A program made the position numbers and the translations under genes. A stretch of DNA of 64,000 nucleotides from Bacteroidota bacterium. GTDB lineage: Bacteria > Bacteroidota > Bacteroidia > Chitinophagales > LD1. Under the pieces are notes generated by a model. The model made no database searches. It was not told where the DNA came from and was given only the letters and a program-made list of their open reading frames with translations. The DNA lies in NCBI GenBank assembly GCA_018267365.1, contig JAFDYQ010000009.1, positions 64,863 to 128,862 of the forward strand, in the 5' to 3' direction. Shown in pieces: positions 1-64,000 of the stretch (within the stretch, counting starts at the first letter, position 1; every line of letters starts with the position of its first letter).

Positions 1-383
1 CGAGCGGAGTCCAGTGCCATGCAGACCGGCTCATCCAGCTGGATATAATCTATTCCCCTTAGCTGTGTGAAAGCCTCTACGTTAGCTACAGGAACCTGTG
101 CAGTCCATATACGCCCCGCTTTTGTACCGATATGCACACCCAGCGCCTCCATATCTGCCTGCGAGACTGACGGCGCCACCCTGATCAGCGCGCTGATGCA
201 GACTCCTGCGTTCGTTTTCTTGTATACAAAGTCGGGCTGGATAGCAGATTTGCTGGCGGTGCCTTTGATCGCATTCAGGTAGATCTGTGTGCGTGGAGAG
301 AGTTTAGCGTATGTTTTGCTGGTGGATTGCGCTTTTGCAATGGTACCGCATATCACTGCCAGCAGGAGTAGGATATTCTTCAT
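1..383 (-). CDS. secreted protein, N-terminal part only (gene runs off the left edge); possibly the propeptide end of a subtilase-type peptidase
   Basis: ATG at 383-381 (minus) opens a frame with no stop down to position 1. MKNILLLLAVICGTIAKAQ is a signal peptide, and VEAFTQLRGIDYIQLDEP resembles the end of an S8 propeptide. It is absent from the ORF track because there is no stop in the window. Confidence 0.5.
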   Translation of the reverse strand, partial: MKNILLLLAVICGTIAKAQSTSKTYAKLSPRTQIYLNAIKGTASKSAIQPDFVYKKTNAGVCISALIRVAPSVSQADMEALGVHIGTKAGRIWTAQVPVANVEAFTQLRGIDYIQLDEPVCMALDSA

Positions 384-492
384 GAGCCTGAGTATTTCTG
401 AGTCCGCAAGATATACAATTTCCCACCGCGCTCACACGTCTGAGTGTCGGGCCTTTGCTCATTGCGGGCCATTTCACCATCTTCGCAGTCCC

Positions 493-2586
493 ATGCTTTT
501 GTATCCTTCACATACCATTGAGAAACTAGAGTTTGACAAAATCCTCTTGCTGATAGCACAGTACTGCCGCAGCGAACCCGCAAAACAGGCGGCTCTCGTA
601 CTAGAGCCTATGACTGACGGCGCAGAGGTGCGCAAACAACTGCTGCAGGTACACGACTACCGTAAGGTCATGTCCACCGGCTCTCACTTCCCGCTGGACT
701 ACGTGGCCGATCTGAGCAAAGAGCTTAAACTGCTCGGCATCACAGACGCTGTACTGGAGCAGGAGGGTTTTATCCGGATCAAGAGGACCGCGCTGACCAT
801 AGAGGGCATCTTCCGGTTCTTCGCAGCTAATGAGGGCCTGTATCCCAACCTGGAAGCCCTAGTAGGCGGTATCTACTATGAGAAGCAGATCGTACAACTG
901 ATCAATGGCGTGTTTGATGAGAACGCCAATGTAAAGGATAATGCCTCACGAGACCTGATGGACATCCGCAATCGGCTCAGCAAAAGGCGTAATGACCTCA
1001 GCCGCGTCTTTGCCGGGATCATACAGAAATATGCCAAGCTCGGCATCCTCACCGACTCCGGTCAGAGTATAAGGAATGGCCGTAAAGTCGTGACCATCGT
1101 AGCAGAAAGTAAACGCCAGATGGGCGGCATCATACATGATGAGTCAGATAGCGGCAAGACGGTCTTCATGGAGCCGCGCGAAACTGTAGAGCTGAACAAT
1201 GAGATATTTGAACTGGAGCGCGCAGAAGACCGGGAGGTGTACCGCATCCTGAAGGAGCTGACGGCGCAACTAGCACTCTATAGGCAGCTACTGGAGAGTT
1301 ATCAGAGTGTGATCACTAAGTATGACCTGATACAAGCCAAGTCAAAATTTGCCAATGAGATCAATGCATCCTATCCTGTCGTATCAGACAAGCCGGTGAT
1401 ACACCTGCGCAAGGCGGTGCATCCACTATTATACCTTCATCTGAAGAAGTCCAAAAAAGAAACGGTTTCGCTTAATATTAAGCTGGATGACGATAACCGC
1501 ATACTCGTCATCTCAGGTCCTAACGCCGGTGGCAAAACGATCACGCTGAAGACGATCGGCTTGCTACAAATGATGCTGCAAAGTGGCTTGCACGTGCCTG
1601 TAGATGAGCGCTCCGAGATGGGAATTTTTCAGTCTCTCTTCGTAGACATCGGTGACTCGCAGAGCATAGAGGACGAGCTGTCCACCTATTCCTCGCACCT
1701 CCGGGCTATGCGCTTTTTTCTGGATAATGCAGACAAGCGCACGATTTTTTTGATAGATGAGTTTGGTACTGGCTCAGACCCCGCGCTGGGCGGTGCTTTT
1801 GCAGAGGCCATACTCGAGGAGCTGGCCTTCAAACGGGCCTACGGCGTAGTGACCACCCACTACCTGAACCTGAAAATCATGGCCAATAAGGTCAAGGGCA
1901 TCCTGAATGGCGCGATGATCTTCAACGAGGAGACGCTCATGCCTACGTATCAGCTTACCACCGGCAAACCCGGCAGCTCCTACACCTTTGCCATAGCCGA
2001 GCGCACCGGCCTGCCGCGCATGCTCATCGAGCGTGCGAAAGACATGGTAGACCAGCAGCACTACCAGCTGGACCTGCTACTCAATAAGGTAGAACAGGAA
2101 CATCAGCTACTATTGGAAAAAGAAAAGGAACTGACTACAAAGACCAATGAGCTAAACGACCTTAAGAAGAACTACGAGACTCTGCTGGCCAAAGTGCAGC
2201 AAACCCGCGAGCGCCAGACCAACCAGCAGGTGATACAAAATAATTCTAAGACTACTCCATACATCCGTGAGGCAGAGCGCCGCTTGCAGAAACTACTCCG
2301 CGACTGGGAGACACGCAAAGATCTCGAGGTAGTAGCCGAGCAAACGAAGAAAGCCATAGAGGTAGAAAAGCCGAAAGAGGAGAAAAGAGAAAAGCAGAAA
2401 CCGGCGCCTCAGGAAAAGAAAAGAGAAGCAGCGAAACCCGTGCTAAAAACAAATCCCGGTGCAAGGGTCAAGATCGTATCCTTCAATAAAAACGGCGTGA
2501 TAGAGTCTGTAAAAGGAAATAAGGTGACAGTCGTGGCAGACGATATACGTATGACCGTCAATAAAGACGACCTGATCAATATCTGA
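493..2586 (+). CDS. mutS2: MutS2-family recombination/repair ATPase, without an Smr domain
   Basis: ORF 289..2586; conserved sequence begins at ATG 493 (MLLYPSHTIEKLEFDKI). Walker A GPNAGGKT, LIDEFGTGSDP, a Lys/Glu-rich coiled-coil linker and a KOW-like C-terminus. The gene stops 3 nt before a convergent gene. Confidence 0.85.
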   Translation: MLLYPSHTIEKLEFDKILLLIAQYCRSEPAKQAALVLEPMTDGAEVRKQLLQVHDYRKVMSTGSHFPLDYVADLSKELKLLGITDAVLEQEGFIRIKRTALTIEGIFRFFAANEGLYPNLEALVGGIYYEKQIVQLINGVFDENANVKDNASRDLMDIRNRLSKRRNDLSRVFAGIIQKYAKLGILTDSGQSIRNGRKVVTIVAESKRQMGGIIHDESDSGKTVFMEPRETVELNNEIFELERAEDREVYRILKELTAQLALYRQLLESYQSVITKYDLIQAKSKFANEINASYPVVSDKPVIHLRKAVHPLLYLHLKKSKKETVSLNIKLDDDNRILVISGPNAGGKTITLKTIGLLQMMLQSGLHVPVDERSEMGIFQSLFVDIGDSQSIEDELSTYSSHLRAMRFFLDNADKRTIFLIDEFGTGSDPALGGAFAEAILEELAFKRAYGVVTTHYLNLKIMANKVKGILNGAMIFNEETLMPTYQLTTGKPGSSYTFAIAERTGLPRMLIERAKDMVDQQHYQLDLLLNKVEQEHQLLLEKEKELTTKTNELNDLKKNYETLLAKVQQTRERQTNQQVIQNNSKTTPYIREAERRLQKLLRDWETRKDLEVVAEQTKKAIEVEKPKEEKREKQKPAPQEKKREAAKPVLKTNPGARVKIVSFNKNGVIESVKGNKVTVVADDIRMTVNKDDLINI

Positions 2587-2589
2587 ATA

Positions 2590-4182
2590 CTATCTGAAAA
2601 TGCTGTAGTCCGCCCAGACCTTGCGATAGTAGTCCGATGGATCCGATACTATTTGAGACTTCTTGTCAAAGATCATCGTGTAGCGATGAGTAGGGTCATA
2701 CTTCATCCAGTCTCCGGTGCCTGCACCCGCAGGATTGCCATATCGGGCAAAGTTCAGCCAGTTCTGCTGCATTTGTGCGGAGATGCGGTGTATCGTTTTT
2801 TTGTTTGCGCCCAGCGTAAAGAGTTTGCCTAATCCATGGTCCATATTACCAAATACAAACGGCATCTCAAGTCCGTGGCATGATTTCAGCCCGGTCAAAC
2901 GCAGCAATGGCGACGACCACTGAAAACGGTACATGTATGTAGAAGAGAATTTGTTTTGCTCTTCTGTAAATCGGATACATGGCATTACAAACACGCCATC
3001 TGTCGTCATATCCATCACACCACTTTTGTGCGGATAGTTTTTGTAGGCCTTTATTATTTTCTGACGGGCCTCTGGTTCCACTACAGCCAGATATGGGGTC
3101 AGCTCTTGCGCATTTCGCGGAGTGACACCGATCTTTTTCAGAGAGAGGAATGTCGACTCATCTTTATTAGTCCCTATCATCAGCTCTACCCCAGATGCTT
3201 CGCCGGCCTTGATCGCCGCCATGAGATCCCTTGGCAAAAAGCTGCCGTCTACTGTCGGGGCTAGTACCTTGACCCTCGTCGTCTCCTTCATCAGCTGCTC
3301 AAAGAGCCTGTCCATCCCTGCCACCAGTGTGTCTGATGGCAGTGCCTTGAGCTTATCCAGATCGTTCGGCCCCAGGCCCAGGAGCTTCATGTACCGCTGC
3401 GTGATCTCAGTAGCGGTCTGTGGTGTCCATAGGGACTCAGGCGCACCACTCTCTACGATAGCCCGCTTGAAAAGCCCCTTGGCAGAAGGTGTACTCATCA
3501 GCGTCATCACACTGATAGCACCGGCAGATTCACCAAAAATCGTGACCTGATCAGGATCGCCACCAAACGAAGCAATATTTTCGCGGACCCATTTGAGTGC
3601 AGCTACCTGATCACGTATACCGAGGTTATTGTCAAATCCTTCTTTTTGTCCTTTTATGTCATCGAAATACAGGAATCCAAGCGCTCCGAGACGATAGTTG
3701 ATCGATACGACTACTACATCTCCGTTTTGGGCCAGGTGTGTGCCATCATAGATATCTGCAGAGCCCGAGCCGACCAGAAAACCACCACCATGTATCCATA
3801 CCATTACTGGGCGCTTCTTACTATCAGCCGCCGGCGACCATACATTCAGGTAGAGGCAGTCCTCGCCTGCTTCTTTCGGGTCTTTCAGGGTGCGCCTGGT
3901 CTGCGGGGATACGTGGCCAAAGGCGCTCGCGTCCTTGACGCCTACCCACGGCTGTAGCGGCTGCGGCGCCTTAAAGCGGAGTTCACCTACCGGCTGCTGC
4001 GCATAGGGTATGCCTTTCCATATGCTGATGCCATGCTGGCTGATGCCACGTAGCGTGCCCTGCGCTGTTGTGGCAAGGGGTTTGTCTATGGCCTTGGTAT
4101 TATCTGCTGCTAGCAGCGAACAGGTAGATACTGCGATCAGCACAGCCATCAAAAATATGCGGGAGGTATAAGATGATTTCAT
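2590..4182 (-). CDS. type-B carboxylesterase/lipase family protein, secreted
   Basis: ORF 2590..4275; likely start is ATG 4182 (MKSSYTSRIFLMAVLIAVS signal peptide). HGGGF oxyanion motif and GESAGA nucleophile elbow. Confidence 0.85.
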   Translation of the reverse strand: MKSSYTSRIFLMAVLIAVSTCSLLAADNTKAIDKPLATTAQGTLRGISQHGISIWKGIPYAQQPVGELRFKAPQPLQPWVGVKDASAFGHVSPQTRRTLKDPKEAGEDCLYLNVWSPAADSKKRPVMVWIHGGGFLVGSGSADIYDGTHLAQNGDVVVVSINYRLGALGFLYFDDIKGQKEGFDNNLGIRDQVAALKWVRENIASFGGDPDQVTIFGESAGAISVMTLMSTPSAKGLFKRAIVESGAPESLWTPQTATEITQRYMKLLGLGPNDLDKLKALPSDTLVAGMDRLFEQLMKETTRVKVLAPTVDGSFLPRDLMAAIKAGEASGVELMIGTNKDESTFLSLKKIGVTPRNAQELTPYLAVVEPEARQKIIKAYKNYPHKSGVMDMTTDGVFVMPCIRFTEEQNKFSSTYMYRFQWSSPLLRLTGLKSCHGLEMPFVFGNMDHGLGKLFTLGANKKTIHRISAQMQQNWLNFARYGNPAGAGTGDWMKYDPTHRYTMIFDKKSQIVSDPSDYYRKVWADYSIFR

Positions 4183-4198
4183 TTTGATATATGAACAG

Positions 4199-4206
4199 CA
4201 AAAATA
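4199..4206 (-). promoter_or_regulatory. candidate -7 promoter box TATTTTTG
   Basis: Matches the Bacteroidota TAnnTTTG -7 consensus on the minus strand, 16 nt upstream of the esterase ATG. No good -33 TTTG. Confidence 0.35.
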
Positions 4207-4281
4207 CCTCATGATTCTCAGAACGGGCGCTGTTTTATCACGAAGACGCAGATTCTCTCTGCCTACCGTCGCCAATTCTTG

Positions 4282-6180
4282 TTAAAGGAAGTACTTCTTG
4301 TACCAGTATTGGAAAACGATCAGGCCCCAGATGCGTGCATGCACCTCGCCGGGATCAGAGGAGAAGAGCTGCTTTTTCAGCAGACGTATCTCGGTAGCGT
4401 CAAATATCCCCTGCTGCTCGATGAAGCTATCACTCAGCAGGTCATCCTCTATCAGCGACCGCAGCCCCGTGCGAAACCATTTCAGCAGTGGTACCTCAAA
4501 GCCGCGCTTGGGACGCGTGTAGAGCTCATCGGGCAGCACATCACGGAATGCATCCTTAAGTATCTTCTTTGTGTGGCCGCCGGCTATTTTAAACTTTGTC
4601 GGGATAGTAAAAGCATAATTGACCACCGTGTAGTCCAGTATCGGGACGCGTACCTCCAGGCTATTGGCCATGCTCATGAGGTCTACCTTGGTGAGCATAT
4701 CATTGGGTAGGACCATCTGTGTATCGGCCATCAGCACATCATTGATAGAGTCCTTGCCATTCACATATTTCAGAACAGCTTCTTTGCGCTGGTCTATATC
4801 TGCTTTATTGATGCTATGATTGGCCCGGATCAGCCGCTGTGCATCATCCTGGTCTACAAAGGCGCACCACCTCCAGTAGCGCTCCTGTGGTGAAAGTTTT
4901 AATCCCACACCATAGCGCTCCAGCTGCCGGAAGATATTGGTGAACTTCGACTGCCGCGACTTAGGCAGCATCTTCCATACAGGCAGTCCGGCCTTTACAG
5001 CCGTATTCACCAGGTTCTTCTTTCGGGCGCGCAGCTCCGCATCATGCTTATTATAGCCGGCAAACAGCTCATCTCCACCATCTCCGGAGAGCGACACGGT
5101 GACATGCTTGCGGGTATGCATACTCAGGATGTATACCGCGATAGCCGAAGAGTCCGCAAACGGTTCGTCTAAATAGTCGAGGATATCAAACAAGTGCTGA
5201 TACATATCCTCTGTAGTAATGCTAAAGACCGTATGATTGGTGCCAAACTTCTTTGCCACCAGATTAGCATAATACGTCTCATCAAAGAACGGTTCATCTT
5301 TGAATCCTATGGAGAAAGTATTGAGGTCTGGCTTGTGCCGTGCCGCGAGGGAGACGACGATAGAGGAGTCTATACCACCACTGAGGAAAGCTCCCAGCGG
5401 CACATCTGACACCAGCCTGCGCTGTACAGAGGCATCGAGCAGGGTGCGTAGTTCGCTCTGCGCCCTATCGTAGGAGGCTGGTGTATCCGCGATCAGGTTT
5501 CTGTCATCGTAGGGCACTTTATAGTACTGCGCTTTGCCTTGGTGACCAGTCCGGTCTATGGTCATATACCAACCCGGCAGCAGGCGCGATACATGCTTTA
5601 GAATTGAATTTGAACCGGGGATATAGTTTAGCTGTAGGTAGAGCGCCAGCGAGTCAAAGTCTATCTCCTTGCTGATGGGAAAGGCAAAGATAGCCTTCAG
5701 CTCCGAGGCAAAAATGATCTTGCCGTTATCCTCATACACATGCAGTGGTTTGATACCCATCCTGTCTCGGGCTATAAAGAGGCTCTGCTCCACACTGTCA
5801 TAAACCGCAAAGGCAAAGAAGCCATTCAGGTGCTGCAGGCAGTCCTCGCCGAGTTTGATATAGAGATCCAGGAGGACCTCCGTGTCTGAGGAGGAGTGAA
5901 ATTTCTGATCACCCAGAAACTGCGCACGCAACTCACGATAGTTAAATATCTCTCCATTAAAGATAATAGTATACCGCCCCGTCTCATCCGTCATCGGCTG
6001 GGTGGCGCAGTCGGTCGTATCTATGATAGACAAACGTGCATGGCCAAAACCCACATGCGGCGAAAGAATACGTGACACCTGCGTATCCGGCCCGCGCAGC
6101 GATAGCGCCTGCAACGCTTTATCCAGATGCGCCTTATGATCTGCTTCCGCTTTTGAAAAATAACCTACGATGCCGCACAT
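4282..6180 (-). CDS. asnB: asparagine synthase (glutamine-hydrolysing)
   Basis: N-terminal MCGIVGY (Cys2 class-II amidotransferase nucleophile) and SGGIDSS PP-loop motif; 632 aa. Confidence 0.9.
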   Translation of the reverse strand: MCGIVGYFSKAEADHKAHLDKALQALSLRGPDTQVSRILSPHVGFGHARLSIIDTTDCATQPMTDETGRYTIIFNGEIFNYRELRAQFLGDQKFHSSSDTEVLLDLYIKLGEDCLQHLNGFFAFAVYDSVEQSLFIARDRMGIKPLHVYEDNGKIIFASELKAIFAFPISKEIDFDSLALYLQLNYIPGSNSILKHVSRLLPGWYMTIDRTGHQGKAQYYKVPYDDRNLIADTPASYDRAQSELRTLLDASVQRRLVSDVPLGAFLSGGIDSSIVVSLAARHKPDLNTFSIGFKDEPFFDETYYANLVAKKFGTNHTVFSITTEDMYQHLFDILDYLDEPFADSSAIAVYILSMHTRKHVTVSLSGDGGDELFAGYNKHDAELRARKKNLVNTAVKAGLPVWKMLPKSRQSKFTNIFRQLERYGVGLKLSPQERYWRWCAFVDQDDAQRLIRANHSINKADIDQRKEAVLKYVNGKDSINDVLMADTQMVLPNDMLTKVDLMSMANSLEVRVPILDYTVVNYAFTIPTKFKIAGGHTKKILKDAFRDVLPDELYTRPKRGFEVPLLKWFRTGLRSLIEDDLLSDSFIEQQGIFDATEIRLLKKQLFSSDPGEVHARIWGLIVFQYWYKKYFL

Positions 6181-6191
6181 GGACGGAAAAT

Positions 6192-6240
6192 AGTAATTAG
6201 TAGTAAGTAATCAGTAGTTAGTATTAAGTATTTAGACAAC
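6192..6240 (-). repeat. seven phased 7-nt units (AGTAATT AGTAGTA AGTAATC AGTAGTT AGTATTA AGTATTT AGACAAC on the + strand) in the asnB leader
   Basis: Read directly from the sequence. The last five units match the 35-nt module at 16566..16600 and 43135..43169. The array ends 11 nt from the asnB ATG. Confidence 0.8.
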
Positions 6241-6249
6241 AGCCGTATC

Positions 6250-7674
6250 TCAGACTTTCAGCAGGTGTGGTCGTTCTTTATGCACCTTGACGATCAGCTC
6301 GCCAAAGAGCGTATTGGCCCAGGCGAACCACTTCCGCGTATACAGTTTCGGATTATTGGCGCTAAAGCCCTCATGCATGAAGCCTGTGCCGGCGTGCGTT
6401 GCCTTGATCATGCTGAGGCAAGAGGCTATCTCGGTATCATCCTCGCTGGTCAGAGCGCGTGCTATCAGGCTGAGGTGCCAGACGTAGCCTTTGGGCGTGT
6501 GGTCGCTACCTACGCCTGTGGCATATTTGCCTGTGACAAAGTACGGGTTGCTATCGCTAAGGATGAACTGGCGGGTGTGCTGATACGTCTCATCCGTCCG
6601 ATCCACTGCATCGAAGTAGGGCAGGCTGAGCAGATTGGGCAAGTTGGGCTCGTCTATTACGAGTTGGTGGCCGAGGGCGTCTGTCTCATAGGCATATATC
6701 GCACCATACCTAGGATGCTGATGTACTCCATATTCCTTTAGGGCCTTTTCTACCTCGTCTGCCAGCTCTGTGCTCTCTTTGGCTAAGGCTGACTCATGGA
6801 TCGCTGTAGCTATTTTAGAAAGCTGCCGCAGGGAAATGACTGCAAAGAAATTGGACGGGATCAGAAAGGGATACGTGGTCGCATCATCTGAGGGGCGAAA
6901 CATGGAGCAGATCAGGCCCACAGGCTTCACAGACTCTCCGTAGCCATCATGAGTCAGGGTGTCCTTATTAGCCAGTATACCACGCTGGAAATGATACGGC
7001 CCATGATCTGTCTTGCGCTGCTGCTCTTTGAATGTTTTGACCACTAGCTTCATCGCTGCTACCCAGTCTTTGTCGAAGACAGAAATATCAGTGGTCACCT
7101 CAAAATACCTGTGTGCCAGCCGGATTACATAGCACAGCGAATCCACCTCCCACTTGCGCTCGTGCAGGTCCATCTTCATATCGGTCTTATCGCCATACCA
7201 TTCACTCTTCTTTTTGTTATCGTAGTTGAATGCATTGGCATAAGGATCTATGAGTACGGACCGCGCATGCCGGTTGATCACACCCTGCACGAGTTTTTTC
7301 AACGCAGGATCATCATTGACGTATTGCACGTAGGGATAGACCTGTGCCGAGGAGTCGCGCAGCCACATGGCATCTATATCTCCGGTGATGACAAAGGTAT
7401 CTGCCTTGCCATCCACCTCGCCGTGATGTGTGATGGTCGTATCCAGCGTATTGGGAAAGCAGTTTTCAAAGAGCCAGGCCAGCTCGGGATCTGCTATGTC
7501 AGCTTTCACCCGCACGATCTCCGACTCAATGGCCGGGCTGGTAAATTTCCGCTGCGCCATAGCCGGCCTGCGGGTTTCGTAGTTTGCACCTTTCGCAAAA
7601 AGAGAAGCCGGGCTGACTGCTAGTCCCCCGGCTACTAATGATGTATGGATGATAAAGCTTCTTCTGTCCAGCAT
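6250..7674 (-). CDS. glycoside hydrolase family 125 (exo-alpha-1,6-mannosidase-like, DUF1237)
   Basis: ORF 6250..7704. DAMWLRDSSAQV motif is typical of GH125. The Met at 7674 is followed by a DRRSFI twin-arginine-like signal; an alternative start lies at 7704. Confidence 0.75.
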   Translation of the reverse strand: MLDRRSFIIHTSLVAGGLAVSPASLFAKGANYETRRPAMAQRKFTSPAIESEIVRVKADIADPELAWLFENCFPNTLDTTITHHGEVDGKADTFVITGDIDAMWLRDSSAQVYPYVQYVNDDPALKKLVQGVINRHARSVLIDPYANAFNYDNKKKSEWYGDKTDMKMDLHERKWEVDSLCYVIRLAHRYFEVTTDISVFDKDWVAAMKLVVKTFKEQQRKTDHGPYHFQRGILANKDTLTHDGYGESVKPVGLICSMFRPSDDATTYPFLIPSNFFAVISLRQLSKIATAIHESALAKESTELADEVEKALKEYGVHQHPRYGAIYAYETDALGHQLVIDEPNLPNLLSLPYFDAVDRTDETYQHTRQFILSDSNPYFVTGKYATGVGSDHTPKGYVWHLSLIARALTSEDDTEIASCLSMIKATHAGTGFMHEGFSANNPKLYTRKWFAWANTLFGELIVKVHKERPHLLKV

Positions 7675-7723
7675 AACCGATATTACTATTCCCAACTTAT
7701 GCAATCAGCATGAATCCATAGAT

Positions 7724-10700
7724 TTATTCTTCGCGTCCGTGACAGTTCTTAAACTTCTTGCCGCTGCCGCATGGACATGGATCATTACGTCCTATCTTCT
7801 CACCTACACGCACCGGCTCTTGCTTGCGCACCGGCTCAGCGTGCTGTGGCTGACCATGCGGCATGTGACCCTGCGCATGCTGTGGGGCATTGAGCGCGGC
7901 GTCATTGCGGCTCTCCTTCATCTTGCGAAAGTCTGTCTGCTCCTGCTCGGCGGCGCGCACCTGCTGTGGCTCAGCTACCGGTATCATACCCTTGAAAAGG
8001 AAAGATGCGATCTCTTTATTGATATTGCTGATGAGGCCCTTGAAGAGGTTAAACGACTCGATCTTATAGATCACCAGTGGATCTTTCTGCTCATAGCCTG
8101 CCGTCTGAACCTCCTGCTTCAGGTCATCCATCTGGCGCAGGTGGTCCTTCCACGCGTCATCTATCAGCGCGAGTGACACACCTTTTTCAAAATACGTCAT
8201 CAGGTCACGGCCTTCGCTTTTCACGATATGCTCCAGCGGCACGTAGATATTGATGCCACGGCGGGTATCTGTGAATGGTATGGCCACGCTGCTGATCTGC
8301 TCGCCACGCTCCATATAGAGACCCGTGAGTACCGGCAGTGCATTGGACAGGATGAAGTGCTTTTTGCGTTCATAGGCTTCCATTACTTCATGGAATAGCT
8401 TCTCTGTCAGTGCCTCAGCGCGACCTGCAGCAAACTCCTCAGCCGTGATAGCAGTATCTACCGAGAAGAAGCGGATCACCTCCAGCTTGAACCCTTCATA
8501 GTCCTTGGTGTCAAGACCGGTAGTGACGAGCTCATCTGCCAGATCGTAGAAAGAGTTTTGTATATCGAGAGCCAGACGCTCTCCGAATAGTGCATGCTTA
8601 CGCTTGGTGTATACTACCTGGCGCTGCTTATTCATCACATCATCGTACTCCAGCAGGCGCTTACGGATGCCAAAGTTGTTTTCTTCTACCTTCTTCTGTG
8701 CGCGCTCGATAGACTTGGTGATCATGCTGTGCTGTATCACCTCGCCCTCCTCGTAGCCAAAGCGATCCATAACCTTGGAGATACGCTCAGAGCCGAAGAG
8801 GCGCATGAGCTCGTCCTCCAGTGATACATAAAACTGTGATGAACCCGGGTCACCCTGGCGGCCTGCACGGCCACGCAGCTGGCGGTCTACACGGCGGGAG
8901 TCGTGGCGCTCAGAGCCTATGATAGCGAGGCCACCTGCGGCCTTGGCCTGATCGTCCAGCTTGATATCCGTACCACGGCCTGCCATATTGGTAGCGATGG
9001 TCACGCTGCCTGCATGTCCTGCCTCTGCTACGATCTCTGCCTCACGCTGGTGTTGCTTGGCATTGAGTACATTGTGCTTGATCTTGCGCATAGTGAGCAT
9101 ACGGCCCAGGAGCTCAGACACCTCTACATTGGTAGTACCGACCAGTACAGGGCGGCCCTCTGAGGTCAGCTTGGTGATCTCATCTATGATAGCGTTAAAT
9201 TTCTCCTTGCGCGTCTTGTATACCAAATCCTCGCGATCGTCACGTGCTATGGGGCGATTGGTAGGGATGCTGGATACCTCCAGCTTGTAGATATCCCATA
9301 GCTCCTGTGCCTCTGTCTCGGCAGTGCCGGTCATACCACAGAGCTTGTGATACATACGGAAGTAGTTTTGCAGGGTGATGGTAGCCATCGTTTGTGAGGC
9401 AGCTTCTACCTTCACATTTTCCTTGGCCTCTATAGCCTGGTGCAGGCCATCAGAGTAGCGGCGGCCCTCCATGATACGCCCGGTGTTTTCATCTACGATC
9501 TTCACCTTGCCATCTATCACTACATACTCTACATCTTTATCAAAGAGTGTATAAGCCTTTAGCAACTGTGACACGGAGTGGATGCGTTCGCTCTTGATAG
9601 CAAAGTCCTGCATCAGGGCGTCCTTCTGCTGGAGCTTTTCCTCCGGTGTCAGGCTTGACTTCTCCAGGTCTGCTATCACGCTGCCCACCTCCGGTATCAC
9701 AAAGAAATGCGGGTCCTCACCGGCACCTGTGATCAGCTCGATACCTTTATCAGTCAGGTCTACGCTGTTGTTCTTTTCATCTATGGTAAAGTACAGCTCC
9801 TTGTCCACGATCGGCATATTGCGCTGCTGCTCGCCCAGGTAGTGGTTCTCTGTCTCGCGCATGATCTGTGTCACGCCCGGTTCACTGAGAAACTTGATCA
9901 ATGCCGTATTTTTGGGATAGCCTCGCTGCGCGCGGAAGAGTGCGAGGCCACCTTCTCCCTCCTTGTATCCCGTATTGCCTTCCTTGATCAGGCGCTTGGC
10001 ATCAGTCAGGAAGTTATTGCACACGCGCTTCTGTGTCTCTACCAGCTTATTGATGCGCGGCTTCAGTTCGTAAAATTCCTTTTCGTCAGAGCTATCTATC
10101 TGGCCGGAGATAATGAGTGGCGTACGGGCATCATCTACCAGTACGGAGTCCACCTCATCTACCATGGCAAAGTGGTGCTTGCGCTGTACCAGCTCGTCAG
10201 GATTGCGCACCATATTGTCACGCAGGTAGTCAAAGCCAAATTCGTTATTGGTACCGTAGGTGATATCTGCGCGGTAGGCATTGATACGGCCATCGGAGTG
10301 CGGCTCATATTGGTCTATACAGTCTACGCGGATGCCGAGGAAGTTGAACAGCGGGCCATTCCACTCAGAGTCACGGCGTGCCAGGTAGTCATTGACCGTC
10401 ACGATGTGTACGCCCTCGCCGGCCAGTGCATTGAGGTAGGCTGGCAGGGTAGCCACGAGGGTTTTGCCCTCACCGGTGGCCATCTCTGCTATTTTGCCCT
10501 GATGCAGTACGATACCGCCTATGAGCTGCACATCGTAGTGCACCATATTCCACTTGACCGGCACCCCGGCAGCGAGCCATTCATTTTTGTAGTAGACCTT
10601 ATCGCCCTCTATCTCTATAGCCTTATTGGTCACAGCCAGATCGCGGTCCAGCTGGGTAGCGGTAGCCTCTACACGAGGATTATTGGTAAAGCGGTAGGCA

Positions 10701-11059
10701 GCCTCCTTGACCACGGCAAAGGCCTGTGGCAGCAGCTCCTGCAGCACCTCCTCGATCATCTTGTCGCGGTGCTTCTTCTGCTCGTCTACCTGCTTGAAGA
10801 TATTCTCCTTCTCATGCAGGTCTTCCTGCGCATTGGCGCGCTCTACCAGACCGGCTATCTCGGTGTCTATATCGCTCAGATACTCGGCTATACGGGTCTT
10901 GAACTCCGCCGTCTTGGCGCGAAGCTGGTCATTGGTCAGGGGTTTCAGTTTCTCATACTCTGCATTGATCTCATCTACGAGGGGCTGGAGGGCCTTGCGC
11001 TCGCGGTCATTCTTATTGCCGAAGATGGAACCGATGAGTTTTTCTAAAAAGTTTGCCAT
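7724..11059 (-). CDS. secA: preprotein translocase ATPase SecA
   Basis: 1111 aa; MATGEGKTLVATLP Walker A, DEVDSVLVDDARTPLIISG, and a C-terminal zinc finger CPCGSGKKFKNCHG. Confidence 0.95.
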   Translation of the reverse strand: MANFLEKLIGSIFGNKNDRERKALQPLVDEINAEYEKLKPLTNDQLRAKTAEFKTRIAEYLSDIDTEIAGLVERANAQEDLHEKENIFKQVDEQKKHRDKMIEEVLQELLPQAFAVVKEAAYRFTNNPRVEATATQLDRDLAVTNKAIEIEGDKVYYKNEWLAAGVPVKWNMVHYDVQLIGGIVLHQGKIAEMATGEGKTLVATLPAYLNALAGEGVHIVTVNDYLARRDSEWNGPLFNFLGIRVDCIDQYEPHSDGRINAYRADITYGTNNEFGFDYLRDNMVRNPDELVQRKHHFAMVDEVDSVLVDDARTPLIISGQIDSSDEKEFYELKPRINKLVETQKRVCNNFLTDAKRLIKEGNTGYKEGEGGLALFRAQRGYPKNTALIKFLSEPGVTQIMRETENHYLGEQQRNMPIVDKELYFTIDEKNNSVDLTDKGIELITGAGEDPHFFVIPEVGSVIADLEKSSLTPEEKLQQKDALMQDFAIKSERIHSVSQLLKAYTLFDKDVEYVVIDGKVKIVDENTGRIMEGRRYSDGLHQAIEAKENVKVEAASQTMATITLQNYFRMYHKLCGMTGTAETEAQELWDIYKLEVSSIPTNRPIARDDREDLVYKTRKEKFNAIIDEITKLTSEGRPVLVGTTNVEVSELLGRMLTMRKIKHNVLNAKQHQREAEIVAEAGHAGSVTIATNMAGRGTDIKLDDQAKAAGGLAIIGSERHDSRRVDRQLRGRAGRQGDPGSSQFYVSLEDELMRLFGSERISKVMDRFGYEEGEVIQHSMITKSIERAQKKVEENNFGIRKRLLEYDDVMNKQRQVVYTKRKHALFGERLALDIQNSFYDLADELVTTGLDTKDYEGFKLEVIRFFSVDTAITAEEFAAGRAEALTEKLFHEVMEAYERKKHFILSNALPVLTGLYMERGEQISSVAIPFTDTRRGINIYVPLEHIVKSEGRDLMTYFEKGVSLALIDDAWKDHLRQMDDLKQEVQTAGYEQKDPLVIYKIESFNLFKGLISNINKEIASFLFKGMIPVAEPQQVRAAEQEQTDFRKMKESRNDAALNAPQHAQGHMPHGQPQHAEPVRKQEPVRVGEKIGRNDPCPCGSGKKFKNCHGREE

Positions 11060-11351
11060 GTATATGGGTATATAATGTTATTTCCAAAAAGGTGCGCTAA
11101 GATAGGATTTTGCCCTCAAACGCCTAAAGGCAGCCTGAGTGCAGCGGACCCTGTGACTTTCGCAATAGGTTTAGACGGCTGAAACATCAAAAACCTGTCC
11201 CACCCATGCCAATCGGAAAGAATGGCAGAGAAAAAGCTGGAAAAAACTTTGCTGCCTGACAGGATGGAGGATTTGGGATGTGCGACCAGCCGGCCGGCAA
11301 AGGCAGGTTTTGGATTCGGCAAAGTAATGCCTACAAAACCGGAGCTATCTG

Positions 11352-12213
11352 CTACGGCAGGCTTTTGATACCGTCTATAGCTGACCGGAGATCAAACCTG
11401 CCACCGACCAGCCGGCGAATGATAAAGTAATGGGAGGCATAATCCTCCATGCGGAGGAAGTAGGCATTATTGACCGGATAGTTCATCCTGTCTTTCTGAA
11501 ACTGGTTGCCACCGGCAGTGATTCGGATTAGTGTGGCGGTGCACCTGACGTAGATCCTTTCTTTGGCTTTGGGCGGCTGGCGGTCTAGCAAGTGCCGCTG
11601 CCGGTTCATAAAGACATATGCCCTTTCAAAAATATCCCGCTGCCTGATGGCTGCCGCCGTGTCCAGCAGATGTGTCTGCCGGGCAAATCGCACACATGCA
11701 TAATTGGCCACCACATCAGCAAAAGACTCTTCAAAGCGGTAGGCGATAGGATGGCCGAGGTTCACCATATTGCGGTGTATGGCCTCATGAAATACAATAA
11801 AGGCGATGGCCTCATCAGGATAGGAGAGCAGTTTGGGGTTGAGCAGGGCGCTGGACATGCCAGCCGTTTTGTACACCAGCGTGTGATAGCCGCGTGTAGT
11901 CAGGCCTGCGGCGGTAGCATGGGCCAGAGCCTCGGAAGGGCAGTAGGCTGGGATGTGCAGCGAGGTGTCACGCGCTACATGATCGCCATAGGATATATAG
12001 AAAGGCGTACAGGCTGTCCTGCCGCTCCTCCTGCCAGTCCGTATAAAAGTCTGAAGGGACATAAAGCTGAAGGTCTAAGGCTATAAAGGCGCGCAGCGAA
12101 TCCAGTAGCCACAGCTGATGACTATACCGCTCCTCCCGCATAGTATGCTGCGCTATACAGCACCTGCCAGCTACCAGCAGGACAAGAAGAAAGTATGTGT
12201 GCTTAGCTTTCAT
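11352..12213 (-). pseudogene. HExxH putative aminopeptidase split by a frameshift (or sequencing error)
   Basis: ORF 11968..12213 carries the signal peptide (MKAKHTYFLLVLLVAGRCCIAQ). ORF 11352..12062, one frame over, carries the body with FHEAIH. The two overlap by 95 nt around a TATATAT tract near 12000. Confidence 0.55.
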
Positions 12214-12409
12214 TTATGGCGCTAAAATAGTCGCTTTGGAACCCACCCACTCCGTCACCGCCCTGTCACAATCCAGTGAACCGCCCGAATTTTTCGACAT
12301 TTCACCTCAAAATACCCAAAAAGGTGTATTGTTTTTCCTTACAAGGCGTTCTATGTTTATAATACATAAAAATAGAACCACCAATGTCTACACTGATCGA
12401 ACCATATTT

Positions 12410-12736
12410 CTATTGATCGCCTCCCTTGGGTCGGCTGCACCAGGCCTCCCACGCAGCATCATTTATCTCCTGCTGATGATGGCGATAGTCGCCATTTACG
12501 AAAGTAAGTAGTGCCTCTGCGCTATCCAGCACACGGATAGGCCAGTCGGGTCCGCCCGCAGCCATGCCATATATCAGATACCCATCTCCCTGCAGCTTTA
12601 TGAAAAAGGACGTGACGATGATGCTGACGCCTTCGCCGATCTCATCCGTCATATAGCCGCAGTGTATGCTATCGTCTCGCACCTTTGCATGTACGATCAT
12701 CTCCCGCAGCCGGGCAGCCAGTGTTTCCAGATCCAT
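12410..12736 (-). CDS. hypothetical protein (108 aa)
   Basis: Clean ORF between metH and the aminopeptidase gene, with coding-like composition. No motif recognised. Confidence 0.45.
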   Translation of the reverse strand: MDLETLAARLREMIVHAKVRDDSIHCGYMTDEIGEGVSIIVTSFFIKLQGDGYLIYGMAAGGPDWPIRVLDSAEALLTFVNGDYRHHQQEINDAAWEAWCSRPKGGDQ

Positions 12737-12805
12737 ATCACGGCATTTTTAAGCCGTAGGAAAAATAAATAATCGCCACCACAACACACTAAATCTTTAT
12801 ACCTC

Positions 12806-12841
12806 AAAAAAACCTCTGCGTCTCCGCGCCTCTGCGGTAAA
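12806..12841 (-). repeat. 3' element TTTACCGCA-GAGG-CGCGGAGACGCA-GAGG followed by T7 (minus-strand sense), 23 nt after the metH stop
   Basis: Shares 21 fixed positions with 41478..41506. The T-run suggests a terminator role, but only 3-4 bp stems can be drawn. Confidence 0.5.
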
Positions 12842-12864
12842 CTGTATTCCAGTCGTCGTCTAGA

Positions 12865-15800
12865 CTAATACCCCAGATTAGGCCCCAGCCACCGCTCCAT
12901 CTCTGCTACAGAGAGGCCCTTGAGGCGAGCTAGATTTTCTACCTGGTCCTTCGCTATCTTGCCCACACCAAAGTACTTCGCTTCTTTATTGGCAAAGTAC
13001 CAGCCGCTCACAGAGGCGGTAGGCAGCATGGCGTAGGACGAGGTGAGGGTGATGCCTGTGTTTTTCTCTACATCCAGCAGCTGCCAGATGGTCGGCTTCT
13101 CGGTGTGGTCGGGGCAGGCAGGGTAGCCCGGTGCGGGGCGTATGCCCTGGTACTGCTCGTCTATCAGCGCGTCGTTGGTCAGCTTTTCGTCTGCGGCATA
13201 GCCCCAGAACTCTTTACGTACGCGCTCATGCAGCCTCTCGGCAAAGGCCTCTGCGAGGCGGTCCGCCAGCGCCTTGAGCATGATGGCCGAGTAGTCGTCA
13301 TGTTTCGCTTCAAACTCCTTCACCTTCGCCTCTATATTGCCACCCGCCGTCACGGCAAAGGCGCCGATATAGTCCTCGCGGCCTGAGTCCTCCGGCGCGA
13401 TGAAGTCTGCCAGGGAGATATTCTTTTGCGTGCCCTCTTTCTTAGTTTGCTGGCGCATCTGGTGAAAGGCCACCACCTCTCCCCCCGCCCTCTCCAAAGG
13501 AGAGGGAGCTTTCGCCATACCTGCGGTATAAACGATGATACTTTCGTCTTTAGTATTAGTGGGGAAGATGCCGATGACACCTGTGGCGGTGATCCATTTC
13601 TCTGCTATCACTTTCTGCAGCATCTCCTGTGCATCGGCATAGAGTTTTTTGGCCTCGGCGCCATACTTGTCACTCTCCAGCACACGCGGGTAGGTACCAG
13701 AGATACCCCACGAGCTGAAGAACGGCGACCAGTCTATATACGCCGCCAGCTCCGCTATCGGATAGTCTTCAAAGACCTTCACACCGGTGAAGTTTGGCTT
13801 CCTGATCTCCGCCTTGGTCCAGTCTATGGCGTATTTGTTTCGCCGGGCCTCTGCGAGCGATACATACTCCACCTCAGACTGCCGCGAGAGAAACTGCTCA
13901 CGCATCCTGTCATACTCCTGGCGCAGCTCCTGTGCGGTAGTGGCGCCGGTATCTTTGCTCAGCAGGTTGCTGGCCACGGTCACGGCCTTAGACGCATCCA
14001 GCACGTGCACCACAGGGCCGCTGTAGGCAGGGGCTACCTTCACCGCCGTGTGCAGCTTGGAGGTCGTAGCGCCGCCTACCATCAGCGGGGTCTTCATGCC
14101 CAGGCGCTCCATCTCTTTGGCCACATGCACCATCTCATCCAGGCTCGGCGTGATCAGGCCGCTGAGGCCTATGATATCCGCATTCACCTCTTTCGCCTTC
14201 TCCAGTATCTTGTCTGCCGGCACCATCACGCCTATATCTACTATCTCATAGTTATTGCAGGCCAGCACCACGCCTACTATGTTCTTGCCTATGTCGTGTA
14301 CGTCACCCTTGACCGTAGCCAGCAGGATGCGGCCTGCGCCGCTTTTGTCAGCGTTGTTTTTTTTCTCCTCTGCGAGGAAAGGCTCCAGGTATGCCACCGA
14401 CTTCTTCATCACGCGCGCAGACTTTACGACTTGCGGCAGAAACATCTTGCCACTGCCAAACAGGTCGCCCACGATATTCATACCAGCCATCAGCGGGCCC
14501 TCTATCACATGCAGCGGCCGGCCATATTTCTGGCGTGCCTCCTCGGTGTCTGCCTCTATGTGCTCTACGATACCCTTCACCAGTGCATGAGACAGGCGCT
14601 CCTCTACGGTACCCTTGCGCCACTCCTCATCTGCTACTTCGGCCTTGTCCTTTTTCTTCACCGTCTCGGCAAAGGCTAACAGTCGTTCGGTCGCATCATC
14701 ACGGCGGTCCAGCAGTACGTCTTCCACCCGCTCCAGCAGGTCCTTTGGTATATCGTCATACACCTCCAGCATAGACGGATTCACGATGCCCATGTCCATA
14801 CCGTGGCGGATAGCGTGATAGAGGAAGGCCGAGTGCATGGCCTCCCGCACCGGGTTATTGCCGCGAAAGGAGAAGGACACATTGCTCACGCCGCCACTCA
14901 CGTGCGCATGAGGGAGGTTCTCGCGTATCCACCGCGTAGCGCGGAAGAAGTCGAGGGCATTCTTCCTATGCTCCTCCATGCCAGTAGCCACGGGAAATAT
15001 ATTGGGGTCAAAGATGATATCCTCCGGCGGGAAGCCGACGTGGTCTACGAGTATCCTGTAGGACCTTTCACAGATCTCTATGCGCCGCTCGTAGCTATCA
15101 GCCTGTCCGACTTCGTCGAAAGCCATCACGATCACTGCAGCGCCGTATTGTTTGACCAGCTCTGCCTGGCGGATAAATTCTGCTTCGCCGCCCTTCAGCG
15201 AGATCGAGTTGACGATGCCTTTGCCCTGCAGGCACTTGAGGCCCGCTTCGATTATTTCAAACTTGGATGAGTCTACCATCACCGGCACGCGGGCTATATC
15301 GGGCTCAGAGGCCGTGAGGTTGATGAAGCGCTGCATGGCATCTACGCCGTCCAGCATGCCCTCGTCCATATTAATGTCTATCACCTGTGCGCCACCCTCT
15401 ACCTGGTCGGTAGCGATGCTCAGCGCGTCGTCATATTTATTCTCCTTTATCAGCTTGAGGAATTTGGCCGAGCCGGTCACATTGGTCCGCTCGCCTACAT
15501 TCATGAAGTTGGACTCCGGTGTGACCGTCAGCGGCTCCAGGCCAGATAGCTGCATGAACTGGATACGCTTTGGTTTCCTCCGTGGTGCATACTTCGCAGC
15601 GATCTCTGCAAAGACCTTCGTATGGTCCGGCGTAGTGCCACAGCAGCCGCCTATGATATTGATGAAACCAGACCGGATGAACTCCTCCACATCGCTGCCC
15701 ATCATCTGCGGGGTCTCATCATACCCGCCAAAGGCATTTGGCAATCCCGCATTAGGATAGCAGCTCACCCAGGTGTGCGACACATTCGACAGCGTCTCTA

Positions 15801-16560
15801 CATACGGGCGCATATCCTTCGCACCCAATGCACAATTGAGGCCCACAGAGAAGAGGTTCGCATGCTTCACCGACACCCAGAATGCCTCCGTGGTCTGCCC
15901 GCTCAGTGTGCGTCCGCTCTGGTCTGTGATGGTCCCGGAGACAGACACTGGCAGGTTAGTACCCTTTTCTTTTTGCACTTGCTGTATGGCAAATAGAGCC
16001 GCCTTGCAGTTCAGCGTATCAAACACGGTCTCTACCAGCAGCCAGTCTGCACCACCATCTATCAGCCCATGCGCCTGCTCTGAGTATGCCTTTACCAACT
16101 CATCAAAGGTGATAGCGCGGTAGCCCGGATTATTCACATCAGGAGAGATAGACGCCGTACGATTGGTCGGGCCAAAAGCACCCGCCACAAAGCGCGGCTT
16201 ATCAGGATTCTCACGGTTAAATTCCTCTGCTACCTCCTTCGCAATCTTGGCCGACTCATAGTTGAGCTGATAGGCCAGGTGCTCCAGATGATAGTCTGCC
16301 TGCGCGATAGTAGTAGAGGAGAAGGTATTGGTCTCCACGATATCCGCGCCTGCGGCAAAGTACTGGCGGTGTATCTCCTTGATCACTTCGGGCTTTGTGA
16401 TAGAGAGGAGGTCATTATTGCCTTTCAGGTCATGCTTGTGGTCTTTCAATATCTCTCCGCGGAAATCTTCTTCCGTCAGTTTGTAGCGCTGTATCATGGT
16501 GCCCATAGCGCCATCGAGTACGAGTATCTTTTCTTCTGCGAGCTGTGCGAGTGTCTTCAT
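12865..16560 (-). CDS. metH: cobalamin-dependent methionine synthase
   Basis: ORF 12865..16611; likely start is ATG 16560 ([21 protein letters not shown]). Hcy-binding GGCCGTTP, B12 motif [10 protein letters not shown] (DxHxxG), and the C-terminal AdoMet reactivation domain. Confidence 0.95.
13488..13506. repeat. perfect GC-rich palindrome CCCTCTCC-AAA-GGAGAGGG inside the metH coding sequence
   Basis: 8-bp arms with a 3-nt loop, read directly. Translated in frame as part of [13 protein letters not shown]. Confidence 0.8.
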
Positions 16561-16565
16561 TGCAT

Positions 16566-16600
16566 AGTATTTAGTAGTTAGTATTAAGTATTTAGATAAA
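16566..16600 (-). repeat. 35-nt heptad module (AGTATTT AGTAGTT AGTATTA AGTATTT AGATAAA on the + strand) 5 nt upstream of the metH ATG
   Basis: Read directly. The mRNA-sense string TTTATCTAAATACTTAATACTAACTACTAAATACT contains no G. Near-identical copies lie at 6206..6240 and 43135..43169. Confidence 0.85.
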
Positions 16601-16671
16601 TACCAATACACAATGCCTTAAGCAATAGATTATCAAGAATAGTGGGGATACGATACGGAGTATACGTTTTG

Positions 16672-16802
16672 TTATCTATCTACCGGTAGATACCGATAGC
16701 AGGATTTAGCACCTTCATCTGTCTGCGTAGCCGTTTGGCTTGATAGCAGACAAGGGTTGCTAAGACATCAGCGGGCCTGTCCCTCCGTCTTTCTTGATAA
16801 TC
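16672..16802 (-). promoter_or_regulatory. SAM-I (S-box) riboswitch aptamer in the metH leader
   Basis: Minus-strand RNA reads GAUUAUCAAGAAAGACGGAGGGACAGGCCCGCUGAUGUCUUAGCAACCC...GGUGCUAAAUCCUGC...AGAUAGAUAA. This matches the conserved SAM-I cores (AUCAAGAG-GG-GGAGGGAC-GGCCCGAUGA, AGCAACC, GGUGCUAAAUCC, closing P1 AGAUAA). Confidence 0.9.
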
Positions 16803-16822
16803 ATACTGGTAAAGAGCGGCTG

Positions 16823-16853
16823 CAAATATAGGGCGAAATGGCTAATGTGCAAA
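16823..16853 (-). promoter_or_regulatory. Bacteroidota-type promoter TTTG-N19-TATATTTG driving the riboswitch-metH transcript
   Basis: On the minus strand the -7 box TATATTTG is at 16830..16823 and the -33 TTTG at 16853..16850, with a 19-nt spacer. The -7 box lies about 20 nt upstream of riboswitch P1. Confidence 0.6.
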
Positions 16854-16862
16854 TATAACTAT

Positions 16863-17327
16863 CTACTCTCCTTGCCATTCTGATCCGCGCCTGGCAGGCG
16901 GTACATACTCACGCAGTTTACGAAAGAAATAATGTGCATCAAAAAAGCCGACAGCTTTGTCTACCAGTCTACTGCGGGAGTCAAAGAAATAAATGGTGGG
17001 TAGCTGCTCTACATGAAAGACCTTGCTATTGACCTCGAGGTCATCAAAGTTCTCCAGGTCTATGTAATAGGCGAGGTAGTTCTTATTGACCAGTGCCGCT
17101 ATCTGAGGGTCAGCAAAGACCTCTTTTTTGAGCCTCTGGCAGGGTACGCACCACGGAGCGGTGAAGAGGATGATGTAGGGCTTGTTTTCAAATCGGACCA
17201 ATGCCGTAAAAGTGTCATACGGCATGTGTACAAAGCGGACACTATCACGCACTACTGCAAGGGTAGAATCCTGAGCGGCAGCTGATACAGACAGCCAGAG
17301 TATCAGACCCAGTGCGACATACCTCAT
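16863..17327 (-). CDS. thioredoxin-fold protein, secreted
   Basis: Signal peptide MRYVALGLILWLSVSAAAQ and a WCVPC redox motif. Confidence 0.7.
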   Translation of the reverse strand: MRYVALGLILWLSVSAAAQDSTLAVVRDSVRFVHMPYDTFTALVRFENKPYIILFTAPWCVPCQRLKKEVFADPQIAALVNKNYLAYYIDLENFDDLEVNSKVFHVEQLPTIYFFDSRSRLVDKAVGFFDAHYFFRKLREYVPPARRGSEWQGE

Positions 17328-17363
17328 GCGGCTAAACTACGCTATTTGCCGGAAGGGACAGTA

Positions 17364-17666
17364 CTATTTATGCTGGTCTATCACCTGCTTGAGCTGAGCG
17401 GCCTGCATCACGCCGGACTGCCTCCATAGCGCCTTCCCTCCTTTGAAAAGCATCAGCGTAGGCACACCCTGTATCTGGTAGGCAGAGGCGGCAGCAGGAT
17501 TGCGGTCCACATCTATTTTTACGATGCGTACATCCTCGCCGACCATATCTTTGAGCTGAGACAGGATCGGCGCCATCATCTTGCACGGGCCACACCATTC
17601 GGCAGAAAAGTCTACCAGTACCGGCTTGTCTGAGCTGATCAGGTCATTGAAATTGCTTTTTTCCAT
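17364..17666 (-). CDS. trxA: thioredoxin
   Basis: 100 aa, WCGPC active site, typical TrxA length and sequence. Confidence 0.9.
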
Positions 17667-17856
17667 ATTTACTTTGTTTACTGTGTTTTTTAGTTGGTGC
17701 CGGAGGCCTGATCCGCCGGAGAGCTATTCATCACTACACTTCTATTCCTTCACTGCTCCGATGCGGGCCTGTACCCCCGGCATCCAAACAACCAATCCCG
17801 TGCCTGAGTTGCGCTGGCCATTTTGTCATGCAAAACGGGCAGGGGATGGCCATACC

Positions 17857-18267
17857 TTATTTTTGCTCTGTCTCAAAAGCCTTCTGCCATGCTGCATAGC
17901 CGCCGCGCAGGTCATAAACGTGGCAAAACCCTTTATGCTTCATGATGCGTGCTGCAAATGGCGATCGATGGCATGTCTGGCAATAGACGAATGTAGTCTT
18001 ACCTCGCTGCAACGTATCTACATCTGCCCCATAGTGGAAAGCAAAGAAGTCATAGTTTCTCGCTCCGGGCATATGAGACTTGTTGTATTCACCAGGCGTA
18101 CGGACGTCTATCAGATAATGATCGTCACTGGCCTTTAGCAGACTGTCATACGCCGCCGGGCTCACCTTGCTATAGGTAAAGTTTGCACTATTCCTGACTG
18201 AGAAACAACTCTGTAGACCGGCTAGCATCAGCGCAGCTGTCACTGCCATGACCGTACTACGCATCAT
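17857..18267 (-). CDS. rhodanese-domain sulfurtransferase, lipoprotein/secreted
   Basis: ORF 17857..18492; the real start is probably ATGATG at 18267 (MMRSTVMAVTAALMLAGLQSC). YLIDVRTPGEYNKSHMPGA and a YCQTCHRS active-site loop. Confidence 0.75.
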   Translation of the reverse strand: MMRSTVMAVTAALMLAGLQSCFSVRNSANFTYSKVSPAAYDSLLKASDDHYLIDVRTPGEYNKSHMPGARNYDFFAFHYGADVDTLQRGKTTFVYCQTCHRSPFAARIMKHKGFCHVYDLRGGYAAWQKAFETEQK

Positions 18268-18470
18268 TATTTCTTGTCGCTGGTATTGATACCAAATGGC
18301 AGATAAAGCGGGCAGGTGCCTATGATGCTGGTGAGCACAAAGACGACAGCTACTGCAAGCAGGCCTATACCCAGCGGACCACTGATCACTCCGGTGAAAT
18401 ATAATGCTACAATGACCAGTGCTGCGACCACTCTGAGCGCGCGGTCCAGGTTTCCCATATTCTTTTTCAT
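18267..18470 (-). CDS. DUF2892 (YgaP-like) small membrane protein
   Basis: ORF 18267..18500; likely start is ATG 18470 (MKKNMGNLDRALRVVAALVIV). Two TM helices. Its TAA stop overlaps the rhodanese ATG by 1 nt. Confidence 0.65.
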   Translation of the reverse strand: MKKNMGNLDRALRVVAALVIVALYFTGVISGPLGIGLLAVAVVFVLTSIIGTCPLYLPFGINTSDKK

Positions 18471-18546
18471 TTGCATCGATTTTATGATGCAAAGAAACAA
18501 AGCCCGCAGTACATGAACGGGAACAAATGTTACCTACTCAAAGGTT

Positions 18547-19161
18547 TTATGAAAGCTCTATAGTGTGGCGACCCAGTTTTAGCAGACCCTTCTGCTCCAT
18601 AGTGCGTAGCAGGCGGCTGATGGCCTCGCGGTGTGTATGCAACTCATCTGCTATCTCCTGATGCGTGATATAGAGCGCCTTCGTATTGAGCGCTTTGGCA
18701 CGCTCACGCAGATAGTGCAGGAGCTGCTTGTCCATATTGTTAAACGCGATCAGGTCTATGACCGATAGCAGCTCCGAAAAGCGATTGCCATATGTATTAT
18801 TGATAAACTGACGCCACTCCGGATAGCGCGACCACTCATCTATCATCTGCACCGGTACTAGCAGGATGTCTGTCTCATCTTCGGCTACAGCCCGCACAGG
18901 ACTCTTGCGGCCAGCCTGGCAGCAGTTGAGCGCCATGGCGCAGGTCTCGCCGGGGTAGAGGTGGTAGAGGAACACTTCATTGCCGTCTTCATTCTGACGC
19001 ATGATTCTTATGGCGCCTTTGGTCACGATAGGTACAAAGTGTATGTCATCTCCGGGAGACATCATGGCCTGGTCTTTCTCCAGATGCCGAGGGCGGCAGT
19101 ATTTGGCTATCTCCTCGTTGAGGCGTAGATCTTTGAAAAGTGATGGGGCTGTCTCTGTCAT
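18547..19161 (-). CDS. Crp/Fnr family transcriptional regulator
   Basis: N-terminal cNMP-binding-like beta-barrel plus a C-terminal HTH (THQEIADELHTHREAISRLLRTMEQKGLL). Confidence 0.8.
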   Translation of the reverse strand: MTETAPSLFKDLRLNEEIAKYCRPRHLEKDQAMMSPGDDIHFVPIVTKGAIRIMRQNEDGNEVFLYHLYPGETCAMALNCCQAGRKSPVRAVAEDETDILLVPVQMIDEWSRYPEWRQFINNTYGNRFSELLSVIDLIAFNNMDKQLLHYLRERAKALNTKALYITHQEIADELHTHREAISRLLRTMEQKGLLKLGRHTIELS

Positions 19162-19244
19162 GATTGGCTAAATTACACAAAATAAGAGGCTAGCGGGCGG
19201 CCTGCTTTTCAGTACCTTTTTTTTGTATTAAAGTTGCACCTCAT

Positions 19245-19943
19245 ATGGCGGGAGGACGCAAAAACAAGAGAAAGAAAATAGCCGAGGTCAATACACTGCC
19301 CAATGTATTTCAATGCCCGGAGTACCATGAGACCCAGCTCAACGATGCTGCGGGCAACAAGCTGGACCTGAAGAGCAAATGGAATGAAATGGTCTTTAAA
19401 AACAACAATCCGATCACGCTGGAGCTGGCCTGTGGCAAGGGAGACTACACCGTGGCCCTCGCTGCTCGCTATCCGGAGCGCAACTTTATAGGAGTGGACA
19501 TCAAAGGGCCCCGCATCCATGCCGGTGCCAAGCATGCTGTGGAGCAGGGGCTGCACAATGTAGCCTTTGCGCGTATCAAGATCCAGAATATCCTCAACTT
19601 CTTTGGCTCCGGAGAGATAGATGAGATATGGATCACTTTTCCGGATCCGTACCCCAAGGACCGCCATGAGAAGCATCGCCTCACGTACAAAGACTTCCTG
19701 GCCAAGTACCAGCGAATATTAAAGGCCGGAGGTGTAGTCAATTTTAAGATGGATGATATGGATATGTTCCATTACACACGTGATAGCGCATTGGCCTTTG
19801 GCTGCGAAATGCTCTACTATCAGGAGGATATCTACAGCGCTCCGCTGGAGCGGGAGGAGCTATCTATCAAGACCTTCTACGAGAAACAACATATAGCAGA
19901 TGGCAGAAAAATCAACTATCTGCGTTTTCGGTTTAAGCAGTAG
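19245..19943 (+). CDS. trmB: tRNA (guanine-N7)-methyltransferase
   Basis: LELACGKGDYTVALA SAM-binding motif and FPDPYPK motif; 232 aa. Confidence 0.85.
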   Translation: MAGGRKNKRKKIAEVNTLPNVFQCPEYHETQLNDAAGNKLDLKSKWNEMVFKNNNPITLELACGKGDYTVALAARYPERNFIGVDIKGPRIHAGAKHAVEQGLHNVAFARIKIQNILNFFGSGEIDEIWITFPDPYPKDRHEKHRLTYKDFLAKYQRILKAGGVVNFKMDDMDMFHYTRDSALAFGCEMLYYQEDIYSAPLEREELSIKTFYEKQHIADGRKINYLRFRFKQ

Positions 19944-19987
19944 ATTTGAGCAGGCACATTGCCGAAATCGAAGACCCTACATCTGAA

Positions 19988-20365
19988 ATGGCGAAAGCTC
20001 CCGATAAACCTAAGGAGGTCCAATACTCCCCTGAGTCATACTCTTTCTTTGAGAATGTATGGGAGGTGGCACGACTGGTGCCGAGAGGACGTGTGACATC
20101 CTATGGCGCTATAGCCCGCTACCTGGGTACAGGCCGCTCTGCTCGCATGGTAGGCTGGGCTATGAACGCTGTAGACAAATCTAAACTCAAAGTACCTGCC
20201 CATCGCGTGGTAAACTCGCAAGGGCTTCTTACCGGCAAGCACCACTTCAAAACACCGGACCTGATGCAGGAGCTGCTGGAGAAAGAAAAAGTCAAGGTGA
20301 AAAATGATCAAGTAGTAGATTTCAAAAAGCTCTTTTGGGATCCCATGAAGGAACTAGAGCTATGA
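19988..20365 (+). CDS. MGMT-family alkyltransferase-like (ATL) DNA-binding protein lacking the acceptor Cys
   Basis: ORF 19946 (TTG)..20365; the first ATG is at 19988. YGAIARYLG...ARMVGWAM HTH region. The active-site motif reads PAHRV (20195..20209) instead of PCHRV. Confidence 0.75.
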   Translation: MAKAPDKPKEVQYSPESYSFFENVWEVARLVPRGRVTSYGAIARYLGTGRSARMVGWAMNAVDKSKLKVPAHRVVNSQGLLTGKHHFKTPDLMQELLEKEKVKVKNDQVVDFKKLFWDPMKELEL

Positions 20366-20455
20366 GATATAGTACTGATTTTCAATATATTTATCAGTCA
20401 AAGCAAATAAAATATCATTCAAAATTCGGTTAATCACATTGACCGACAATTAGTT

Positions 20456-20488
20456 ATCGTTCGTTTACACAAAACAATCGTTCGTTTA
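20456..20488 (+). promoter_or_regulatory. direct repeat ATCGTTCGTTTA x2 with 21-bp register upstream of the large T9SS gene
   Basis: Identical 12-mers at 20456..20467 and 20477..20488, lying 39-71 nt upstream of the ATG at 20527. Confidence 0.4.
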
Positions 20489-20526
20489 TAGATTTTTCTC
20501 ATTTTTGCTGTAAACAAACAGGCAAA

Positions 20527-23500
20527 ATGAAGAAACAACTATTCTCCCTGCTCACATGCACAGGCCTGGCGCTATGCTCTCTGGCTCAGACGACAGTGCC
20601 CAATGGTGAGTATGAAAACTGGCAGAATGTAGGCCAATCTACCGAAGAACCTACCAACTGGAACTCCAATAAGACTGGTGGTGGATTCGCTACCAGCGGC
20701 CCCCAGACGTGCTTTCGCGATACCAGCACACTCAATGGCGGCTCCTACTGTATGAAGATCAAGACCGGATCATACTTCGGGATCGTGGTCAATGGCTCAG
20801 GCTCTACCGGTAAAATAGAAGCTCCGTCTACCAGCAAGTCTGAAGGCTATATCCATACTATAGCAGGGGACCCTAATTACTCTTCAACCTTCATCGGACG
20901 GCCGGATAGTATCGCCTTCTGGTATCGCTATACCAAGGCCGGTAGCGACTATCCTAAAATCGAGACCCGTCTGCATGTAGGCAATGCCTATGCTCCCGAG
21001 GCTCCCGTAAATGGCAATCACCCTGACAGTACCGTCAATATTATAGCACGCGCCCTCTGGAATGGTCCGGCCAACTCGGTAGCCAACTGGACGAGGATAT
21101 CTGTTCCCTTCAACTATGTAGATGGGCGCACGCCACGGTACATACTGGTCACTATGACCAGCACGGGAGACCAGACAGGTGGCACATCCGGCTCTACACT
21201 TTGGGTAGATGGTATGACCGCTATCTACAATCCGACCCTCACTACATCCACTACTATTGCTACGGGGCCATATTATGTATCATCATCTCAGGGTGCTACG
21301 ATCTCTGTACCTTTTACCATGACAGGTACATTCTCTGCCGGCAATACGGTGACAGCACAGCTATCTGACGCCAGTGGCTCTTTTGCCAGCCCGGTGACCA
21401 TCGGCTCTGCTACAGCTACTGCATCTGGTACTATCACTGCCACCATACCTGCTGGCACAGCTACCGGCACAGGCTACCGGGTACGTGTAGTGTCCAGCTC
21501 TCCGTCTATCACCGCAGCCAATAACGGCAGCAACATCACCATCTACCTCGCAGGAAACAGCATAGCACCATCCAGCGCGCAGACTATCGCAGCCAATACC
21601 AATGGCACCCCACTCATCGTGACAGAGACACCGGCTGCTACCTCCCGCGAGTGGAAGTATGCCACCATATCCGGCGGCCCATACAGCAGCTTCAGTACGC
21701 CCCCGACAGGCATTACCTATACACCAAACTTTGCCACAGCAGGCACCTACTATGTGGTATGTATCTCTACCTACCCGGGCAGCCTTAGTACCACCAGCGC
21801 AGAGGTGGTGGTCAATGTAGTAAGCAACGAGATCACGCCGTCTACCTCACAGAGCCTCCTGATAGGCGTATCCGGCAATAGCCTCACGGTGACAGAAGCA
21901 CCAGCCGCTACTTCGCGCGAGTGGAAATATGCTACTACTGCCGGTGGGCCTTACAGCAGTTTTAGTACCGTGCAGACAGGCACTTCTTATACGCCGGTAT
22001 TCAATACATCCGGCACCTACTATATAGTATGCCAGTCTGTGATCAGCGGTGTGACCGCTACGAGCAATGAGGTGATCATATCAGTAGGCAATGCCACTAT
22101 CTCTACCTCCGCCGTGAGTGGTTCGCCATTCCTCTTCAGCCCGCATGCTCCGGACGCATCTGTGAGTGTCCCATATACCACAAGCGGTACTTTCAATAAT
22201 GGCAATGTCTTCACAGCCCAGCTATCAGATGCTTCAGGCTCCTTTGCGACACCTACTAGTATAGGTACACGTACAGCTACTACTGCGGGTACTATCTCTG
22301 CTTCGATCCCGCATACTACACCCGCGGGTTCTGCCTACCGTATCCGAGTAGTATCATCTAACCCCGCTATACTCGGCAGCGACAATGGAACCGACCTGAC
22401 CGTAGACCAGTTTCACAACTCTGTTTCTCCCACCTCCAGCCAGACTATGCAGATCAACACTGCCGGCACCGCGATGACTGTCACAGCCTCTCAGTCCAGC
22501 ACACAAGTATGGGAGTACAGCACGACAAGTGGTTCGGGTTATTCTATGTTTACGCCTGATCAGACAGGTAGCAGTTATACGCCACAATTTGCCATACCGG
22601 GCACTTATTATGTCGTATCAAAGTCCATCAATCAATACAATGATACAGTGACCAGCGGCGAAGTGATGATCACTGCTACTAATGGTACTACGCTGACCAC
22701 GTCTGTAGTAGCCGGATCGCCTTTCCTGATTTCACCCAAGGCACAGGTCATGGTGACTGTAAACTATACCTCCGATGCCGTATTCAATGCCGGCAATACT
22801 TTCACTGCGCAGCTCTCTGATGCCACCGGTAGCTTTGCCAATGCCGTAAACATAGGTCAGGTAGCGAGCACCACTCCTGCTGCCATCTCTGCCCAGATAC
22901 CAAACTCATCTCTGGCTGGCACCGGCTACCGCATCCGCGTAGTATCTACTGATCCGGTGCTGACCGGTACTGACAATGGCACCGACCTGCAGATTGTACC
23001 ATTTGAAGTATCCTTATCCTCGCTGGCACCGCAGCATGTGTATACACACTATGACGGTACGCCGATCAGCATTGCAGAGACACATCCTGCTACGCGTGAG
23101 TGGGCGTACAATTTTAACGGCTCACAAAACTATATTTCGTTTAGTCCCCAAGATACAAGTAGCGTGTATACACCTCACTTTGATCAGGCCGGCACATACT
23201 ATGTAGAGTGTACATCCGTAAACGGGTGGAACGACAGTATCCGTACTGTGGCTATTGTGATCACCGTGACCGACTCTGTCAATATAGGTATACATGACCT
23301 GGCCTCTGCAGATGCGCGCCTGTACTATGCGGGTGGCCGCCTGGTAGTAGATATGGCCCGCTCACAGCTGACGGCTACCAGCATAGAGCTGATAGCTATG
23401 ACTGGCCAGACCATACTCACCGCAGCGGTACGCAGCAGAGAGGTCACCAGCATACCGGCAGATCTGCCGGAGGGTATTTACATATTCCGACTCGCTACAG

Positions 23501-23535
23501 ACCGCGGCCTGATATCAGGCAAAATAGTGAAGTAA
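20527..23535 (+). CDS. large modular secreted protein with a T9SS C-terminal sorting domain (adhesin/glycan-binding-like)
   Basis: Signal peptide, then an N-terminal PCMD-like domain (GEYENWQN...EPTNWNS...LWVDGM). Three A modules (FTAQLSDAxGSF...YRIRVVS) alternate with four B modules (TSREWKYAT..GGPYSSFS...GTYYVVC). C-terminal tail LPEGIYIFRLATDRGLISGKIVK. Confidence 0.8.
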   Translation: MKKQLFSLLTCTGLALCSLAQTTVPNGEYENWQNVGQSTEEPTNWNSNKTGGGFATSGPQTCFRDTSTLNGGSYCMKIKTGSYFGIVVNGSGSTGKIEAPSTSKSEGYIHTIAGDPNYSSTFIGRPDSIAFWYRYTKAGSDYPKIETRLHVGNAYAPEAPVNGNHPDSTVNIIARALWNGPANSVANWTRISVPFNYVDGRTPRYILVTMTSTGDQTGGTSGSTLWVDGMTAIYNPTLTTSTTIATGPYYVSSSQGATISVPFTMTGTFSAGNTVTAQLSDASGSFASPVTIGSATATASGTITATIPAGTATGTGYRVRVVSSSPSITAANNGSNITIYLAGNSIAPSSAQTIAANTNGTPLIVTETPAATSREWKYATISGGPYSSFSTPPTGITYTPNFATAGTYYVVCISTYPGSLSTTSAEVVVNVVSNEITPSTSQSLLIGVSGNSLTVTEAPAATSREWKYATTAGGPYSSFSTVQTGTSYTPVFNTSGTYYIVCQSVISGVTATSNEVIISVGNATISTSAVSGSPFLFSPHAPDASVSVPYTTSGTFNNGNVFTAQLSDASGSFATPTSIGTRTATTAGTISASIPHTTPAGSAYRIRVVSSNPAILGSDNGTDLTVDQFHNSVSPTSSQTMQINTAGTAMTVTASQSSTQVWEYSTTSGSGYSMFTPDQTGSSYTPQFAIPGTYYVVSKSINQYNDTVTSGEVMITATNGTTLTTSVVAGSPFLISPKAQVMVTVNYTSDAVFNAGNTFTAQLSDATGSFANAVNIGQVASTTPAAISAQIPNSSLAGTGYRIRVVSTDPVLTGTDNGTDLQIVPFEVSLSSLAPQHVYTHYDGTPISIAETHPATREWAYNFNGSQNYISFSPQDTSSVYTPHFDQAGTYYVECTSVNGWNDSIRTVAIVITVTDSVNIGIHDLASADARLYYAGGRLVVDMARSQLTATSIELIAMTGQTILTAAVRSREVTSIPADLPEGIYIFRLATDRGLISGKIVK
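21238..23271 (+). repeat. intragenic tandem module repeats (order A-B-B-A-B-A-B, about 270-320 nt each)
   Basis: Approximate module boundaries from the protein. A modules: 21238-21546, 22090-22410, 22681-22998. B modules: 21547-21822, 21823-22086, 22411-22680, 23001-23271. B1 and B2 are clearly alignable by eye at the DNA level. Confidence 0.75.
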
Positions 23536-23560
23536 TAAAGTTGATTGGTTTGTTTATAGT

Positions 23561-23596
23561 GCCCCGGTGCGCCCACCTGCGCCGGGGCTTTTTTAT
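23561..23596 (+). terminator. rho-independent terminator
   Basis: GCCCCGGTGCG-CCCACC-TGCGCCGGGGC stem-loop followed by TTTTTT, 26 nt after the stop at 23535. Confidence 0.8.
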
Positions 23597-23609
23597 GACC
23601 ACCGGCTAA

Positions 23610-24494
23610 TCACTCAAGTATTTCACTTACCACCTTGCCCTGCCAGCAGTCAGGCACTTTCGCATTCAGCATTTTGGCTATTGTCACGGGTAGGTCGTAG
23701 TTATTGACCGGTGCCGTGATGTGGTGTCCCTTCTTGATACCTGCACCTGACAGTACGAAAGGAACATTGACCTCCTGTGGTGTATTGCCTCCATGGTTTT
23801 TGCCTATACCTCCATGGTCAGCTATGATCACAAAAACTGTACTCTCCAGCATGCCTGCTTTTTTCACAGCAGCTATATACTTGCCTATAGATTTGTCTAC
23901 TCGGGCTACGGCATCGTAGTACTCTGTAGTGCCGTGTCCATACTTATGTCCGGTCTCATCTACATCATTGAAATGGATGAAGAGAAACTCCGGCTTGCGT
24001 ACACTGATCACCGTAGGTACTCTGACATCAGTGACCGGCTCCCAGATGGTACGCTGGCGTATAGAGCATACGTGATCCTCCACCAGCCGGCGGAAACTCC
24101 ACCACTCCATGATACAGGCTATCTGTGCCTTCTTATTACTCTCTCTCAGTACCCGAAAGATGGTAGGGAAAACGTGGCCCTTCTTGCCACCACAATAGGA
24201 TATGTCCTTGATCTGCGACCGCTGCCATTTATTGCTCCAGATACCGTGTACCGATGGTGGTACACCGTCTATGATAGAGGCCCAGTTGGTAGAGCTGCTG
24301 GTGGGCATCTGAGCCTTGGCCTCCCAGGTCCAGCTGCCATGCGCTACGAGGCTGTCGATATTGGGTGTGTGGGCTTTGGCTATACCATCCGGACTGCATC
24401 CATCTATCCCAAAGACCACCACGTGCTTGATCGTTTGACTGAATGCGGGAGAAAATACGGAAAGCGCCAGAGAGAAAAGGATGAGCTTTTTCAT
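23610..24494 (-). CDS. alkaline-phosphatase superfamily enzyme (nucleotide pyrophosphatase/phosphodiesterase type), secreted
   Basis: ORF 23610..24524; likely start is ATG 24494 (MKKLILFSLALSVFSPAFSQ). VFGIDGCSPDG, HFNDVDETGHKYGHG and IIADHGG metal-site motifs. Confidence 0.75.
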   Translation of the reverse strand: MKKLILFSLALSVFSPAFSQTIKHVVVFGIDGCSPDGIAKAHTPNIDSLVAHGSWTWEAKAQMPTSSSTNWASIIDGVPPSVHGIWSNKWQRSQIKDISYCGGKKGHVFPTIFRVLRESNKKAQIACIMEWWSFRRLVEDHVCSIRQRTIWEPVTDVRVPTVISVRKPEFLFIHFNDVDETGHKYGHGTTEYYDAVARVDKSIGKYIAAVKKAGMLESTVFVIIADHGGIGKNHGGNTPQEVNVPFVLSGAGIKKGHHITAPVNNYDLPVTIAKMLNAKVPDCWQGKVVSEILE

Positions 24495-24559
24495 ACGGTG
24501 AATATATAATGGAGGCAGCAGCACAAAATCAAATTCAGTTCAACTGGTCATTATTGCCG

Positions 24560-25441
24560 TCAGAAGGGGTGGACCACCCGTTTGTCTTTTTCATTGGTGA
24601 TCCGGTTTTTCCGGTTTTCAAAGACGAAGGCGAAACCGATATTGAAGCCAACACCAGAAAACGGGGCTGAGTATTTCAGGCTTTTGCGGGGCGCACCGGA
24701 ATACTGCGGGGTGCTACTATTGATGTCTGTGACATAATCGCCTTTGACATCAGACACTGCTAACTGTGATAGTTGATCACGCCCATTTGCCAAAAAGGAA
24801 GTACGCTCCCAGTGTGTAGGGCTGTATGAAGAAACAATGCAGTGGGCTGCCAGTGAAAACCTGACTACCCGCGACACCTTGATCCATACACCAAGGGAGG
24901 AGTAAAACCCGAATGTCGCTCCACCTCTTTCCCAGATCGTAGATTTGACCTGATTGGACCCATTGTAATAGCCTTCGTAGTCTTCTTTTATTCCGTTCAC
25001 GCCTATCATCATCCCGATTTCCAGCACAGGGCATACTTTTTTGAAGTCGTGCCGCGCACTGAAATGCGGTATAAACTGGCCTGAAATTCCCCGCTGAGCT
25101 ACAGTATACTGGATATGATCTCCGGCACTGGTGGTTTGATCCCCATGGACGACAAATGGTGCTCCGAAAAAAGCATTGAGTTTTACGCCAAAGCCAATAT
25201 CCTTTTTGGAAAACCAGTCATAGGCGAGAGACACATTTCCGCCCTGACCGAGCGAGACGGCTTTGACACTCTGGGCTGTAGTGGTGTATGACTGACCAGA
25301 CTGCTGCACCTGCGTCTCGGCAGATGTAGTATAGCTGCGTGCGATGGGTGCATCGCCGCCGCCGGCAAAGGAAAACACCGAAGATTGACCATAAATATAC
25401 GTACCAGCAATAAAGAAAAGTGGAAATAGTAGTGCTTTCAT
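24560..25441 (-). CDS. hypothetical outer-membrane beta-barrel-like protein
   Basis: Signal peptide, alternating aromatic/Gly-rich strands, and a C-terminal Phe. Starts 11 nt after the upstream ORF (probable operon). Confidence 0.5.
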   Translation of the reverse strand: MKALLFPLFFIAGTYIYGQSSVFSFAGGGDAPIARSYTTSAETQVQQSGQSYTTTAQSVKAVSLGQGGNVSLAYDWFSKKDIGFGVKLNAFFGAPFVVHGDQTTSAGDHIQYTVAQRGISGQFIPHFSARHDFKKVCPVLEIGMMIGVNGIKEDYEGYYNGSNQVKSTIWERGGATFGFYSSLGVWIKVSRVVRFSLAAHCIVSSYSPTHWERTSFLANGRDQLSQLAVSDVKGDYVTDINSSTPQYSGAPRKSLKYSAPFSGVGFNIGFAFVFENRKNRITNEKDKRVVHPF

Positions 25442-25452
25442 ATTTGTTGTGC

Positions 25453-26910
25453 CTATTTAAAACCTCTTATGAAAAAATTTTTTTCGTCGTAACTATAGTA
25501 CCCCAGATAAAATTTGTCACCTTGCCGAAACCTGCAGATATAATACCGCTCCATATCGTGCAGACTGTCAAAGTAGCTCATGTTTAGTTTTTGATAATTA
25601 TCTGCGATAACACCAGGCTTAGATTTTTTAAATGACGTAATATCTACACGGCTCACAAAGTAGTAGTGCTTTCGCAGTTGTATATCTTCATCCCTGGCGG
25701 TCTGCCGGGGCCATAGCATCGGTCCGCCGAATGATCCGCCCATAGGGGCCGCCATCATCACACCTCCGCCTGGAGACATCACCACACCTCCCCCTGACCT
25801 CTCCAGGCGACCTAGCCCTGCTACATAGATATCCATACCATCTCCGGTAATATCTGTGGCCACTGACAAAATGGGTAGAGTAAAGAGATGTGAGACAAAC
25901 TTATCGCGATTTGTCACCGTATCTTGCGTCAGGGTCTGTAGATTTTCATATAGCAGTGGTCCGGACACGAGAGAGTCCCACAGGTTGCCATTGGATGACC
26001 AGACCACTATATATTTTTGTTGAAAAATGTCATATACACCTACATTGATCGTATGAGAATAAACAAAAACGGTGGTCAGGAGGTGCCCTCTGAGAAAAGC
26101 ATTGCCATCGGCCTGATCGTCTACCTGAACCTTACCGACCAGATTAGGGACCAGCAAATTAGTAAATGTATGATGTGGCAGGTCCAATAGTATCAGTTGT
26201 GTACTATCTAGGCGCACACTGAGCGAGATCGCTACTGTATCCTGACCGTAGTATAGTTTGGCGTATGAAGTGGTATTGACATCTGATACATATTCATCTG
26301 CTGCTATGGTGGTCAGTGGGTAGGAGGAGAGGGTGCTGTACAGCGTGGTCTGCTCATATCTTTTGAAGCGTACATCATCCAGTTCAAAATTATACTTCTG
26401 AGCGGGGCCGGCAGAGTCTATGGATAGTATAGACAGCAGTGATGTTTTCCGTTTGACAGCCAGCATCATGATCTCATTTTTTCGCGGATACCAGCCAAAG
26501 TAGTCATAATCATCAGTGTCAAAGTTGACACCCTTCCGCACCTCACCGCTCTGTATGTGGTACCTGATTGTTGAGAAGTGCTCGTGACTTTTATCACTCA
26601 TGAGTATTGTGACATAGGGACCAGTCTCCGCTGCAGCCAGAGGCTCTGCTACATTGAGCACCTGATCGAGATCATACCGTACAGTGCGAATGCTATGAAA
26701 GGTGCTATCCAGGTGCACTATGACCAGATCACTTTTGTCGCGCAGCAAAATGTATTTGGCACAAGTGCCGCTGAAGCTGAAAAAAGGTGCCTTATTAGCC
26801 TTGATCTCCAGGGGTATCTCAGAGATGACTCCGGCACCTGCACGGGCGGCAGAGAGAGCGAGCAAAAAAATAGAGATGAGGACCGGTCCTCTGTAAAGCA
26901 TCGTGATCAT
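25453..26910 (-). CDS. hypothetical exported protein with a Gly/Met-rich insert
   Basis: ORF 25453..27009; the start is more plausibly ATG 26910 or 26901 (MITMLYRGPVLISIFLLALSAARAGAG). No recognised domain. Low-complexity stretch GGGVVMSPGGGVMMAAPMGGSFGGPM. Confidence 0.5.
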   Translation of the reverse strand: MITMLYRGPVLISIFLLALSAARAGAGVISEIPLEIKANKAPFFSFSGTCAKYILLRDKSDLVIVHLDSTFHSIRTVRYDLDQVLNVAEPLAAAETGPYVTILMSDKSHEHFSTIRYHIQSGEVRKGVNFDTDDYDYFGWYPRKNEIMMLAVKRKTSLLSILSIDSAGPAQKYNFELDDVRFKRYEQTTLYSTLSSYPLTTIAADEYVSDVNTTSYAKLYYGQDTVAISLSVRLDSTQLILLDLPHHTFTNLLVPNLVGKVQVDDQADGNAFLRGHLLTTVFVYSHTINVGVYDIFQQKYIVVWSSNGNLWDSLVSGPLLYENLQTLTQDTVTNRDKFVSHLFTLPILSVATDITGDGMDIYVAGLGRLERSGGGVVMSPGGGVMMAAPMGGSFGGPMLWPRQTARDEDIQLRKHYYFVSRVDITSFKKSKPGVIADNYQKLNMSYFDSLHDMERYYICRFRQGDKFYLGYYSYDEKNFFIRGFK

Positions 26911-27023
26911 AGTCGGAGCAAGAATAATGAATTTAACAAAGGCTTCATGACTTGCCGGCCAGCTTTTTTTAATCTTATGTTTTTGAGATATTTGCGGCTC
27001 ATTTTCCAAGAATACATCCTGCT

Positions 27024-28793
27024 ATGAAGCGTCTTTTATCCGCATTGCTCTCTGTCATTCTTCTTTTGATCCTGCCGCTCGCCTCACGTGCCCACGGCAC
27101 ATGGTCTATGGTGCGTGACACAGCGCCGGACTACAATGGCGGCGTGATGCTGCTGCTATCAGATGGCTCTGTGATCTGCAAGGCGACAGACGTATTTGGC
27201 TATGGCAATGTGTGGAACAAGCTGACACCGGATAGCACAGGCAGCTATGTGAATGGCAAGTGGTCTACCATCGCACCCATGATAGACGACAGGCTCTACT
27301 TCTCCTCGCAGGTGCTGCGCAGTGGCAAGGTATATGTGGCCGGAGGAGAGTACGGTGCCGGCGTGAATGCAGCGGAGATCTATGATCCCGTGGCTGATAC
27401 ATGGACTTCCATACCTACCCCGGATCCCGGCGACTCTATAGCCGATGCCAACTCACAGCTACTACCTGATGGCAGGGTGCTCCAGAATATCGTAAACTCC
27501 AATCAGATAGACTACGGCACCAAAAACCTGATCTACGATCCGGTAGCAAACTCTTTCTCCTATGGTCCGTCGTGTATAGGAGATGCAGATGAGTCCGCCT
27601 GGGCTACGCTACCTGACAATAGCATTCTTTTCGTAGACATACACAGCCTGCAGACAGACCGGTATCACCCCTCTCTGGGCAGGTGGAAAAGGGATGCGCC
27701 GGCTCCGGTGATGCTATATGACAACTATCTTTATGAAACCGGTCCTGCTGTAAACCTGCCTGATGGCTCCGTGCTATTCCTGGGAGCGAATAGCAATACA
27801 GCCATCTACATTCCGAGCGGGGATACGACTGCGGGATCGTGGATCAGGGGCCCAAAGATCCCGGATCATAATGGTATAACAGATGGATCCGCCGCAGCCA
27901 TGCGCGATGGGCTCGTACTATGCGCTGTGTCACCGGTGCCCAATGGCCCTGACCCGGATAGTATATTTCACACGCCTACTTATTTCTACGAGTTCGACTA
28001 CCTCACAGACAGTTTCACACTGGTAGATGCACCAGTGGGTGGCCCGTTTGTGCCATCTAGCCCACCATCCATACCTGTATCCACCTACGGCTGCCAGATG
28101 CTCGATCTGCCAGATGGCAATATTTTATTCTCCAATCAATATAATGACCGCTACTATATCTACACACCGGGAGGTCCTGCCATAGATGCAGGCAAGCCTT
28201 ATATCTCGTCTGTGAGTCCCGAAGGCTGCGAGTTTATAGCTACGGGATGGTTGTTTAACGGCATATCTCAGGGTGCTGCCTATGGAGACGACTGGCAGAT
28301 GTCTACCAACTATCCTATCATCCGGCTGGAGTCAGGTAGCCGTGTATACTATGCACGCACTCACGACTGGAATCATGTGGGTCTGCTGCTATCCGCCTCT
28401 GATACGACGTATTTTTCTGTGCCAGCTGACCTACCGAATGGAGACTACTCTCTATATCTGAGCGCCAATGGCATCAGCTCCGATCCTTTTGCATTTCACT
28501 ATACCAACTGCCACACAGGTCTGACAGAAATGTCATTAGATGTTTCTGATCTGAAGGTGTATCCCAATCCTGCCCGGCAAAAGGCACAACTGACCTTTAT
28601 CGCTTCCGGTACTGGAAACAGTGTACTGCACATGACTGATGTCTATGGTAGAATGGTCTGGTCGGATACATACAAGGCAGTAAGCGGGCTCAACTCTTGC
28701 ACACTGGATCTCAGCCATCTGGATAGGGGTATCTATATAGTGAGCGTGGAGCAGGACAACCGGGTGAAGACCATCAAACTAGTCTCAGAATAA
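27024..28793 (+). CDS. secreted Kelch/galactose-oxidase-like beta-propeller protein with a T9SS C-terminal sorting domain
   Basis: Signal peptide, repeated blade-like segments (LPDGRV, LPDGSV, LPDGNI), and tail KVYPNPARQKAQLTF...GIYIVSVEQDNRVKTIKLVSE. Confidence 0.6.
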   Translation: MKRLLSALLSVILLLILPLASRAHGTWSMVRDTAPDYNGGVMLLLSDGSVICKATDVFGYGNVWNKLTPDSTGSYVNGKWSTIAPMIDDRLYFSSQVLRSGKVYVAGGEYGAGVNAAEIYDPVADTWTSIPTPDPGDSIADANSQLLPDGRVLQNIVNSNQIDYGTKNLIYDPVANSFSYGPSCIGDADESAWATLPDNSILFVDIHSLQTDRYHPSLGRWKRDAPAPVMLYDNYLYETGPAVNLPDGSVLFLGANSNTAIYIPSGDTTAGSWIRGPKIPDHNGITDGSAAAMRDGLVLCAVSPVPNGPDPDSIFHTPTYFYEFDYLTDSFTLVDAPVGGPFVPSSPPSIPVSTYGCQMLDLPDGNILFSNQYNDRYYIYTPGGPAIDAGKPYISSVSPEGCEFIATGWLFNGISQGAAYGDDWQMSTNYPIIRLESGSRVYYARTHDWNHVGLLLSASDTTYFSVPADLPNGDYSLYLSANGISSDPFAFHYTNCHTGLTEMSLDVSDLKVYPNPARQKAQLTFIASGTGNSVLHMTDVYGRMVWSDTYKAVSGLNSCTLDLSHLDRGIYIVSVEQDNRVKTIKLVSE

Positions 28794-28853
28794 CAAGAGA
28801 TTTTTGCCGCTGCTCCAAAATAATCTCAGACAAAAGCCGTTTCTTAGCGCAAA

Positions 28854-29924
28854 ATGAATGCCTTGAGAAGGTTTATCCTGATAATAATGACCCTGCTGAT
28901 GATCTCTGCTGCGCAAGCGCAGATAGGTGGCAATACGGTATTCAACTTTCTGCGCAATGCTCCTTCATGGCGTCAGACAGCTCTCGGGGAGATCAATATT
29001 ACCACGATAGACTACGATCCCACTTCACAGCTTTCCAATCCGGCATCACTCAATCCGCTCATGTCGCGCCAGGTTTCTTTCAGCACGTCTATCTATCCCG
29101 GCGGAGCCAACTATGGCAATGCCTGCTATGTACATGATTTTGCTAAAAAGGGCACCTATGGATGGGGCGTGCAGTATATGACCTACGGCTACATACCGGC
29201 TACAGATGTATATGCCAATACATCGGGAAGGGTCAATGCCAATGATATCAACCTGTATGGTGGCGGCAGTTATCGTTTTGGGAGGATATTCAGCGTGGGC
29301 GCCAATGCTAAGTTCATAGGATCATTTTATGGAGACTACCGGTCCTTTGGGGTAGCGGCAGATCTGGGAGCCTCTGTGAATGACACCGCACACGGCATTG
29401 TAGCGAGTATCGTAGCCAGAAACATAGGTGTCCAGCTGACTCCGTATTCTAATGGCAGCGGGAAACGCGAACCTCTGCCTTTTGATCTGCAGGCAGGCTT
29501 TTCTGTCAAGTTCAAGGGCTTCCCGGTACGGTTTCACGTGACATTCCACGATCTGCAGCGCTGGGATATCAGGTATAGCAATCCGGCGGACCAGCAGACC
29601 AGTCTATTCTCAGACACGGTAAAAACAAAGAAAAGCGCTGCGGCGGCAGATGAGTTCTTCCGCCACCTGATAGTAGGCCTGGAGCTGAACATCAAAAAAG
29701 TGGTGTACATAGATGTATCTTATAATCATGAGCGCAGGCAGGAAGTATTGCAATCTACGCGCAGGAGTATAGCGGGATTTTCTGCCGGCATCGGTGTGCA
29801 TGTCAAGCAGATATCAGTAGGTGTGGCTCTCTCGCCTATGCCGCTGCACGCTACGCTGGCCCAGTTTACCCTCAGCATCAATACGGGTGGGTTTGTCAAG
29901 AAAAAGACGATCCCCAAAAGCTAG
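28854..29924 (+). CDS. porQ: type IX secretion system protein PorQ-like outer-membrane protein
   Basis: N-terminus QIGGNTVFNFLRNAPSWRQTALGE...NPASLNP, then FGVAADLG, REPLPFDLQAGFS and FFRHLIVGLE. These match my recollection of PorQ family sequences. Confidence 0.65.
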   Translation: MNALRRFILIIMTLLMISAAQAQIGGNTVFNFLRNAPSWRQTALGEINITTIDYDPTSQLSNPASLNPLMSRQVSFSTSIYPGGANYGNACYVHDFAKKGTYGWGVQYMTYGYIPATDVYANTSGRVNANDINLYGGGSYRFGRIFSVGANAKFIGSFYGDYRSFGVAADLGASVNDTAHGIVASIVARNIGVQLTPYSNGSGKREPLPFDLQAGFSVKFKGFPVRFHVTFHDLQRWDIRYSNPADQQTSLFSDTVKTKKSAAAADEFFRHLIVGLELNIKKVVYIDVSYNHERRQEVLQSTRRSIAGFSAGIGVHVKQISVGVALSPMPLHATLAQFTLSINTGGFVKKKTIPKS

Positions 29925-29993
29925 TTTCCCTCTTCATCTCTTATAAAAAGAAGAACGGCCACCCTTCCGAGTAGCCGTCCCTTTTCAACCCAA

Positions 29994-30011
29994 CCCCTCC
30001 GAGCGGAGGGG
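29994..30011. repeat. GC-rich hairpin CCCCTCC-GAGC-GGAGGGG between convergent genes
   Basis: 7-bp perfect arms, read directly. Same style as the hairpins at 13488 and 43212. No adjacent T-run. Confidence 0.6.
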
Positions 30012-30039
30012 CCTAAACCCAATTTATGAAAAAACCCAT

Positions 30040-30486
30040 TTACGATACTTTGATCTCGATAGGTCCTTTTGCTTTCGCTTCTTCCACTTTAGGAAGTACT
30101 ACATAAAGGATGCCATCTTTGTATTCCGCGCTTATTTTTTCTGCATTCACGGTCTTGGGGAGCGTGAAGCTGCGCTTGAACGATGCGAAGTGAAATTCCC
30201 TGCGGGTCCATTTCTCATTTTCTTCATTCTTGACGTCAGACTTTTCGGTGCTGATGGTCAGTATGTTGTCATTTACCTCCAGTTTGAAGCCATCCTTGGC
30301 TTGGCCGGGAGCAGCGATCTCTATCCTGTAGTTATCTGCCGCTTCTTTAGTATTGACCAGTACCGGAGTGCGTACTCCTTCAAAGAAGTCATTTGTAAAT
30401 TCATTTTCCGAGAAGGTGTCAAACCAGTTTGTAAACCGTGGAAATCCAAATCTTCCTGCTTGTGGTTTTACTGAAACGAGTGTCAT
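30040..30486 (-). CDS. Hsp20/alpha-crystallin small heat-shock protein
   Basis: 148 aa with alpha-crystallin domain features (YRIEIAAPGQAKDGFKLEV...REFHFASFKRSFTLP...GILYVVLPK). Confidence 0.9.
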   Translation of the reverse strand: MTLVSVKPQAGRFGFPRFTNWFDTFSENEFTNDFFEGVRTPVLVNTKEAADNYRIEIAAPGQAKDGFKLEVNDNILTISTEKSDVKNEENEKWTRREFHFASFKRSFTLPKTVNAEKISAEYKDGILYVVLPKVEEAKAKGPIEIKVS

Positions 30487-30738
30487 ATTCTGTTATTTTT
30501 TTGGTTTAAGTAATATGACTCGTAACAGTCAAAGGTCGTACTATCTCATTTTTTGCGCCATTTTGTCTATTTTATCTAAATTTTAAGTGACAAATTGGCA
30601 AACAATTGTTTTTGAACCGACAGATATGCTTTTAGAACGCTTAAGGCTGTTATCACCTATCTTTCATAGACGGTGGTGGCCGCCGAAACTTACTCCTATT
30701 GCGAGTTGCCGTTTTCCTACCTTTATCACCATTACTTT

Positions 30739-31659
30739 ATGGATCAGGTCAGTCTCAAACAGATAGAAAAGCGCTACGGCGACCATATAGCCTCTGCCAA
30801 TGTGAGCTTTGATATTCCCAAAGGGTCCATCTATGGATTATTGGGCCCTAACGGTGCCGGTAAGACTACGCTCATACGCATGATCACCCGGATCACGATG
30901 CCTGACAGGGGTCAGATCCTCTTTGGCGGGGAACCGCTGCGAGAGGAGCACACCGCGCGCATAGGCTATATGCCGGAGGAGCGTGGCCTCTATAAAACAA
31001 TGAAGGTATATGAGCACCTGATCTATCTGGCCCGGCTCAAAGACCTCAGCGGCTCAGAAGCGGCCCGCCGGGTAAACCTGTGGCTGGATAAATTTGAGAT
31101 AGCCGGCTGGAAGCAAAAAAAGATAGAAGAGCTCTCTAAGGGTATGGCGCAGAAAGTGCAGTTCATAGCTACTGTGCTACATGACCCGGACCTGCTGATA
31201 CTGGATGAGCCCTTCTCCGGCCTCGACCCCATCAATGCCAAGCTGATAGAAGATGAGATATATGCACTGCGCGGGCAGGGCAAGACGATCATTTTCTCTA
31301 CGCACCGCATGGAGCAGGTAGAGGATATCTGTGATCAGATAGCACTGATAGATCAGGGCCACAAAATACTGGAAGGTGATGTGTCTGAACTGAAGCAACG
31401 ATTCAAGGAAGATAAATATCATATCACCTTTGATGGTGTAGTAGGAGATGATTTTGCCGAGACATTTGACGTACAGATGGTCACAGCGCATGAGGCTACT
31501 GTGCACTCCCGCTCCTGTAGCAATGATATCCTGAAGTACTTTATAGATCGTGACATCACTGTGCGCGGGTATAGTGAGCTACTACCCAGCCTCAACGAGA
31601 TATTTATCCGGGCAGTGAATGAGCAACAAATAAAAGCGGGCAAGCCGGCCTACATATGA
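30739..31659 (+). CDS. ABC transporter ATP-binding protein (ABC-2/NatA type)
   Basis: ORF 30673..31659; the first ATG is at 30739. Walker A GPNGAGKTT, signature LSKGMAQKV, Walker B LLILDEPFSGLD. Confidence 0.9.
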   Translation: MDQVSLKQIEKRYGDHIASANVSFDIPKGSIYGLLGPNGAGKTTLIRMITRITMPDRGQILFGGEPLREEHTARIGYMPEERGLYKTMKVYEHLIYLARLKDLSGSEAARRVNLWLDKFEIAGWKQKKIEELSKGMAQKVQFIATVLHDPDLLILDEPFSGLDPINAKLIEDEIYALRGQGKTIIFSTHRMEQVEDICDQIALIDQGHKILEGDVSELKQRFKEDKYHITFDGVVGDDFAETFDVQMVTAHEATVHSRSCSNDILKYFIDRDITVRGYSELLPSLNEIFIRAVNEQQIKAGKPAYI

Positions 31660-32942
31660 GCAAGATACTGATCATCATACAGCGCGAGTATATCACCCGC
31701 GTGCGCAAGAGGACCTTCATCATCTCTACGCTGCTGGCCCCGTTAGGTTTTTTTGCACTCATCTTGTTTTCGGTGCTGATGTCAAACTACTCCGGCGGCA
31801 CACGCCAGGTGGCCATCTCTGATGAGTCGGGGCTCTTTGGCGGCGTGGTATTTCCAGATGCTACAGATGGATCCGTAGAGTTTCACTACCTGAAGCAGGG
31901 CGAAGCGCCATCCAAAAAATATGACGCGATTATTCGCATCCCATCCAATTATGACATAGACAATCCCCGCAAAGTATCTATAGCCTGCACTTCTGACAAG
32001 AGCCTGGGCATGATGGCCAGCACTTATATCAACAAGGTCTTTTCCGACAAAGTCAGACAGGTGAGAGCCACCAAAATGAATATCACCCAGGAGCAGCTGG
32101 AAAACCTGAATACTGATATAGAGCTCAGCTATCAAAAACTATCAGAGGACAAGAAAAAGGATGGCGCTGCGATCATGGGTATGCTGCTGGGATATGTGAT
32201 CGGCATAGCGATTTACACGCTTCTGCTGGTATATGGTACGATGATCATGAAGGGAATAGTAGAGGAGAAATCATCGCGTATCATGGAGGTGCTGGTATCC
32301 AGCGTCAAGCCTATTCAGCTGATGATAGGCAAGATCCTGGGGATAGCGGCAGTCGGCCTGACCCAGTTTGTCATCTGGATCATTTTGATCACGTGCACGT
32401 TCGTCTTTCTTCTGCCAGCCATTGGCATCATCCATCCATCGGTGCCCTCCGTGACACCGGTCAGCGATAGCGGCTTCTCATCTCTTGTTTCTCAAAACCT
32501 TCCGCTACTCTTTCAGTTTCACTATGGTCCTATGCTGGTTGTTTTGCTATTGTTTTTTTTGGGTGGCTTCCTGCTATATGGTTCACTCTTCGCCGCGATA
32601 GGTGCTGCCGGGGGTGATGAGACAGACTCTCAGTCGTTGACATTTCCGGTCATACTTCCTATCATCATCACGATAGCCATGATGACCAATATCCTGGGCC
32701 AGCCCGATGGCAAACTAGCCTTTTGGGCATCGCTGGTGCCATTTTGCTCGCCTATCATCATGCCGGCTCTGATGCCTACTAACCCGCCTATCTGGCAGAT
32801 CCTTCTATCTCTGACGTTGCTCTTTGCCGGTTTCCTGGTGTGCGTATCACTGGCTGCCAGGATCTACCGCACAGGTATCCTGATGTATGGCAAGAAGACC
32901 TCTTTTCGTGAGATCGGTCGCTGGCTTTTCATGAAAAGTTGA
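31656..32942 (+). CDS. ABC-2 family transporter permease (NatB-like)
   Basis: ATGA overlap with the ATPase gene. An N-terminal TM helix, a large loop, then five or more C-terminal TM helices. Confidence 0.75.
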   Translation: MSKILIIIQREYITRVRKRTFIISTLLAPLGFFALILFSVLMSNYSGGTRQVAISDESGLFGGVVFPDATDGSVEFHYLKQGEAPSKKYDAIIRIPSNYDIDNPRKVSIACTSDKSLGMMASTYINKVFSDKVRQVRATKMNITQEQLENLNTDIELSYQKLSEDKKKDGAAIMGMLLGYVIGIAIYTLLLVYGTMIMKGIVEEKSSRIMEVLVSSVKPIQLMIGKILGIAAVGLTQFVIWIILITCTFVFLLPAIGIIHPSVPSVTPVSDSGFSSLVSQNLPLLFQFHYGPMLVVLLLFFLGGFLLYGSLFAAIGAAGGDETDSQSLTFPVILPIIITIAMMTNILGQPDGKLAFWASLVPFCSPIIMPALMPTNPPIWQILLSLTLLFAGFLVCVSLAARIYRTGILMYGKKTSFREIGRWLFMKS

Positions 32943-33052
32943 CAGATGATTTGCGGATAGTCACTGGTGATCTGCTACACATTCTCTACTTTGGCACTTG
33001 ATTTGCAAATTGGCTGCATAACAATTTTTTGACCAACACTAAATTTTCAACC

Positions 33053-33940
33053 ATGACGATCAAACGACTCATAAGCACCACCATTTACCTTTTTCCTTTG
33101 TTTGCGTTCGCACAGCAGGAGGTCAAAGTCTCAGAGACAGTGAAGGACTTTAGCGGAGGCAATAAAAGCTCATATGTGCTCACCATTCCGGAGGCCAATA
33201 TCAAGGACATCAATAGCGACTGGCAGAAAATGATCAAGAAGGATGCGAAAGGAAAAATAGAAGACAATAAATCTGAAGTCAAAGCCTCACTGGTGACACT
33301 CAAAAACGTGTCGGGTGTGCCTCTCATGATCTACAGCCGCACCATGGAGGCCCAAGGGGGTATCCAGCTGTCTGTCTGGCTGATGGAGGGAGACTCCTTT
33401 ATCTCTACAGGATACTCTGCGGACAAAAGCACCGCCGTGCAAAAATACCTGCACGACTTTGGTGTACAGGAGTACAAGGCCGTAGCCAAAAAACAACTCG
33501 AAGACCAGCAAAACAAACAGAAGCAACTGGAGAAGATCTATGACGGCTTTGTGAAAGACCAGAAAAACGCGGACAAGGAAGTAGCTGACGCACAAAAAGA
33601 AATAGAGAAACTGAAGCAAAAGAACATAGACGAAGAAGGCAATATCAAACAGGCTAAGGCAAACAAAGAGGCAAACATAGCCACAGCGGCATCTCAAAAG
33701 GATACAGAAGCCGAAAAGAAGCATAACAAAGAAATGCAGGGCTATATCAAAGACCAGGAAAAAGCTGAAAATAACATCAAAAGCAACAATAAGCGCATAG
33801 AGCGCCTGCAGGATAAAATCAAAGAAGAAACTGCTAATAGCGCGAAAGCTAAGGACAACCAAGGCCCCGCAGGCAGCAATGTAGATGCGCAGAAGACACA
33901 GGTGGCCGCAGCACAGGATAAGCTGAATAATATTAAATAA
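33053..33940 (+). CDS. hypothetical secreted protein with a Lys/Gln/Glu-rich coiled-coil C-terminal half
   Basis: ORF 33029 (TTG)..33940; ATG 33053 gives the signal peptide MTIKRLISTTIYLFPLFAFAQQ. The C-terminal ~150 aa is heptad-like and charged. Confidence 0.5.
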   Translation: MTIKRLISTTIYLFPLFAFAQQEVKVSETVKDFSGGNKSSYVLTIPEANIKDINSDWQKMIKKDAKGKIEDNKSEVKASLVTLKNVSGVPLMIYSRTMEAQGGIQLSVWLMEGDSFISTGYSADKSTAVQKYLHDFGVQEYKAVAKKQLEDQQNKQKQLEKIYDGFVKDQKNADKEVADAQKEIEKLKQKNIDEEGNIKQAKANKEANIATAASQKDTEAEKKHNKEMQGYIKDQEKAENNIKSNNKRIERLQDKIKEETANSAKAKDNQGPAGSNVDAQKTQVAAAQDKLNNIK

Positions 33941-33953
33941 ATTATAGCCTTGC

Positions 33954-34982
33954 TTATTTTAGAAGTCTCGCCACGGTAGACTCTACCAAGGGTAGCTCTG
34001 TATTGCCTGAGGTACTCAATACGAGCTTCCTGCTCCGGTCAAAAACCATGAACGCGGGCATGGCAGAAATCTGGTATGTGAGGGGTACTATACCATTTAT
34101 TCCTCCGAGGTCAGATAGATTCATCCACAGATGGTCATATTCTTCAGATCTGGCGATCCAGTCTGCCTTATGCGCCATTTCGTCCACAGAGAATGATACT
34201 ATCTCCAGGCCTTGATCATGATAGCGGGTATACAGCGATTTGAGGGGAGCTGAGATCTGGCGACAGGGCCCGCATCCTGAGTACCAAAAATAGACAAGTA
34301 TTGCCTTGCCCCGGATGTTTCGCGTGCTAGATGAGTCGCCCCTGATAGTGATACCACTCATGTCCACCAATGAGTCGCCGAGATTTGATATCTTGTAGGT
34401 AGCTCTTAATTTATTGCTGACATAATCCTCGATGGTCCGAAACGTTGGCCAGCGCTCGCAGCTCTTCCGTACCAAATTCATCAGCGCAATAGTCGTGTCT
34501 ATTGGCGCCCTGTACATAATGTGAGACAAAGAAAAAACAGCGATGAAGTTATTTGGATGCTGCCGGATATATCTCTTCTTGAACTCATCCAGCTGAGCCA
34601 AAGTGATAAGTCGTTTTTGAAATAAGGTCTCCATAGAATCACTGAGCACATAATCTGTATCCATCTTAATCCAGTCCCGACTTACTATTTGGTGACTGCT
34701 TGCGTCGATAGTTAAATGTCGTTGAGTTCTGGTAGTATCTATCCAAAACCGGGCTTTGATGTGTTTGCCGGCATCGAGTATCAGAAACAAGTGTTTGGGC
34801 TCATTTACCGACAGCTTATAAAGAGTCATTGAGTCGTTGATGGTCTTAACCGGACAACCGGCAAAACCGGCAATTTGCAAGTAACCTCGGCCTGCTCTCC
34901 AGGTGACCGCCAATTCTGTCTGGGCAGACGCAAAGTCCATCAAGAACAAGACCCACAAACAAAGTAGCGACGCAACTTTCAT
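33954..34982 (-). CDS. TlpA/AhpC-like thiol:disulfide oxidoreductase, secreted
   Basis: ORF 33954..34994; ATG 34982 gives the signal peptide MKVASLLCLWVLFLMDFASAQ. The C-terminal thioredoxin fold carries WYSGCGPC. Confidence 0.7.
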   Translation of the reverse strand: MKVASLLCLWVLFLMDFASAQTELAVTWRAGRGYLQIAGFAGCPVKTINDSMTLYKLSVNEPKHLFLILDAGKHIKARFWIDTTRTQRHLTIDASSHQIVSRDWIKMDTDYVLSDSMETLFQKRLITLAQLDEFKKRYIRQHPNNFIAVFSLSHIMYRAPIDTTIALMNLVRKSCERWPTFRTIEDYVSNKLRATYKISNLGDSLVDMSGITIRGDSSSTRNIRGKAILVYFWYSGCGPCRQISAPLKSLYTRYHDQGLEIVSFSVDEMAHKADWIARSEEYDHLWMNLSDLGGINGIVPLTYQISAMPAFMVFDRSRKLVLSTSGNTELPLVESTVARLLK

Positions 34983-34991
34983 ATGTCGAAC

Positions 34992-34999
34992 CAAATATA
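34992..34999 (-). promoter_or_regulatory. candidate -7 promoter box TATATTTG
   Basis: Exact TAnnTTTG match, 9 nt upstream of ATG 34982. The TTG 'start' of the ORF-track call lies inside this box. Confidence 0.4.
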
Positions 35000-35157
35000 A
35001 CCCATATCCGGGGCAAATTCAGCCATTGTGTTTTCCTGATCACCTGTTGCAGAGAACGATTGAGCCAACTTGGTTGCCTTGAATTCACGGCATTCTCGGT
35101 TGTCATGCCATTGCAGGATTAATGAATTTGGTTAAATTGCGGAGTATAACTATTTGA

Positions 35158-36021
35158 ATGAAAGGAATAATACTCGCGGGAGGTTCCGGCACACGTCTCT
35201 ATCCGATCACATATGCGATCAGCAAGCAGATCATGCCGATATACGATAAACCCATGATCTACTACCCGCTGTCAGTGCTGCTCAAGGCGGGTATCAATGA
35301 GATACTGATCATATCTACTCCTACGGATCTACCCAACTTTGAGCGACTGCTGGGCGATGGCAGGAAATACGGCTGCAAATTCTCATACAAGATACAAGAG
35401 GTACCCAATGGCCTCGCACAGGCGTTTGTACTGGGTGAAGCGTTCATAGGCTCGGACAAGGTAGCCTTGATACTGGGAGATAATATCTTCTACGGCACCG
35501 GCCTGGATCAGCTCCTGAAGAGTAATAATAATCCGGACGGCGGCGTAGTCTACGCCTATCACGTATCTGACCCGGAGCGCTACGGTGTGGTAGACTTTGA
35601 CAAAGAAGGCAATGCAATCTCTATAGAAGAGAAACCCAAGGAGCCCAAATCAAACTATGCGGTACCGGGGCTATACTTCTATGACAATGAGGTGGTCAAG
35701 ATAGCTAAAGAGCTAAAGCCCAGTCCTCGCGGTGAATACGAGATCACAGACGTAAATAAAGAATACCTGCGCCGTGGCAAGCTGAAGGTAGGGATACTGG
35801 ACCGCGGTACAGCCTGGCTGGACACGGGCACCTTTGACTCTCTGATGCAGGCATCACAGTTCGTACAGGTGATAGAGCAGCGCCAGGGCCTGAAGGTAGG
35901 CTGTATAGAGGAGGAGGCCTTTCGCCAGGGCTTTATCAGCCGCGACCAGCTCAAAGCACTCGCCGAACCCCTCATGAAAAGTGGCTATGGCAAATACCTC
36001 ATGGACCTTTTGACAGCGTAA
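35158..36021 (+). CDS. rfbA: glucose-1-phosphate thymidylyltransferase
   Basis: [19 protein letters not shown]-terminus; RmlA-typical sequence throughout ([15 protein letters not shown]). Confidence 0.92.
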
Positions 36022-36052
36022 TAAAACGACCCCTAACCCAAGATCAAAAGGC

Positions 36053-36991
36053 ATGACAAAAAAAATACTCGTCACCGGTGGTGCAGGATTTGTAGGAAGC
36101 TGTATGGTGGATCGCCTGATAGAGGATCCCGATAACCTTGTGGTGATAGTAGACGACCTCTCTACGGGCAATATCACCCGCCTGCCGGAGGTACATAAGG
36201 ATCGCTGGAAGTTTATCAAGTGCAATGTGAATGGCTATCGCGACATCTCTGCGGTGATGATGGCCTATCAGTTTGACTATGTATTTCACTATGCCGCTGT
36301 AGTAGGTGTGCAGCGCACGCTGCAGAATCCGGTATCAGTACTGCAAGACATCAATGGCTTCAAGTATCTGCTGGACCTCTGCAAAAATACAGGTGTAAAA
36401 CGTGTCTTTTTCTCTTCCTCCTCAGAGGTATATGGCGAACCATTCGAGCATCCGCAAAACGAACACACCACTCCGCTCAACTCGCGCCTGCCGTATGCAG
36501 TAGTAAAGAATGTAGGAGAGGCTTTTTTACGCTCATACAAGCAGGAGTTTGATCTCGACTATACGATCTTCCGATTCTTCAATACATACGGCCCTAAGCA
36601 GAGCCAGGACTTTGTGATGTCCAAGTTTATCAATGCGGCTCTGGCCGGTCGTGATATTACGATCTACGGAGATGGCTCACAGACACGTACCTTCTGCTAT
36701 AAAGATGATAATGTAGACGCCTGCTATAATGCCTTTGTCAATGACTATATCGTGAATGATACAGTCAACATAGGCAGTGACTTTGAAACTACAGTACTGG
36801 ACCTGGCCAAGCTCATCATACAGGTGACCGGGTCTAAATCAAAGATCGTCTTCCTGCCACCGCTAAAGGAGGGAGACATGAGCCGCCGCAAACCGGATAA
36901 TAGCAAGATGCGCGAGCTGCTGGGCCGACCGCTCATCCCTATAGAGGCCGGTATACGGCTCACGATAGAGTCGGGCAAATACAACTATTGA
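36053..36991 (+). CDS. NAD-dependent sugar epimerase/dehydratase (UDP-glucuronate decarboxylase-like extended SDR)
   Basis: Rossmann motif VTGGAGFVGS, SSSEVYG, and a catalytic YxxxK (YAVVK). Confidence 0.75.
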   Translation: MTKKILVTGGAGFVGSCMVDRLIEDPDNLVVIVDDLSTGNITRLPEVHKDRWKFIKCNVNGYRDISAVMMAYQFDYVFHYAAVVGVQRTLQNPVSVLQDINGFKYLLDLCKNTGVKRVFFSSSSEVYGEPFEHPQNEHTTPLNSRLPYAVVKNVGEAFLRSYKQEFDLDYTIFRFFNTYGPKQSQDFVMSKFINAALAGRDITIYGDGSQTRTFCYKDDNVDACYNAFVNDYIVNDTVNIGSDFETTVLDLAKLIIQVTGSKSKIVFLPPLKEGDMSRRKPDNSKMRELLGRPLIPIEAGIRLTIESGKYNY

Positions 36992-37034
36992 TCTGCCATT
37001 TACTCTGAGATTTTATTAGTTTCTTTAGGCTGCT

Positions 37035-38018
37035 ATGTCAGTCCGCAAGAGCTTCATATCCTTTACCTCACCATTCACCTCTGTGCTGCCACTGAGTGTA
37101 CTGACGGCACTGACAGGGCATCACTTTATTATCCCTTTCTATCATGTAGTCAGTGACGAGCCGTGCCCGCATATACGACATCTCTATTCCTTCAAAAATG
37201 TCAAACAGTTTGAGCGTGATCTGGACCATCTCACCTCGCAATACAAACCCATAGCAGCATCAGATCTGGAGGATGTAGTGGCGGGGAAATATAAGGGGAA
37301 GAAAATAATGCTGCTGACATTCGATGATGGCCTCAGGCAGATGTATGACACGGTAACTCCGATCCTTTTGCGCAAGGGTATTCCAGCAGTCTTTTTTGTC
37401 AATAACGATTTCGTAGACAACAAGGCGCTTATGTTTAGGTATAAGGTGAGTCTAGGAATAGGCGCAGACTATGACAAATACTTTGCCCTGAGCAATAACA
37501 TGGACAAGATAAAAAGTGATACAGACCTGCAGGAAATCCTGGATGAGAGTCTGAAAGATGATGTCCTCGCGCTAAACGAGCTGTGTGATAGCTTTCTGAA
37601 AAGCTATAAGCCCTATATGACATCTGCGCAGATCAGAGCGCTGATCTCACAAGGCTTTAGCATAGGCTCACACAGTATGAACCACCCATACTATCACACA
37701 CTATCTCTGGAGCAGCAGCTGTCACAGACGTTAGATTCCATTGACGGCTTGCAAAAGCAATTTAACATCAGGCAGCGCCTCTTTGCTTTTCCATTTACAG
37801 ATCACGGTGTATCAAAGGCTTTCTTTGACAAGATATTTACCGAGGGCAAAATGGATTTCACTTTCGGTGGGGCGGGTATCAAGAATGACATACATCCACG
37901 ACAGATGCAGCGGATACCGATGGAGGGATGGGCAGCCGGTGCAGAGCAGACGCTGAAATCTGAATACCTTTACTACCTGCTCAGAGCGCCACTGATGCGC
38001 AATACGATAAAAAGGTAA
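37035..38018 (+). CDS. polysaccharide deacetylase (CE4) family protein
   Basis: LLTFDDGLRQMYD (TFDDG motif), and HSMNHP further downstream. Confidence 0.75.
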   Translation: MSVRKSFISFTSPFTSVLPLSVLTALTGHHFIIPFYHVVSDEPCPHIRHLYSFKNVKQFERDLDHLTSQYKPIAASDLEDVVAGKYKGKKIMLLTFDDGLRQMYDTVTPILLRKGIPAVFFVNNDFVDNKALMFRYKVSLGIGADYDKYFALSNNMDKIKSDTDLQEILDESLKDDVLALNELCDSFLKSYKPYMTSAQIRALISQGFSIGSHSMNHPYYHTLSLEQQLSQTLDSIDGLQKQFNIRQRLFAFPFTDHGVSKAFFDKIFTEGKMDFTFGGAGIKNDIHPRQMQRIPMEGWAAGAEQTLKSEYLYYLLRAPLMRNTIKR

Positions 38019-38025
38019 AACCGGG

Positions 38026-39126
38026 ATGGAGATCACGACATACAATGCAGTACAGCTGGGCGACTTTATCCGCTCGGAGGAGTTTCGCACTATGCCGGTG
38101 ATACCCATCAGCACGCCGCGGGCTATCTCACATATACACAATCCCCGCGCTGAGCCTAATGATGTGCTGCTGATCATAGCCAGAGAAGGGGGGCGCATGG
38201 TCGGCTATCTAGGCGTACTGCCCGATAAGATTTATAATGAAAAGGGAGAAGCTTTCAGGTGTGGCTGGCTCAGCTGCATGTGGGTAGATCCTGAGGTACG
38301 GGGCAAGGGCATAGCCAAGAAGCTTATTGGCACCGCCTTTGACACCTGGAGCGATCACATCCTCGTCACCGAGTTTACCCCGGAGGCCAAGGGGCTCTAT
38401 GACAGATCAGGCCATTTCAATGCGCTACGCACAAATGATGGCCTGCGCTGCTATCTGCGATTTAACCTGCATGAAGTATTGCCAAAGAAGAATGAGCGAT
38501 ATAAAAAGTTCAAGCGCCTTCTTTCTATGGCGGATGCGCTGGCCAATGTACCGATCAATGTGCGCCTCAATGGACTTTCACCACTATGTGACTCTACATT
38601 ACGATTTGAGAGTGTAGATAGTATAGGCGCGGCTATCGGCACGCTGATCGGGGCATATAGTTCATCGGGTTTTGAGCGGAGGAGCAGCGATGAGCTGGAG
38701 TGGATCAGGCGATATCCATGGCTGACCACAGGTACCGGTGAGGAAGCCAAGAAATACCACTTCTCCGTAAATGCGGAGCGGTTTGAAAATCTGTTTATCA
38801 AAATAATGGATGGCACGCAATTGAGAGGCTTCATGCATCTGGCACTACGGGACAATCATCTCAAAGTACCATATGCCTATCTACCAGATGACATCCTCCC
38901 GGATGTGCTGGCCTATATCTATGACCTGATGATTCGCACGCAAGCCAGTATGCTGACGGTCTTTCATCCGGCTATCGTCAGACATTTGCAGCAACACAAA
39001 AGTCCTTTCATCTACAAGCGCCGGATACAGCGCAACTATATCATCACAAAAACACTCGACGCACATTTCGCAGATCACGTCTCGCTACAGATACAGGATG
39101 GAGATGCGGATTGCGCCTTTACATAA
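38026..39126 (+). CDS. GNAT-family N-acetyltransferase with an uncharacterised C-terminal extension
   Basis: VDPEVRGKGIAKKLI acetyl-CoA binding motif (R/Q-x-x-G-x-G/A). 366 aa. Confidence 0.6.
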   Translation: MEITTYNAVQLGDFIRSEEFRTMPVIPISTPRAISHIHNPRAEPNDVLLIIAREGGRMVGYLGVLPDKIYNEKGEAFRCGWLSCMWVDPEVRGKGIAKKLIGTAFDTWSDHILVTEFTPEAKGLYDRSGHFNALRTNDGLRCYLRFNLHEVLPKKNERYKKFKRLLSMADALANVPINVRLNGLSPLCDSTLRFESVDSIGAAIGTLIGAYSSSGFERRSSDELEWIRRYPWLTTGTGEEAKKYHFSVNAERFENLFIKIMDGTQLRGFMHLALRDNHLKVPYAYLPDDILPDVLAYIYDLMIRTQASMLTVFHPAIVRHLQQHKSPFIYKRRIQRNYIITKTLDAHFADHVSLQIQDGDADCAFT

Positions 39127-39348
39127 GAGAGGTACCACTGTGCGACTAATGCCTTTGTCCATTGAGGTAAGTAATGGTCATTATTGTTCCCGTGCCGGGG
39201 CTACCATAAAATTGGCAGATACAACGGGCCGTCGGATACTCTTTGCCCGATGATGGCGTGCCTATTCAGAGCATTATAGCCGCACATTGTTCTGTTTATA
39301 AGTCATTACACCATTAGCCTCCATTAGTCTTTGATTTGCTTCTGCTAT

Positions 39349-40800
39349 ATGAGCGGTGCTGTCATTTTATCTATCGTCGCCCTGTACTTTGCGGCGCTGG
39401 TGGTGATCGCCTGGATCACGAGCCGGGGTGCGGACAATAGCCACTTTTTTATAGGCCAGCGCAATAGCAAGTGGTACCTCGTGGCCTATGGCATGATAGG
39501 CACCTCGCTGAGCGGTGTCACCTTTATGAGTGTGCCGGGCAAGGTGCACACGGACCATTTCTTCTACTTTCAGCTCATAGCGGGCAACTTTATAGGCTAT
39601 ATGATAGTGGCCTATGTGCTGCTGCCGCTGTACTACCGCCTACACCTGACGTCTATCTATAGCTACCTGGGGGAGCGTTTTGGCAGAGTGAGCCACCGTA
39701 CGGGTACGTCCTTCTTCCTCCTATCGCGCACGCTGGGGGCCTCTGCCCGTATCTACCTCGTGCTGAATGTGCTCCAGCTATTCATACTGGACCAGTGGGG
39801 CGTGCCATTTATAGCCACCGCGGGGCTGATCCTGCTCATGATACTGCTGTACACCTTTCAGGGTGGGGTCAAGACCATCGTGTGGACCGATACGCTGCAG
39901 ACCACCTTTATGCTCGTGGCGCTGGTCATGACCATCTGGTACATCTGCGAGGGCCTCGGCCTCTCGCCCGCAGGCCTGATAGGCCGCCTGTCTGAGCGGG
40001 GCGATACACAGATCATCAATAGCGACTGGCGCAGTCCGTCCTTCTTGCTCAAGCAAGTGCTGTCGGGCATCTTTATCTCTGTAGCTATGATGGGGCTGGA
40101 CCAGGAGATGATGCAGAAAAACATCTCTGTGAAAACCCTGCCTGATGCGCAGAAAAACATGGTCGTATTCAGCCTCATATTGCTCGTGGTCAATCTCCTC
40201 TTCCTCACGCTAGGCGGAGCGCTCTACCTGTATCTCGATGCGCACCCTGTACCTGTGATGCCCGCCGGCGATGCGGTCTTCCCCACTGTAGCGCTACACA
40301 TGCTGCCTCCGGTAGCAGGGCTGATGTTTATCCTCGGGCTGATCTCGGCATTATTTCCTAGTGCAGATGGAGCCATCACGGCGCTCACATCGTCCTTTTG
40401 CATAGATATACTGGACCTGAACGGACGCCCCCTCTCTGAGGCGCGGAAGACACGCACGCGCAAAGTGGTGCACCTCTCTGTGGCATTCGTCTTCCTGCTG
40501 TGCATCCTGCTCTTCAAGTGGATAGACACCAAGTCTGTGATAGACCTGATACTCAAGGTAGCAGGCTATACCTACGGGCCGCTGGTAGCGTTATTTGGTA
40601 TGGGGCTATACTCGCGCAGGAGGCCGAGAGAGGCATGGGTGCCCGTGGCGTGTATCGTGGCACCGGTGCTAACATTTGTCATAGACAGGTATTCCAAAGA
40701 ATTATTGGGCGGCTATCAGATGGGATTTGAGTCCGCCTTCGTCAATGTGGTGATCACATGGGCGGGTTTATTATTGATCAGTAAAAAAGAAACGAAATGA
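39349..40800 (+). CDS. sodium:solute symporter family transporter
   Basis: ORF 39331 (TTG)..40800; ATG at 39349. About 13 TM helices; SSF-like N-terminus ([35 protein letters not shown]). Confidence 0.75.
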   Translation: [483 protein letters not shown]

Positions 40801-41471
40801 AAGACAAGAAGTGGACGGCACATCATGGCGATGCTGCCTGGAGGATGTTTAAGATCATGGCTGAGTTTGCAGATGGTTTTGACCGCATGGAGCGGTTTGG
40901 CCCCTGCATATCCATATTTGGCTCTGCACGTACGCACGAGGACAACCCCTACTATGCGCTCACGGTAAAGACAGCAGAGAAACTGGGCAAAGAGGGCTAT
41001 GGCATCATCACCGGTGGCGGGCCGGGCATCATGGAGGCGGGCAACCGCGGCGCCTATAACGTAAAGGCGAAATCTGTGGGTCTGCACATCGTGCTACCCA
41101 AAGAGGAGGCAGCCAATAAATATGTAGACCAGAATAAGATCTTCATGTTCCGTTACTTCTTTGCACGCAAAGTGATGTTCATCAAGTATGCGCAAGCCTT
41201 TGTCTATATGCCGGGCGGCTTTGGTACGATGGATGAGTTCTTTGAAGTGATGACACTCGTACAGACGCGCAAGATAGCCCGCGTGCCTATCATCCTGATG
41301 GGCACCAAATACTGGAGCGGCCTGATAGACTGGATCAAGAGCACGATGCTGACCGAGCGCAATATCAACGCAGAGGATCTCGACCTCTTTCACCTCACGG
41401 ACGATCCTGATGAGGTGGTCAAGATCATACGCCAGCACTACAAGAAGGCAGACCTGAAGCCGAACTTCTAA
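40797..41471 (+). CDS. LOG-family / TIGR00730 Rossmann-fold nucleotide-binding protein
   Basis: GGGPGIMEAGNRGA and PGGFGTMDE motifs. ATGA overlap with the symporter stop. Confidence 0.85.
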   Translation: MKDKKWTAHHGDAAWRMFKIMAEFADGFDRMERFGPCISIFGSARTHEDNPYYALTVKTAEKLGKEGYGIITGGGPGIMEAGNRGAYNVKAKSVGLHIVLPKEEAANKYVDQNKIFMFRYFFARKVMFIKYAQAFVYMPGGFGTMDEFFEVMTLVQTRKIARVPIILMGTKYWSGLIDWIKSTMLTERNINAEDLDLFHLTDDPDEVVKIIRQHYKKADLKPNF

Positions 41472-41477
41472 AAACTT

Positions 41478-41506
41478 TTTACCGCAAAAACGCGGAGACG
41501 CAAAAT
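41478..41506 (+). repeat. 3' element TTTACCGCA-AAAA-CGCGGAGACGCA-AAAT, 6 nt after the LOG-family stop
   Basis: Same 9+12 fixed positions and spacing as the element at 12806..12841 (minus-strand sense). Confidence 0.5.
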
Positions 41507-41619
41507 GGTTGTACATGAATGTGAGAGCACATTCTGTATTGCCATTTTTCTGTCACAATGTGTGGCCAGCCTTTCGCACGGGCTGGTAGTGTACTACCTT
41601 TATACAGAAAGGTACTGCT

Positions 41620-42246
41620 ATGAGACACACACTCCACCTCACCATCCCCATGCCCTGTCACGAACGCTGGGACGCTATGACCGCTACGGAGCGCGGCGCT
41701 TTCTGCCACAGCTGTCAGAAGGAAGTGATAGACTTCTCCTCCATGACCGATAGCGAGCTGTTGTCTTTTTTTGCCGGAGGCAAAGCGACCTGTGGCAGGT
41801 TTCGCGGTGACCAGGTGGGTGTGCGTATCATGGAGCGGAGGCTGGATAACGGGCGGATGAAATGGCGGGCGCTGTTCTTTTCGCTCCTTCCATTTTTATC
41901 ACTGAAAACAAGTGCCGCTGCACCCGATCAGTACCGGATGGACCTAACTGCTGAGAATATATCTGCAAAGCCGCAGCTGCTACCTTCACATGCACCACCA
42001 CAGCCACTCATCACAAAGCTAGCCCAAGAAACACTCAAGATGGATAACACTATCATACTGCAATCAGAAGATACTGCTACAACTAGTCATGAACATTGGA
42101 TATTGGGTGCGGCAGCGGTCGGCGAAGAATTGGTAAATTATACCATGCCTCACGCAGACTATAGGCGCAAGGACCACCAAACACAGTTTCTCTCGCCAAA
42201 GAAAGAGCGAAAGCACTGGTTGCGGCGGTTTCTGAGGTTGGGGTGA
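41620..42246 (+). CDS. hypothetical single-pass membrane protein with an N-terminal Cys-rich (putative zinc-ribbon) motif, paralog 1
   Basis: LTIPMPCHERWDAMTATERGAFCHSCQKEVIDFSSMTDSEL...CGRFR, then TM helix WRALFFSLLPFLSL and a basic tail. Confidence 0.6.
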   Translation: MRHTLHLTIPMPCHERWDAMTATERGAFCHSCQKEVIDFSSMTDSELLSFFAGGKATCGRFRGDQVGVRIMERRLDNGRMKWRALFFSLLPFLSLKTSAAAPDQYRMDLTAENISAKPQLLPSHAPPQPLITKLAQETLKMDNTIILQSEDTATTSHEHWILGAAAVGEELVNYTMPHADYRRKDHQTQFLSPKKERKHWLRRFLRLG

Positions 42247-42272
42247 GATCAAATCTTTACCTTTATCACTCT

Positions 42273-42839
42273 ATGGATCGCAGATCTCTACGCATCACCA
42301 TCCCCGCGCCCTGTCATGAGCAGTGGAGCGACATGACGGCTACGGACCAAGGTGCCTTCTGCCATAGCTGCCAGAAGGTGGTGGTGGACTTTACCCGCAT
42401 GACGGATGAGGAGCTGATCCACTATCTGCAGCAAGGTACTCCGGGCTGTGGCAAGTTTCGCACCGAGCAGCTGGACACACCACCCGTGATATTACCGCCA
42501 GCAAACAGGCTACGTTCATTATGGAAAACCGCGCTGACCATCCTGCTGCCTTTTTTAGGTATAAAGAGTGGCTACGCGCAGGCTCCGGCATCGGGCCAGC
42601 ACATACAGCACAAAGCAGCTGTCTCGCATAGGAAGGATACCACCATCACAGAGCCTGTGGTGCTGGATGAGGTAACAGTGGGCAGTCGGCGCAAGCATGA
42701 AGTAAAGACTGAGATCGTAGGGGCACTGGCTATCGTGCGCACACCAGAGATAGACGCATCACACAGGGACAGCCTCCTCATTACACCTCTCCCAAAAGAA
42801 GAAGGAAAAGCACCTCACCGTCGCAAGAAAAGAAAGTAA
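42273..42839 (+). CDS. hypothetical single-pass membrane protein with an N-terminal Cys-rich (putative zinc-ribbon) motif, paralog 2
   Basis: ORF 42243..42839; ATG 42273 gives MDRRSLRITIPAPCHEQWSDMTATDQGAFCHSCQKVVVDFTRMTDEEL...CGKFR. TM helix LWKTALTILLPFLGI and tail HRRKKRK. Confidence 0.6.
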   Translation: MDRRSLRITIPAPCHEQWSDMTATDQGAFCHSCQKVVVDFTRMTDEELIHYLQQGTPGCGKFRTEQLDTPPVILPPANRLRSLWKTALTILLPFLGIKSGYAQAPASGQHIQHKAAVSHRKDTTITEPVVLDEVTVGSRRKHEVKTEIVGALAIVRTPEIDASHRDSLLITPLPKEEGKAPHRRKKRK

Positions 42840-42841
42840 CC

Positions 42842-43084
42842 CTACCCCGCCGCTGCTATCCTGTCTATCTCTGCAGCTAGTTTGCGGTCCTTGTCGGTCA
42901 CTATATCTCCGGCATCGTGGGTGCTGAGCTTGAAGGAGACCTTGTTGTACACATTGGTCCACTCGGGGTGGTGGTCCATCTCATCAGCCACGGCGGCTAC
43001 CTGTGTCATAAAGGTAAAGGCCTCTCTGAAATCCTTGAACTCAAAGGTGCGGGTCAGTTTGTTGTTTTCTTCTTTCCAAGACAT
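42842..43084 (-). CDS. pterin-4-alpha-carbinolamine dehydratase
   Basis: ORF 42842..43129; the conserved protein starts at ATG 43084 ([19 protein letters not shown]). DHHPEW motif. Confidence 0.85.
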
Positions 43085-43090
43085 GATGAT

Positions 43091-43169
43091 AGTATTGAGT
43101 AGTGCGTATTGCGTATTGAGATAATACAACTACCGGTATTTAGTAGTTAGTATTCAGTATTTAGATAAT
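43091..43169 (-). repeat. two tandem 35-nt heptad modules separated by 9 nt, 6 nt upstream of the dehydratase ATG
   Basis: On the + strand, 43091..43125 reads AGTATTG AGTAGTG CGTATTG CGTATTG AGATAAT. 43135..43169 reads GGTATTT AGTAGTT AGTATTC AGTATTT AGATAAT. Confidence 0.8.
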
Positions 43170-43211
43170 ACAGGCTACAAATCACGTGCCTCGCGTGTAT
43201 TGGTATTAAAG

Positions 43212-43224
43212 TCCCCTTTGGGGA
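43212..43224. repeat. short GC hairpin TCCCC-TTT-GGGGA with a G-rich flank, just downstream of metF
   Basis: Read directly. The flank TTTAGGGGCTGAGGGTTGGGAGAGGT shares GGGAGAGGT with the flank of the metH palindrome. Confidence 0.45.
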
Positions 43225-43249
43225 TTTAGGGGCTGAGGGTTGGGAGAGG

Positions 43250-44209
43250 TTAAAACACCTCCCTCGCTATCTCTATCGTCTCACTGCTGCGGCTCATGGT
43301 GTAGTAGTGGAGCACGGGTACGCCGGCTTTCTTCAGCTCCTTAGACTGCTCTATGCACCACTTCACACCTATCTCGCGGGCGGCCTTGTCGTCTTTGGCT
43401 TTCTCCACCTCGTCTACCAGCGCTTCGGGCAGATTGACGTGAAAGATGGATGGCAGCGCCTTGATCTGGCTCTTGCGGTAGATAGGCTTGAGGCCCGGTA
43501 TGATCGGCACCGTGATGCCCATCTCGCGGCACTTCTTTTCGAACTCAAAGAAGTACTTATTGTCAAAGAAAAACTGCGTGACGATGTAGTCGGCACCGGC
43601 GTCTACTTTCTCTTTCAGCCGCTTGAGGTCAGAGGTCATATTAGGTGCCTCAAAGTGCTTCTCAGGATACGCCGCCACACCGATGCAGAAGTCGGTCTTC
43701 ATCTCATTTTGCGTCTCCTCGTGCAGGAAGCGGCCATTATTCATATTGGCTACTTGCTTCACCAGATCGGTGGCATAGTTGTAGGCTGATTTGACATTTT
43801 GCTCCAGCTTCTTGGGGCCCTTGTCAGGGTCGCCCTTGAGCAGCAGCAGATTGTGTATGCCGAGATAGTGGAGGGTGAAGAGGGCATCTTCTGTCTCCTC
43901 CTTGGTAAAGCCACCACACACCAGGTGCGGCACCGTATCTACGCTGAATTTGCCCTTCAGCGCAGCGCAGATGCCTACAGTACCGGGCCGCTTGCGCAGG
44001 GGCACCTCCTCTATCAGGCCGTCAGAGCGCTTCTTATAGATCACCTCCTCCTTGTGGTAGGTCACGTCTATAAATGGCGGCTTGAACTCCATCAGTGGCT
44101 CTATGACATGCTGGAGGTCGTCTATGGTTTTGCCCTTTTGCGGTGGCAGCACCTCCAGAGAAAACAAAGTCTTGCCATTGGCATTCTTAATGTGCTCGGT
44201 AACTTTCAC
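43250..44209 (-). CDS. metF: 5,10-methylenetetrahydrofolate reductase
   Basis: 319 aa with an apparent GTG start at 44209. FSLEVLPP N-terminus and DYIVTQFFFD motif typical of MTHFR. Confidence 0.88.
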   Translation of the reverse strand: MKVTEHIKNANGKTLFSLEVLPPQKGKTIDDLQHVIEPLMEFKPPFIDVTYHKEEVIYKKRSDGLIEEVPLRKRPGTVGICAALKGKFSVDTVPHLVCGGFTKEETEDALFTLHYLGIHNLLLLKGDPDKGPKKLEQNVKSAYNYATDLVKQVANMNNGRFLHEETQNEMKTDFCIGVAAYPEKHFEAPNMTSDLKRLKEKVDAGADYIVTQFFFDNKYFFEFEKKCREMGITVPIIPGLKPIYRKSQIKALPSIFHVNLPEALVDEVEKAKDDKAAREIGVKWCIEQSKELKKAGVPVLHYYTMSRSSETIEIAREVF

Positions 44210-44273
44210 GTGAGATTTTTAACGGTGCTAATCTATCACAAATCCATATTTTTATCTGAGAAATCAGTGAGTG

Positions 44274-45020
44274 ATGACAAGAGCCCTGCTACTATTTTCC
44301 TTTTTGAGCGCTTCGGTATTCTCCTTTGGCCAGTCGCAGTTTTATGTGGGGCTCAAAGGCGGCATAGACGGTTGCTTCTACCAGTACAACGCTGCCGCTA
44401 CCAATAGCTACGTGATAGGAGGCATCAACTCTACCACCAAGCTCACATCGCGCGGCCCGGCTATACCCGCTGTACTGGAGCTGATCTACAGCATCGGCAA
44501 ATTCAGGGTGGGCTATCAGTTTGAGTACGAGCGCATCCTCACTACCGCCTACAAGTATCGCACCTATAACTCTTCGTACTCCATCTCAGACACCACGATC
44601 AATAATCCCAATATCACGCAGCACTTCTTCTGCCACAATCTGCTGATAGAATACGAGCTCTACAAGCATAAGAAGTTTAAGATCGTGCCCGACCTGAGCT
44701 TTGGGTACTTTCACGGTGTATCGGCTGCCACGGAGGCTCCGTATGACTTCAGCTCGCTCAATCAGAACCGCTTCAAGATAGGCGTAGCTATGAACTTTGA
44801 GTATCAGCTAGGGCAGGTGTCTATAGTGGCCACACCACACTACGGCCTCGTACCTATCAAGTCTATCTACGACCCTACGCAGAAAGGCTACATGCACTTC
44901 ATAGGCCTGCATATCGGTGTGCGCATAGGCTGTATCAAGGTACAAGACCCCGGTGCGACTGGCGCGACCAAAAAGAAAAAGAAGAAAGAATACGTGAATC
45001 CCGAGGATGACGACAACTAG
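44274..45020 (+). CDS. hypothetical outer-membrane beta-barrel protein with a Lys-rich tail
   Basis: Signal peptide MTRALLLFSFLSASVFSFGQ, alternating beta-strand pattern, and a C-terminal KKKKKKE stretch. Confidence 0.5.
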   Translation: MTRALLLFSFLSASVFSFGQSQFYVGLKGGIDGCFYQYNAAATNSYVIGGINSTTKLTSRGPAIPAVLELIYSIGKFRVGYQFEYERILTTAYKYRTYNSSYSISDTTINNPNITQHFFCHNLLIEYELYKHKKFKIVPDLSFGYFHGVSAATEAPYDFSSLNQNRFKIGVAMNFEYQLGQVSIVATPHYGLVPIKSIYDPTQKGYMHFIGLHIGVRIGCIKVQDPGATGATKKKKKKEYVNPEDDDN

Positions 45021-45022
45021 CA

Positions 45023-46393
45023 CTAGGCAGGTATAGAGAAGAAGAAGGTACTACCCTCTCCCGGCCTGCTCTCTACCCATATCTTGCCGCCGTGTATCTC
45101 TACTATTTTTTTGCAGATGGCGAGGCCAAGGCCGGTACCCTCATATTCGCCCTCCTTGCTGTGTAGCCGCTTGAAGGCATAGAATATCCTGTCATAGTAG
45201 TTTTTGTCTATACCGATGCCGTTGTCTTCTACAGAGAAGGTGTACACTCCGTCGTCCAGTTTATATCGGATATTTACCACGGGGGCTACACCCTTGCGGT
45301 GATATTTGATGGCATTACCTATCATATTTTGCAGCAGGGAGAAGAGGAGGGTCTTGTCAGCCTGCACCACCGGCATATCTATTTGCACATGTATGGTAGC
45401 GTCTGTGTCCGTCACCTCCGTCTCCAGTGCATCGCGCACCTGATAGACCAGCTCACTCATAGATACGGCGGTGAAATTCTTTTCCAGCACATTGATCTCT
45501 GAGTATTCTTTGATATCGGCTATCAGCTCCTCCATCTGCGCTACACCCTTCTGCACATATTGAAAGTACTCCCGGACCTCCTCTTTATGCTGCTCCGTAG
45601 TGCCATTGTCATGGTGCTTTTTGATCAGGGAGATAAACCCACTTATATTTCGCAGCGGCTCCCGCAGGTCATGCGAGGTGAGGTAGGCAAACTCTTTGAG
45701 GCTTTCATTGCTGGATACCAGAAACTTCGTCTGCTCATCTATGGTCTGCTGCAGGTCTTCGTTTTGTCTTTTGATCACATCGCCCTGGGCTATAGCCTGT
45801 ATGTATAGCTTCTCTATCAGCATGATGAGTATACAGCTGATAGTAGTAGCAAAGATGACCCCGGTACAGCAGATGATATAATGCTCTGTGGTCCATAGCG
45901 ACATCTGGGGCAGGTGCCCTATCTGGTGCAGGATGATAGCATAGTGTATGGTCAGGATGATGAGAAAGACACCGGAAAAAAAGATGATCAGCCGGATCTG
46001 CCGGAAGAAAGAAATGAATAAAAAAAGGCAGCCCATGATAGCCACGAGCGTCACATACAGGCGATAGCGGATAGCCGGGTCTGTACGGTCTATATCTGTG
46101 ACTACGGTCTGTAGTGTAAAGTCAATAATAATGATACCGATCAGCACCTTGCCGGCAGTGTCTATATTGCCGCGGCGAAACTGGTAGATAGCGATGGCTG
46201 TACCGGCTAGTCCCAGCAGGTCAAACCACAGATACACGCTACCAGCCACAAAGACTATATGCGCTACCAGCAGGAAAGCAAAAAAACCCAGCACCGTCAG
46301 GGTAGACAGCAGCAGGTAGTAGGCTTTTTTCAGTTCGGCCTTGCTACGAGACCTAAACGGCTCCAGAAAGTAATTTTTGATGCTGGTCAACAT
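45023..46393 (-). CDS. membrane sensor histidine kinase
   Basis: About 6 N-terminal TM helices, H-box LTSHDLREPLRNI, N-box NMIGNAIKY, and G-boxes DNGIGID and GTGLGLAICKKIV. No adjacent response regulator. Confidence 0.88.
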   Translation of the reverse strand: MLTSIKNYFLEPFRSRSKAELKKAYYLLLSTLTVLGFFAFLLVAHIVFVAGSVYLWFDLLGLAGTAIAIYQFRRGNIDTAGKVLIGIIIIDFTLQTVVTDIDRTDPAIRYRLYVTLVAIMGCLFLFISFFRQIRLIIFFSGVFLIILTIHYAIILHQIGHLPQMSLWTTEHYIICCTGVIFATTISCILIMLIEKLYIQAIAQGDVIKRQNEDLQQTIDEQTKFLVSSNESLKEFAYLTSHDLREPLRNISGFISLIKKHHDNGTTEQHKEEVREYFQYVQKGVAQMEELIADIKEYSEINVLEKNFTAVSMSELVYQVRDALETEVTDTDATIHVQIDMPVVQADKTLLFSLLQNMIGNAIKYHRKGVAPVVNIRYKLDDGVYTFSVEDNGIGIDKNYYDRIFYAFKRLHSKEGEYEGTGLGLAICKKIVEIHGGKIWVESRPGEGSTFFFSIPA

Positions 46394-46498
46394 AGTGCAG
46401 CAATGGTTTTACGCAAAAAGCGACAGGTCGTTACAAGCTGTTTGCTTTACACAGTATAAATAAACAACAGATAATGGGTAGACAAAGAAGCTGCGCTT

Positions 46499-48343
46499 TT
46501 ATCTATTCTCAAAACGCCTGGCCAGCTCATCGAGTGTGAAACTGACAAAAGTAAAATTGCCGCCCGGTGCAGTGTAGGGCTTCTCGCAGGCAAATAGCTC
46601 GTCTATCAGGCCCGTCATCTCCTTGTCAGACAGTACTTTACCCGGTTTGATGGCGCTGCTGCGGGCCAGTGTGCGGGCCAGGTTCTCGCGCTTATTGAGC
46701 TTAGACACAGACTGGCTGCTCTTGTACTGCTCCAGTAGCTCCTCCATGATCTGGCGCTCGCCACCGGCTACGATGTCTGACGGGAAGGCATGGATCACAA
46801 AACTCTGGCGGCCAAACTCCTGTATCTCAAAGCCCAGGGCATTGACATCATCCAGCATCTCACGCATCACCTCGGTATCCTCCGCGCTCAGCTCGATGGT
46901 CTGGGGAAATAGCTGGCGCTGGCTCGACCTGTTATTGTGCGCCATCTGCTGTATATACCGCTCAAAGAGGATGCGCTCATGCGCTGCCTGCTGGTCTATG
47001 AGTATGAAGCCCGACTTGATATGCGATACGATGTATCGGCGGTGCAGCTGGTAGGGTACGGCTACCTCCTTGTGCAGCACGGTGTCATCTTCCTGCGGCT
47101 GTATCAGGCTCTCCTGGGTATCCTGCTTCTGTACCGGTGCTGTAGTCTGGAAAACGGTCTCCCAGTTGCGGATATTAGACTGCTCGCGCGCATCTGCCTT
47201 TGGCCGTGAGGATGAGATCGTTTCGGCAGTGTATGGATTGACCTCTGTCCCTCGTCCACCTACACCGGTCCCCTGCAGCCAGCCGGGCATTTGGTCAAAG
47301 GTCTTGTTCTTATTCAGATGGTCCTCCTGGTCAAAGTCGAGCGACGGAGATACACTATATGCACCGAGTCCATGCTTCACTGCCAGGCTCACAAATGTGT
47401 AGGCCAGCTTGTCATCGTCAAATTTGATCTCGTACTTCTGCGGGTGTACATTGATGTCTATCCGCTTCGGGTCTATATCCAGAAAGAGGACATAGAAGGG
47501 AAACGATTCCTTGGGCAGCATCTGGTCATAGGCGGCCATGATGGCGTGATGCAGATAGGGCGACTTGATGTAGCGCTTATTCACAAAGATGTACTGCTCG
47601 CCACGCGTCTTCTTGGCGTACTCCGGCTTGCCTACGAAACCTTTCACAGTCAGGGCGTAGGTCACCTCCTCTACCGGCACTATCTGAGAGGCATACTTAT
47701 CATCAAAGATGGCGCAGATACGCTGCTTCAGATTGCCTGTACGGAAATGGAACAGCTCCTGGTCATTGCTATAAAACTGGAAGCCCACCGCGGGATGTGC
47801 CAGCGCGATGCGTGTAAACTCCTCTATGATATTCTTCAGCTCCGCCGGGTCAGACTTGAGGAAGTTGCGACGGGCAGGGACGTTGAAGAAGAGATTCTTG
47901 ACACAGATAGACGTACCCTCTGGTGTATGGCAGGGCTCCTGTTTGGTCACCTTCATACCCTCTATGTCTATGCCGGTGCCCAGCGCCTCGCCATGCAGCC
48001 GCGTACGCAGCTCCACCTGGGCTATAGCCGCTATAGAGGCCAGCGCCTCTCCGCGGAATCCCATCGTGCGGATGTCAAAGAGGTCATCTGCCGTCCTGAT
48101 CTTAGACGTGGCATGCTTCTCAAAGCACATACGCGCATCGGTCTCGCTCATGCCAGAGCCATTGTCTATCACCTGCAGGAGGGTCTTGCCGGCGCCTTTT
48201 ACGATCACTTTGATGTGGGTAGCACCAGCGTCTATGGCGTTTTCCATCAGCTCTTTGATAGCCGATGCCGGGCGCTGTATCACCTCACCTGCGGCGATCT
48301 GGTTAGCTATTACATCTGGGAGGAGTTGGATCTTGTCAGCCAT
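46499..48343 (-). CDS. mutL: DNA mismatch repair protein MutL
   Basis: N-terminus IQLLPDVIANQIAAGEVIQRPASAIKELMENAIDAG (GHKL ATPase); 614 aa. Confidence 0.95.
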   Translation of the reverse strand: MADKIQLLPDVIANQIAAGEVIQRPASAIKELMENAIDAGATHIKVIVKGAGKTLLQVIDNGSGMSETDARMCFEKHATSKIRTADDLFDIRTMGFRGEALASIAAIAQVELRTRLHGEALGTGIDIEGMKVTKQEPCHTPEGTSICVKNLFFNVPARRNFLKSDPAELKNIIEEFTRIALAHPAVGFQFYSNDQELFHFRTGNLKQRICAIFDDKYASQIVPVEEVTYALTVKGFVGKPEYAKKTRGEQYIFVNKRYIKSPYLHHAIMAAYDQMLPKESFPFYVLFLDIDPKRIDINVHPQKYEIKFDDDKLAYTFVSLAVKHGLGAYSVSPSLDFDQEDHLNKNKTFDQMPGWLQGTGVGGRGTEVNPYTAETISSSRPKADAREQSNIRNWETVFQTTAPVQKQDTQESLIQPQEDDTVLHKEVAVPYQLHRRYIVSHIKSGFILIDQQAAHERILFERYIQQMAHNNRSSQRQLFPQTIELSAEDTEVMREMLDDVNALGFEIQEFGRQSFVIHAFPSDIVAGGERQIMEELLEQYKSSQSVSKLNKRENLARTLARSSAIKPGKVLSDKEMTGLIDELFACEKPYTAPGGNFTFVSFTLDELARRFENR

Positions 48344-48347
48344 AAAA

Positions 48348-48388
48348 AACGGGCTGCAAAGGTAGGGAAAATAGAGGGAAAGCCCGTT
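48348..48388 (-). promoter_or_regulatory. 8-bp inverted repeat (AACGGGCT/AGCCCGTT, 25-nt loop) with a TACCTTTG -7 box in its loop, abutting the mutL ATG
   Basis: Arms at 48348..48355 and 48381..48388. The -7 match is at 48357..48364 (minus strand). In minus-strand sense the 3' arm runs into TTTT then ATG. Confidence 0.4.
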
Positions 48389-48396
48389 ATGCCGGT

Positions 48397-49179
48397 TTAC
48401 TTTACAGGCTTACCGTCAAAGTAACGATGGTTTTTATCCTCAGCGTCGATTTGGTCTTCATTTACCAGCCGAAAAGTTTTAGGGTCAGCATCCTTGATCT
48501 TTTTCAAGCCAAAGAATACTGATGACCTGTCAGCGAAATAGCAATTGCCGCAGTTCCAGCAGCCTCCTTTGGGGTTCAGTATTTTGATACTGTGTGGATC
48601 AGCACCAGGTATTATCTCAAGATCTCCCGGAGGGCCACCATAGAATACATGCCTGCTATCTATACCTCCTGCTATACTATCAAAGGGCATGAAAGTGCCG
48701 GGATCAGCGCCATTGACCTCTACAGGATAAGAATGCTGCATATCTCCCCACCAGAGATAGACTTTGCCATTGGTGGTAAAATAACCATCAGTTATTACCT
48801 TGTATGATCTCAGGTCTATCTGATCGGTGACATCCTGAAAATATTCTACAAACAGGGTGGTATCCCTTCCTAATGACTTTGGGTCCTGATATATAGACAG
48901 GACAAAAACCTTTTGGGCAGTATCGGAATAAATCTTTCCAGATATTAGTTTGTAGGTGGTAGTATCATCCACTGGGTCTATGTACGCGCCACATTTTTCA
49001 TTAGTGCCACTACAGAAGGGCTGCCAGTTGATTATCTTATTGCCATTCGCGCCAACGGTACGTAAAACAGGTTTTGTGTCAGCCACTTTTGACGAACTTG
49101 TCATGGCCGTACCCCGTCTACACGACCCTGAAAGGCAGATCAGAATTGAAGCAATTAAAACATATCTCACAGTATTCAT
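48397..49179 (-). CDS. DKNYY-domain lipoprotein (hypothetical)
   Basis: Lipobox LSGSC. Repeated ...VFYGG...GADPHS... and ...VFFGLKKIKDADPKTF... segments, and a terminal DKNHRYFDGKPV. Confidence 0.5.
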   Translation of the reverse strand: MNTVRYVLIASILICLSGSCRRGTAMTSSSKVADTKPVLRTVGANGNKIINWQPFCSGTNEKCGAYIDPVDDTTTYKLISGKIYSDTAQKVFVLSIYQDPKSLGRDTTLFVEYFQDVTDQIDLRSYKVITDGYFTTNGKVYLWWGDMQHSYPVEVNGADPGTFMPFDSIAGGIDSRHVFYGGPPGDLEIIPGADPHSIKILNPKGGCWNCGNCYFADRSSVFFGLKKIKDADPKTFRLVNEDQIDAEDKNHRYFDGKPVK

Positions 49180-49227
49180 CGCTGCTGATAAAGATACTGT
49201 ACTGGTCTGTATAGTAAAAGGATGTAA

Positions 49228-50124
49228 CTACGCCGCCTTGGCCTCGTCAGCCTCACGGGCCTTGCGCTCGAGACGCATAGAGCTGGACTTATACTTATCC
49301 ATAAAGATGCTCAGGATGTACGTCTTGCCAAGGTAGCCCCAGAAGCTGGTCTCATACAGGTCTGGAGAGATGAGGTGTGCTATCTTGGCGTGCTCCTCAG
49401 GTGCCTGGCTCCAGTGCAGGGAGGCCCTATAGTGGTGGATGGTATGATAGCCGTTGTTGAAAAGGAAAGGATTGACCCAGGCAAAGTTGCGACTGTGGTT
49501 CCACTCAGACATCTCATCGGCATGTACGTGCTGCACATAGTTGAATACGATCACCGTGATCTGCGACACCTGCTGTGGTATGAAGACGAACAAAAGCGCC
49601 TTCTTCCAGTTCCAGATAAAGAAGACGATCATCCAGATGATCAGCACTGCGAGCTGCATCCAGTTTTCGCGGTACTGAGCCGGGTTTTTCTCTTTCAGCT
49701 CACGCATGTAGGGGAATATACTCTCCTTCATCTGGTTCTTGCCGCTGATGGTAGGGTACATCAGCAGCGAGGTCAGGTCGTTGTCCTCCGTATGGCGGTA
49801 GGTGCGGGTCACATCGCCCTCCTTGTTATTGTAGCGGTGGTGGTTGCGATTGTGCGTAGGTATCCAGACGAATATGGGCAGGCCATAAAATACGGTGAGC
49901 CACCAGTCCGTCAATATGTTCAGTGTCTTGTTGGTCCAGATGTTGATGTGGTTGTGATTGTGCGTGATCACCGCCACAGATACAGCAAAGTGCAGGTAAA
50001 CGATATAGGCCGCCCATGATAGCGGGCTATGTACATCAAAGCCATAGTACCACTGCCCGGCAAACATGGCAGTGATAATAGCAAAGTAAACAAGGACTCT
50101 GACGTCAGCTTTGAATTTCAGCAT
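49228..50124 (-). CDS. membrane fatty-acid desaturase family protein
   Basis: ORF 49228..50145 (alternative start 50145). Three His boxes: HNHNH, HNRNHH, HTIHH. Confidence 0.8.
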   Translation of the reverse strand: MLKFKADVRVLVYFAIITAMFAGQWYYGFDVHSPLSWAAYIVYLHFAVSVAVITHNHNHINIWTNKTLNILTDWWLTVFYGLPIFVWIPTHNRNHHRYNNKEGDVTRTYRHTEDNDLTSLLMYPTISGKNQMKESIFPYMRELKEKNPAQYRENWMQLAVLIIWMIVFFIWNWKKALLFVFIPQQVSQITVIVFNYVQHVHADEMSEWNHSRNFAWVNPFLFNNGYHTIHHYRASLHWSQAPEEHAKIAHLISPDLYETSFWGYLGKTYILSIFMDKYKSSSMRLERKAREADEAKAA

Positions 50125-50239
50125 AATACAATACAGAACGTGCAATATAGGCTAAGCATATACGTCCACAGGAAAGGTCACGGCAGTCAACCGGATTTCA
50201 TAGGCGAGCATTCATTATCGTGTCATAACATGGGTTCAC

Positions 50240-50247
50240 TACTTTTG
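50240..50247 (+). promoter_or_regulatory. candidate -7 promoter box TACTTTTG
   Basis: Exact TAnnTTTG match, 15 nt upstream of the bshA ATG. Confidence 0.4.
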
Positions 50248-50262
50248 CATTAATATCACATC

Positions 50263-51408
50263 ATGAAAGTTGGCATCGTTTGTTATCCTACCTATGGCGG
50301 TAGTGGAGTGGTGGCTACCGAGCTGGGCATGGCCCTGGCGCGGGAGGGCCACAAGGTACACTTCATCACCTATAGTGAGCCGGTGCGGTTGGACAGCTTT
50401 CACGAAAATGTATTCTATCATGAGGTGTCGGCGCTGGACTATCCCCTCTTTCAGTATCAGCCCTATGAGTCCGCCCTGGCCAGCAAGATCGTAGATGTGG
50501 TCAAATTTGAAAAGCTGGATATCCTCCATGTGCACTATGCCATACCACACGCCTCCTCAGCCCTGATGGCCAAATCTATCCTGCGTGAAGAGGGTATCAC
50601 TATCCCCTTTGTCACCACACTGCACGGTACAGATATCACGCTGGTAGGCCGCGACCCCAGCTACAGGCCCGTGGTGGAATACTCGCTCAATCACTCTGAC
50701 GGCATCACCTCTGTATCTCAAAGCCTCAAAGACGAGACCCTCGCCAACTTTAAACTACGCAGGGACATAGAGGTGATACCCAACTTTATAGACTTTGCCC
50801 GGTTTAAAAAGACCAATAAAGAGCATTTCAAGAAAGCTATCGCTCCCGGTGGCGAGAAGATCATCATGCACGTCTCAAACTTCCGCAAGGTAAAACGAGT
50901 GGAGGATTTGGTCATGATGTTTGACAAAGTAGTGAAACAAATACCAAGCAAGCTGCTGCTGGTAGGCGATGGTCCTGAGCGCGCAAACTGTGAGCGCCTG
51001 TGCCGCGAGCTGGGCAATTGTAATGAAGTACGGTTTCTGGGCAAGCAGGATGCTATAGAGGACCTGCTGGCCATAGCAGACCTCTTCGTGCTGCCATCTG
51101 AGCAGGAGAGCTTTGGCCTGGCAGCGCTGGAGGCTATGGCATGCGAGGTGCCGGTCATTTCGTCTAATGCCGGTGGCATACCGGAGATCAATATCCACGG
51201 CGAAACGGGCTTCCTGAGCCCGGTAGGAGACGTAGCAGATATGGCGCGCAATGCCATCTACATACTGAGTGACGAGGGCCGCCTGCAGCAGTTCAAAAAG
51301 AACGCCTACAGTCAGGCCAAAAGATTTGATATAGAGCAGATCCTGCCCGTATATGAGAGGTACTATAAGCACGTGCTGGAGGATTCGAGGCCCGTCGGTG
51401 CCCGCTAA
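50263..51408 (+). CDS. bshA: N-acetyl-alpha-D-glucosaminyl L-malate synthase (bacillithiol biosynthesis GT4 glycosyltransferase)
   Basis: MKVGIVCYPTYGGSGVVATELGMALAREGHKVHFI N-terminus and the C-terminal E-x7-E region (PSEQESFGLAALEAMA) match BshA as I recall it. Confidence 0.75.
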   Translation: MKVGIVCYPTYGGSGVVATELGMALAREGHKVHFITYSEPVRLDSFHENVFYHEVSALDYPLFQYQPYESALASKIVDVVKFEKLDILHVHYAIPHASSALMAKSILREEGITIPFVTTLHGTDITLVGRDPSYRPVVEYSLNHSDGITSVSQSLKDETLANFKLRRDIEVIPNFIDFARFKKTNKEHFKKAIAPGGEKIIMHVSNFRKVKRVEDLVMMFDKVVKQIPSKLLLVGDGPERANCERLCRELGNCNEVRFLGKQDAIEDLLAIADLFVLPSEQESFGLAALEAMACEVPVISSNAGGIPEINIHGETGFLSPVGDVADMARNAIYILSDEGRLQQFKKNAYSQAKRFDIEQILPVYERYYKHVLEDSRPVGAR

Positions 51409-51446
51409 TGGTATCGTTTTTGTGACGGTGGTGCTAAACTGCTGTG

Positions 51447-51797
51447 ATGAAAAAGAAAACCACTGTTATATTTCTCTGCTTTCTAGTTTACTCGCTGTCG
51501 TCTCCCGCCCAAAGCCCTCAGCCACAAAACTCCAATCAAAACACGACGCCTGTACACTATGGCGGCGACCGCACTAATAGCAACCCCTCTCCGCAAACAG
51601 AATATCCGTCCGGCAATCCCGGCAATAATACAGCGCCAGGCACGAAGCCTGTGAATGGAGTGTATGGCAATACTACCCCTGCGGGAGGTACTGGACCGTC
51701 CGGCATATATACGACTCCGCCTGTCAATAAAGGTGCCGGCCGTCAAAAGCAGCCTCAGAGATATAATGGCTCCGAACATCAGCGCTCACCACAGTAG
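51447..51797 (+). CDS. small secreted low-complexity (Pro/Gly/Asn/Thr-rich) protein
   Basis: ORF 51444 (GTG)..51797; ATG at 51447. Signal peptide [22 protein letters not shown]. Confidence 0.4.
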
Positions 51798-51853
51798 AGA
51801 AGTGCTCGCCGCGGTGCTGGGATATGGTCATAGTAAAATTCAACGGCATATCT

Positions 51854-51861
51854 TACATTTG
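51854..51861 (+). promoter_or_regulatory. candidate -7 promoter box TACATTTG
   Basis: Exact TAnnTTTG match, 19 nt upstream of the gcvT ATG at 51881. Confidence 0.35.
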
Positions 51862-51880
51862 GCGCACTCAAAAACAGGAT

Positions 51881-52957
51881 ATGCAAAACACCTCCCTCAC
51901 ACACGTACATCAGTCGCTGGGCGCCAAGATGGTGCCATTTGCCGGATTTAATATGCCGGTGTCCTATGCCGGTATCACGCAGGAGCATAATGCCGTACGC
52001 AATAGTGTGGGTGTATTTGACGTGTCTCACATGGGCGAGTTTATACTCAGCGGACCCAAGGCGCTGGACCTGATACAGCTGGTCACCACCAATGATGCCT
52101 CGAAACTCACAGACGGCAAGGTGCAGTACTCCTGCATGACCAACGATCAGGGCGGCATAGTAGACGACCTCCTCGTGTATCGTATCAGTGCAGAGAAATA
52201 CTATCTGGTGGTCAATGCCTCTAACATAGAAAAGGACTGGAACTGGATCAGCCAGCACAATAGCTTTGGTGTGGAGATGAAAAATGTGAGCGCAGATACC
52301 AGCCTGCTAGCCGTTCAAGGCCCTGACGCCATCAAAGCGCTGCAGAAACTGACAGATGCAGACCTGAGCGCTATACCTTATTATGCTTTTGCTATCGGCA
52401 CCTTTGCTGGCATAGCTGATGTGATCATATCTAATACCGGATATACAGGCTCAGGCGGGTTTGAGCTCTATGTGAAAAACGAAGACGCAGAGAAACTCTG
52501 GTACGCCGTGTTTGAAGCCGGCAACGAGTTTGGTATACAGCCCTGTGGGCTCGGCTGCCGTGATACGCTTCGCCTGGAGAAAGCATTTTGCCTCTATGGC
52601 AATGATATCAATGACACCACCTCCCCAATAGAAGCGGGCCTCGGCTGGATCACCAAGTTTACCAAGCCATTCGTACACTCAGACTATCACAAGCAGCTCA
52701 AAGAGACAGGGGTAAAGAAGAAGCTCGTAGGCATCGAGATGGTAGATCGCGGCATACCACGCCAGCACTACAAGATAAAGGATGCAGCCGGCAATGAAAT
52801 AGGCGAAGTAACCTCTGGCACTCAGTCTCCTACACTCAATAAGGCGATCGGGCTGGGTTATGTCAAGACCGAGTTTTCTGCGCCAGGCTCCGAGGTCTAT
52901 ATAGATATCCGCAATGCCCTCGTGAAAGCAAAAGTGGTCAAGACACCTTTCCTTTAA
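51881..52957 (+). CDS. gcvT: glycine cleavage system aminomethyltransferase T
   Basis: ORF 51824..52957; conserved sequence starts at ATG 51881 ([29 protein letters not shown]). FDVSHMGEF motif. Confidence 0.92.
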
Positions 52958-53015
52958 TCTGACTTTTGTGTCAAAAAAATGACACAGAATAATGGATGGT
53001 GCGCATCGGGTGCCT

Positions 53016-53023
53016 TAGTTTTG
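53016..53023 (+). promoter_or_regulatory. candidate -7 promoter box TAGTTTTG
   Basis: Exact TAnnTTTG match, 17 nt upstream of ATG 53041. Confidence 0.4.
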
Positions 53024-53040
53024 TAGTGTAAACAGACACT

Positions 53041-54141
53041 ATGAAACAGCTACACACAGGTCTCGCTATCCTCATCTTCATTACAGCATTCTGCCCGTCT
53101 CTTTCTGCGCAGTACACCATACCGGTGGTGGTACACGTGGTACACAATAATGGTCCGGAAAACATCTCTGACTCTCTGATACACGATGCCCTGGCAGAAG
53201 TCAATAGAAACTACAATGCCCAAAACGCCAGCCTCTCTGGCGTGGCCTCGCCTTTTGTAAGTATCATAGGCAATATGCAAATCGAGTTTTGCCTGGCGCA
53301 TACAGACCCGCAGGGTCAGCTTACCACTGGCATAGAGCGCATCGTGAGCCCGCTAACATACGTCGGAGATAGTGATGCTGCGAAAATCAATCAATGGCCA
53401 TCTGACAGATATATGAATATGTGGGTGGTAGACTCGCTACGACAGCAGAGCTTGGTCAACTCTCTACCAGGCACCGGTACGCACCCCATGCAGGCTTTAG
53501 CTGATACCAGTAAAGATGGCGTAGTGGCGGCTTATTTTACCCTCCTGCCTGGCCAGCGCGGACTGCTGACCAATTTTATTGCACATTATTTTAACCTCGA
53601 TAATATCTGGGGTAATTCTGACGAGCCAGAAACGGCCTGCGGAGATGATAGCATCTCTGATACTCCCGTCACTGCTGGTTCCCTTTTCTTTAGGTGTGAT
53701 ACCTCCAGGGCGTTTTGCGATACAGCAGTCGTAGAGAACATGCAAAACTTCATGAATTGGTCCCACTGCGCCTGCATGTTTACCGCAGAGCAGGTAGCGC
53801 GGGTTCATCATACTTTGCAAGACCCATACGCTCACCGTAGCAACCTATGGCAGCAGTCAAATCTTGCTATCTCGTGTGCTGCTCCTACAGATGTAAAGAC
53901 TGTAGCGCGTGATAAAATAACCGTAGGGCCAAATCCTTTTGACCATGAACTCTTCGTCTATGGCCAGAGTGCCGCAGAGCTAAAGATACAGATCAGCGAC
54001 CTGCGGGGTCGCCTAGTGCTCGAGGAGGTGTACACCAACTCTGCCCATCTCATTTTGCCGGATCTTCCTGCCGGCATTTACACCATTAGTATCCAGGATG
54101 GCGATAGCCGCCATATCTTTAAGCTTGTTCGGGGGCGCTAG
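53041..54141 (+). CDS. M43 (pappalysin/cytophagalysin-like) metallopeptidase homolog with a degenerate zinc site and a T9SS C-terminal sorting domain
   Basis: M43-like N-terminus YTIPVVVHVVHNNGPENISD and Cys-rich CGDDSISDTPV...NFMNWSHCACMFTAEQ. The HExxHxxGxxH position reads TNFIAHYFNLDN (53569..53604). Tail GPNPFDHELFV...GIYTISIQDG...FKLVRGR. Confidence 0.7.
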   Translation: MKQLHTGLAILIFITAFCPSLSAQYTIPVVVHVVHNNGPENISDSLIHDALAEVNRNYNAQNASLSGVASPFVSIIGNMQIEFCLAHTDPQGQLTTGIERIVSPLTYVGDSDAAKINQWPSDRYMNMWVVDSLRQQSLVNSLPGTGTHPMQALADTSKDGVVAAYFTLLPGQRGLLTNFIAHYFNLDNIWGNSDEPETACGDDSISDTPVTAGSLFFRCDTSRAFCDTAVVENMQNFMNWSHCACMFTAEQVARVHHTLQDPYAHRSNLWQQSNLAISCAAPTDVKTVARDKITVGPNPFDHELFVYGQSAAELKIQISDLRGRLVLEEVYTNSAHLILPDLPAGIYTISIQDGDSRHIFKLVRGR

Positions 54142-54210
54142 CCATCAGGCTGTCGGCCCCGCTAGTAATTGCTGTAGGTTATCTGGCGCAACACAGATAA
54201 ACAATCTTCT

Positions 54211-54237
54211 TTGTATATGACTTATTGTCATGTACAA
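54211..54237. promoter_or_regulatory. palindromic operator candidate TTGTATATGAC-TTATT-GTCATGTACAA
   Basis: 11-bp arms matching at 10 of 11 positions, 51 nt upstream of the first XRE gene's ATG. Confidence 0.55.
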
Positions 54238-54287
54238 CAACCATATTTACGACCATCTTGCGCATTTTTACCGCATCATCAATTTCA

Positions 54288-54503
54288 ATGAGCGATAAAA
54301 TATTCCTTGCCAAACTAGGTGCTAAGATCCGAAAGATACGTAAGGAAAAGAGTCTATCATTGGATAAGCTCGCAGCCCTATGCGACTACGAAAAAGCTAA
54401 CCTCTCGCGCATAGAATCCGGCAAGACGAACACTACCATCCTCACACTTTACACACTCAGCCGTGTCATGGGTGTCAAGGTCAGCGACTTCTTTGAAGAC
54501 TGA
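54288..54503 (+). CDS. XRE-family (Cro/CI-type) HTH transcriptional regulator, paralog 1
   Basis: ORF 54225..54503; ATG at 54288. LGAKIRKIRKEKSLSLDKLAALCDYEKANLSRIESGKTN HTH. Confidence 0.8.
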   Translation: MSDKIFLAKLGAKIRKIRKEKSLSLDKLAALCDYEKANLSRIESGKTNTTILTLYTLSRVMGVKVSDFFED

Positions 54504-54674
54504 TAGTCAGTTGATTATGTCTGCTGTTTATATCCTGGTTTAACATTTTGGGGTCGTTTGGCACGGTGTTGGCATTTTCTACAATACCCACACATTAGCT
54601 CACGCTCGATTCTGAGCAGAGCCCTTTTATTTAAAACTATATGATCATGAGGCTCTCTACGAAAATTATATATT

Positions 54675-54941
54675 ATGATCAGCAACAAAGGTCCATTTCT
54701 GGAAAAACTGGGTGCCAATATCAGGCGCTTTCGCAAAGAGAGAAATATGTCTCTGGATACGCTCGCAGCTCTCTGCGACTACGAGAAGGCCAACCTATCC
54801 AGGATCGAGTCAGGAAAAACAAACGCCACTGTGTATACCCTATACAATATCAGTAAGGTAATGGGTATAGAGATGTGCAAGTTTTTTGAAGGATACGGTG
54901 AGCAGCGCGATGCTGAATCTGATACTGCAAGTGCAGCTTAG
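54675..54941 (+). CDS. XRE-family (Cro/CI-type) HTH transcriptional regulator, paralog 2
   Basis: LGANIRRFRKERNMSLDTLAALCDYEKANLSRIESGKTN. By eye, roughly two thirds identical to paralog 1 over the HTH domain. Confidence 0.8.
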   Translation: MISNKGPFLEKLGANIRRFRKERNMSLDTLAALCDYEKANLSRIESGKTNATVYTLYNISKVMGIEMCKFFEGYGEQRDAESDTASAA

Positions 54942-55411
54942 TAACCAATGGTCATGACGATTGTTTTGTCAGGGCTATTGATCAGGATCTTTGCATCCTT
55001 AAACCGGGGAAGAAAAAGCCCCTTGGCATCATTAGATATAGCGATCCCCTCCTTGGGAATGCCTATGACACTTAGATCCAGGCGGTGGTTATTATTTTCA
55101 TCATGATAGGCCGCCAGGGCATACTCTCCATATGGCACATTTTTAAAGGTAACCTCCGCATATCCTTTGGAGATAGTGGTCCATAGGTTGTTAAAGCATT
55201 TATCAGGTTTATCGGGGAAGGTATAGGGCTTATCATAGAGAATAATATTGGTCACACCATTATCATTCTTAAAGTTTCGCAATATCACACGAAGATTGCC
55301 TGTTTTGACAGCTACAGATGGAGTAGGTGGGGGGGTCACTGCTGTCGGCCCTTGTGCGCCAAAGGCGATAAATGAACACAGCATGATCAGAAATAAGATC
55401 GGTTTGGTCAT
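54938..55411 (-). CDS. DUF2141-domain secreted protein
   Basis: Signal peptide. NDNGVTNIILYD...GEYALAAYHDENNNHRLD...GIPKEGIAISND matches the DUF2141 pattern as I recall it. Confidence 0.65.
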   Translation of the reverse strand: MTKPILFLIMLCSFIAFGAQGPTAVTPPPTPSVAVKTGNLRVILRNFKNDNGVTNIILYDKPYTFPDKPDKCFNNLWTTISKGYAEVTFKNVPYGEYALAAYHDENNNHRLDLSVIGIPKEGIAISNDAKGLFLPRFKDAKILINSPDKTIVMTIGY

Positions 55412-55467
55412 ATATATAGCCTGGCGCCGGCGTTGTTTTTATTTGTTAGACCCTGCCTAAAGGGATG

Positions 55468-55498
55468 CAAATATAGCTAAGCTACGAATTTGAACAAA
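55468..55498 (-). promoter_or_regulatory. Bacteroidota-type promoter TTTG-N19-TATATTTG for the DUF2141 gene
   Basis: On the minus strand the -7 box is at 55475..55468 and the -33 TTTG at 55498..55495, with a 19-nt spacer. It lies about 56 nt upstream of ATG 55411. Confidence 0.55.
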
Positions 55499-55733
55499 CA
55501 AACGAGAGGCAAGTTTAGCAGAGGTGCCAACTGATGCTGTCGGTACGTTTTCAAAAACCATGCGGTCCTCTGATATAGCGCAAGGTTTTAACGGAAATTA
55601 TCATTCTTTATGCGCGTTACAATAAGGCGCTTGTGATAAATTTCTCACTCAAATGTAACACCGCTCGATATCTGGCGTAAGCTATACCAGAGAGTAAAAG
55701 TTTTAATGCTTGTTTAGTTTAATCAAAGAAAAA

Positions 55734-55757
55734 GGTGGCCCGTAAGCCACTTTTTTT
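55734..55757. terminator. orphan bidirectional intrinsic terminator
   Basis: AAAGAAAAAG-GTGGC-CCGTAA-GCCAC-TTTTTTT: a GC stem flanked by an A-run and a T-run. No annotated gene ends nearby on either strand. Confidence 0.55.
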
Positions 55758-55827
55758 ATTTAAAACACCTAAGAACTGAAACATAATACCGCACCCCGCG
55801 TACATATTCACAACAAATACCTTTATT

Positions 55828-56286
55828 ATGAAAAAATCCATACTCTTCTTCGCTGCCCTGACTTTTGCTTTTCAGTATATATATGCCGGCACCGGCGCTG
55901 ATGGCACGGCCGTGCGAAAGGATGGTAAAGAATGGCTCTTCAAACCGCTCGCATCCACAGACGTGAGCATGGAGGTAGAGCGCATAGGTGGCGAAGTGAT
56001 GGTACACCTCTATTCTCAAAATATGAGAAATGTGGATGTGATCTATGTAGAGCGCAGCACAGACCCTACATCCGGCTTCATACGCTGCCAGTCTGTGAAG
56101 GTGTCTGACTTTCTGATCAAGAGCAAAAACTATATAGAGGTATCTGATGCCAATCCGACATCTGCTAACCTGGACTCCTACTACAGGATACGCACTATCA
56201 GCACCAAAGGAGAATCAAAGACATACTCCCCTGTAGATCTCGCACCGCTCTATCAGGTAGATCCGCTGGAGGTAGTGGAGAAATAA
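55828..56286 (+). CDS. hypothetical secreted protein (152 aa)
   Basis: Signal peptide MKKSILFFAALTFAFQYIYA. Followed by a good terminator. No motif recognised. Confidence 0.5.
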   Translation: MKKSILFFAALTFAFQYIYAGTGADGTAVRKDGKEWLFKPLASTDVSMEVERIGGEVMVHLYSQNMRNVDVIYVERSTDPTSGFIRCQSVKVSDFLIKSKNYIEVSDANPTSANLDSYYRIRTISTKGESKTYSPVDLAPLYQVDPLEVVEK

Positions 56287-56310
56287 AAAGAACTTTATAT
56301 CAATCTTACA

Positions 56311-56344
56311 AAATCCTGCTCCGATGAGCGGGATTTTTATTTTC
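56311..56344 (+). terminator. rho-independent terminator
   Basis: AAATCCTGCTC-CGAT-GAGCGGGATTT stem (one G-U pair) followed by TTATTTT, 25 nt after the stop at 56286. Confidence 0.75.
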
Positions 56345-56403
56345 CGGGTGGCTCATTTATTAAGTGTCATGCAATAGTGATAAGTTGCGCCCGCGAAAGG
56401 GAT

Positions 56404-57240
56404 ATGAGGTACTTCATCCATATGGCATATGATGGCACCAGCTACTGCGGCTGGCAGGTGCAAAATAACGGCAAGACCGTGCAGGGCGAGCTAAACTTTG
56501 CCCTGTCCAGACTGCTGAGCCAGCCGATCTCTACAGGTGGCTGTGGCCGTACAGATGCAGGCGTGCATGCTACAGACTTCTACGCGCATTTTGATACAGA
56601 TAAAACGCTGGACGAGAGGTTTACCTTCCGGCTCAACTCTATTTTGCCTAAAGACATCCAGATATTCCGTGTGATCCCTGTCCATGAGAAGTCAAACACA
56701 CGGTTTGACGCGATACAGCGCACCTATGAATATTACCTTCACTTTGACAAGAACCCATTTCTGCGTCATCAGAGTACCCAGACCTATGGCAACACACTGG
56801 ACTGGGAGAAAATATATGAAGCTACGGCTTTGATCCCCGCCTTTGGCGATTACACATCCTTGTGTCGCCCCAGCGAGGATTTCAAAACTAACATCTGCGA
56901 TGTGACCGAAGCGCGGTGGGACCGGATAGTGAGGCCGGCAGTAGCTGGTGAGCGGGAGTATGAATTCATGCGGCTCACCATCACGTCCAATCGCTTTCTG
57001 CGGGGCATGATACGCAAGATAGTAGGCGTATTGCTCATCATAGGCAGGGGTAAGCTGTCAATTGCGGACTATAAACGCATTGTGGAGGCAAAAGAAGAGT
57101 TTCCCTTTGGCGTATCCTCTCCGCCGCAGGGCCTCTATCTGACCAAAGTGGTCTACAAAGATGGAGTGCTGGAGGGTCGCGCCATAGACCGCAGCCGCAA
57201 GATGGACGAAGCACCGGCCGGGACCGAAGAAGACGAATAA
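56404..57240 (+). CDS. truA: tRNA pseudouridine(38-40) synthase
   Basis: ORF 56377..57240; ATG 56404 gives MRYFIHMAYDGTSYCGWQVQ. Catalytic GCGRTDAGVHA motif. Acidic C-terminal tail. Confidence 0.9.
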   Translation: MRYFIHMAYDGTSYCGWQVQNNGKTVQGELNFALSRLLSQPISTGGCGRTDAGVHATDFYAHFDTDKTLDERFTFRLNSILPKDIQIFRVIPVHEKSNTRFDAIQRTYEYYLHFDKNPFLRHQSTQTYGNTLDWEKIYEATALIPAFGDYTSLCRPSEDFKTNICDVTEARWDRIVRPAVAGEREYEFMRLTITSNRFLRGMIRKIVGVLLIIGRGKLSIADYKRIVEAKEEFPFGVSSPPQGLYLTKVVYKDGVLEGRAIDRSRKMDEAPAGTEEDE

Positions 57241-57294
57241 AAAAAGAGGCGACCCCATACGAAGCCGCCCCATAAAACCCAACCCTAAGAATAA

Positions 57295-58995
57295 TTAATT
57301 TATCACTGTAAATTTAGCAGTACCTACACCATTGCGGGTAGTGATGTGCATGGTGTATATGCCACTGCTGAGGTCAGATGTATTGATAGTGATCTTGTCC
57401 GTACCATTGCTATCGATGGTCTTTATCACAGCACCGGTCAGGTCCATCACTTCTACTTTGCCAGCTTCTCCTTTCAGGGATACCGTTACCTTATTGCTGG
57501 CAGGATTTGGATAGAGGCTGAGACCGAGCTCATCAGTTATATCCTTGATACCAGTTACATCAGACAGCGGAATCAGATTGCCACCAGAGGCCAGGGCCAC
57601 CCAGATGCCAAATGAAGGTCCGTTATTATTATTAGCCGGATTGAGGAAGCCGGATGCCAGCGCTACACCACTCTGGCCGCCCAGTGCTGACAGGGCCGCC
57701 TGATAGCGCTTCAGCGTAGTGGTACCGGCAGAATCCTGCAGATCAAATACGTAGCTGCCAGCGGGTACCGGCAGATACCCTGTCTGATCCATGTAGGATG
57801 CATTGTCTACAGCCAGGATGCTCGGTACTTCTACCCGTACATCCACACTAGGAGCGTCAGGAGCGCCATGTATCACAAAAAAGTCAAAATTGCCAGGTGA
57901 AGTTGCCTGCCTGCGTGCATTCGGCTTGATGAGCAGAGTGAAAGCTGTACTCTTGCCGTCAGGATTGGAAGCAAAACCTGTACCTACTACGCCCGATGCA
58001 GTCACTACATAGCTGCTATCCGGATCCAGCAGGATATTGGGAAAGGTGGCGATAGCCTGTGACACGTTCGTAGAGTTTGCCGGCGCTACAGCTACAGTAT
58101 GGTTTACATTAGACAGGAGCTGAATATATGGCGTAGCCGTGCGGAACTTGAAGTTAGGTATAGCCTTAGCTCCGTCTACGTATACATCTACAGAGTCTGC
58201 TGCGGGGTCCGGGGCGTTGTGTATCACTTGTACATAGGACTGCTGCTGCTGAGGCAGGGTGACTACAGTACCATCTGCCAGCACTGCGAGTATTTCAAAT
58301 GAGGGTCCATTGTTATTAGACGCTGGGGTCAGGAAGCCGGAGGCGATGACCAGAGCCGATTTGCCGTCCAGGCCGGAGAGGTCTGCTACGTACTTAGCCA
58401 GTGGCGTTGACATGCCGGCCGGAGAGATCTCTATAGGATACCATGTAGGCGGCACAGTCAGATAGCCGCTCGCATCGCCGTATTGTGCATTGCTCACCAG
58501 GTTGCCGCCACCGGTCAGGTTTACATCTACGCCGGGGGCATCAGTCACACCATGGAAAACCGCAAATGAAACCGTACCAGCGGCAGAGGCGGTTTTAGCG
58601 TGCTGGATCACTTTGAGGTCAAAGGCAGTGCTTTTGCCATTGGGATTGCTGGCGAAACCGGTAGCTACCACTCCACTGGCTACCACTATATAGCTGGAGT
58701 CAGCCTGCAGTGGTCCGAGGGTAAAGTTCTTTAGCGTATCCGCCGCAGACATAGAGGTAGAGGGCGCCACACCCACATTTAGGGCTACACCGGATGGCAG
58801 ACTGAGAAAGCCAGTAGCTGTGCGGAAACCAAAATTGTCAAGGGCGAGAGTGCCATTTACATAGACGTCTACAGAAGAAGCAGCCGGGTCAGCGCAATTG
58901 TGAATCACTTGCACAGTGGCAGTCTGGGCATACAGACCCGATGCGGAGGCTACGATGCCTGCCGATACCAGGATGGTTTTAAAGAGGTGTTTCAT
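57295..58995 (-). CDS. secreted DUF4397-repeat protein with a T9SS C-terminal sorting domain
   Basis: Signal peptide. Internally duplicated halves (VQVIHNCADPAASSVDVYVNG / VQVIHNAPDPAADSVDVYVDG; FHGVTDAPGVDVNL / IHGAPDAPSVDVRV). Tail LYPNPASNKVTVSL...GIYTMHITT...KFTVIN. Confidence 0.7.
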   Translation of the reverse strand: MKHLFKTILVSAGIVASASGLYAQTATVQVIHNCADPAASSVDVYVNGTLALDNFGFRTATGFLSLPSGVALNVGVAPSTSMSAADTLKNFTLGPLQADSSYIVVASGVVATGFASNPNGKSTAFDLKVIQHAKTASAAGTVSFAVFHGVTDAPGVDVNLTGGGNLVSNAQYGDASGYLTVPPTWYPIEISPAGMSTPLAKYVADLSGLDGKSALVIASGFLTPASNNNGPSFEILAVLADGTVVTLPQQQQSYVQVIHNAPDPAADSVDVYVDGAKAIPNFKFRTATPYIQLLSNVNHTVAVAPANSTNVSQAIATFPNILLDPDSSYVVTASGVVGTGFASNPDGKSTAFTLLIKPNARRQATSPGNFDFFVIHGAPDAPSVDVRVEVPSILAVDNASYMDQTGYLPVPAGSYVFDLQDSAGTTTLKRYQAALSALGGQSGVALASGFLNPANNNNGPSFGIWVALASGGNLIPLSDVTGIKDITDELGLSLYPNPASNKVTVSLKGEAGKVEVMDLTGAVIKTIDSNGTDKITINTSDLSSGIYTMHITTRNGVGTAKFTVIN

Positions 58996-59121
58996 GTTTG
59001 TTTATTTTGTTTAACCATTCAACCACAAAAATTAAACAAAGTTTGAGGCAGATCGCTCTTTGAATAATTTTAACAAATATGTTCTCCTGCTTCTAATTGC
59101 CAAGGGTAGTCCGGATGTACG

Positions 59122-59129
59122 TATATTTG
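59122..59129 (+). promoter_or_regulatory. candidate -7 promoter box TATATTTG
   Basis: Exact TAnnTTTG match only 7 nt upstream of ATG 59137, which implies a leaderless or near-leaderless mRNA. Confidence 0.4.
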
Positions 59130-59136
59130 CCCCACG

Positions 59137-60927
59137 ATGTCAGAATCTGCAAAAGGCGGCCTGGACCTGCCCCTCGTCAGGAGAGTCTTAGGACTGGCCA
59201 GCCCCTACCGGAAAGAATTTTACACGACGCTTATCTTATCTATCCTGCTGGCAGGTATGGCTATGGTGCGGCCACTGCTGGTACAGCGCGCCATAGACTA
59301 CCACATCATCCGGTTTGACCTGCAGGGGCTGCGGGTGATCGTGCTGGTCATGCTCCTGTCACTGGTAGTAGAGACCGTCATGCGCTACTACTTTGCGTAC
59401 ATCGCTGCCTGGCTGGGCACGAGCATCATCCGCGACCTGCGTCAGCGCGTATACAGCCATATCATTTATTCGAGGTTGCAGTATTTTGACACTACACCGA
59501 TCGGCACTTCTACTACGCGCACTATTACCGATGTAGAGGCCGTGAATGATACCTTTTCAGAGGGGCTCATTTCTATCTTTGCGGATATTCTCACTATTGT
59601 AGTCGCTGTGACCTGTATGCTCATTTTCAACTGGCAGCTGGCGCTCGTGTCCCTAATACCGCTTCCATTTCTCTTGCTCGTCACGCGCTGGTTTCAGCGC
59701 GGTGTCAAGGCGTCCTTTCAGGATGAGCGCACGCAGATAGGCCGGCTGAATGCCTTCCTGCAGGAGCATATCACAGGTATGCGCATCATCCAGATCTTCA
59801 ATGTAGAAAAACAGGAGAGAGAAAAGTTTCAGGGCATCAACGGCCAGCTGCGAGATGCTAACGTGCGCGGTATCTGGTATTACTCTTTGTTTTTCCCTGC
59901 GGTGGAAATCCTCCTTGCTACAGCCATTGGCCTCATGGTGTGGTTTGCGTCGGGACAAATGGTATGGAATGCGGCTAAGAACAATGTCATCATTGACACT
60001 TCATCTGTAGGGACTATCAGCCTCTATATCATGCTGATCAATCTGCTCTTCCGGCCGCTGCGCTTCATAGCAGACAAGGTGAATACGATCCAGCGCGGCG
60101 TGATAGCCGCAGAGCGCGTATTTAAACTGCTGGATAAAGACCAAAGCATACCCGATACAGGCACCTATGTGCCGCAGCGGGCAAAAGGGAAGATAGAGTT
60201 TGACCACGTGTGGTTCGCCTATGAGCATGACAACTATGTGCTGAAAGACCTGAGCTTCGCGCTGCAGGCGGGCGAGACGCTCGCTATAGTGGGCGCCACG
60301 GGATCGGGCAAGACCTCTACCATGTCGCTCCTCGGCCGTTTCTACGAGATCAATAAGGGTGAGATAAAGATAGACGACATCAGTATAAAAGACTACAAAC
60401 TATCTGCTCTACGCCAGCAGATGAGCATCGTGCTGCAGGATGTATTTCTCTTTGCCGGGAGTGTGTATGACAATATCACCTTGCGCAATGAAAGCATAAC
60501 ACGCGAAACGGTCATAGCTGCATCAAAAGCTATCGGCGCCCACGACTTTATAATGCGCCTACCGGGTGGATATGACTACAAAGTAATGGAGCGTGGCGCT
60601 ACGCTGTCTATGGGCCAGCGGCAGCTCATCTCTTTTGTGCGCGCACTGGTATATGACCCTGCTATATTGATACTGGATGAGGCTACCTCGTCCATAGATA
60701 CCGAGTCTGAGCACGTGGTGCAGGAGGCTATAGAGAAGCTGGTCAAGGGCCGTACATCCGTAGTGATAGCGCACCGCCTCTCTACCATCCGCCACGCGCA
60801 CAAGATCATGGTGCTGGACAAAGGCGAGCTAAAGGAATTTGGCAGCCACGATCAGCTCATAGCCCTCGGCGGCCACTACAAGCACCTGTACGATATGCAG
60901 TTTAATCAGCAGAAGGAGGTGGCGTGA
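59137..60927 (+). CDS. ABC exporter, fused permease/ATP-binding protein (MsbA/multidrug type)
   Basis: Six-TM N-terminal domain, Walker A GATGSGKTS, signature LSMGQRQL, Walker B ILILDEATSSID, H-loop IAHRL. Confidence 0.9.
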   Translation: MSESAKGGLDLPLVRRVLGLASPYRKEFYTTLILSILLAGMAMVRPLLVQRAIDYHIIRFDLQGLRVIVLVMLLSLVVETVMRYYFAYIAAWLGTSIIRDLRQRVYSHIIYSRLQYFDTTPIGTSTTRTITDVEAVNDTFSEGLISIFADILTIVVAVTCMLIFNWQLALVSLIPLPFLLLVTRWFQRGVKASFQDERTQIGRLNAFLQEHITGMRIIQIFNVEKQEREKFQGINGQLRDANVRGIWYYSLFFPAVEILLATAIGLMVWFASGQMVWNAAKNNVIIDTSSVGTISLYIMLINLLFRPLRFIADKVNTIQRGVIAAERVFKLLDKDQSIPDTGTYVPQRAKGKIEFDHVWFAYEHDNYVLKDLSFALQAGETLAIVGATGSGKTSTMSLLGRFYEINKGEIKIDDISIKDYKLSALRQQMSIVLQDVFLFAGSVYDNITLRNESITRETVIAASKAIGAHDFIMRLPGGYDYKVMERGATLSMGQRQLISFVRALVYDPAILILDEATSSIDTESEHVVQEAIEKLVKGRTSVVIAHRLSTIRHAHKIMVLDKGELKEFGSHDQLIALGGHYKHLYDMQFNQQKEVA

Positions 60928-60957
60928 TATTTTGTATCTTTATGCTAATTCAATAAA

Positions 60958-61170
60958 ATGCTAAAGGACGATTATAGAGTATTAAGTGTAGCCGAGAGAA
61001 TTCTTCTGGTGGAAGACATTTGGGATAGTATAGCTGATGACAATGCGACCAAACTCTCCAAAAAGCAAAAAGAACTTTTGGATGAGAGAGAAAAAGATGC
61101 GCTGTCTGGCAAAGTTTCTAAAAAGTCCTGGGAGGAGATCAAGCAATCCGTCAGCAGCAGGAAGAAATGA
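60958..61170 (+). CDS. putative addiction-module antitoxin component
   Basis: 70 aa. ERILLVEDIWDSIA motif is typical of the small antitoxins paired with ParE/RelE toxins. ATGA overlap with the next ORF. Confidence 0.6.
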   Translation: MLKDDYRVLSVAERILLVEDIWDSIADDNATKLSKKQKELLDEREKDALSGKVSKKSWEEIKQSVSSRKK

Positions 61171-61469
61171 AATACGACTTAAGTTTTGGATCCAAAGTCG
61201 AAAAAGACCTCGCTGAAAGTTTTGATTACTATGAAGAACAGTCTGTTGGACTTGGAGCAGATTTCTTGTTAGCTGTTGATGCAGCTTTGTCTCAGATCCA
61301 AAGAGAGCCTCTAATCTTCCAGAAAATTTACAAGCAAAAAAGAAAGGTAAATCTAAAGCGTTTTCCATTTGGGGTGTTCTACGTCGTGGTCAAGCATCAA
61401 GTCATTATTCTTGCCGTTATACACTTGATGCGAGACCCTCAGGAATGGAAGAAGCGAAAACGATACTAA
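61167..61469 (+). CDS. type II toxin, RelE/ParE family
   Basis: 100 aa. ParE-like layout (AEKDL-type N-terminus, ...FPFGVFYVVVKHQVIILAVIHLMRDP C-terminus). Confidence 0.65.
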   Translation: MKYDLSFGSKVEKDLAESFDYYEEQSVGLGADFLLAVDAALSQIQREPLIFQKIYKQKRKVNLKRFPFGVFYVVVKHQVIILAVIHLMRDPQEWKKRKRY

Positions 61470-61482
61470 GATAATTAGACAA

Positions 61483-61519
61483 AAAATCCGGAAGTCAGCT
61501 TACCTGATTTCCGGATTTT
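61483..61519. terminator. bidirectional terminator hairpin between convergent genes
   Basis: AAAATCCGGAA-(14 nt)-TTCCGGATTTT, flanked by an A-run and a T-run. It lies between the ParE stop (61469) and the superoxide dismutase stop (61544). Confidence 0.7.
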
Positions 61520-61543
61520 CCGATTAACTTTTGATACTACCAA

Positions 61544-62155
61544 TTATTTCACGGCAGCCTCATAGCGCTTTTCTACTTCCTTCCAGTTGATCACATTGAA
61601 GAAAGCGGCCAGATAGTCCGGGCGGCGGTTCTGATAGTGCAGGTAGTAGGCGTGCTCCCACACGTCTACGCCGAGGATCGGAGTGCCCTTTACTTCCGCT
61701 ACATCCATCAGCGGGTTGTCCTGGTTAGGTGTAGAGCTGATCACGAGCTTCTTGTCAGCGCCTACACTGAGCCATGCCCAGCCAGAGCCAAAGCGGGTAG
61801 CACCAGCCTTAGCAAAGTCCTCTTTGAATTTGTCAAAGCCGCCGAGCTGAGAGTCGATGGCCTCTGCCAACGCGCCGGATGGTGTACCTCCGCCGTTAGG
61901 ACCCATGATCTGCCAGAAGAAGGTGTGGTTCCAGTGGCCACCGCCGTTATTGCGCACGGCAGCAGGATACTTGGAGATATTGGCTACCAGCTCTTCCAGA
62001 GATTTGTTTTCGTTCTCCGTGCCTGCTACAGCAGCGTTCAGGTTATTGACATATGCAGCGTGGTGCTTGTCATGATGTATCTCCATCGTGCGGGCGTCGA
62101 TATGTGGTTCGAGCGCATTGTTTGCGTACGGTAGAGGGTCTAATGTGAATGCCAT
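61544..62155 (-). CDS. superoxide dismutase (Fe/Mn family)
   Basis: 203 aa. [14 protein letters not shown] and DVWEHAYYL motifs. Confidence 0.95.
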
Positions 62156-62297
62156 GATGTTGTTTCGTTTATTGAGTGAATAATGATATAATGGACGAAT
62201 GAATCCAGATACGATTTTACAGCCTTATGGATGAAAAAACAAATGTTTTCGGTATCTCAAATCAGCCATTAGATGCCACACTTTTTGTGCCAACAGG

Positions 62298-62744
62298 CTA
62301 CTTTCCCCGTTTGCTTTTGAAAAACTCAGTCATCAGTACTCCGCACTCATGCTCCAGCACACCATGGTTGAGCTGCGTCTTGGGGTGAAACATCTTTGGC
62401 CCGAACTGGCTGTAGCCGGCCTTTGGGTCTGGAGCTCCATATACCACGCGACTCATACGCGCCCAGCGCAGGGCGGCGGCGCACATGGGGCAGGGCTCTA
62501 CGGTCACATAGATCGTACAGTCTTCCAGAAACTTTGCGCCGAGGTAGTTGGCCGCGGCGGTGATAGCTATCATCTCGGCGTGTGCGGTCACGTCATTCAG
62601 GCGCTCTGTCTGATTGTAGCCTTTGCCTATGATCTTGTCATTGCAGACGATGATCGCGCCTATGGGCACCTCATCATCCTCACGGGCATAGCAGGCCTCT
62701 TTGAGCGCAAGGCGCATCCAGTATTCGTCATTGAGCAGTATCAT
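62298..62744 (-). CDS. tadA: tRNA-specific adenosine deaminase
   Basis: HAEMIAI and PCPMCAAAL zinc-binding deaminase motifs; 148 aa. Confidence 0.9.
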   Translation of the reverse strand: MILLNDEYWMRLALKEACYAREDDEVPIGAIIVCNDKIIGKGYNQTERLNDVTAHAEMIAITAAANYLGAKFLEDCTIYVTVEPCPMCAAALRWARMSRVVYGAPDPKAGYSQFGPKMFHPKTQLNHGVLEHECGVLMTEFFKSKRGK

Positions 62745-63690
62745 CGGCGTGTAGCGTGAGGATGTAAAAATAGCCTACCAGAGCCGGTATCAGCAAGTTT
62801 ATGACCCAAAGCAGAACGGGGACCATAAATACACTCATAGCCAGATCCGGCCCGCAGCCGCGGAAAACCAGCAGCGCAATGCCGCCTCGCAGCGTGAGGT
62901 CTGTGAGTGGTATCAGCGGCGATACCGACTGAAGAAATAGCACCAGGCTGATGGCAGAGACCAGCTCAAACACTCTGCCGCCTATACCGGCAAATCGCAG
63001 TAAAAGATAATACTGCAACACATAGACCATATAGCGCAAAAGGCTGGTGAGAAAGACGAGCCATTTATCATTGCGATGTGGTGTCTTGGCGGTGTCTATA
63101 ATGTAGTTGTCAAAGCGCAGGCCCCTGTGGTGCAGCCAGTCTACCACCTGCTCAAAGGAGATGTAAAGCGCGATCAACATAAATGCCAGCAGCGCAAACC
63201 CTATATAACTATACGGGCTGATAAAACTCTCTGCCTCGCCGGAGTAAAATCGCAACATAAAAAGCGCCGTGAGAAAGGTGACAACACTCTGCGCTATACC
63301 ACCTATGGCGCTTAGATAGATGCCATCTACGCGCTCACCCTTGTGCAGAAACATGACGCGGCCGGCAAACTCTCCCACACGCGCCGGCGTAGCAAATCCG
63401 ATGGACAAACCACCAAGTACGGAGCGCAGCGCTTCTTTCAATTTGACAGGAGACGAGTGCTTCAAGAGTATTTTCCACTTGGTAGCTTCGAGGAGCCAGT
63501 TGACAGGCATCAGTATGATGGCGAAAGATAGCAAGACAATATTTCCGCCACTAAAGCGCTGTATGAATAGATCCAGCGAACCGACAAAGCTCTGCACCGA
63601 TGCCAGCCGCCGGTAGATGACGAAGGACATGAAAATGAAAATGCCTACTTTTAAAGCGAGCAGCAGGCGGCGGTACACGGGTGTATCCAT
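62728..63690 (-). CDS. flippase-like (UPF0104 / lysylphosphatidylglycerol-synthase TM-region-like) membrane protein
   Basis: 320 aa with about 8 TM helices; family assigned by overall resemblance only. 17-nt overlap with tadA. Confidence 0.5.
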   Translation of the reverse strand: MDTPVYRRLLLALKVGIFIFMSFVIYRRLASVQSFVGSLDLFIQRFSGGNIVLLSFAIILMPVNWLLEATKWKILLKHSSPVKLKEALRSVLGGLSIGFATPARVGEFAGRVMFLHKGERVDGIYLSAIGGIAQSVVTFLTALFMLRFYSGEAESFISPYSYIGFALLAFMLIALYISFEQVVDWLHHRGLRFDNYIIDTAKTPHRNDKWLVFLTSLLRYMVYVLQYYLLLRFAGIGGRVFELVSAISLVLFLQSVSPLIPLTDLTLRGGIALLVFRGCGPDLAMSVFMVPVLLWVINLLIPALVGYFYILTLHADDTAQ

Positions 63691-63731
63691 CTATCGCTAG
63701 TAAAGGTGCTAAAACAAATTGAAAATCAGTC

Positions 63732-64000
63732 ATGGCTGCGGATAAATCACAAGCTACACAGCGCACGATCATAGGCATAGACCCCGGCACTATCGTGATG
63801 GGCTATGGCGTGATCACCGTGACTGGCCAGCAGATGAAGCTGGTGAGCATGGGCGTGATACAGCTCTCAAAGTATGAAGACCATCTGGACCGCTTGCGTG
63901 TGATCTCAGAGAAAGTGAAAGGCCTCATAGAGCAATACAAACCCGAGACCTGCGCCATAGAGGCGCCCTTCTTTGGCAAGAATGTACAGTCTATGCTGAA
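63732..64000 (+). CDS. ruvC: crossover junction endodeoxyribonuclease RuvC, N-terminal part (runs off the right edge)
   Basis: ATG 63732 opens MAADKSQATQRTIIGIDPGTIVMGYGVI...CAIEAPFFGKNVQS with no stop to 64000. The IGIDPG catalytic Asp motif is present. Absent from the ORF track because the frame is open-ended. Confidence 0.85.
   Translation, partial: MAADKSQATQRTIIGIDPGTIVMGYGVITVTGQQMKLVSMGVIQLSKYEDHLDRLRVISEKVKGLIEQYKPETCAIEAPFFGKNVQSML

Follow-up and report, generated by a model that had tools for sequence, protein, structure and literature searches.

We identified a short module of phased heptads, TCT-AAATACT-NAATACT-AACTACT-NAATACY in mRNA sense, upstream of three genes in a stretch of 64,000 nucleotides of DNA (hereafter the window). 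Sequence comparisons indicate that the window copies are members of a widespread family, of which this arrangement is also the commonest form, with the unit N-A-N-T-A-C-T and a distribution mostly in Bacteroidota-type DNA poor in Shine–Dalgarno (SD) motifs.

A heptad module upstream of three genes

The three genes, all on the minus strand, are by their Pfam domains asnB (Asn_synthase and GATase), metH (five-domain MetH) and a pterin dehydratase gene (Pterin_4a). A GH125 mannosidase gene, a SAM riboswitch and an MTHFR gene lie upstream of them. The 27-nt core AGTAGTTAGTATTNAGTATTTAGANAA occurs with 0 mismatches at 6213-6239, 16573-16599 and 43142-43168, in each case on the mRNA strand. Its expected count in the 64-kb window is 0, as 0 of 100 dinucleotide-preserving shuffles gave a match. 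A generic pattern, (AGTANTN)x4+AG, with 0 matches expected, recovers arrays at 6192-6235 (six phased units) and 16566-16595, as well as two arrays before the pterin dehydratase gene at 43135-43164 (1 mismatch) and 43091-43120 (2 mismatches). Each window locus thus has arrays of 4–6 phased units, and no further TACT-N3-TACT pair was found on either strand elsewhere in the 64 kb.

These results bear out a preliminary description of this DNA, which had reported 35-nt blocks of phased heptads at these coordinates and a nearly identical 27-nt core at the three loci; the core proves to be exact. Its count of 0–3 G per copy in mRNA sense is likewise correct, since the four 35-nt blocks have 0, 3, 2 and 1 C on the plus strand. 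It had drawn the boundary of the asnB array at 6206, and this needs revision since the array runs on to 6192. With start codons at 6180-6178 (asnB), 16560-16558 (metH) and 43084-43082 (pterin dehydratase), the gap between the nearest array and the ATG is 11, 5 and 6 nt, respectively. The 5–11 nt spacing given earlier therefore holds for these proximal ends but not for the distal pterin-dehydratase array, which ends 50 nt from the ATG. A 5′ flank absent from the earlier description, TGTATT(T)A, precedes TCT in conserved form at metH and at both pterin-dehydratase copies.

The metH module (16566-16596, minus strand) consists of TCT and four heptads (UCUAAAUACU UAAUACU AACUACU AAAUACU), is free of G and matches both the core and the heptad pattern. 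Its flank, GUAUUUA (16597-16603, minus strand), is conserved and complementary to the AAAUAC units; it forms a dyad, GTATTTA-TC-TAAATAC, at 16588-16603. Possibly the flank is what is left of an inverted arm. Between the module and metH lies a two-codon upstream ORF, AUGCAAUGA (16557-16565, minus strand), whose UGA overlaps the metH AUG. This ORF is not conserved in the metH leader of L208, a contig from a second species.

Upstream of the metH module we detected a SAM-I riboswitch aptamer (RF00162, 16669-16803, minus strand, 75 bits, E 9e-16), the only Rfam family found in the window at gathering score. Because the module is located between this aptamer and the ATG, it lies inside the transcript. 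Two TATATTTG boxes (16823-16830 and 16850-16857, minus strand), which match the Bacteroidota -7 motif TAnnTTTG, are located upstream of the riboswitch, and the proximal one (16823-16830) is conserved in L208. An anti-P1 segment, UUCUUGAUAAUC, at 16628-16639 pairs with 16791-16802. This segment sits upstream of the module, which argues against the module as the SAM-I expression platform. Nor is the module part of the riboswitch in any other sense, as the same module precedes asnB, pterin dehydratase and dozens of genes that have no aptamer.

The asnB array (6192-6237, minus strand) comprises TCT and six heptads (AAAUACU UAAUACU AACUACU GAUUACU UACUACU AAUUACU) and is conserved in L227. The GH125 gene and asnB are on the same strand, 69 nt apart; the array occupies most of this spacer and would be transcribed only if the two genes share one transcript. 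A locus-specific spacer, AUUUUCCGUCC (6181-6191, minus strand), joins the array to the asnB AUG; L227 carries it unchanged, although synonymous sites are saturated.

At pterin dehydratase, the distal module with its flank reads UGUAUUA-UCU-AAAUACU GAAUACU AACUACU AAAUACC (43135-43172, minus strand); apart from one base, it is unchanged in L121-L123. The proximal module is degenerate (UGUAUUA-UCU-CAAUACG CAAUACG CACUACU CAAUACU, 43091-43128, minus strand), and its array is 7 nt, or one heptad, longer in L121 than in the window, L122 and L123. An nhmmer profile missed this degenerate copy, so that our counts of diverged copies are lower bounds.

Distribution of the family

A metagenome scan with an exact 23-nt core (one N) returned at least 120 loci, and the matches listed represent about 120 different flanking contexts after duplicate removal. 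Nearly all carrier contigs are SD-poor, with SD-like motifs before 4–12% of genes and a GC content of 0.25–0.60; in the window, such motifs precede 1 of 46 long ORFs. From this SD poverty we infer that the carriers are Bacteroidota-type. One contig of a metagenome-assembled genome (L116) carries the exact module, and a scan of a viral collection identified 2 loci. When genomes were scanned for the generic heptad pattern, the matches listed came from named Bacteroidota, many Cyanobacteria, Chloroflexota, Acidobacteriota, CPR and others, mostly with homogeneous repeats. Complete Bacteroidota genomes with such arrays include Terrimonas ferruginea DSM 30193, Cytophaga aurantiaca DSM 3654, Salinimicrobium and Patiriisocius sp. 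Uisw_017. Literature searches by sequence string returned human mitochondrial primers only, and exact-protein look-ups for the asnB and metH strain variants found nothing on record.

Contigs picked for one copy usually hold other, diverged copies nearby. In L213 and L243, for example, the module precedes each of several beta-oxidation genes. For thiolase, acyl-CoA dehydrogenase and atpC, between three and five lineages have an array in the same place. Other downstream genes encode HisIE, riboflavin synthase, IspF, ThrRS, PurL, MreC, enoyl-CoA hydratase and phage terminase. Given this variety we reject an amino-acid or one-carbon regulon, and the amino-acid and one-carbon theme that had been noted for the three window genes is coincidental. 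We also observed loci at which the module is followed directly by a terminator-like hairpin and no ORF, namely five orthologous loci (L129, L170, L177, L214 and L224) and L159/L182.

Arrays point at genes from both sides

Arrays of at least three units were called de novo in contigs among the matches listed, and both ends were tested symmetrically; we refer to the 3′ end in the G-free sense as the head and to the 5′ end as the tail. With ORF contexts taken from simple, heuristic stop-to-stop calls, the head lies within 40 nt (mostly 0–15 nt) of a sense start codon in 62 of 153 arrays and between -12 and +40 nt from a convergent gene's stop codon in 53, while the tail lies near an antisense start in 13 and near a sense stop in 19. 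The asymmetry between head and tail is strong for starts (p=8e-9) and for stops (p=8e-5). As heads adjoin both starts and convergent stops, the arrays face genes from either side: starts are preceded by G-free RNA, and stops are directly followed by (UAG-N4)n RNA, which often provides the stop codon itself. The exact-core set is biased by its search pattern, but the polarity is no different in 44 core-less arrays or in the named-genome set. It recurs in generic NANTACT arrays of named Bacteroidota, Cyanobacteria and other phyla.

The preliminary description had suggested tabulating copies elsewhere against gene starts, and the metagenome arrays turn out to be strongly polar. It had also stated that every copy has the same orientation relative to its gene. 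This is true of the window, where no antisense-polarity array was found in the 64 kb, but not of the family, in which about one third of arrays are antisense at the stops of convergent genes.

Among four-unit exact-core copies whose variable position is T or C, 15 lie before a start and 5 adjoin a stop, with 13 unclassified; by eye, several of these 13 also precede starts. The asnB and metH copies belong to this T/C group, and at pterin dehydratase the base is G. Copies of the A variant, like long arrays, occur in mixed start and stop contexts. At some loci elsewhere the array makes up the entire spacer, with the upstream stop 3–19 nt before it and the ATG 0–11 nt after it. The distance from array to ATG ranges over 0–15 nt with a mode of 3–6, a distribution too broad for the start codon to be held in heptad register.

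A possible role in initiation without Shine–Dalgarno pairing

The reading that we favor, tentatively and at somewhat less than even confidence, is that the module is a cis-acting RNA leader element, a ribosome landing region for SD-independent initiation. The preliminary description had similarly proposed a portable 5′ leader that, as one option, serves as an unstructured enhancer of initiation. Part of that proposal holds up. The module is transcribed at metH, recurs in sense polarity directly before starts in many SD-poor contigs, is conserved in a manner indicative of selection (see below) and is predicted to be open. The proposal leaves out the inverted pairs to which roughly 40% of arrays belong.

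Predicted structure is consistent with the leader reading. We examined 47 genes whose ATG lies no more than 20 nt from a sense array; between -20 and +12, their predicted probability of being unpaired is 0.62. The value is 0.43 with the array reverse-complemented (p=2e-11) and 0.49 with random DNA from the same contig in its place (p=9e-9). The preference for one orientation before starts is accounted for by this difference, in that the sense array is predicted to keep the initiation region open.

The predicted openness also agrees with what is established for Bacteroidota, which do not use SD pairing; initiation is instead tuned by low structure and upstream A, and AUG is depleted near starts (PMC6847099). 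Under the leader reading, the window copies would be transcribed as the last 30–50 nt of a 5′ leader or intercistronic spacer, as single sense-oriented arms, and would act in cis on the RNA. A G-free tract can contain no SD-like sequence (GGAGG) and no AUG, GUG or UUG, and would not fold on itself; it would keep the mRNA single-stranded between about -45 and the AUG.

Within the heptads, A at position 2 and TACT at positions 4–7 are near-perfectly fixed, and positions 1 and 3 vary. This pattern of fixed and free positions suggests reading in a 7-nt register, and a binding factor with such a register is plausible from the sequence. Openness alone does not require the 98–100% identity seen between orthologous copies, and for this reason we propose a protein reader. 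A protein that binds single-stranded RNA may accordingly also read the module, heptad by heptad; bS1 and a cold-shock-domain protein are the obvious candidates. bS1 has four RNA-binding OB folds. In Bacteroidota, bS1 is suspected to contact the mRNA at about -12 to -15 (PMC6847099). PMC4679880 states that cold-shock-domain and S1-type OB folds each accommodate about one heptamer and that, in work reviewed there, one CspB protein is bound per heptamer.

Several observations count against the leader reading. A pure 5′-leader role does not account for the 53 of 153 arrays in antisense polarity, whose heads adjoin or enter the stop of a convergent gene. An unstructured leader would not by itself call for identity at 40 of 41 nt, and S1, one candidate reader, is generally viewed as low in sequence specificity (PMC4679880). 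The array-to-ATG distance varies over 0–15 nt, so that the favorable A positions are out of register, and the copy number of units shifts between close strains. Finally, the head-to-gene polarity in Cyanobacteria and other phyla may in part be a general property of such repeats and not a Bacteroidota translation device. It is mainly because the stop-codon class and the cross-phylum polarity are left unexplained that we hold the leader reading no more firmly than stated above.

Inverted pairs and predicted hairpins

We looked within 200 nt of each array for a complementary partner with a predicted duplex of -15 kcal/mol or lower, and identified one on the tail side of 48 of 121 arrays and on the head side of 8 of 121 (p=5e-8). 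The G-free module does not pair with itself, and hairpins arise only from two arrays. Such pairs yield predicted AU-rich hairpins of 20–30 bp or more (-30 to -60 kcal/mol), with the 5′ foot at the upstream gene's stop codon and the 3′ foot a few nucleotides before the next ATG. Examples include L197 (between atpD and atpC, with 24 perfect base pairs), L150 (twice), L137, L235, L243, L141, L134 and L181; in L211, arrays flank both ends of one gene of 799 aa.

These pairs raise the alternative that the functional unit is an intergenic inverted-repeat hairpin similar to REP, BIME or Correia elements, with an AGTA-sense arm after the upstream stop and a TACT-sense arm before the start, that serves in RNase III processing of mRNA, 3′-end protection or translational coupling. 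We consider this alternative unlikely. The excess of tail-side partners, the many predicted stop-to-start hairpins and the doubly flanked L211 gene all speak for it, as does the conserved TGTATT flank, which is complementary to the AATAC units. In terms of this alternative the window copies would be solo or remnant-bearing arms. Indeed, no real partner arm was found at the three window loci, where the best duplex reaches -8.8 to -9.7 kcal/mol; they are solo arms, and the TGTATT flank looks like a one-unit partner remnant. These partnerless loci are, however, among the most strongly conserved copies. Moreover, opposite arrays of near-identical heptads are complementary by construction, so that the head-to-gene rule alone may have produced the pairing; the loops often span 50–130 nt, and a single module is not palindromic.

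The hairpins can also be accommodated by the leader reading. An inverted second array after the upstream stop, as in about 40% of the family and at none of the window loci, would form an AU-rich hairpin of 20–30 bp that masks the landing region, with translational coupling, insulation or RNase III processing as possible outcomes. In a more far-reaching version, which strikes us as rather doubtful, the module would stand in for the SD sequence in SD-lacking, Bacteroidota-type bacteria, as a sequence-specific and widely conserved site of ribosome recruitment read in 7-nt register by the four bS1 OB folds or stacked cold-shock-domain proteins, with the mirror copies at stop codons as switches. 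These switches might be hairpins opened by a terminating ribosome, or might operate through trans pairing of 3′ UTR arrays with leaders. If this version is true, the mirror copies would link the expression of many housekeeping genes.

Conservation of leader copies

We compared orthologous leaders with 4-fold degenerate sites of the adjacent genes. The metH leaders of the window and L208 are identical at 40 of 41 nt, the sole change being at an N position, against 0.34 at 4-fold sites (p=5e-18). The acyl-CoA dehydrogenase leaders of L161 and L213 are identical at 36 of 36 nt against 0.52 (p=6e-11), and the asnB leaders of the window and L227 at 54 of 55 nt, including the locus-specific units and the spacer AUUUUCCGUCC, against 0.38 (p=7e-22). 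From aptamer to module, the window and L208 metH leaders show random-level identity, and the flanks of the acyl-CoA dehydrogenase array are unalignable between L161 and L213. These sequence comparisons indicate that leader copies are under strong purifying selection. As the conserved asnB sequence is specific to its locus, conversion from other copies cannot account for the identity.

This conservation bears directly on the possibility that the arrays are heptanucleotide simple-sequence repeats (LSSR or STRR) that arise by replication slippage, neutral or selfish, without function and tolerated in some intergenic positions. Unit-step changes in length of the kind that slippage produces do occur, with 10 units as opposed to 15 in L126 and L135 and the additional 7 nt in L121. 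The generic pattern is present in many phyla among the matches listed, mostly as homogeneous arrays, and heptanucleotides are the commonest long class of simple-sequence repeat in prokaryotes (Mrazek 2007, as cited in PMC4679880). The four-unit module, in contrast, does not have the homogeneous, drifting units of a slippage repeat. Independent slippage cannot make the same series of non-identical units recur in about 120 contexts, nor is it compatible with strong rules of orientation and position. Above all, orthologous copies are 98–100% identical where synonymous sites are saturated, even in the locus-specific asnB sequence, which largely refutes slippage for the four-unit leader copies. Overall we regard this origin as improbable.

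Possible DNA binding or trans pairing, and other identities

The arrays could also serve as sites for a double-strand DNA-binding protein, either a transcription factor or a nucleoid protein, at gene boundaries, the dyad GTATTTA-TC-TAAATAC being one possible site. The occurrence of both orientations relative to transcription, with a polarity nonetheless fixed relative to the nearest gene boundary, would fit such a protein. So would the dyad (7+2+7) that the metH and L208/L238 copies carry at their 5′ ends and the 21-bp separation of units 1 and 4, which corresponds to two helical turns. A 7-bp register, however, sets successive sites on different faces of the helix. In addition, many copies lie inside operons or 3′ of a riboswitch, where a role in transcription initiation is unlikely; no promoter box occurs at a fixed distance; and the strand-specific choice of G-free sequence at starts and C-free sequence at stops points to RNA. 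Taken as an explanation of the family, DNA binding seems to us very improbable.

A network of trans-acting RNA pairing, in which AGUA-sense 3′ UTR arrays or small transcripts made of module and terminator pair with UACU-sense leaders for co-regulation or co-degradation, has slimmer prospects still: both polarities do occur in the same contigs with 20–28 nt of complementarity, the ORF-less loci with a terminator-like hairpin are potential sources of such transcripts and conservation at the nucleotide level is compatible with base pairing, but the periodic tolerance at heptad positions 1 and 3 is better suited to reading by a protein, and the 64-kb window contains no antisense-polarity array.

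We also set aside several other identities. A promoter cassette is contradicted by the TAnnTTTG motif, which is scattered in 108 upstream regions at no fixed distance, by the G-free composition of the module and by the metH boxes, which lie upstream of the riboswitch; further, the TTTGTATT flank (about 8 copies) is also found inside operons directly after a stop codon. In permissive Rfam scans, which covered one window locus and the L197 hairpin, all matches were below threshold and of the chance or generic-hairpin type. A Rho rut site, considered as a unifying explanation of polarity, would agree with the excess of C over G and the unstructured character of the module, but the module measures 28–45 nt, compared with about 70–80 nt, and its C residues are in AC and not YC context.

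Relation to known repeats

Contrary to the preliminary description, which recognized no described element, heptamer repeats before starts are known in kind (PMC4679880; bioRxiv 10.1101/2022.06.06.494920). The closest precedent is a set of direct repeats of the heptamer TAACTGA, reported in marine Beggiatoaceae, some Cyanobacteria and five Bacteroidetes including Flexibacter litoralis (MacGregor 2015, PMC4679880). They consist of 2–6 units, sometimes interrupted by related heptamers, and are forward near starts in 147 of 170 sets (PMC4679880). Most end about 1 nt before the start, where they replace the SD sequence, and they precede functionally unrelated genes; 7-nt indels distinguish close strains, and S1 and Csp proteins have been proposed as readers (PMC4679880).

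The module studied here shares with the TAACTGA class its contiguous, phased 7-nt repeats in intergenic, forward positions a few nucleotides from a start that lacks an SD sequence. Its unit is a different one (NANTACT, as in AAATACT, TAATACT and AACTACT), which makes it another family of the same kind. It also differs in the fixed order of four non-identical units across many SD-poor contigs, in the size of its antisense stop-codon class (about 35%, compared with 12 of 170 sets), in its frequent inverted pairs (compared with one inverted repeat) and in the purifying selection demonstrated here.

In Nostoc, heptamer repeats close to start codons were found to affect reporter output (bioRxiv 10.1101/2022.06.06.494920). 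Generic NANTACT arrays are abundant in cyanobacterial genomes, where their polarity is as described above. Cyanobacterial STRR heptanucleotide repeats were reportedly described by Mazel in 1990. Like these STRR and LSSR repeats, the family forms intergenic tandem arrays of heptanucleotides with variable copy number, some of them beside or overlapping starts. Theirs are mostly homogeneous and long, whereas the window module is short, fixed, heterogeneous and conserved between species.

The TMV omega leader and A/U-rich S1-binding leaders are experimentally proven translational enhancers with G-poor repeats, each confined to a single virus or specific to a gene. As in these leaders, the module is G-free or G-poor and unstructured, with short direct repeats directly 5′ of the AUG and, as we infer in the present case, SD-independent initiation. 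The module differs from them in its 7-nt register, its genome-wide dispersal and its antisense class at stops.

REP/BIME, ERIC and Correia elements are short, dispersed, co-transcribed intergenic repeats, often located after stops, whose hairpins affect mRNA stability or RNase III processing. The family resembles them in being short, dispersed and intergenic and in occurring singly or as inverted pairs, but a single module is non-palindromic, heptad-structured, AU-rich and tightly tied to starts. We know of no enzyme that mobilizes the module. The hexameric HutP protein, a Bacillus-type antiterminator, recognizes (UAG-N4)3 RNA. Arrays in antisense polarity read (UAG-N4)n, with the same 7-nt register of triplets, whereas the window copies have the opposite polarity on mRNA. 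What is new in the present family, set beside these systems, is the fixed heterogeneous four-unit module, purifying selection, head-to-gene polarity and stop-to-start hairpins.

Significance

Heptanucleotide repeats have been a puzzle in bacteria for decades. The polarity and predicted hairpins described here, and the purifying selection on at least one form, argue against dismissing them as debris of slippage. The module could also find practical use as a portable expression element for Bacteroidota engineering.

Current answers to the question of how Bacteroidota find start codons without SD pairing are statistical, in terms of low structure and A at a few positions. A discrete 30-nt cassette at the site of ribosome loading, conserved across species whose synonymous sites are saturated, provides a concrete experimental object for this question.

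The metH leader

The metH leader contains a SAM-I riboswitch (window 16669-16803, minus strand) with no obvious terminator. The 5' strand of the riboswitch's P1 has a perfect complement in the 12-nt segment UUCUUGAUAAUC (window 16628-16639). In the predicted minimum free energy (MFE) fold of the leader, CAUUGUGUA (16607-16615) pairs with the start region UAUGCAAUG (16557-16565), and the heptad module is mostly left as loop. In the orthologous metH leader L208, CUUCA can pair with UGAAG at that gene's own start. These candidate pairings, together with the lack of an obvious terminator, suggest that the metH riboswitch functions as a translational OFF switch. The start region also includes a two-codon uORF, AUG-CAA-UGA (window 16557-16565, minus strand), whose stop overlaps the metH AUG (an AUGA overlap). 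This uORF is not present in the L208 orthologue.

Module copy number and gene neighbourhoods

Modules are also organized in higher-order tandem repeats with a period of ~44 nt, made up of a flank, four heptads and a ~10-nt spacer. Two copies precede the pterin dehydratase gene (window 43091-43172, minus strand), two are found at locus L243 (7290-7400), and four or more at locus L181 (9520-9680). The proximal pterin dehydratase array is one heptad (TACTCAA) longer in the near-identical strain L121 (2970-3000) than in the window (43091-43125); L122 and L123 likewise do not have the extra heptad. Some 25 nt past the MTHFR stop codon lies the short hairpin UCCCC-AAA-GGGGA (window 43212-43224, minus strand), with CUUUAAU after it; this hairpin may be a weak terminator that separates metF from the pterin dehydratase leader.

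The asnB gene follows a GH125 alpha-mannosidase gene with a gap of only 69 nt (window 4282-7704, minus strand). This pair of unrelated genes is kept in the species of the asnB orthologue L227 despite saturated synonymous divergence. Elsewhere in the window, a 1002-aa ORF (20527-23535, plus strand) contains internal direct repeats of 75-149 nt with 61-73% identity (21330-22856), which suggests that its product has repeated domains.

Other contexts of the module

At several loci (around the core match in L129, L170, L177, L214 and L224, and in L159/L182), the module leads directly into a terminator-like hairpin, past which lies an opposite-strand tRNA gene, with no ORF downstream. Such loci could produce a small transcript that carries the module. 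At L211, oppositely oriented arrays sit at the stop and start of a single 799-aa gene (9061-9089 and 11519-11547), an arrangement in which the 5' and 3' UTRs of the mRNA would be complementary to each other.

The exact core of the module occurs in only two IMG/VR contigs (L244 and L245). The gene directly downstream of the heptad arrays in L139 (116-200, 11 units) and L140 (860-900) encodes the large subunit of a phage terminase (Pfam Terminase_3/6), and the same leader is therefore used by phage or prophage genes.
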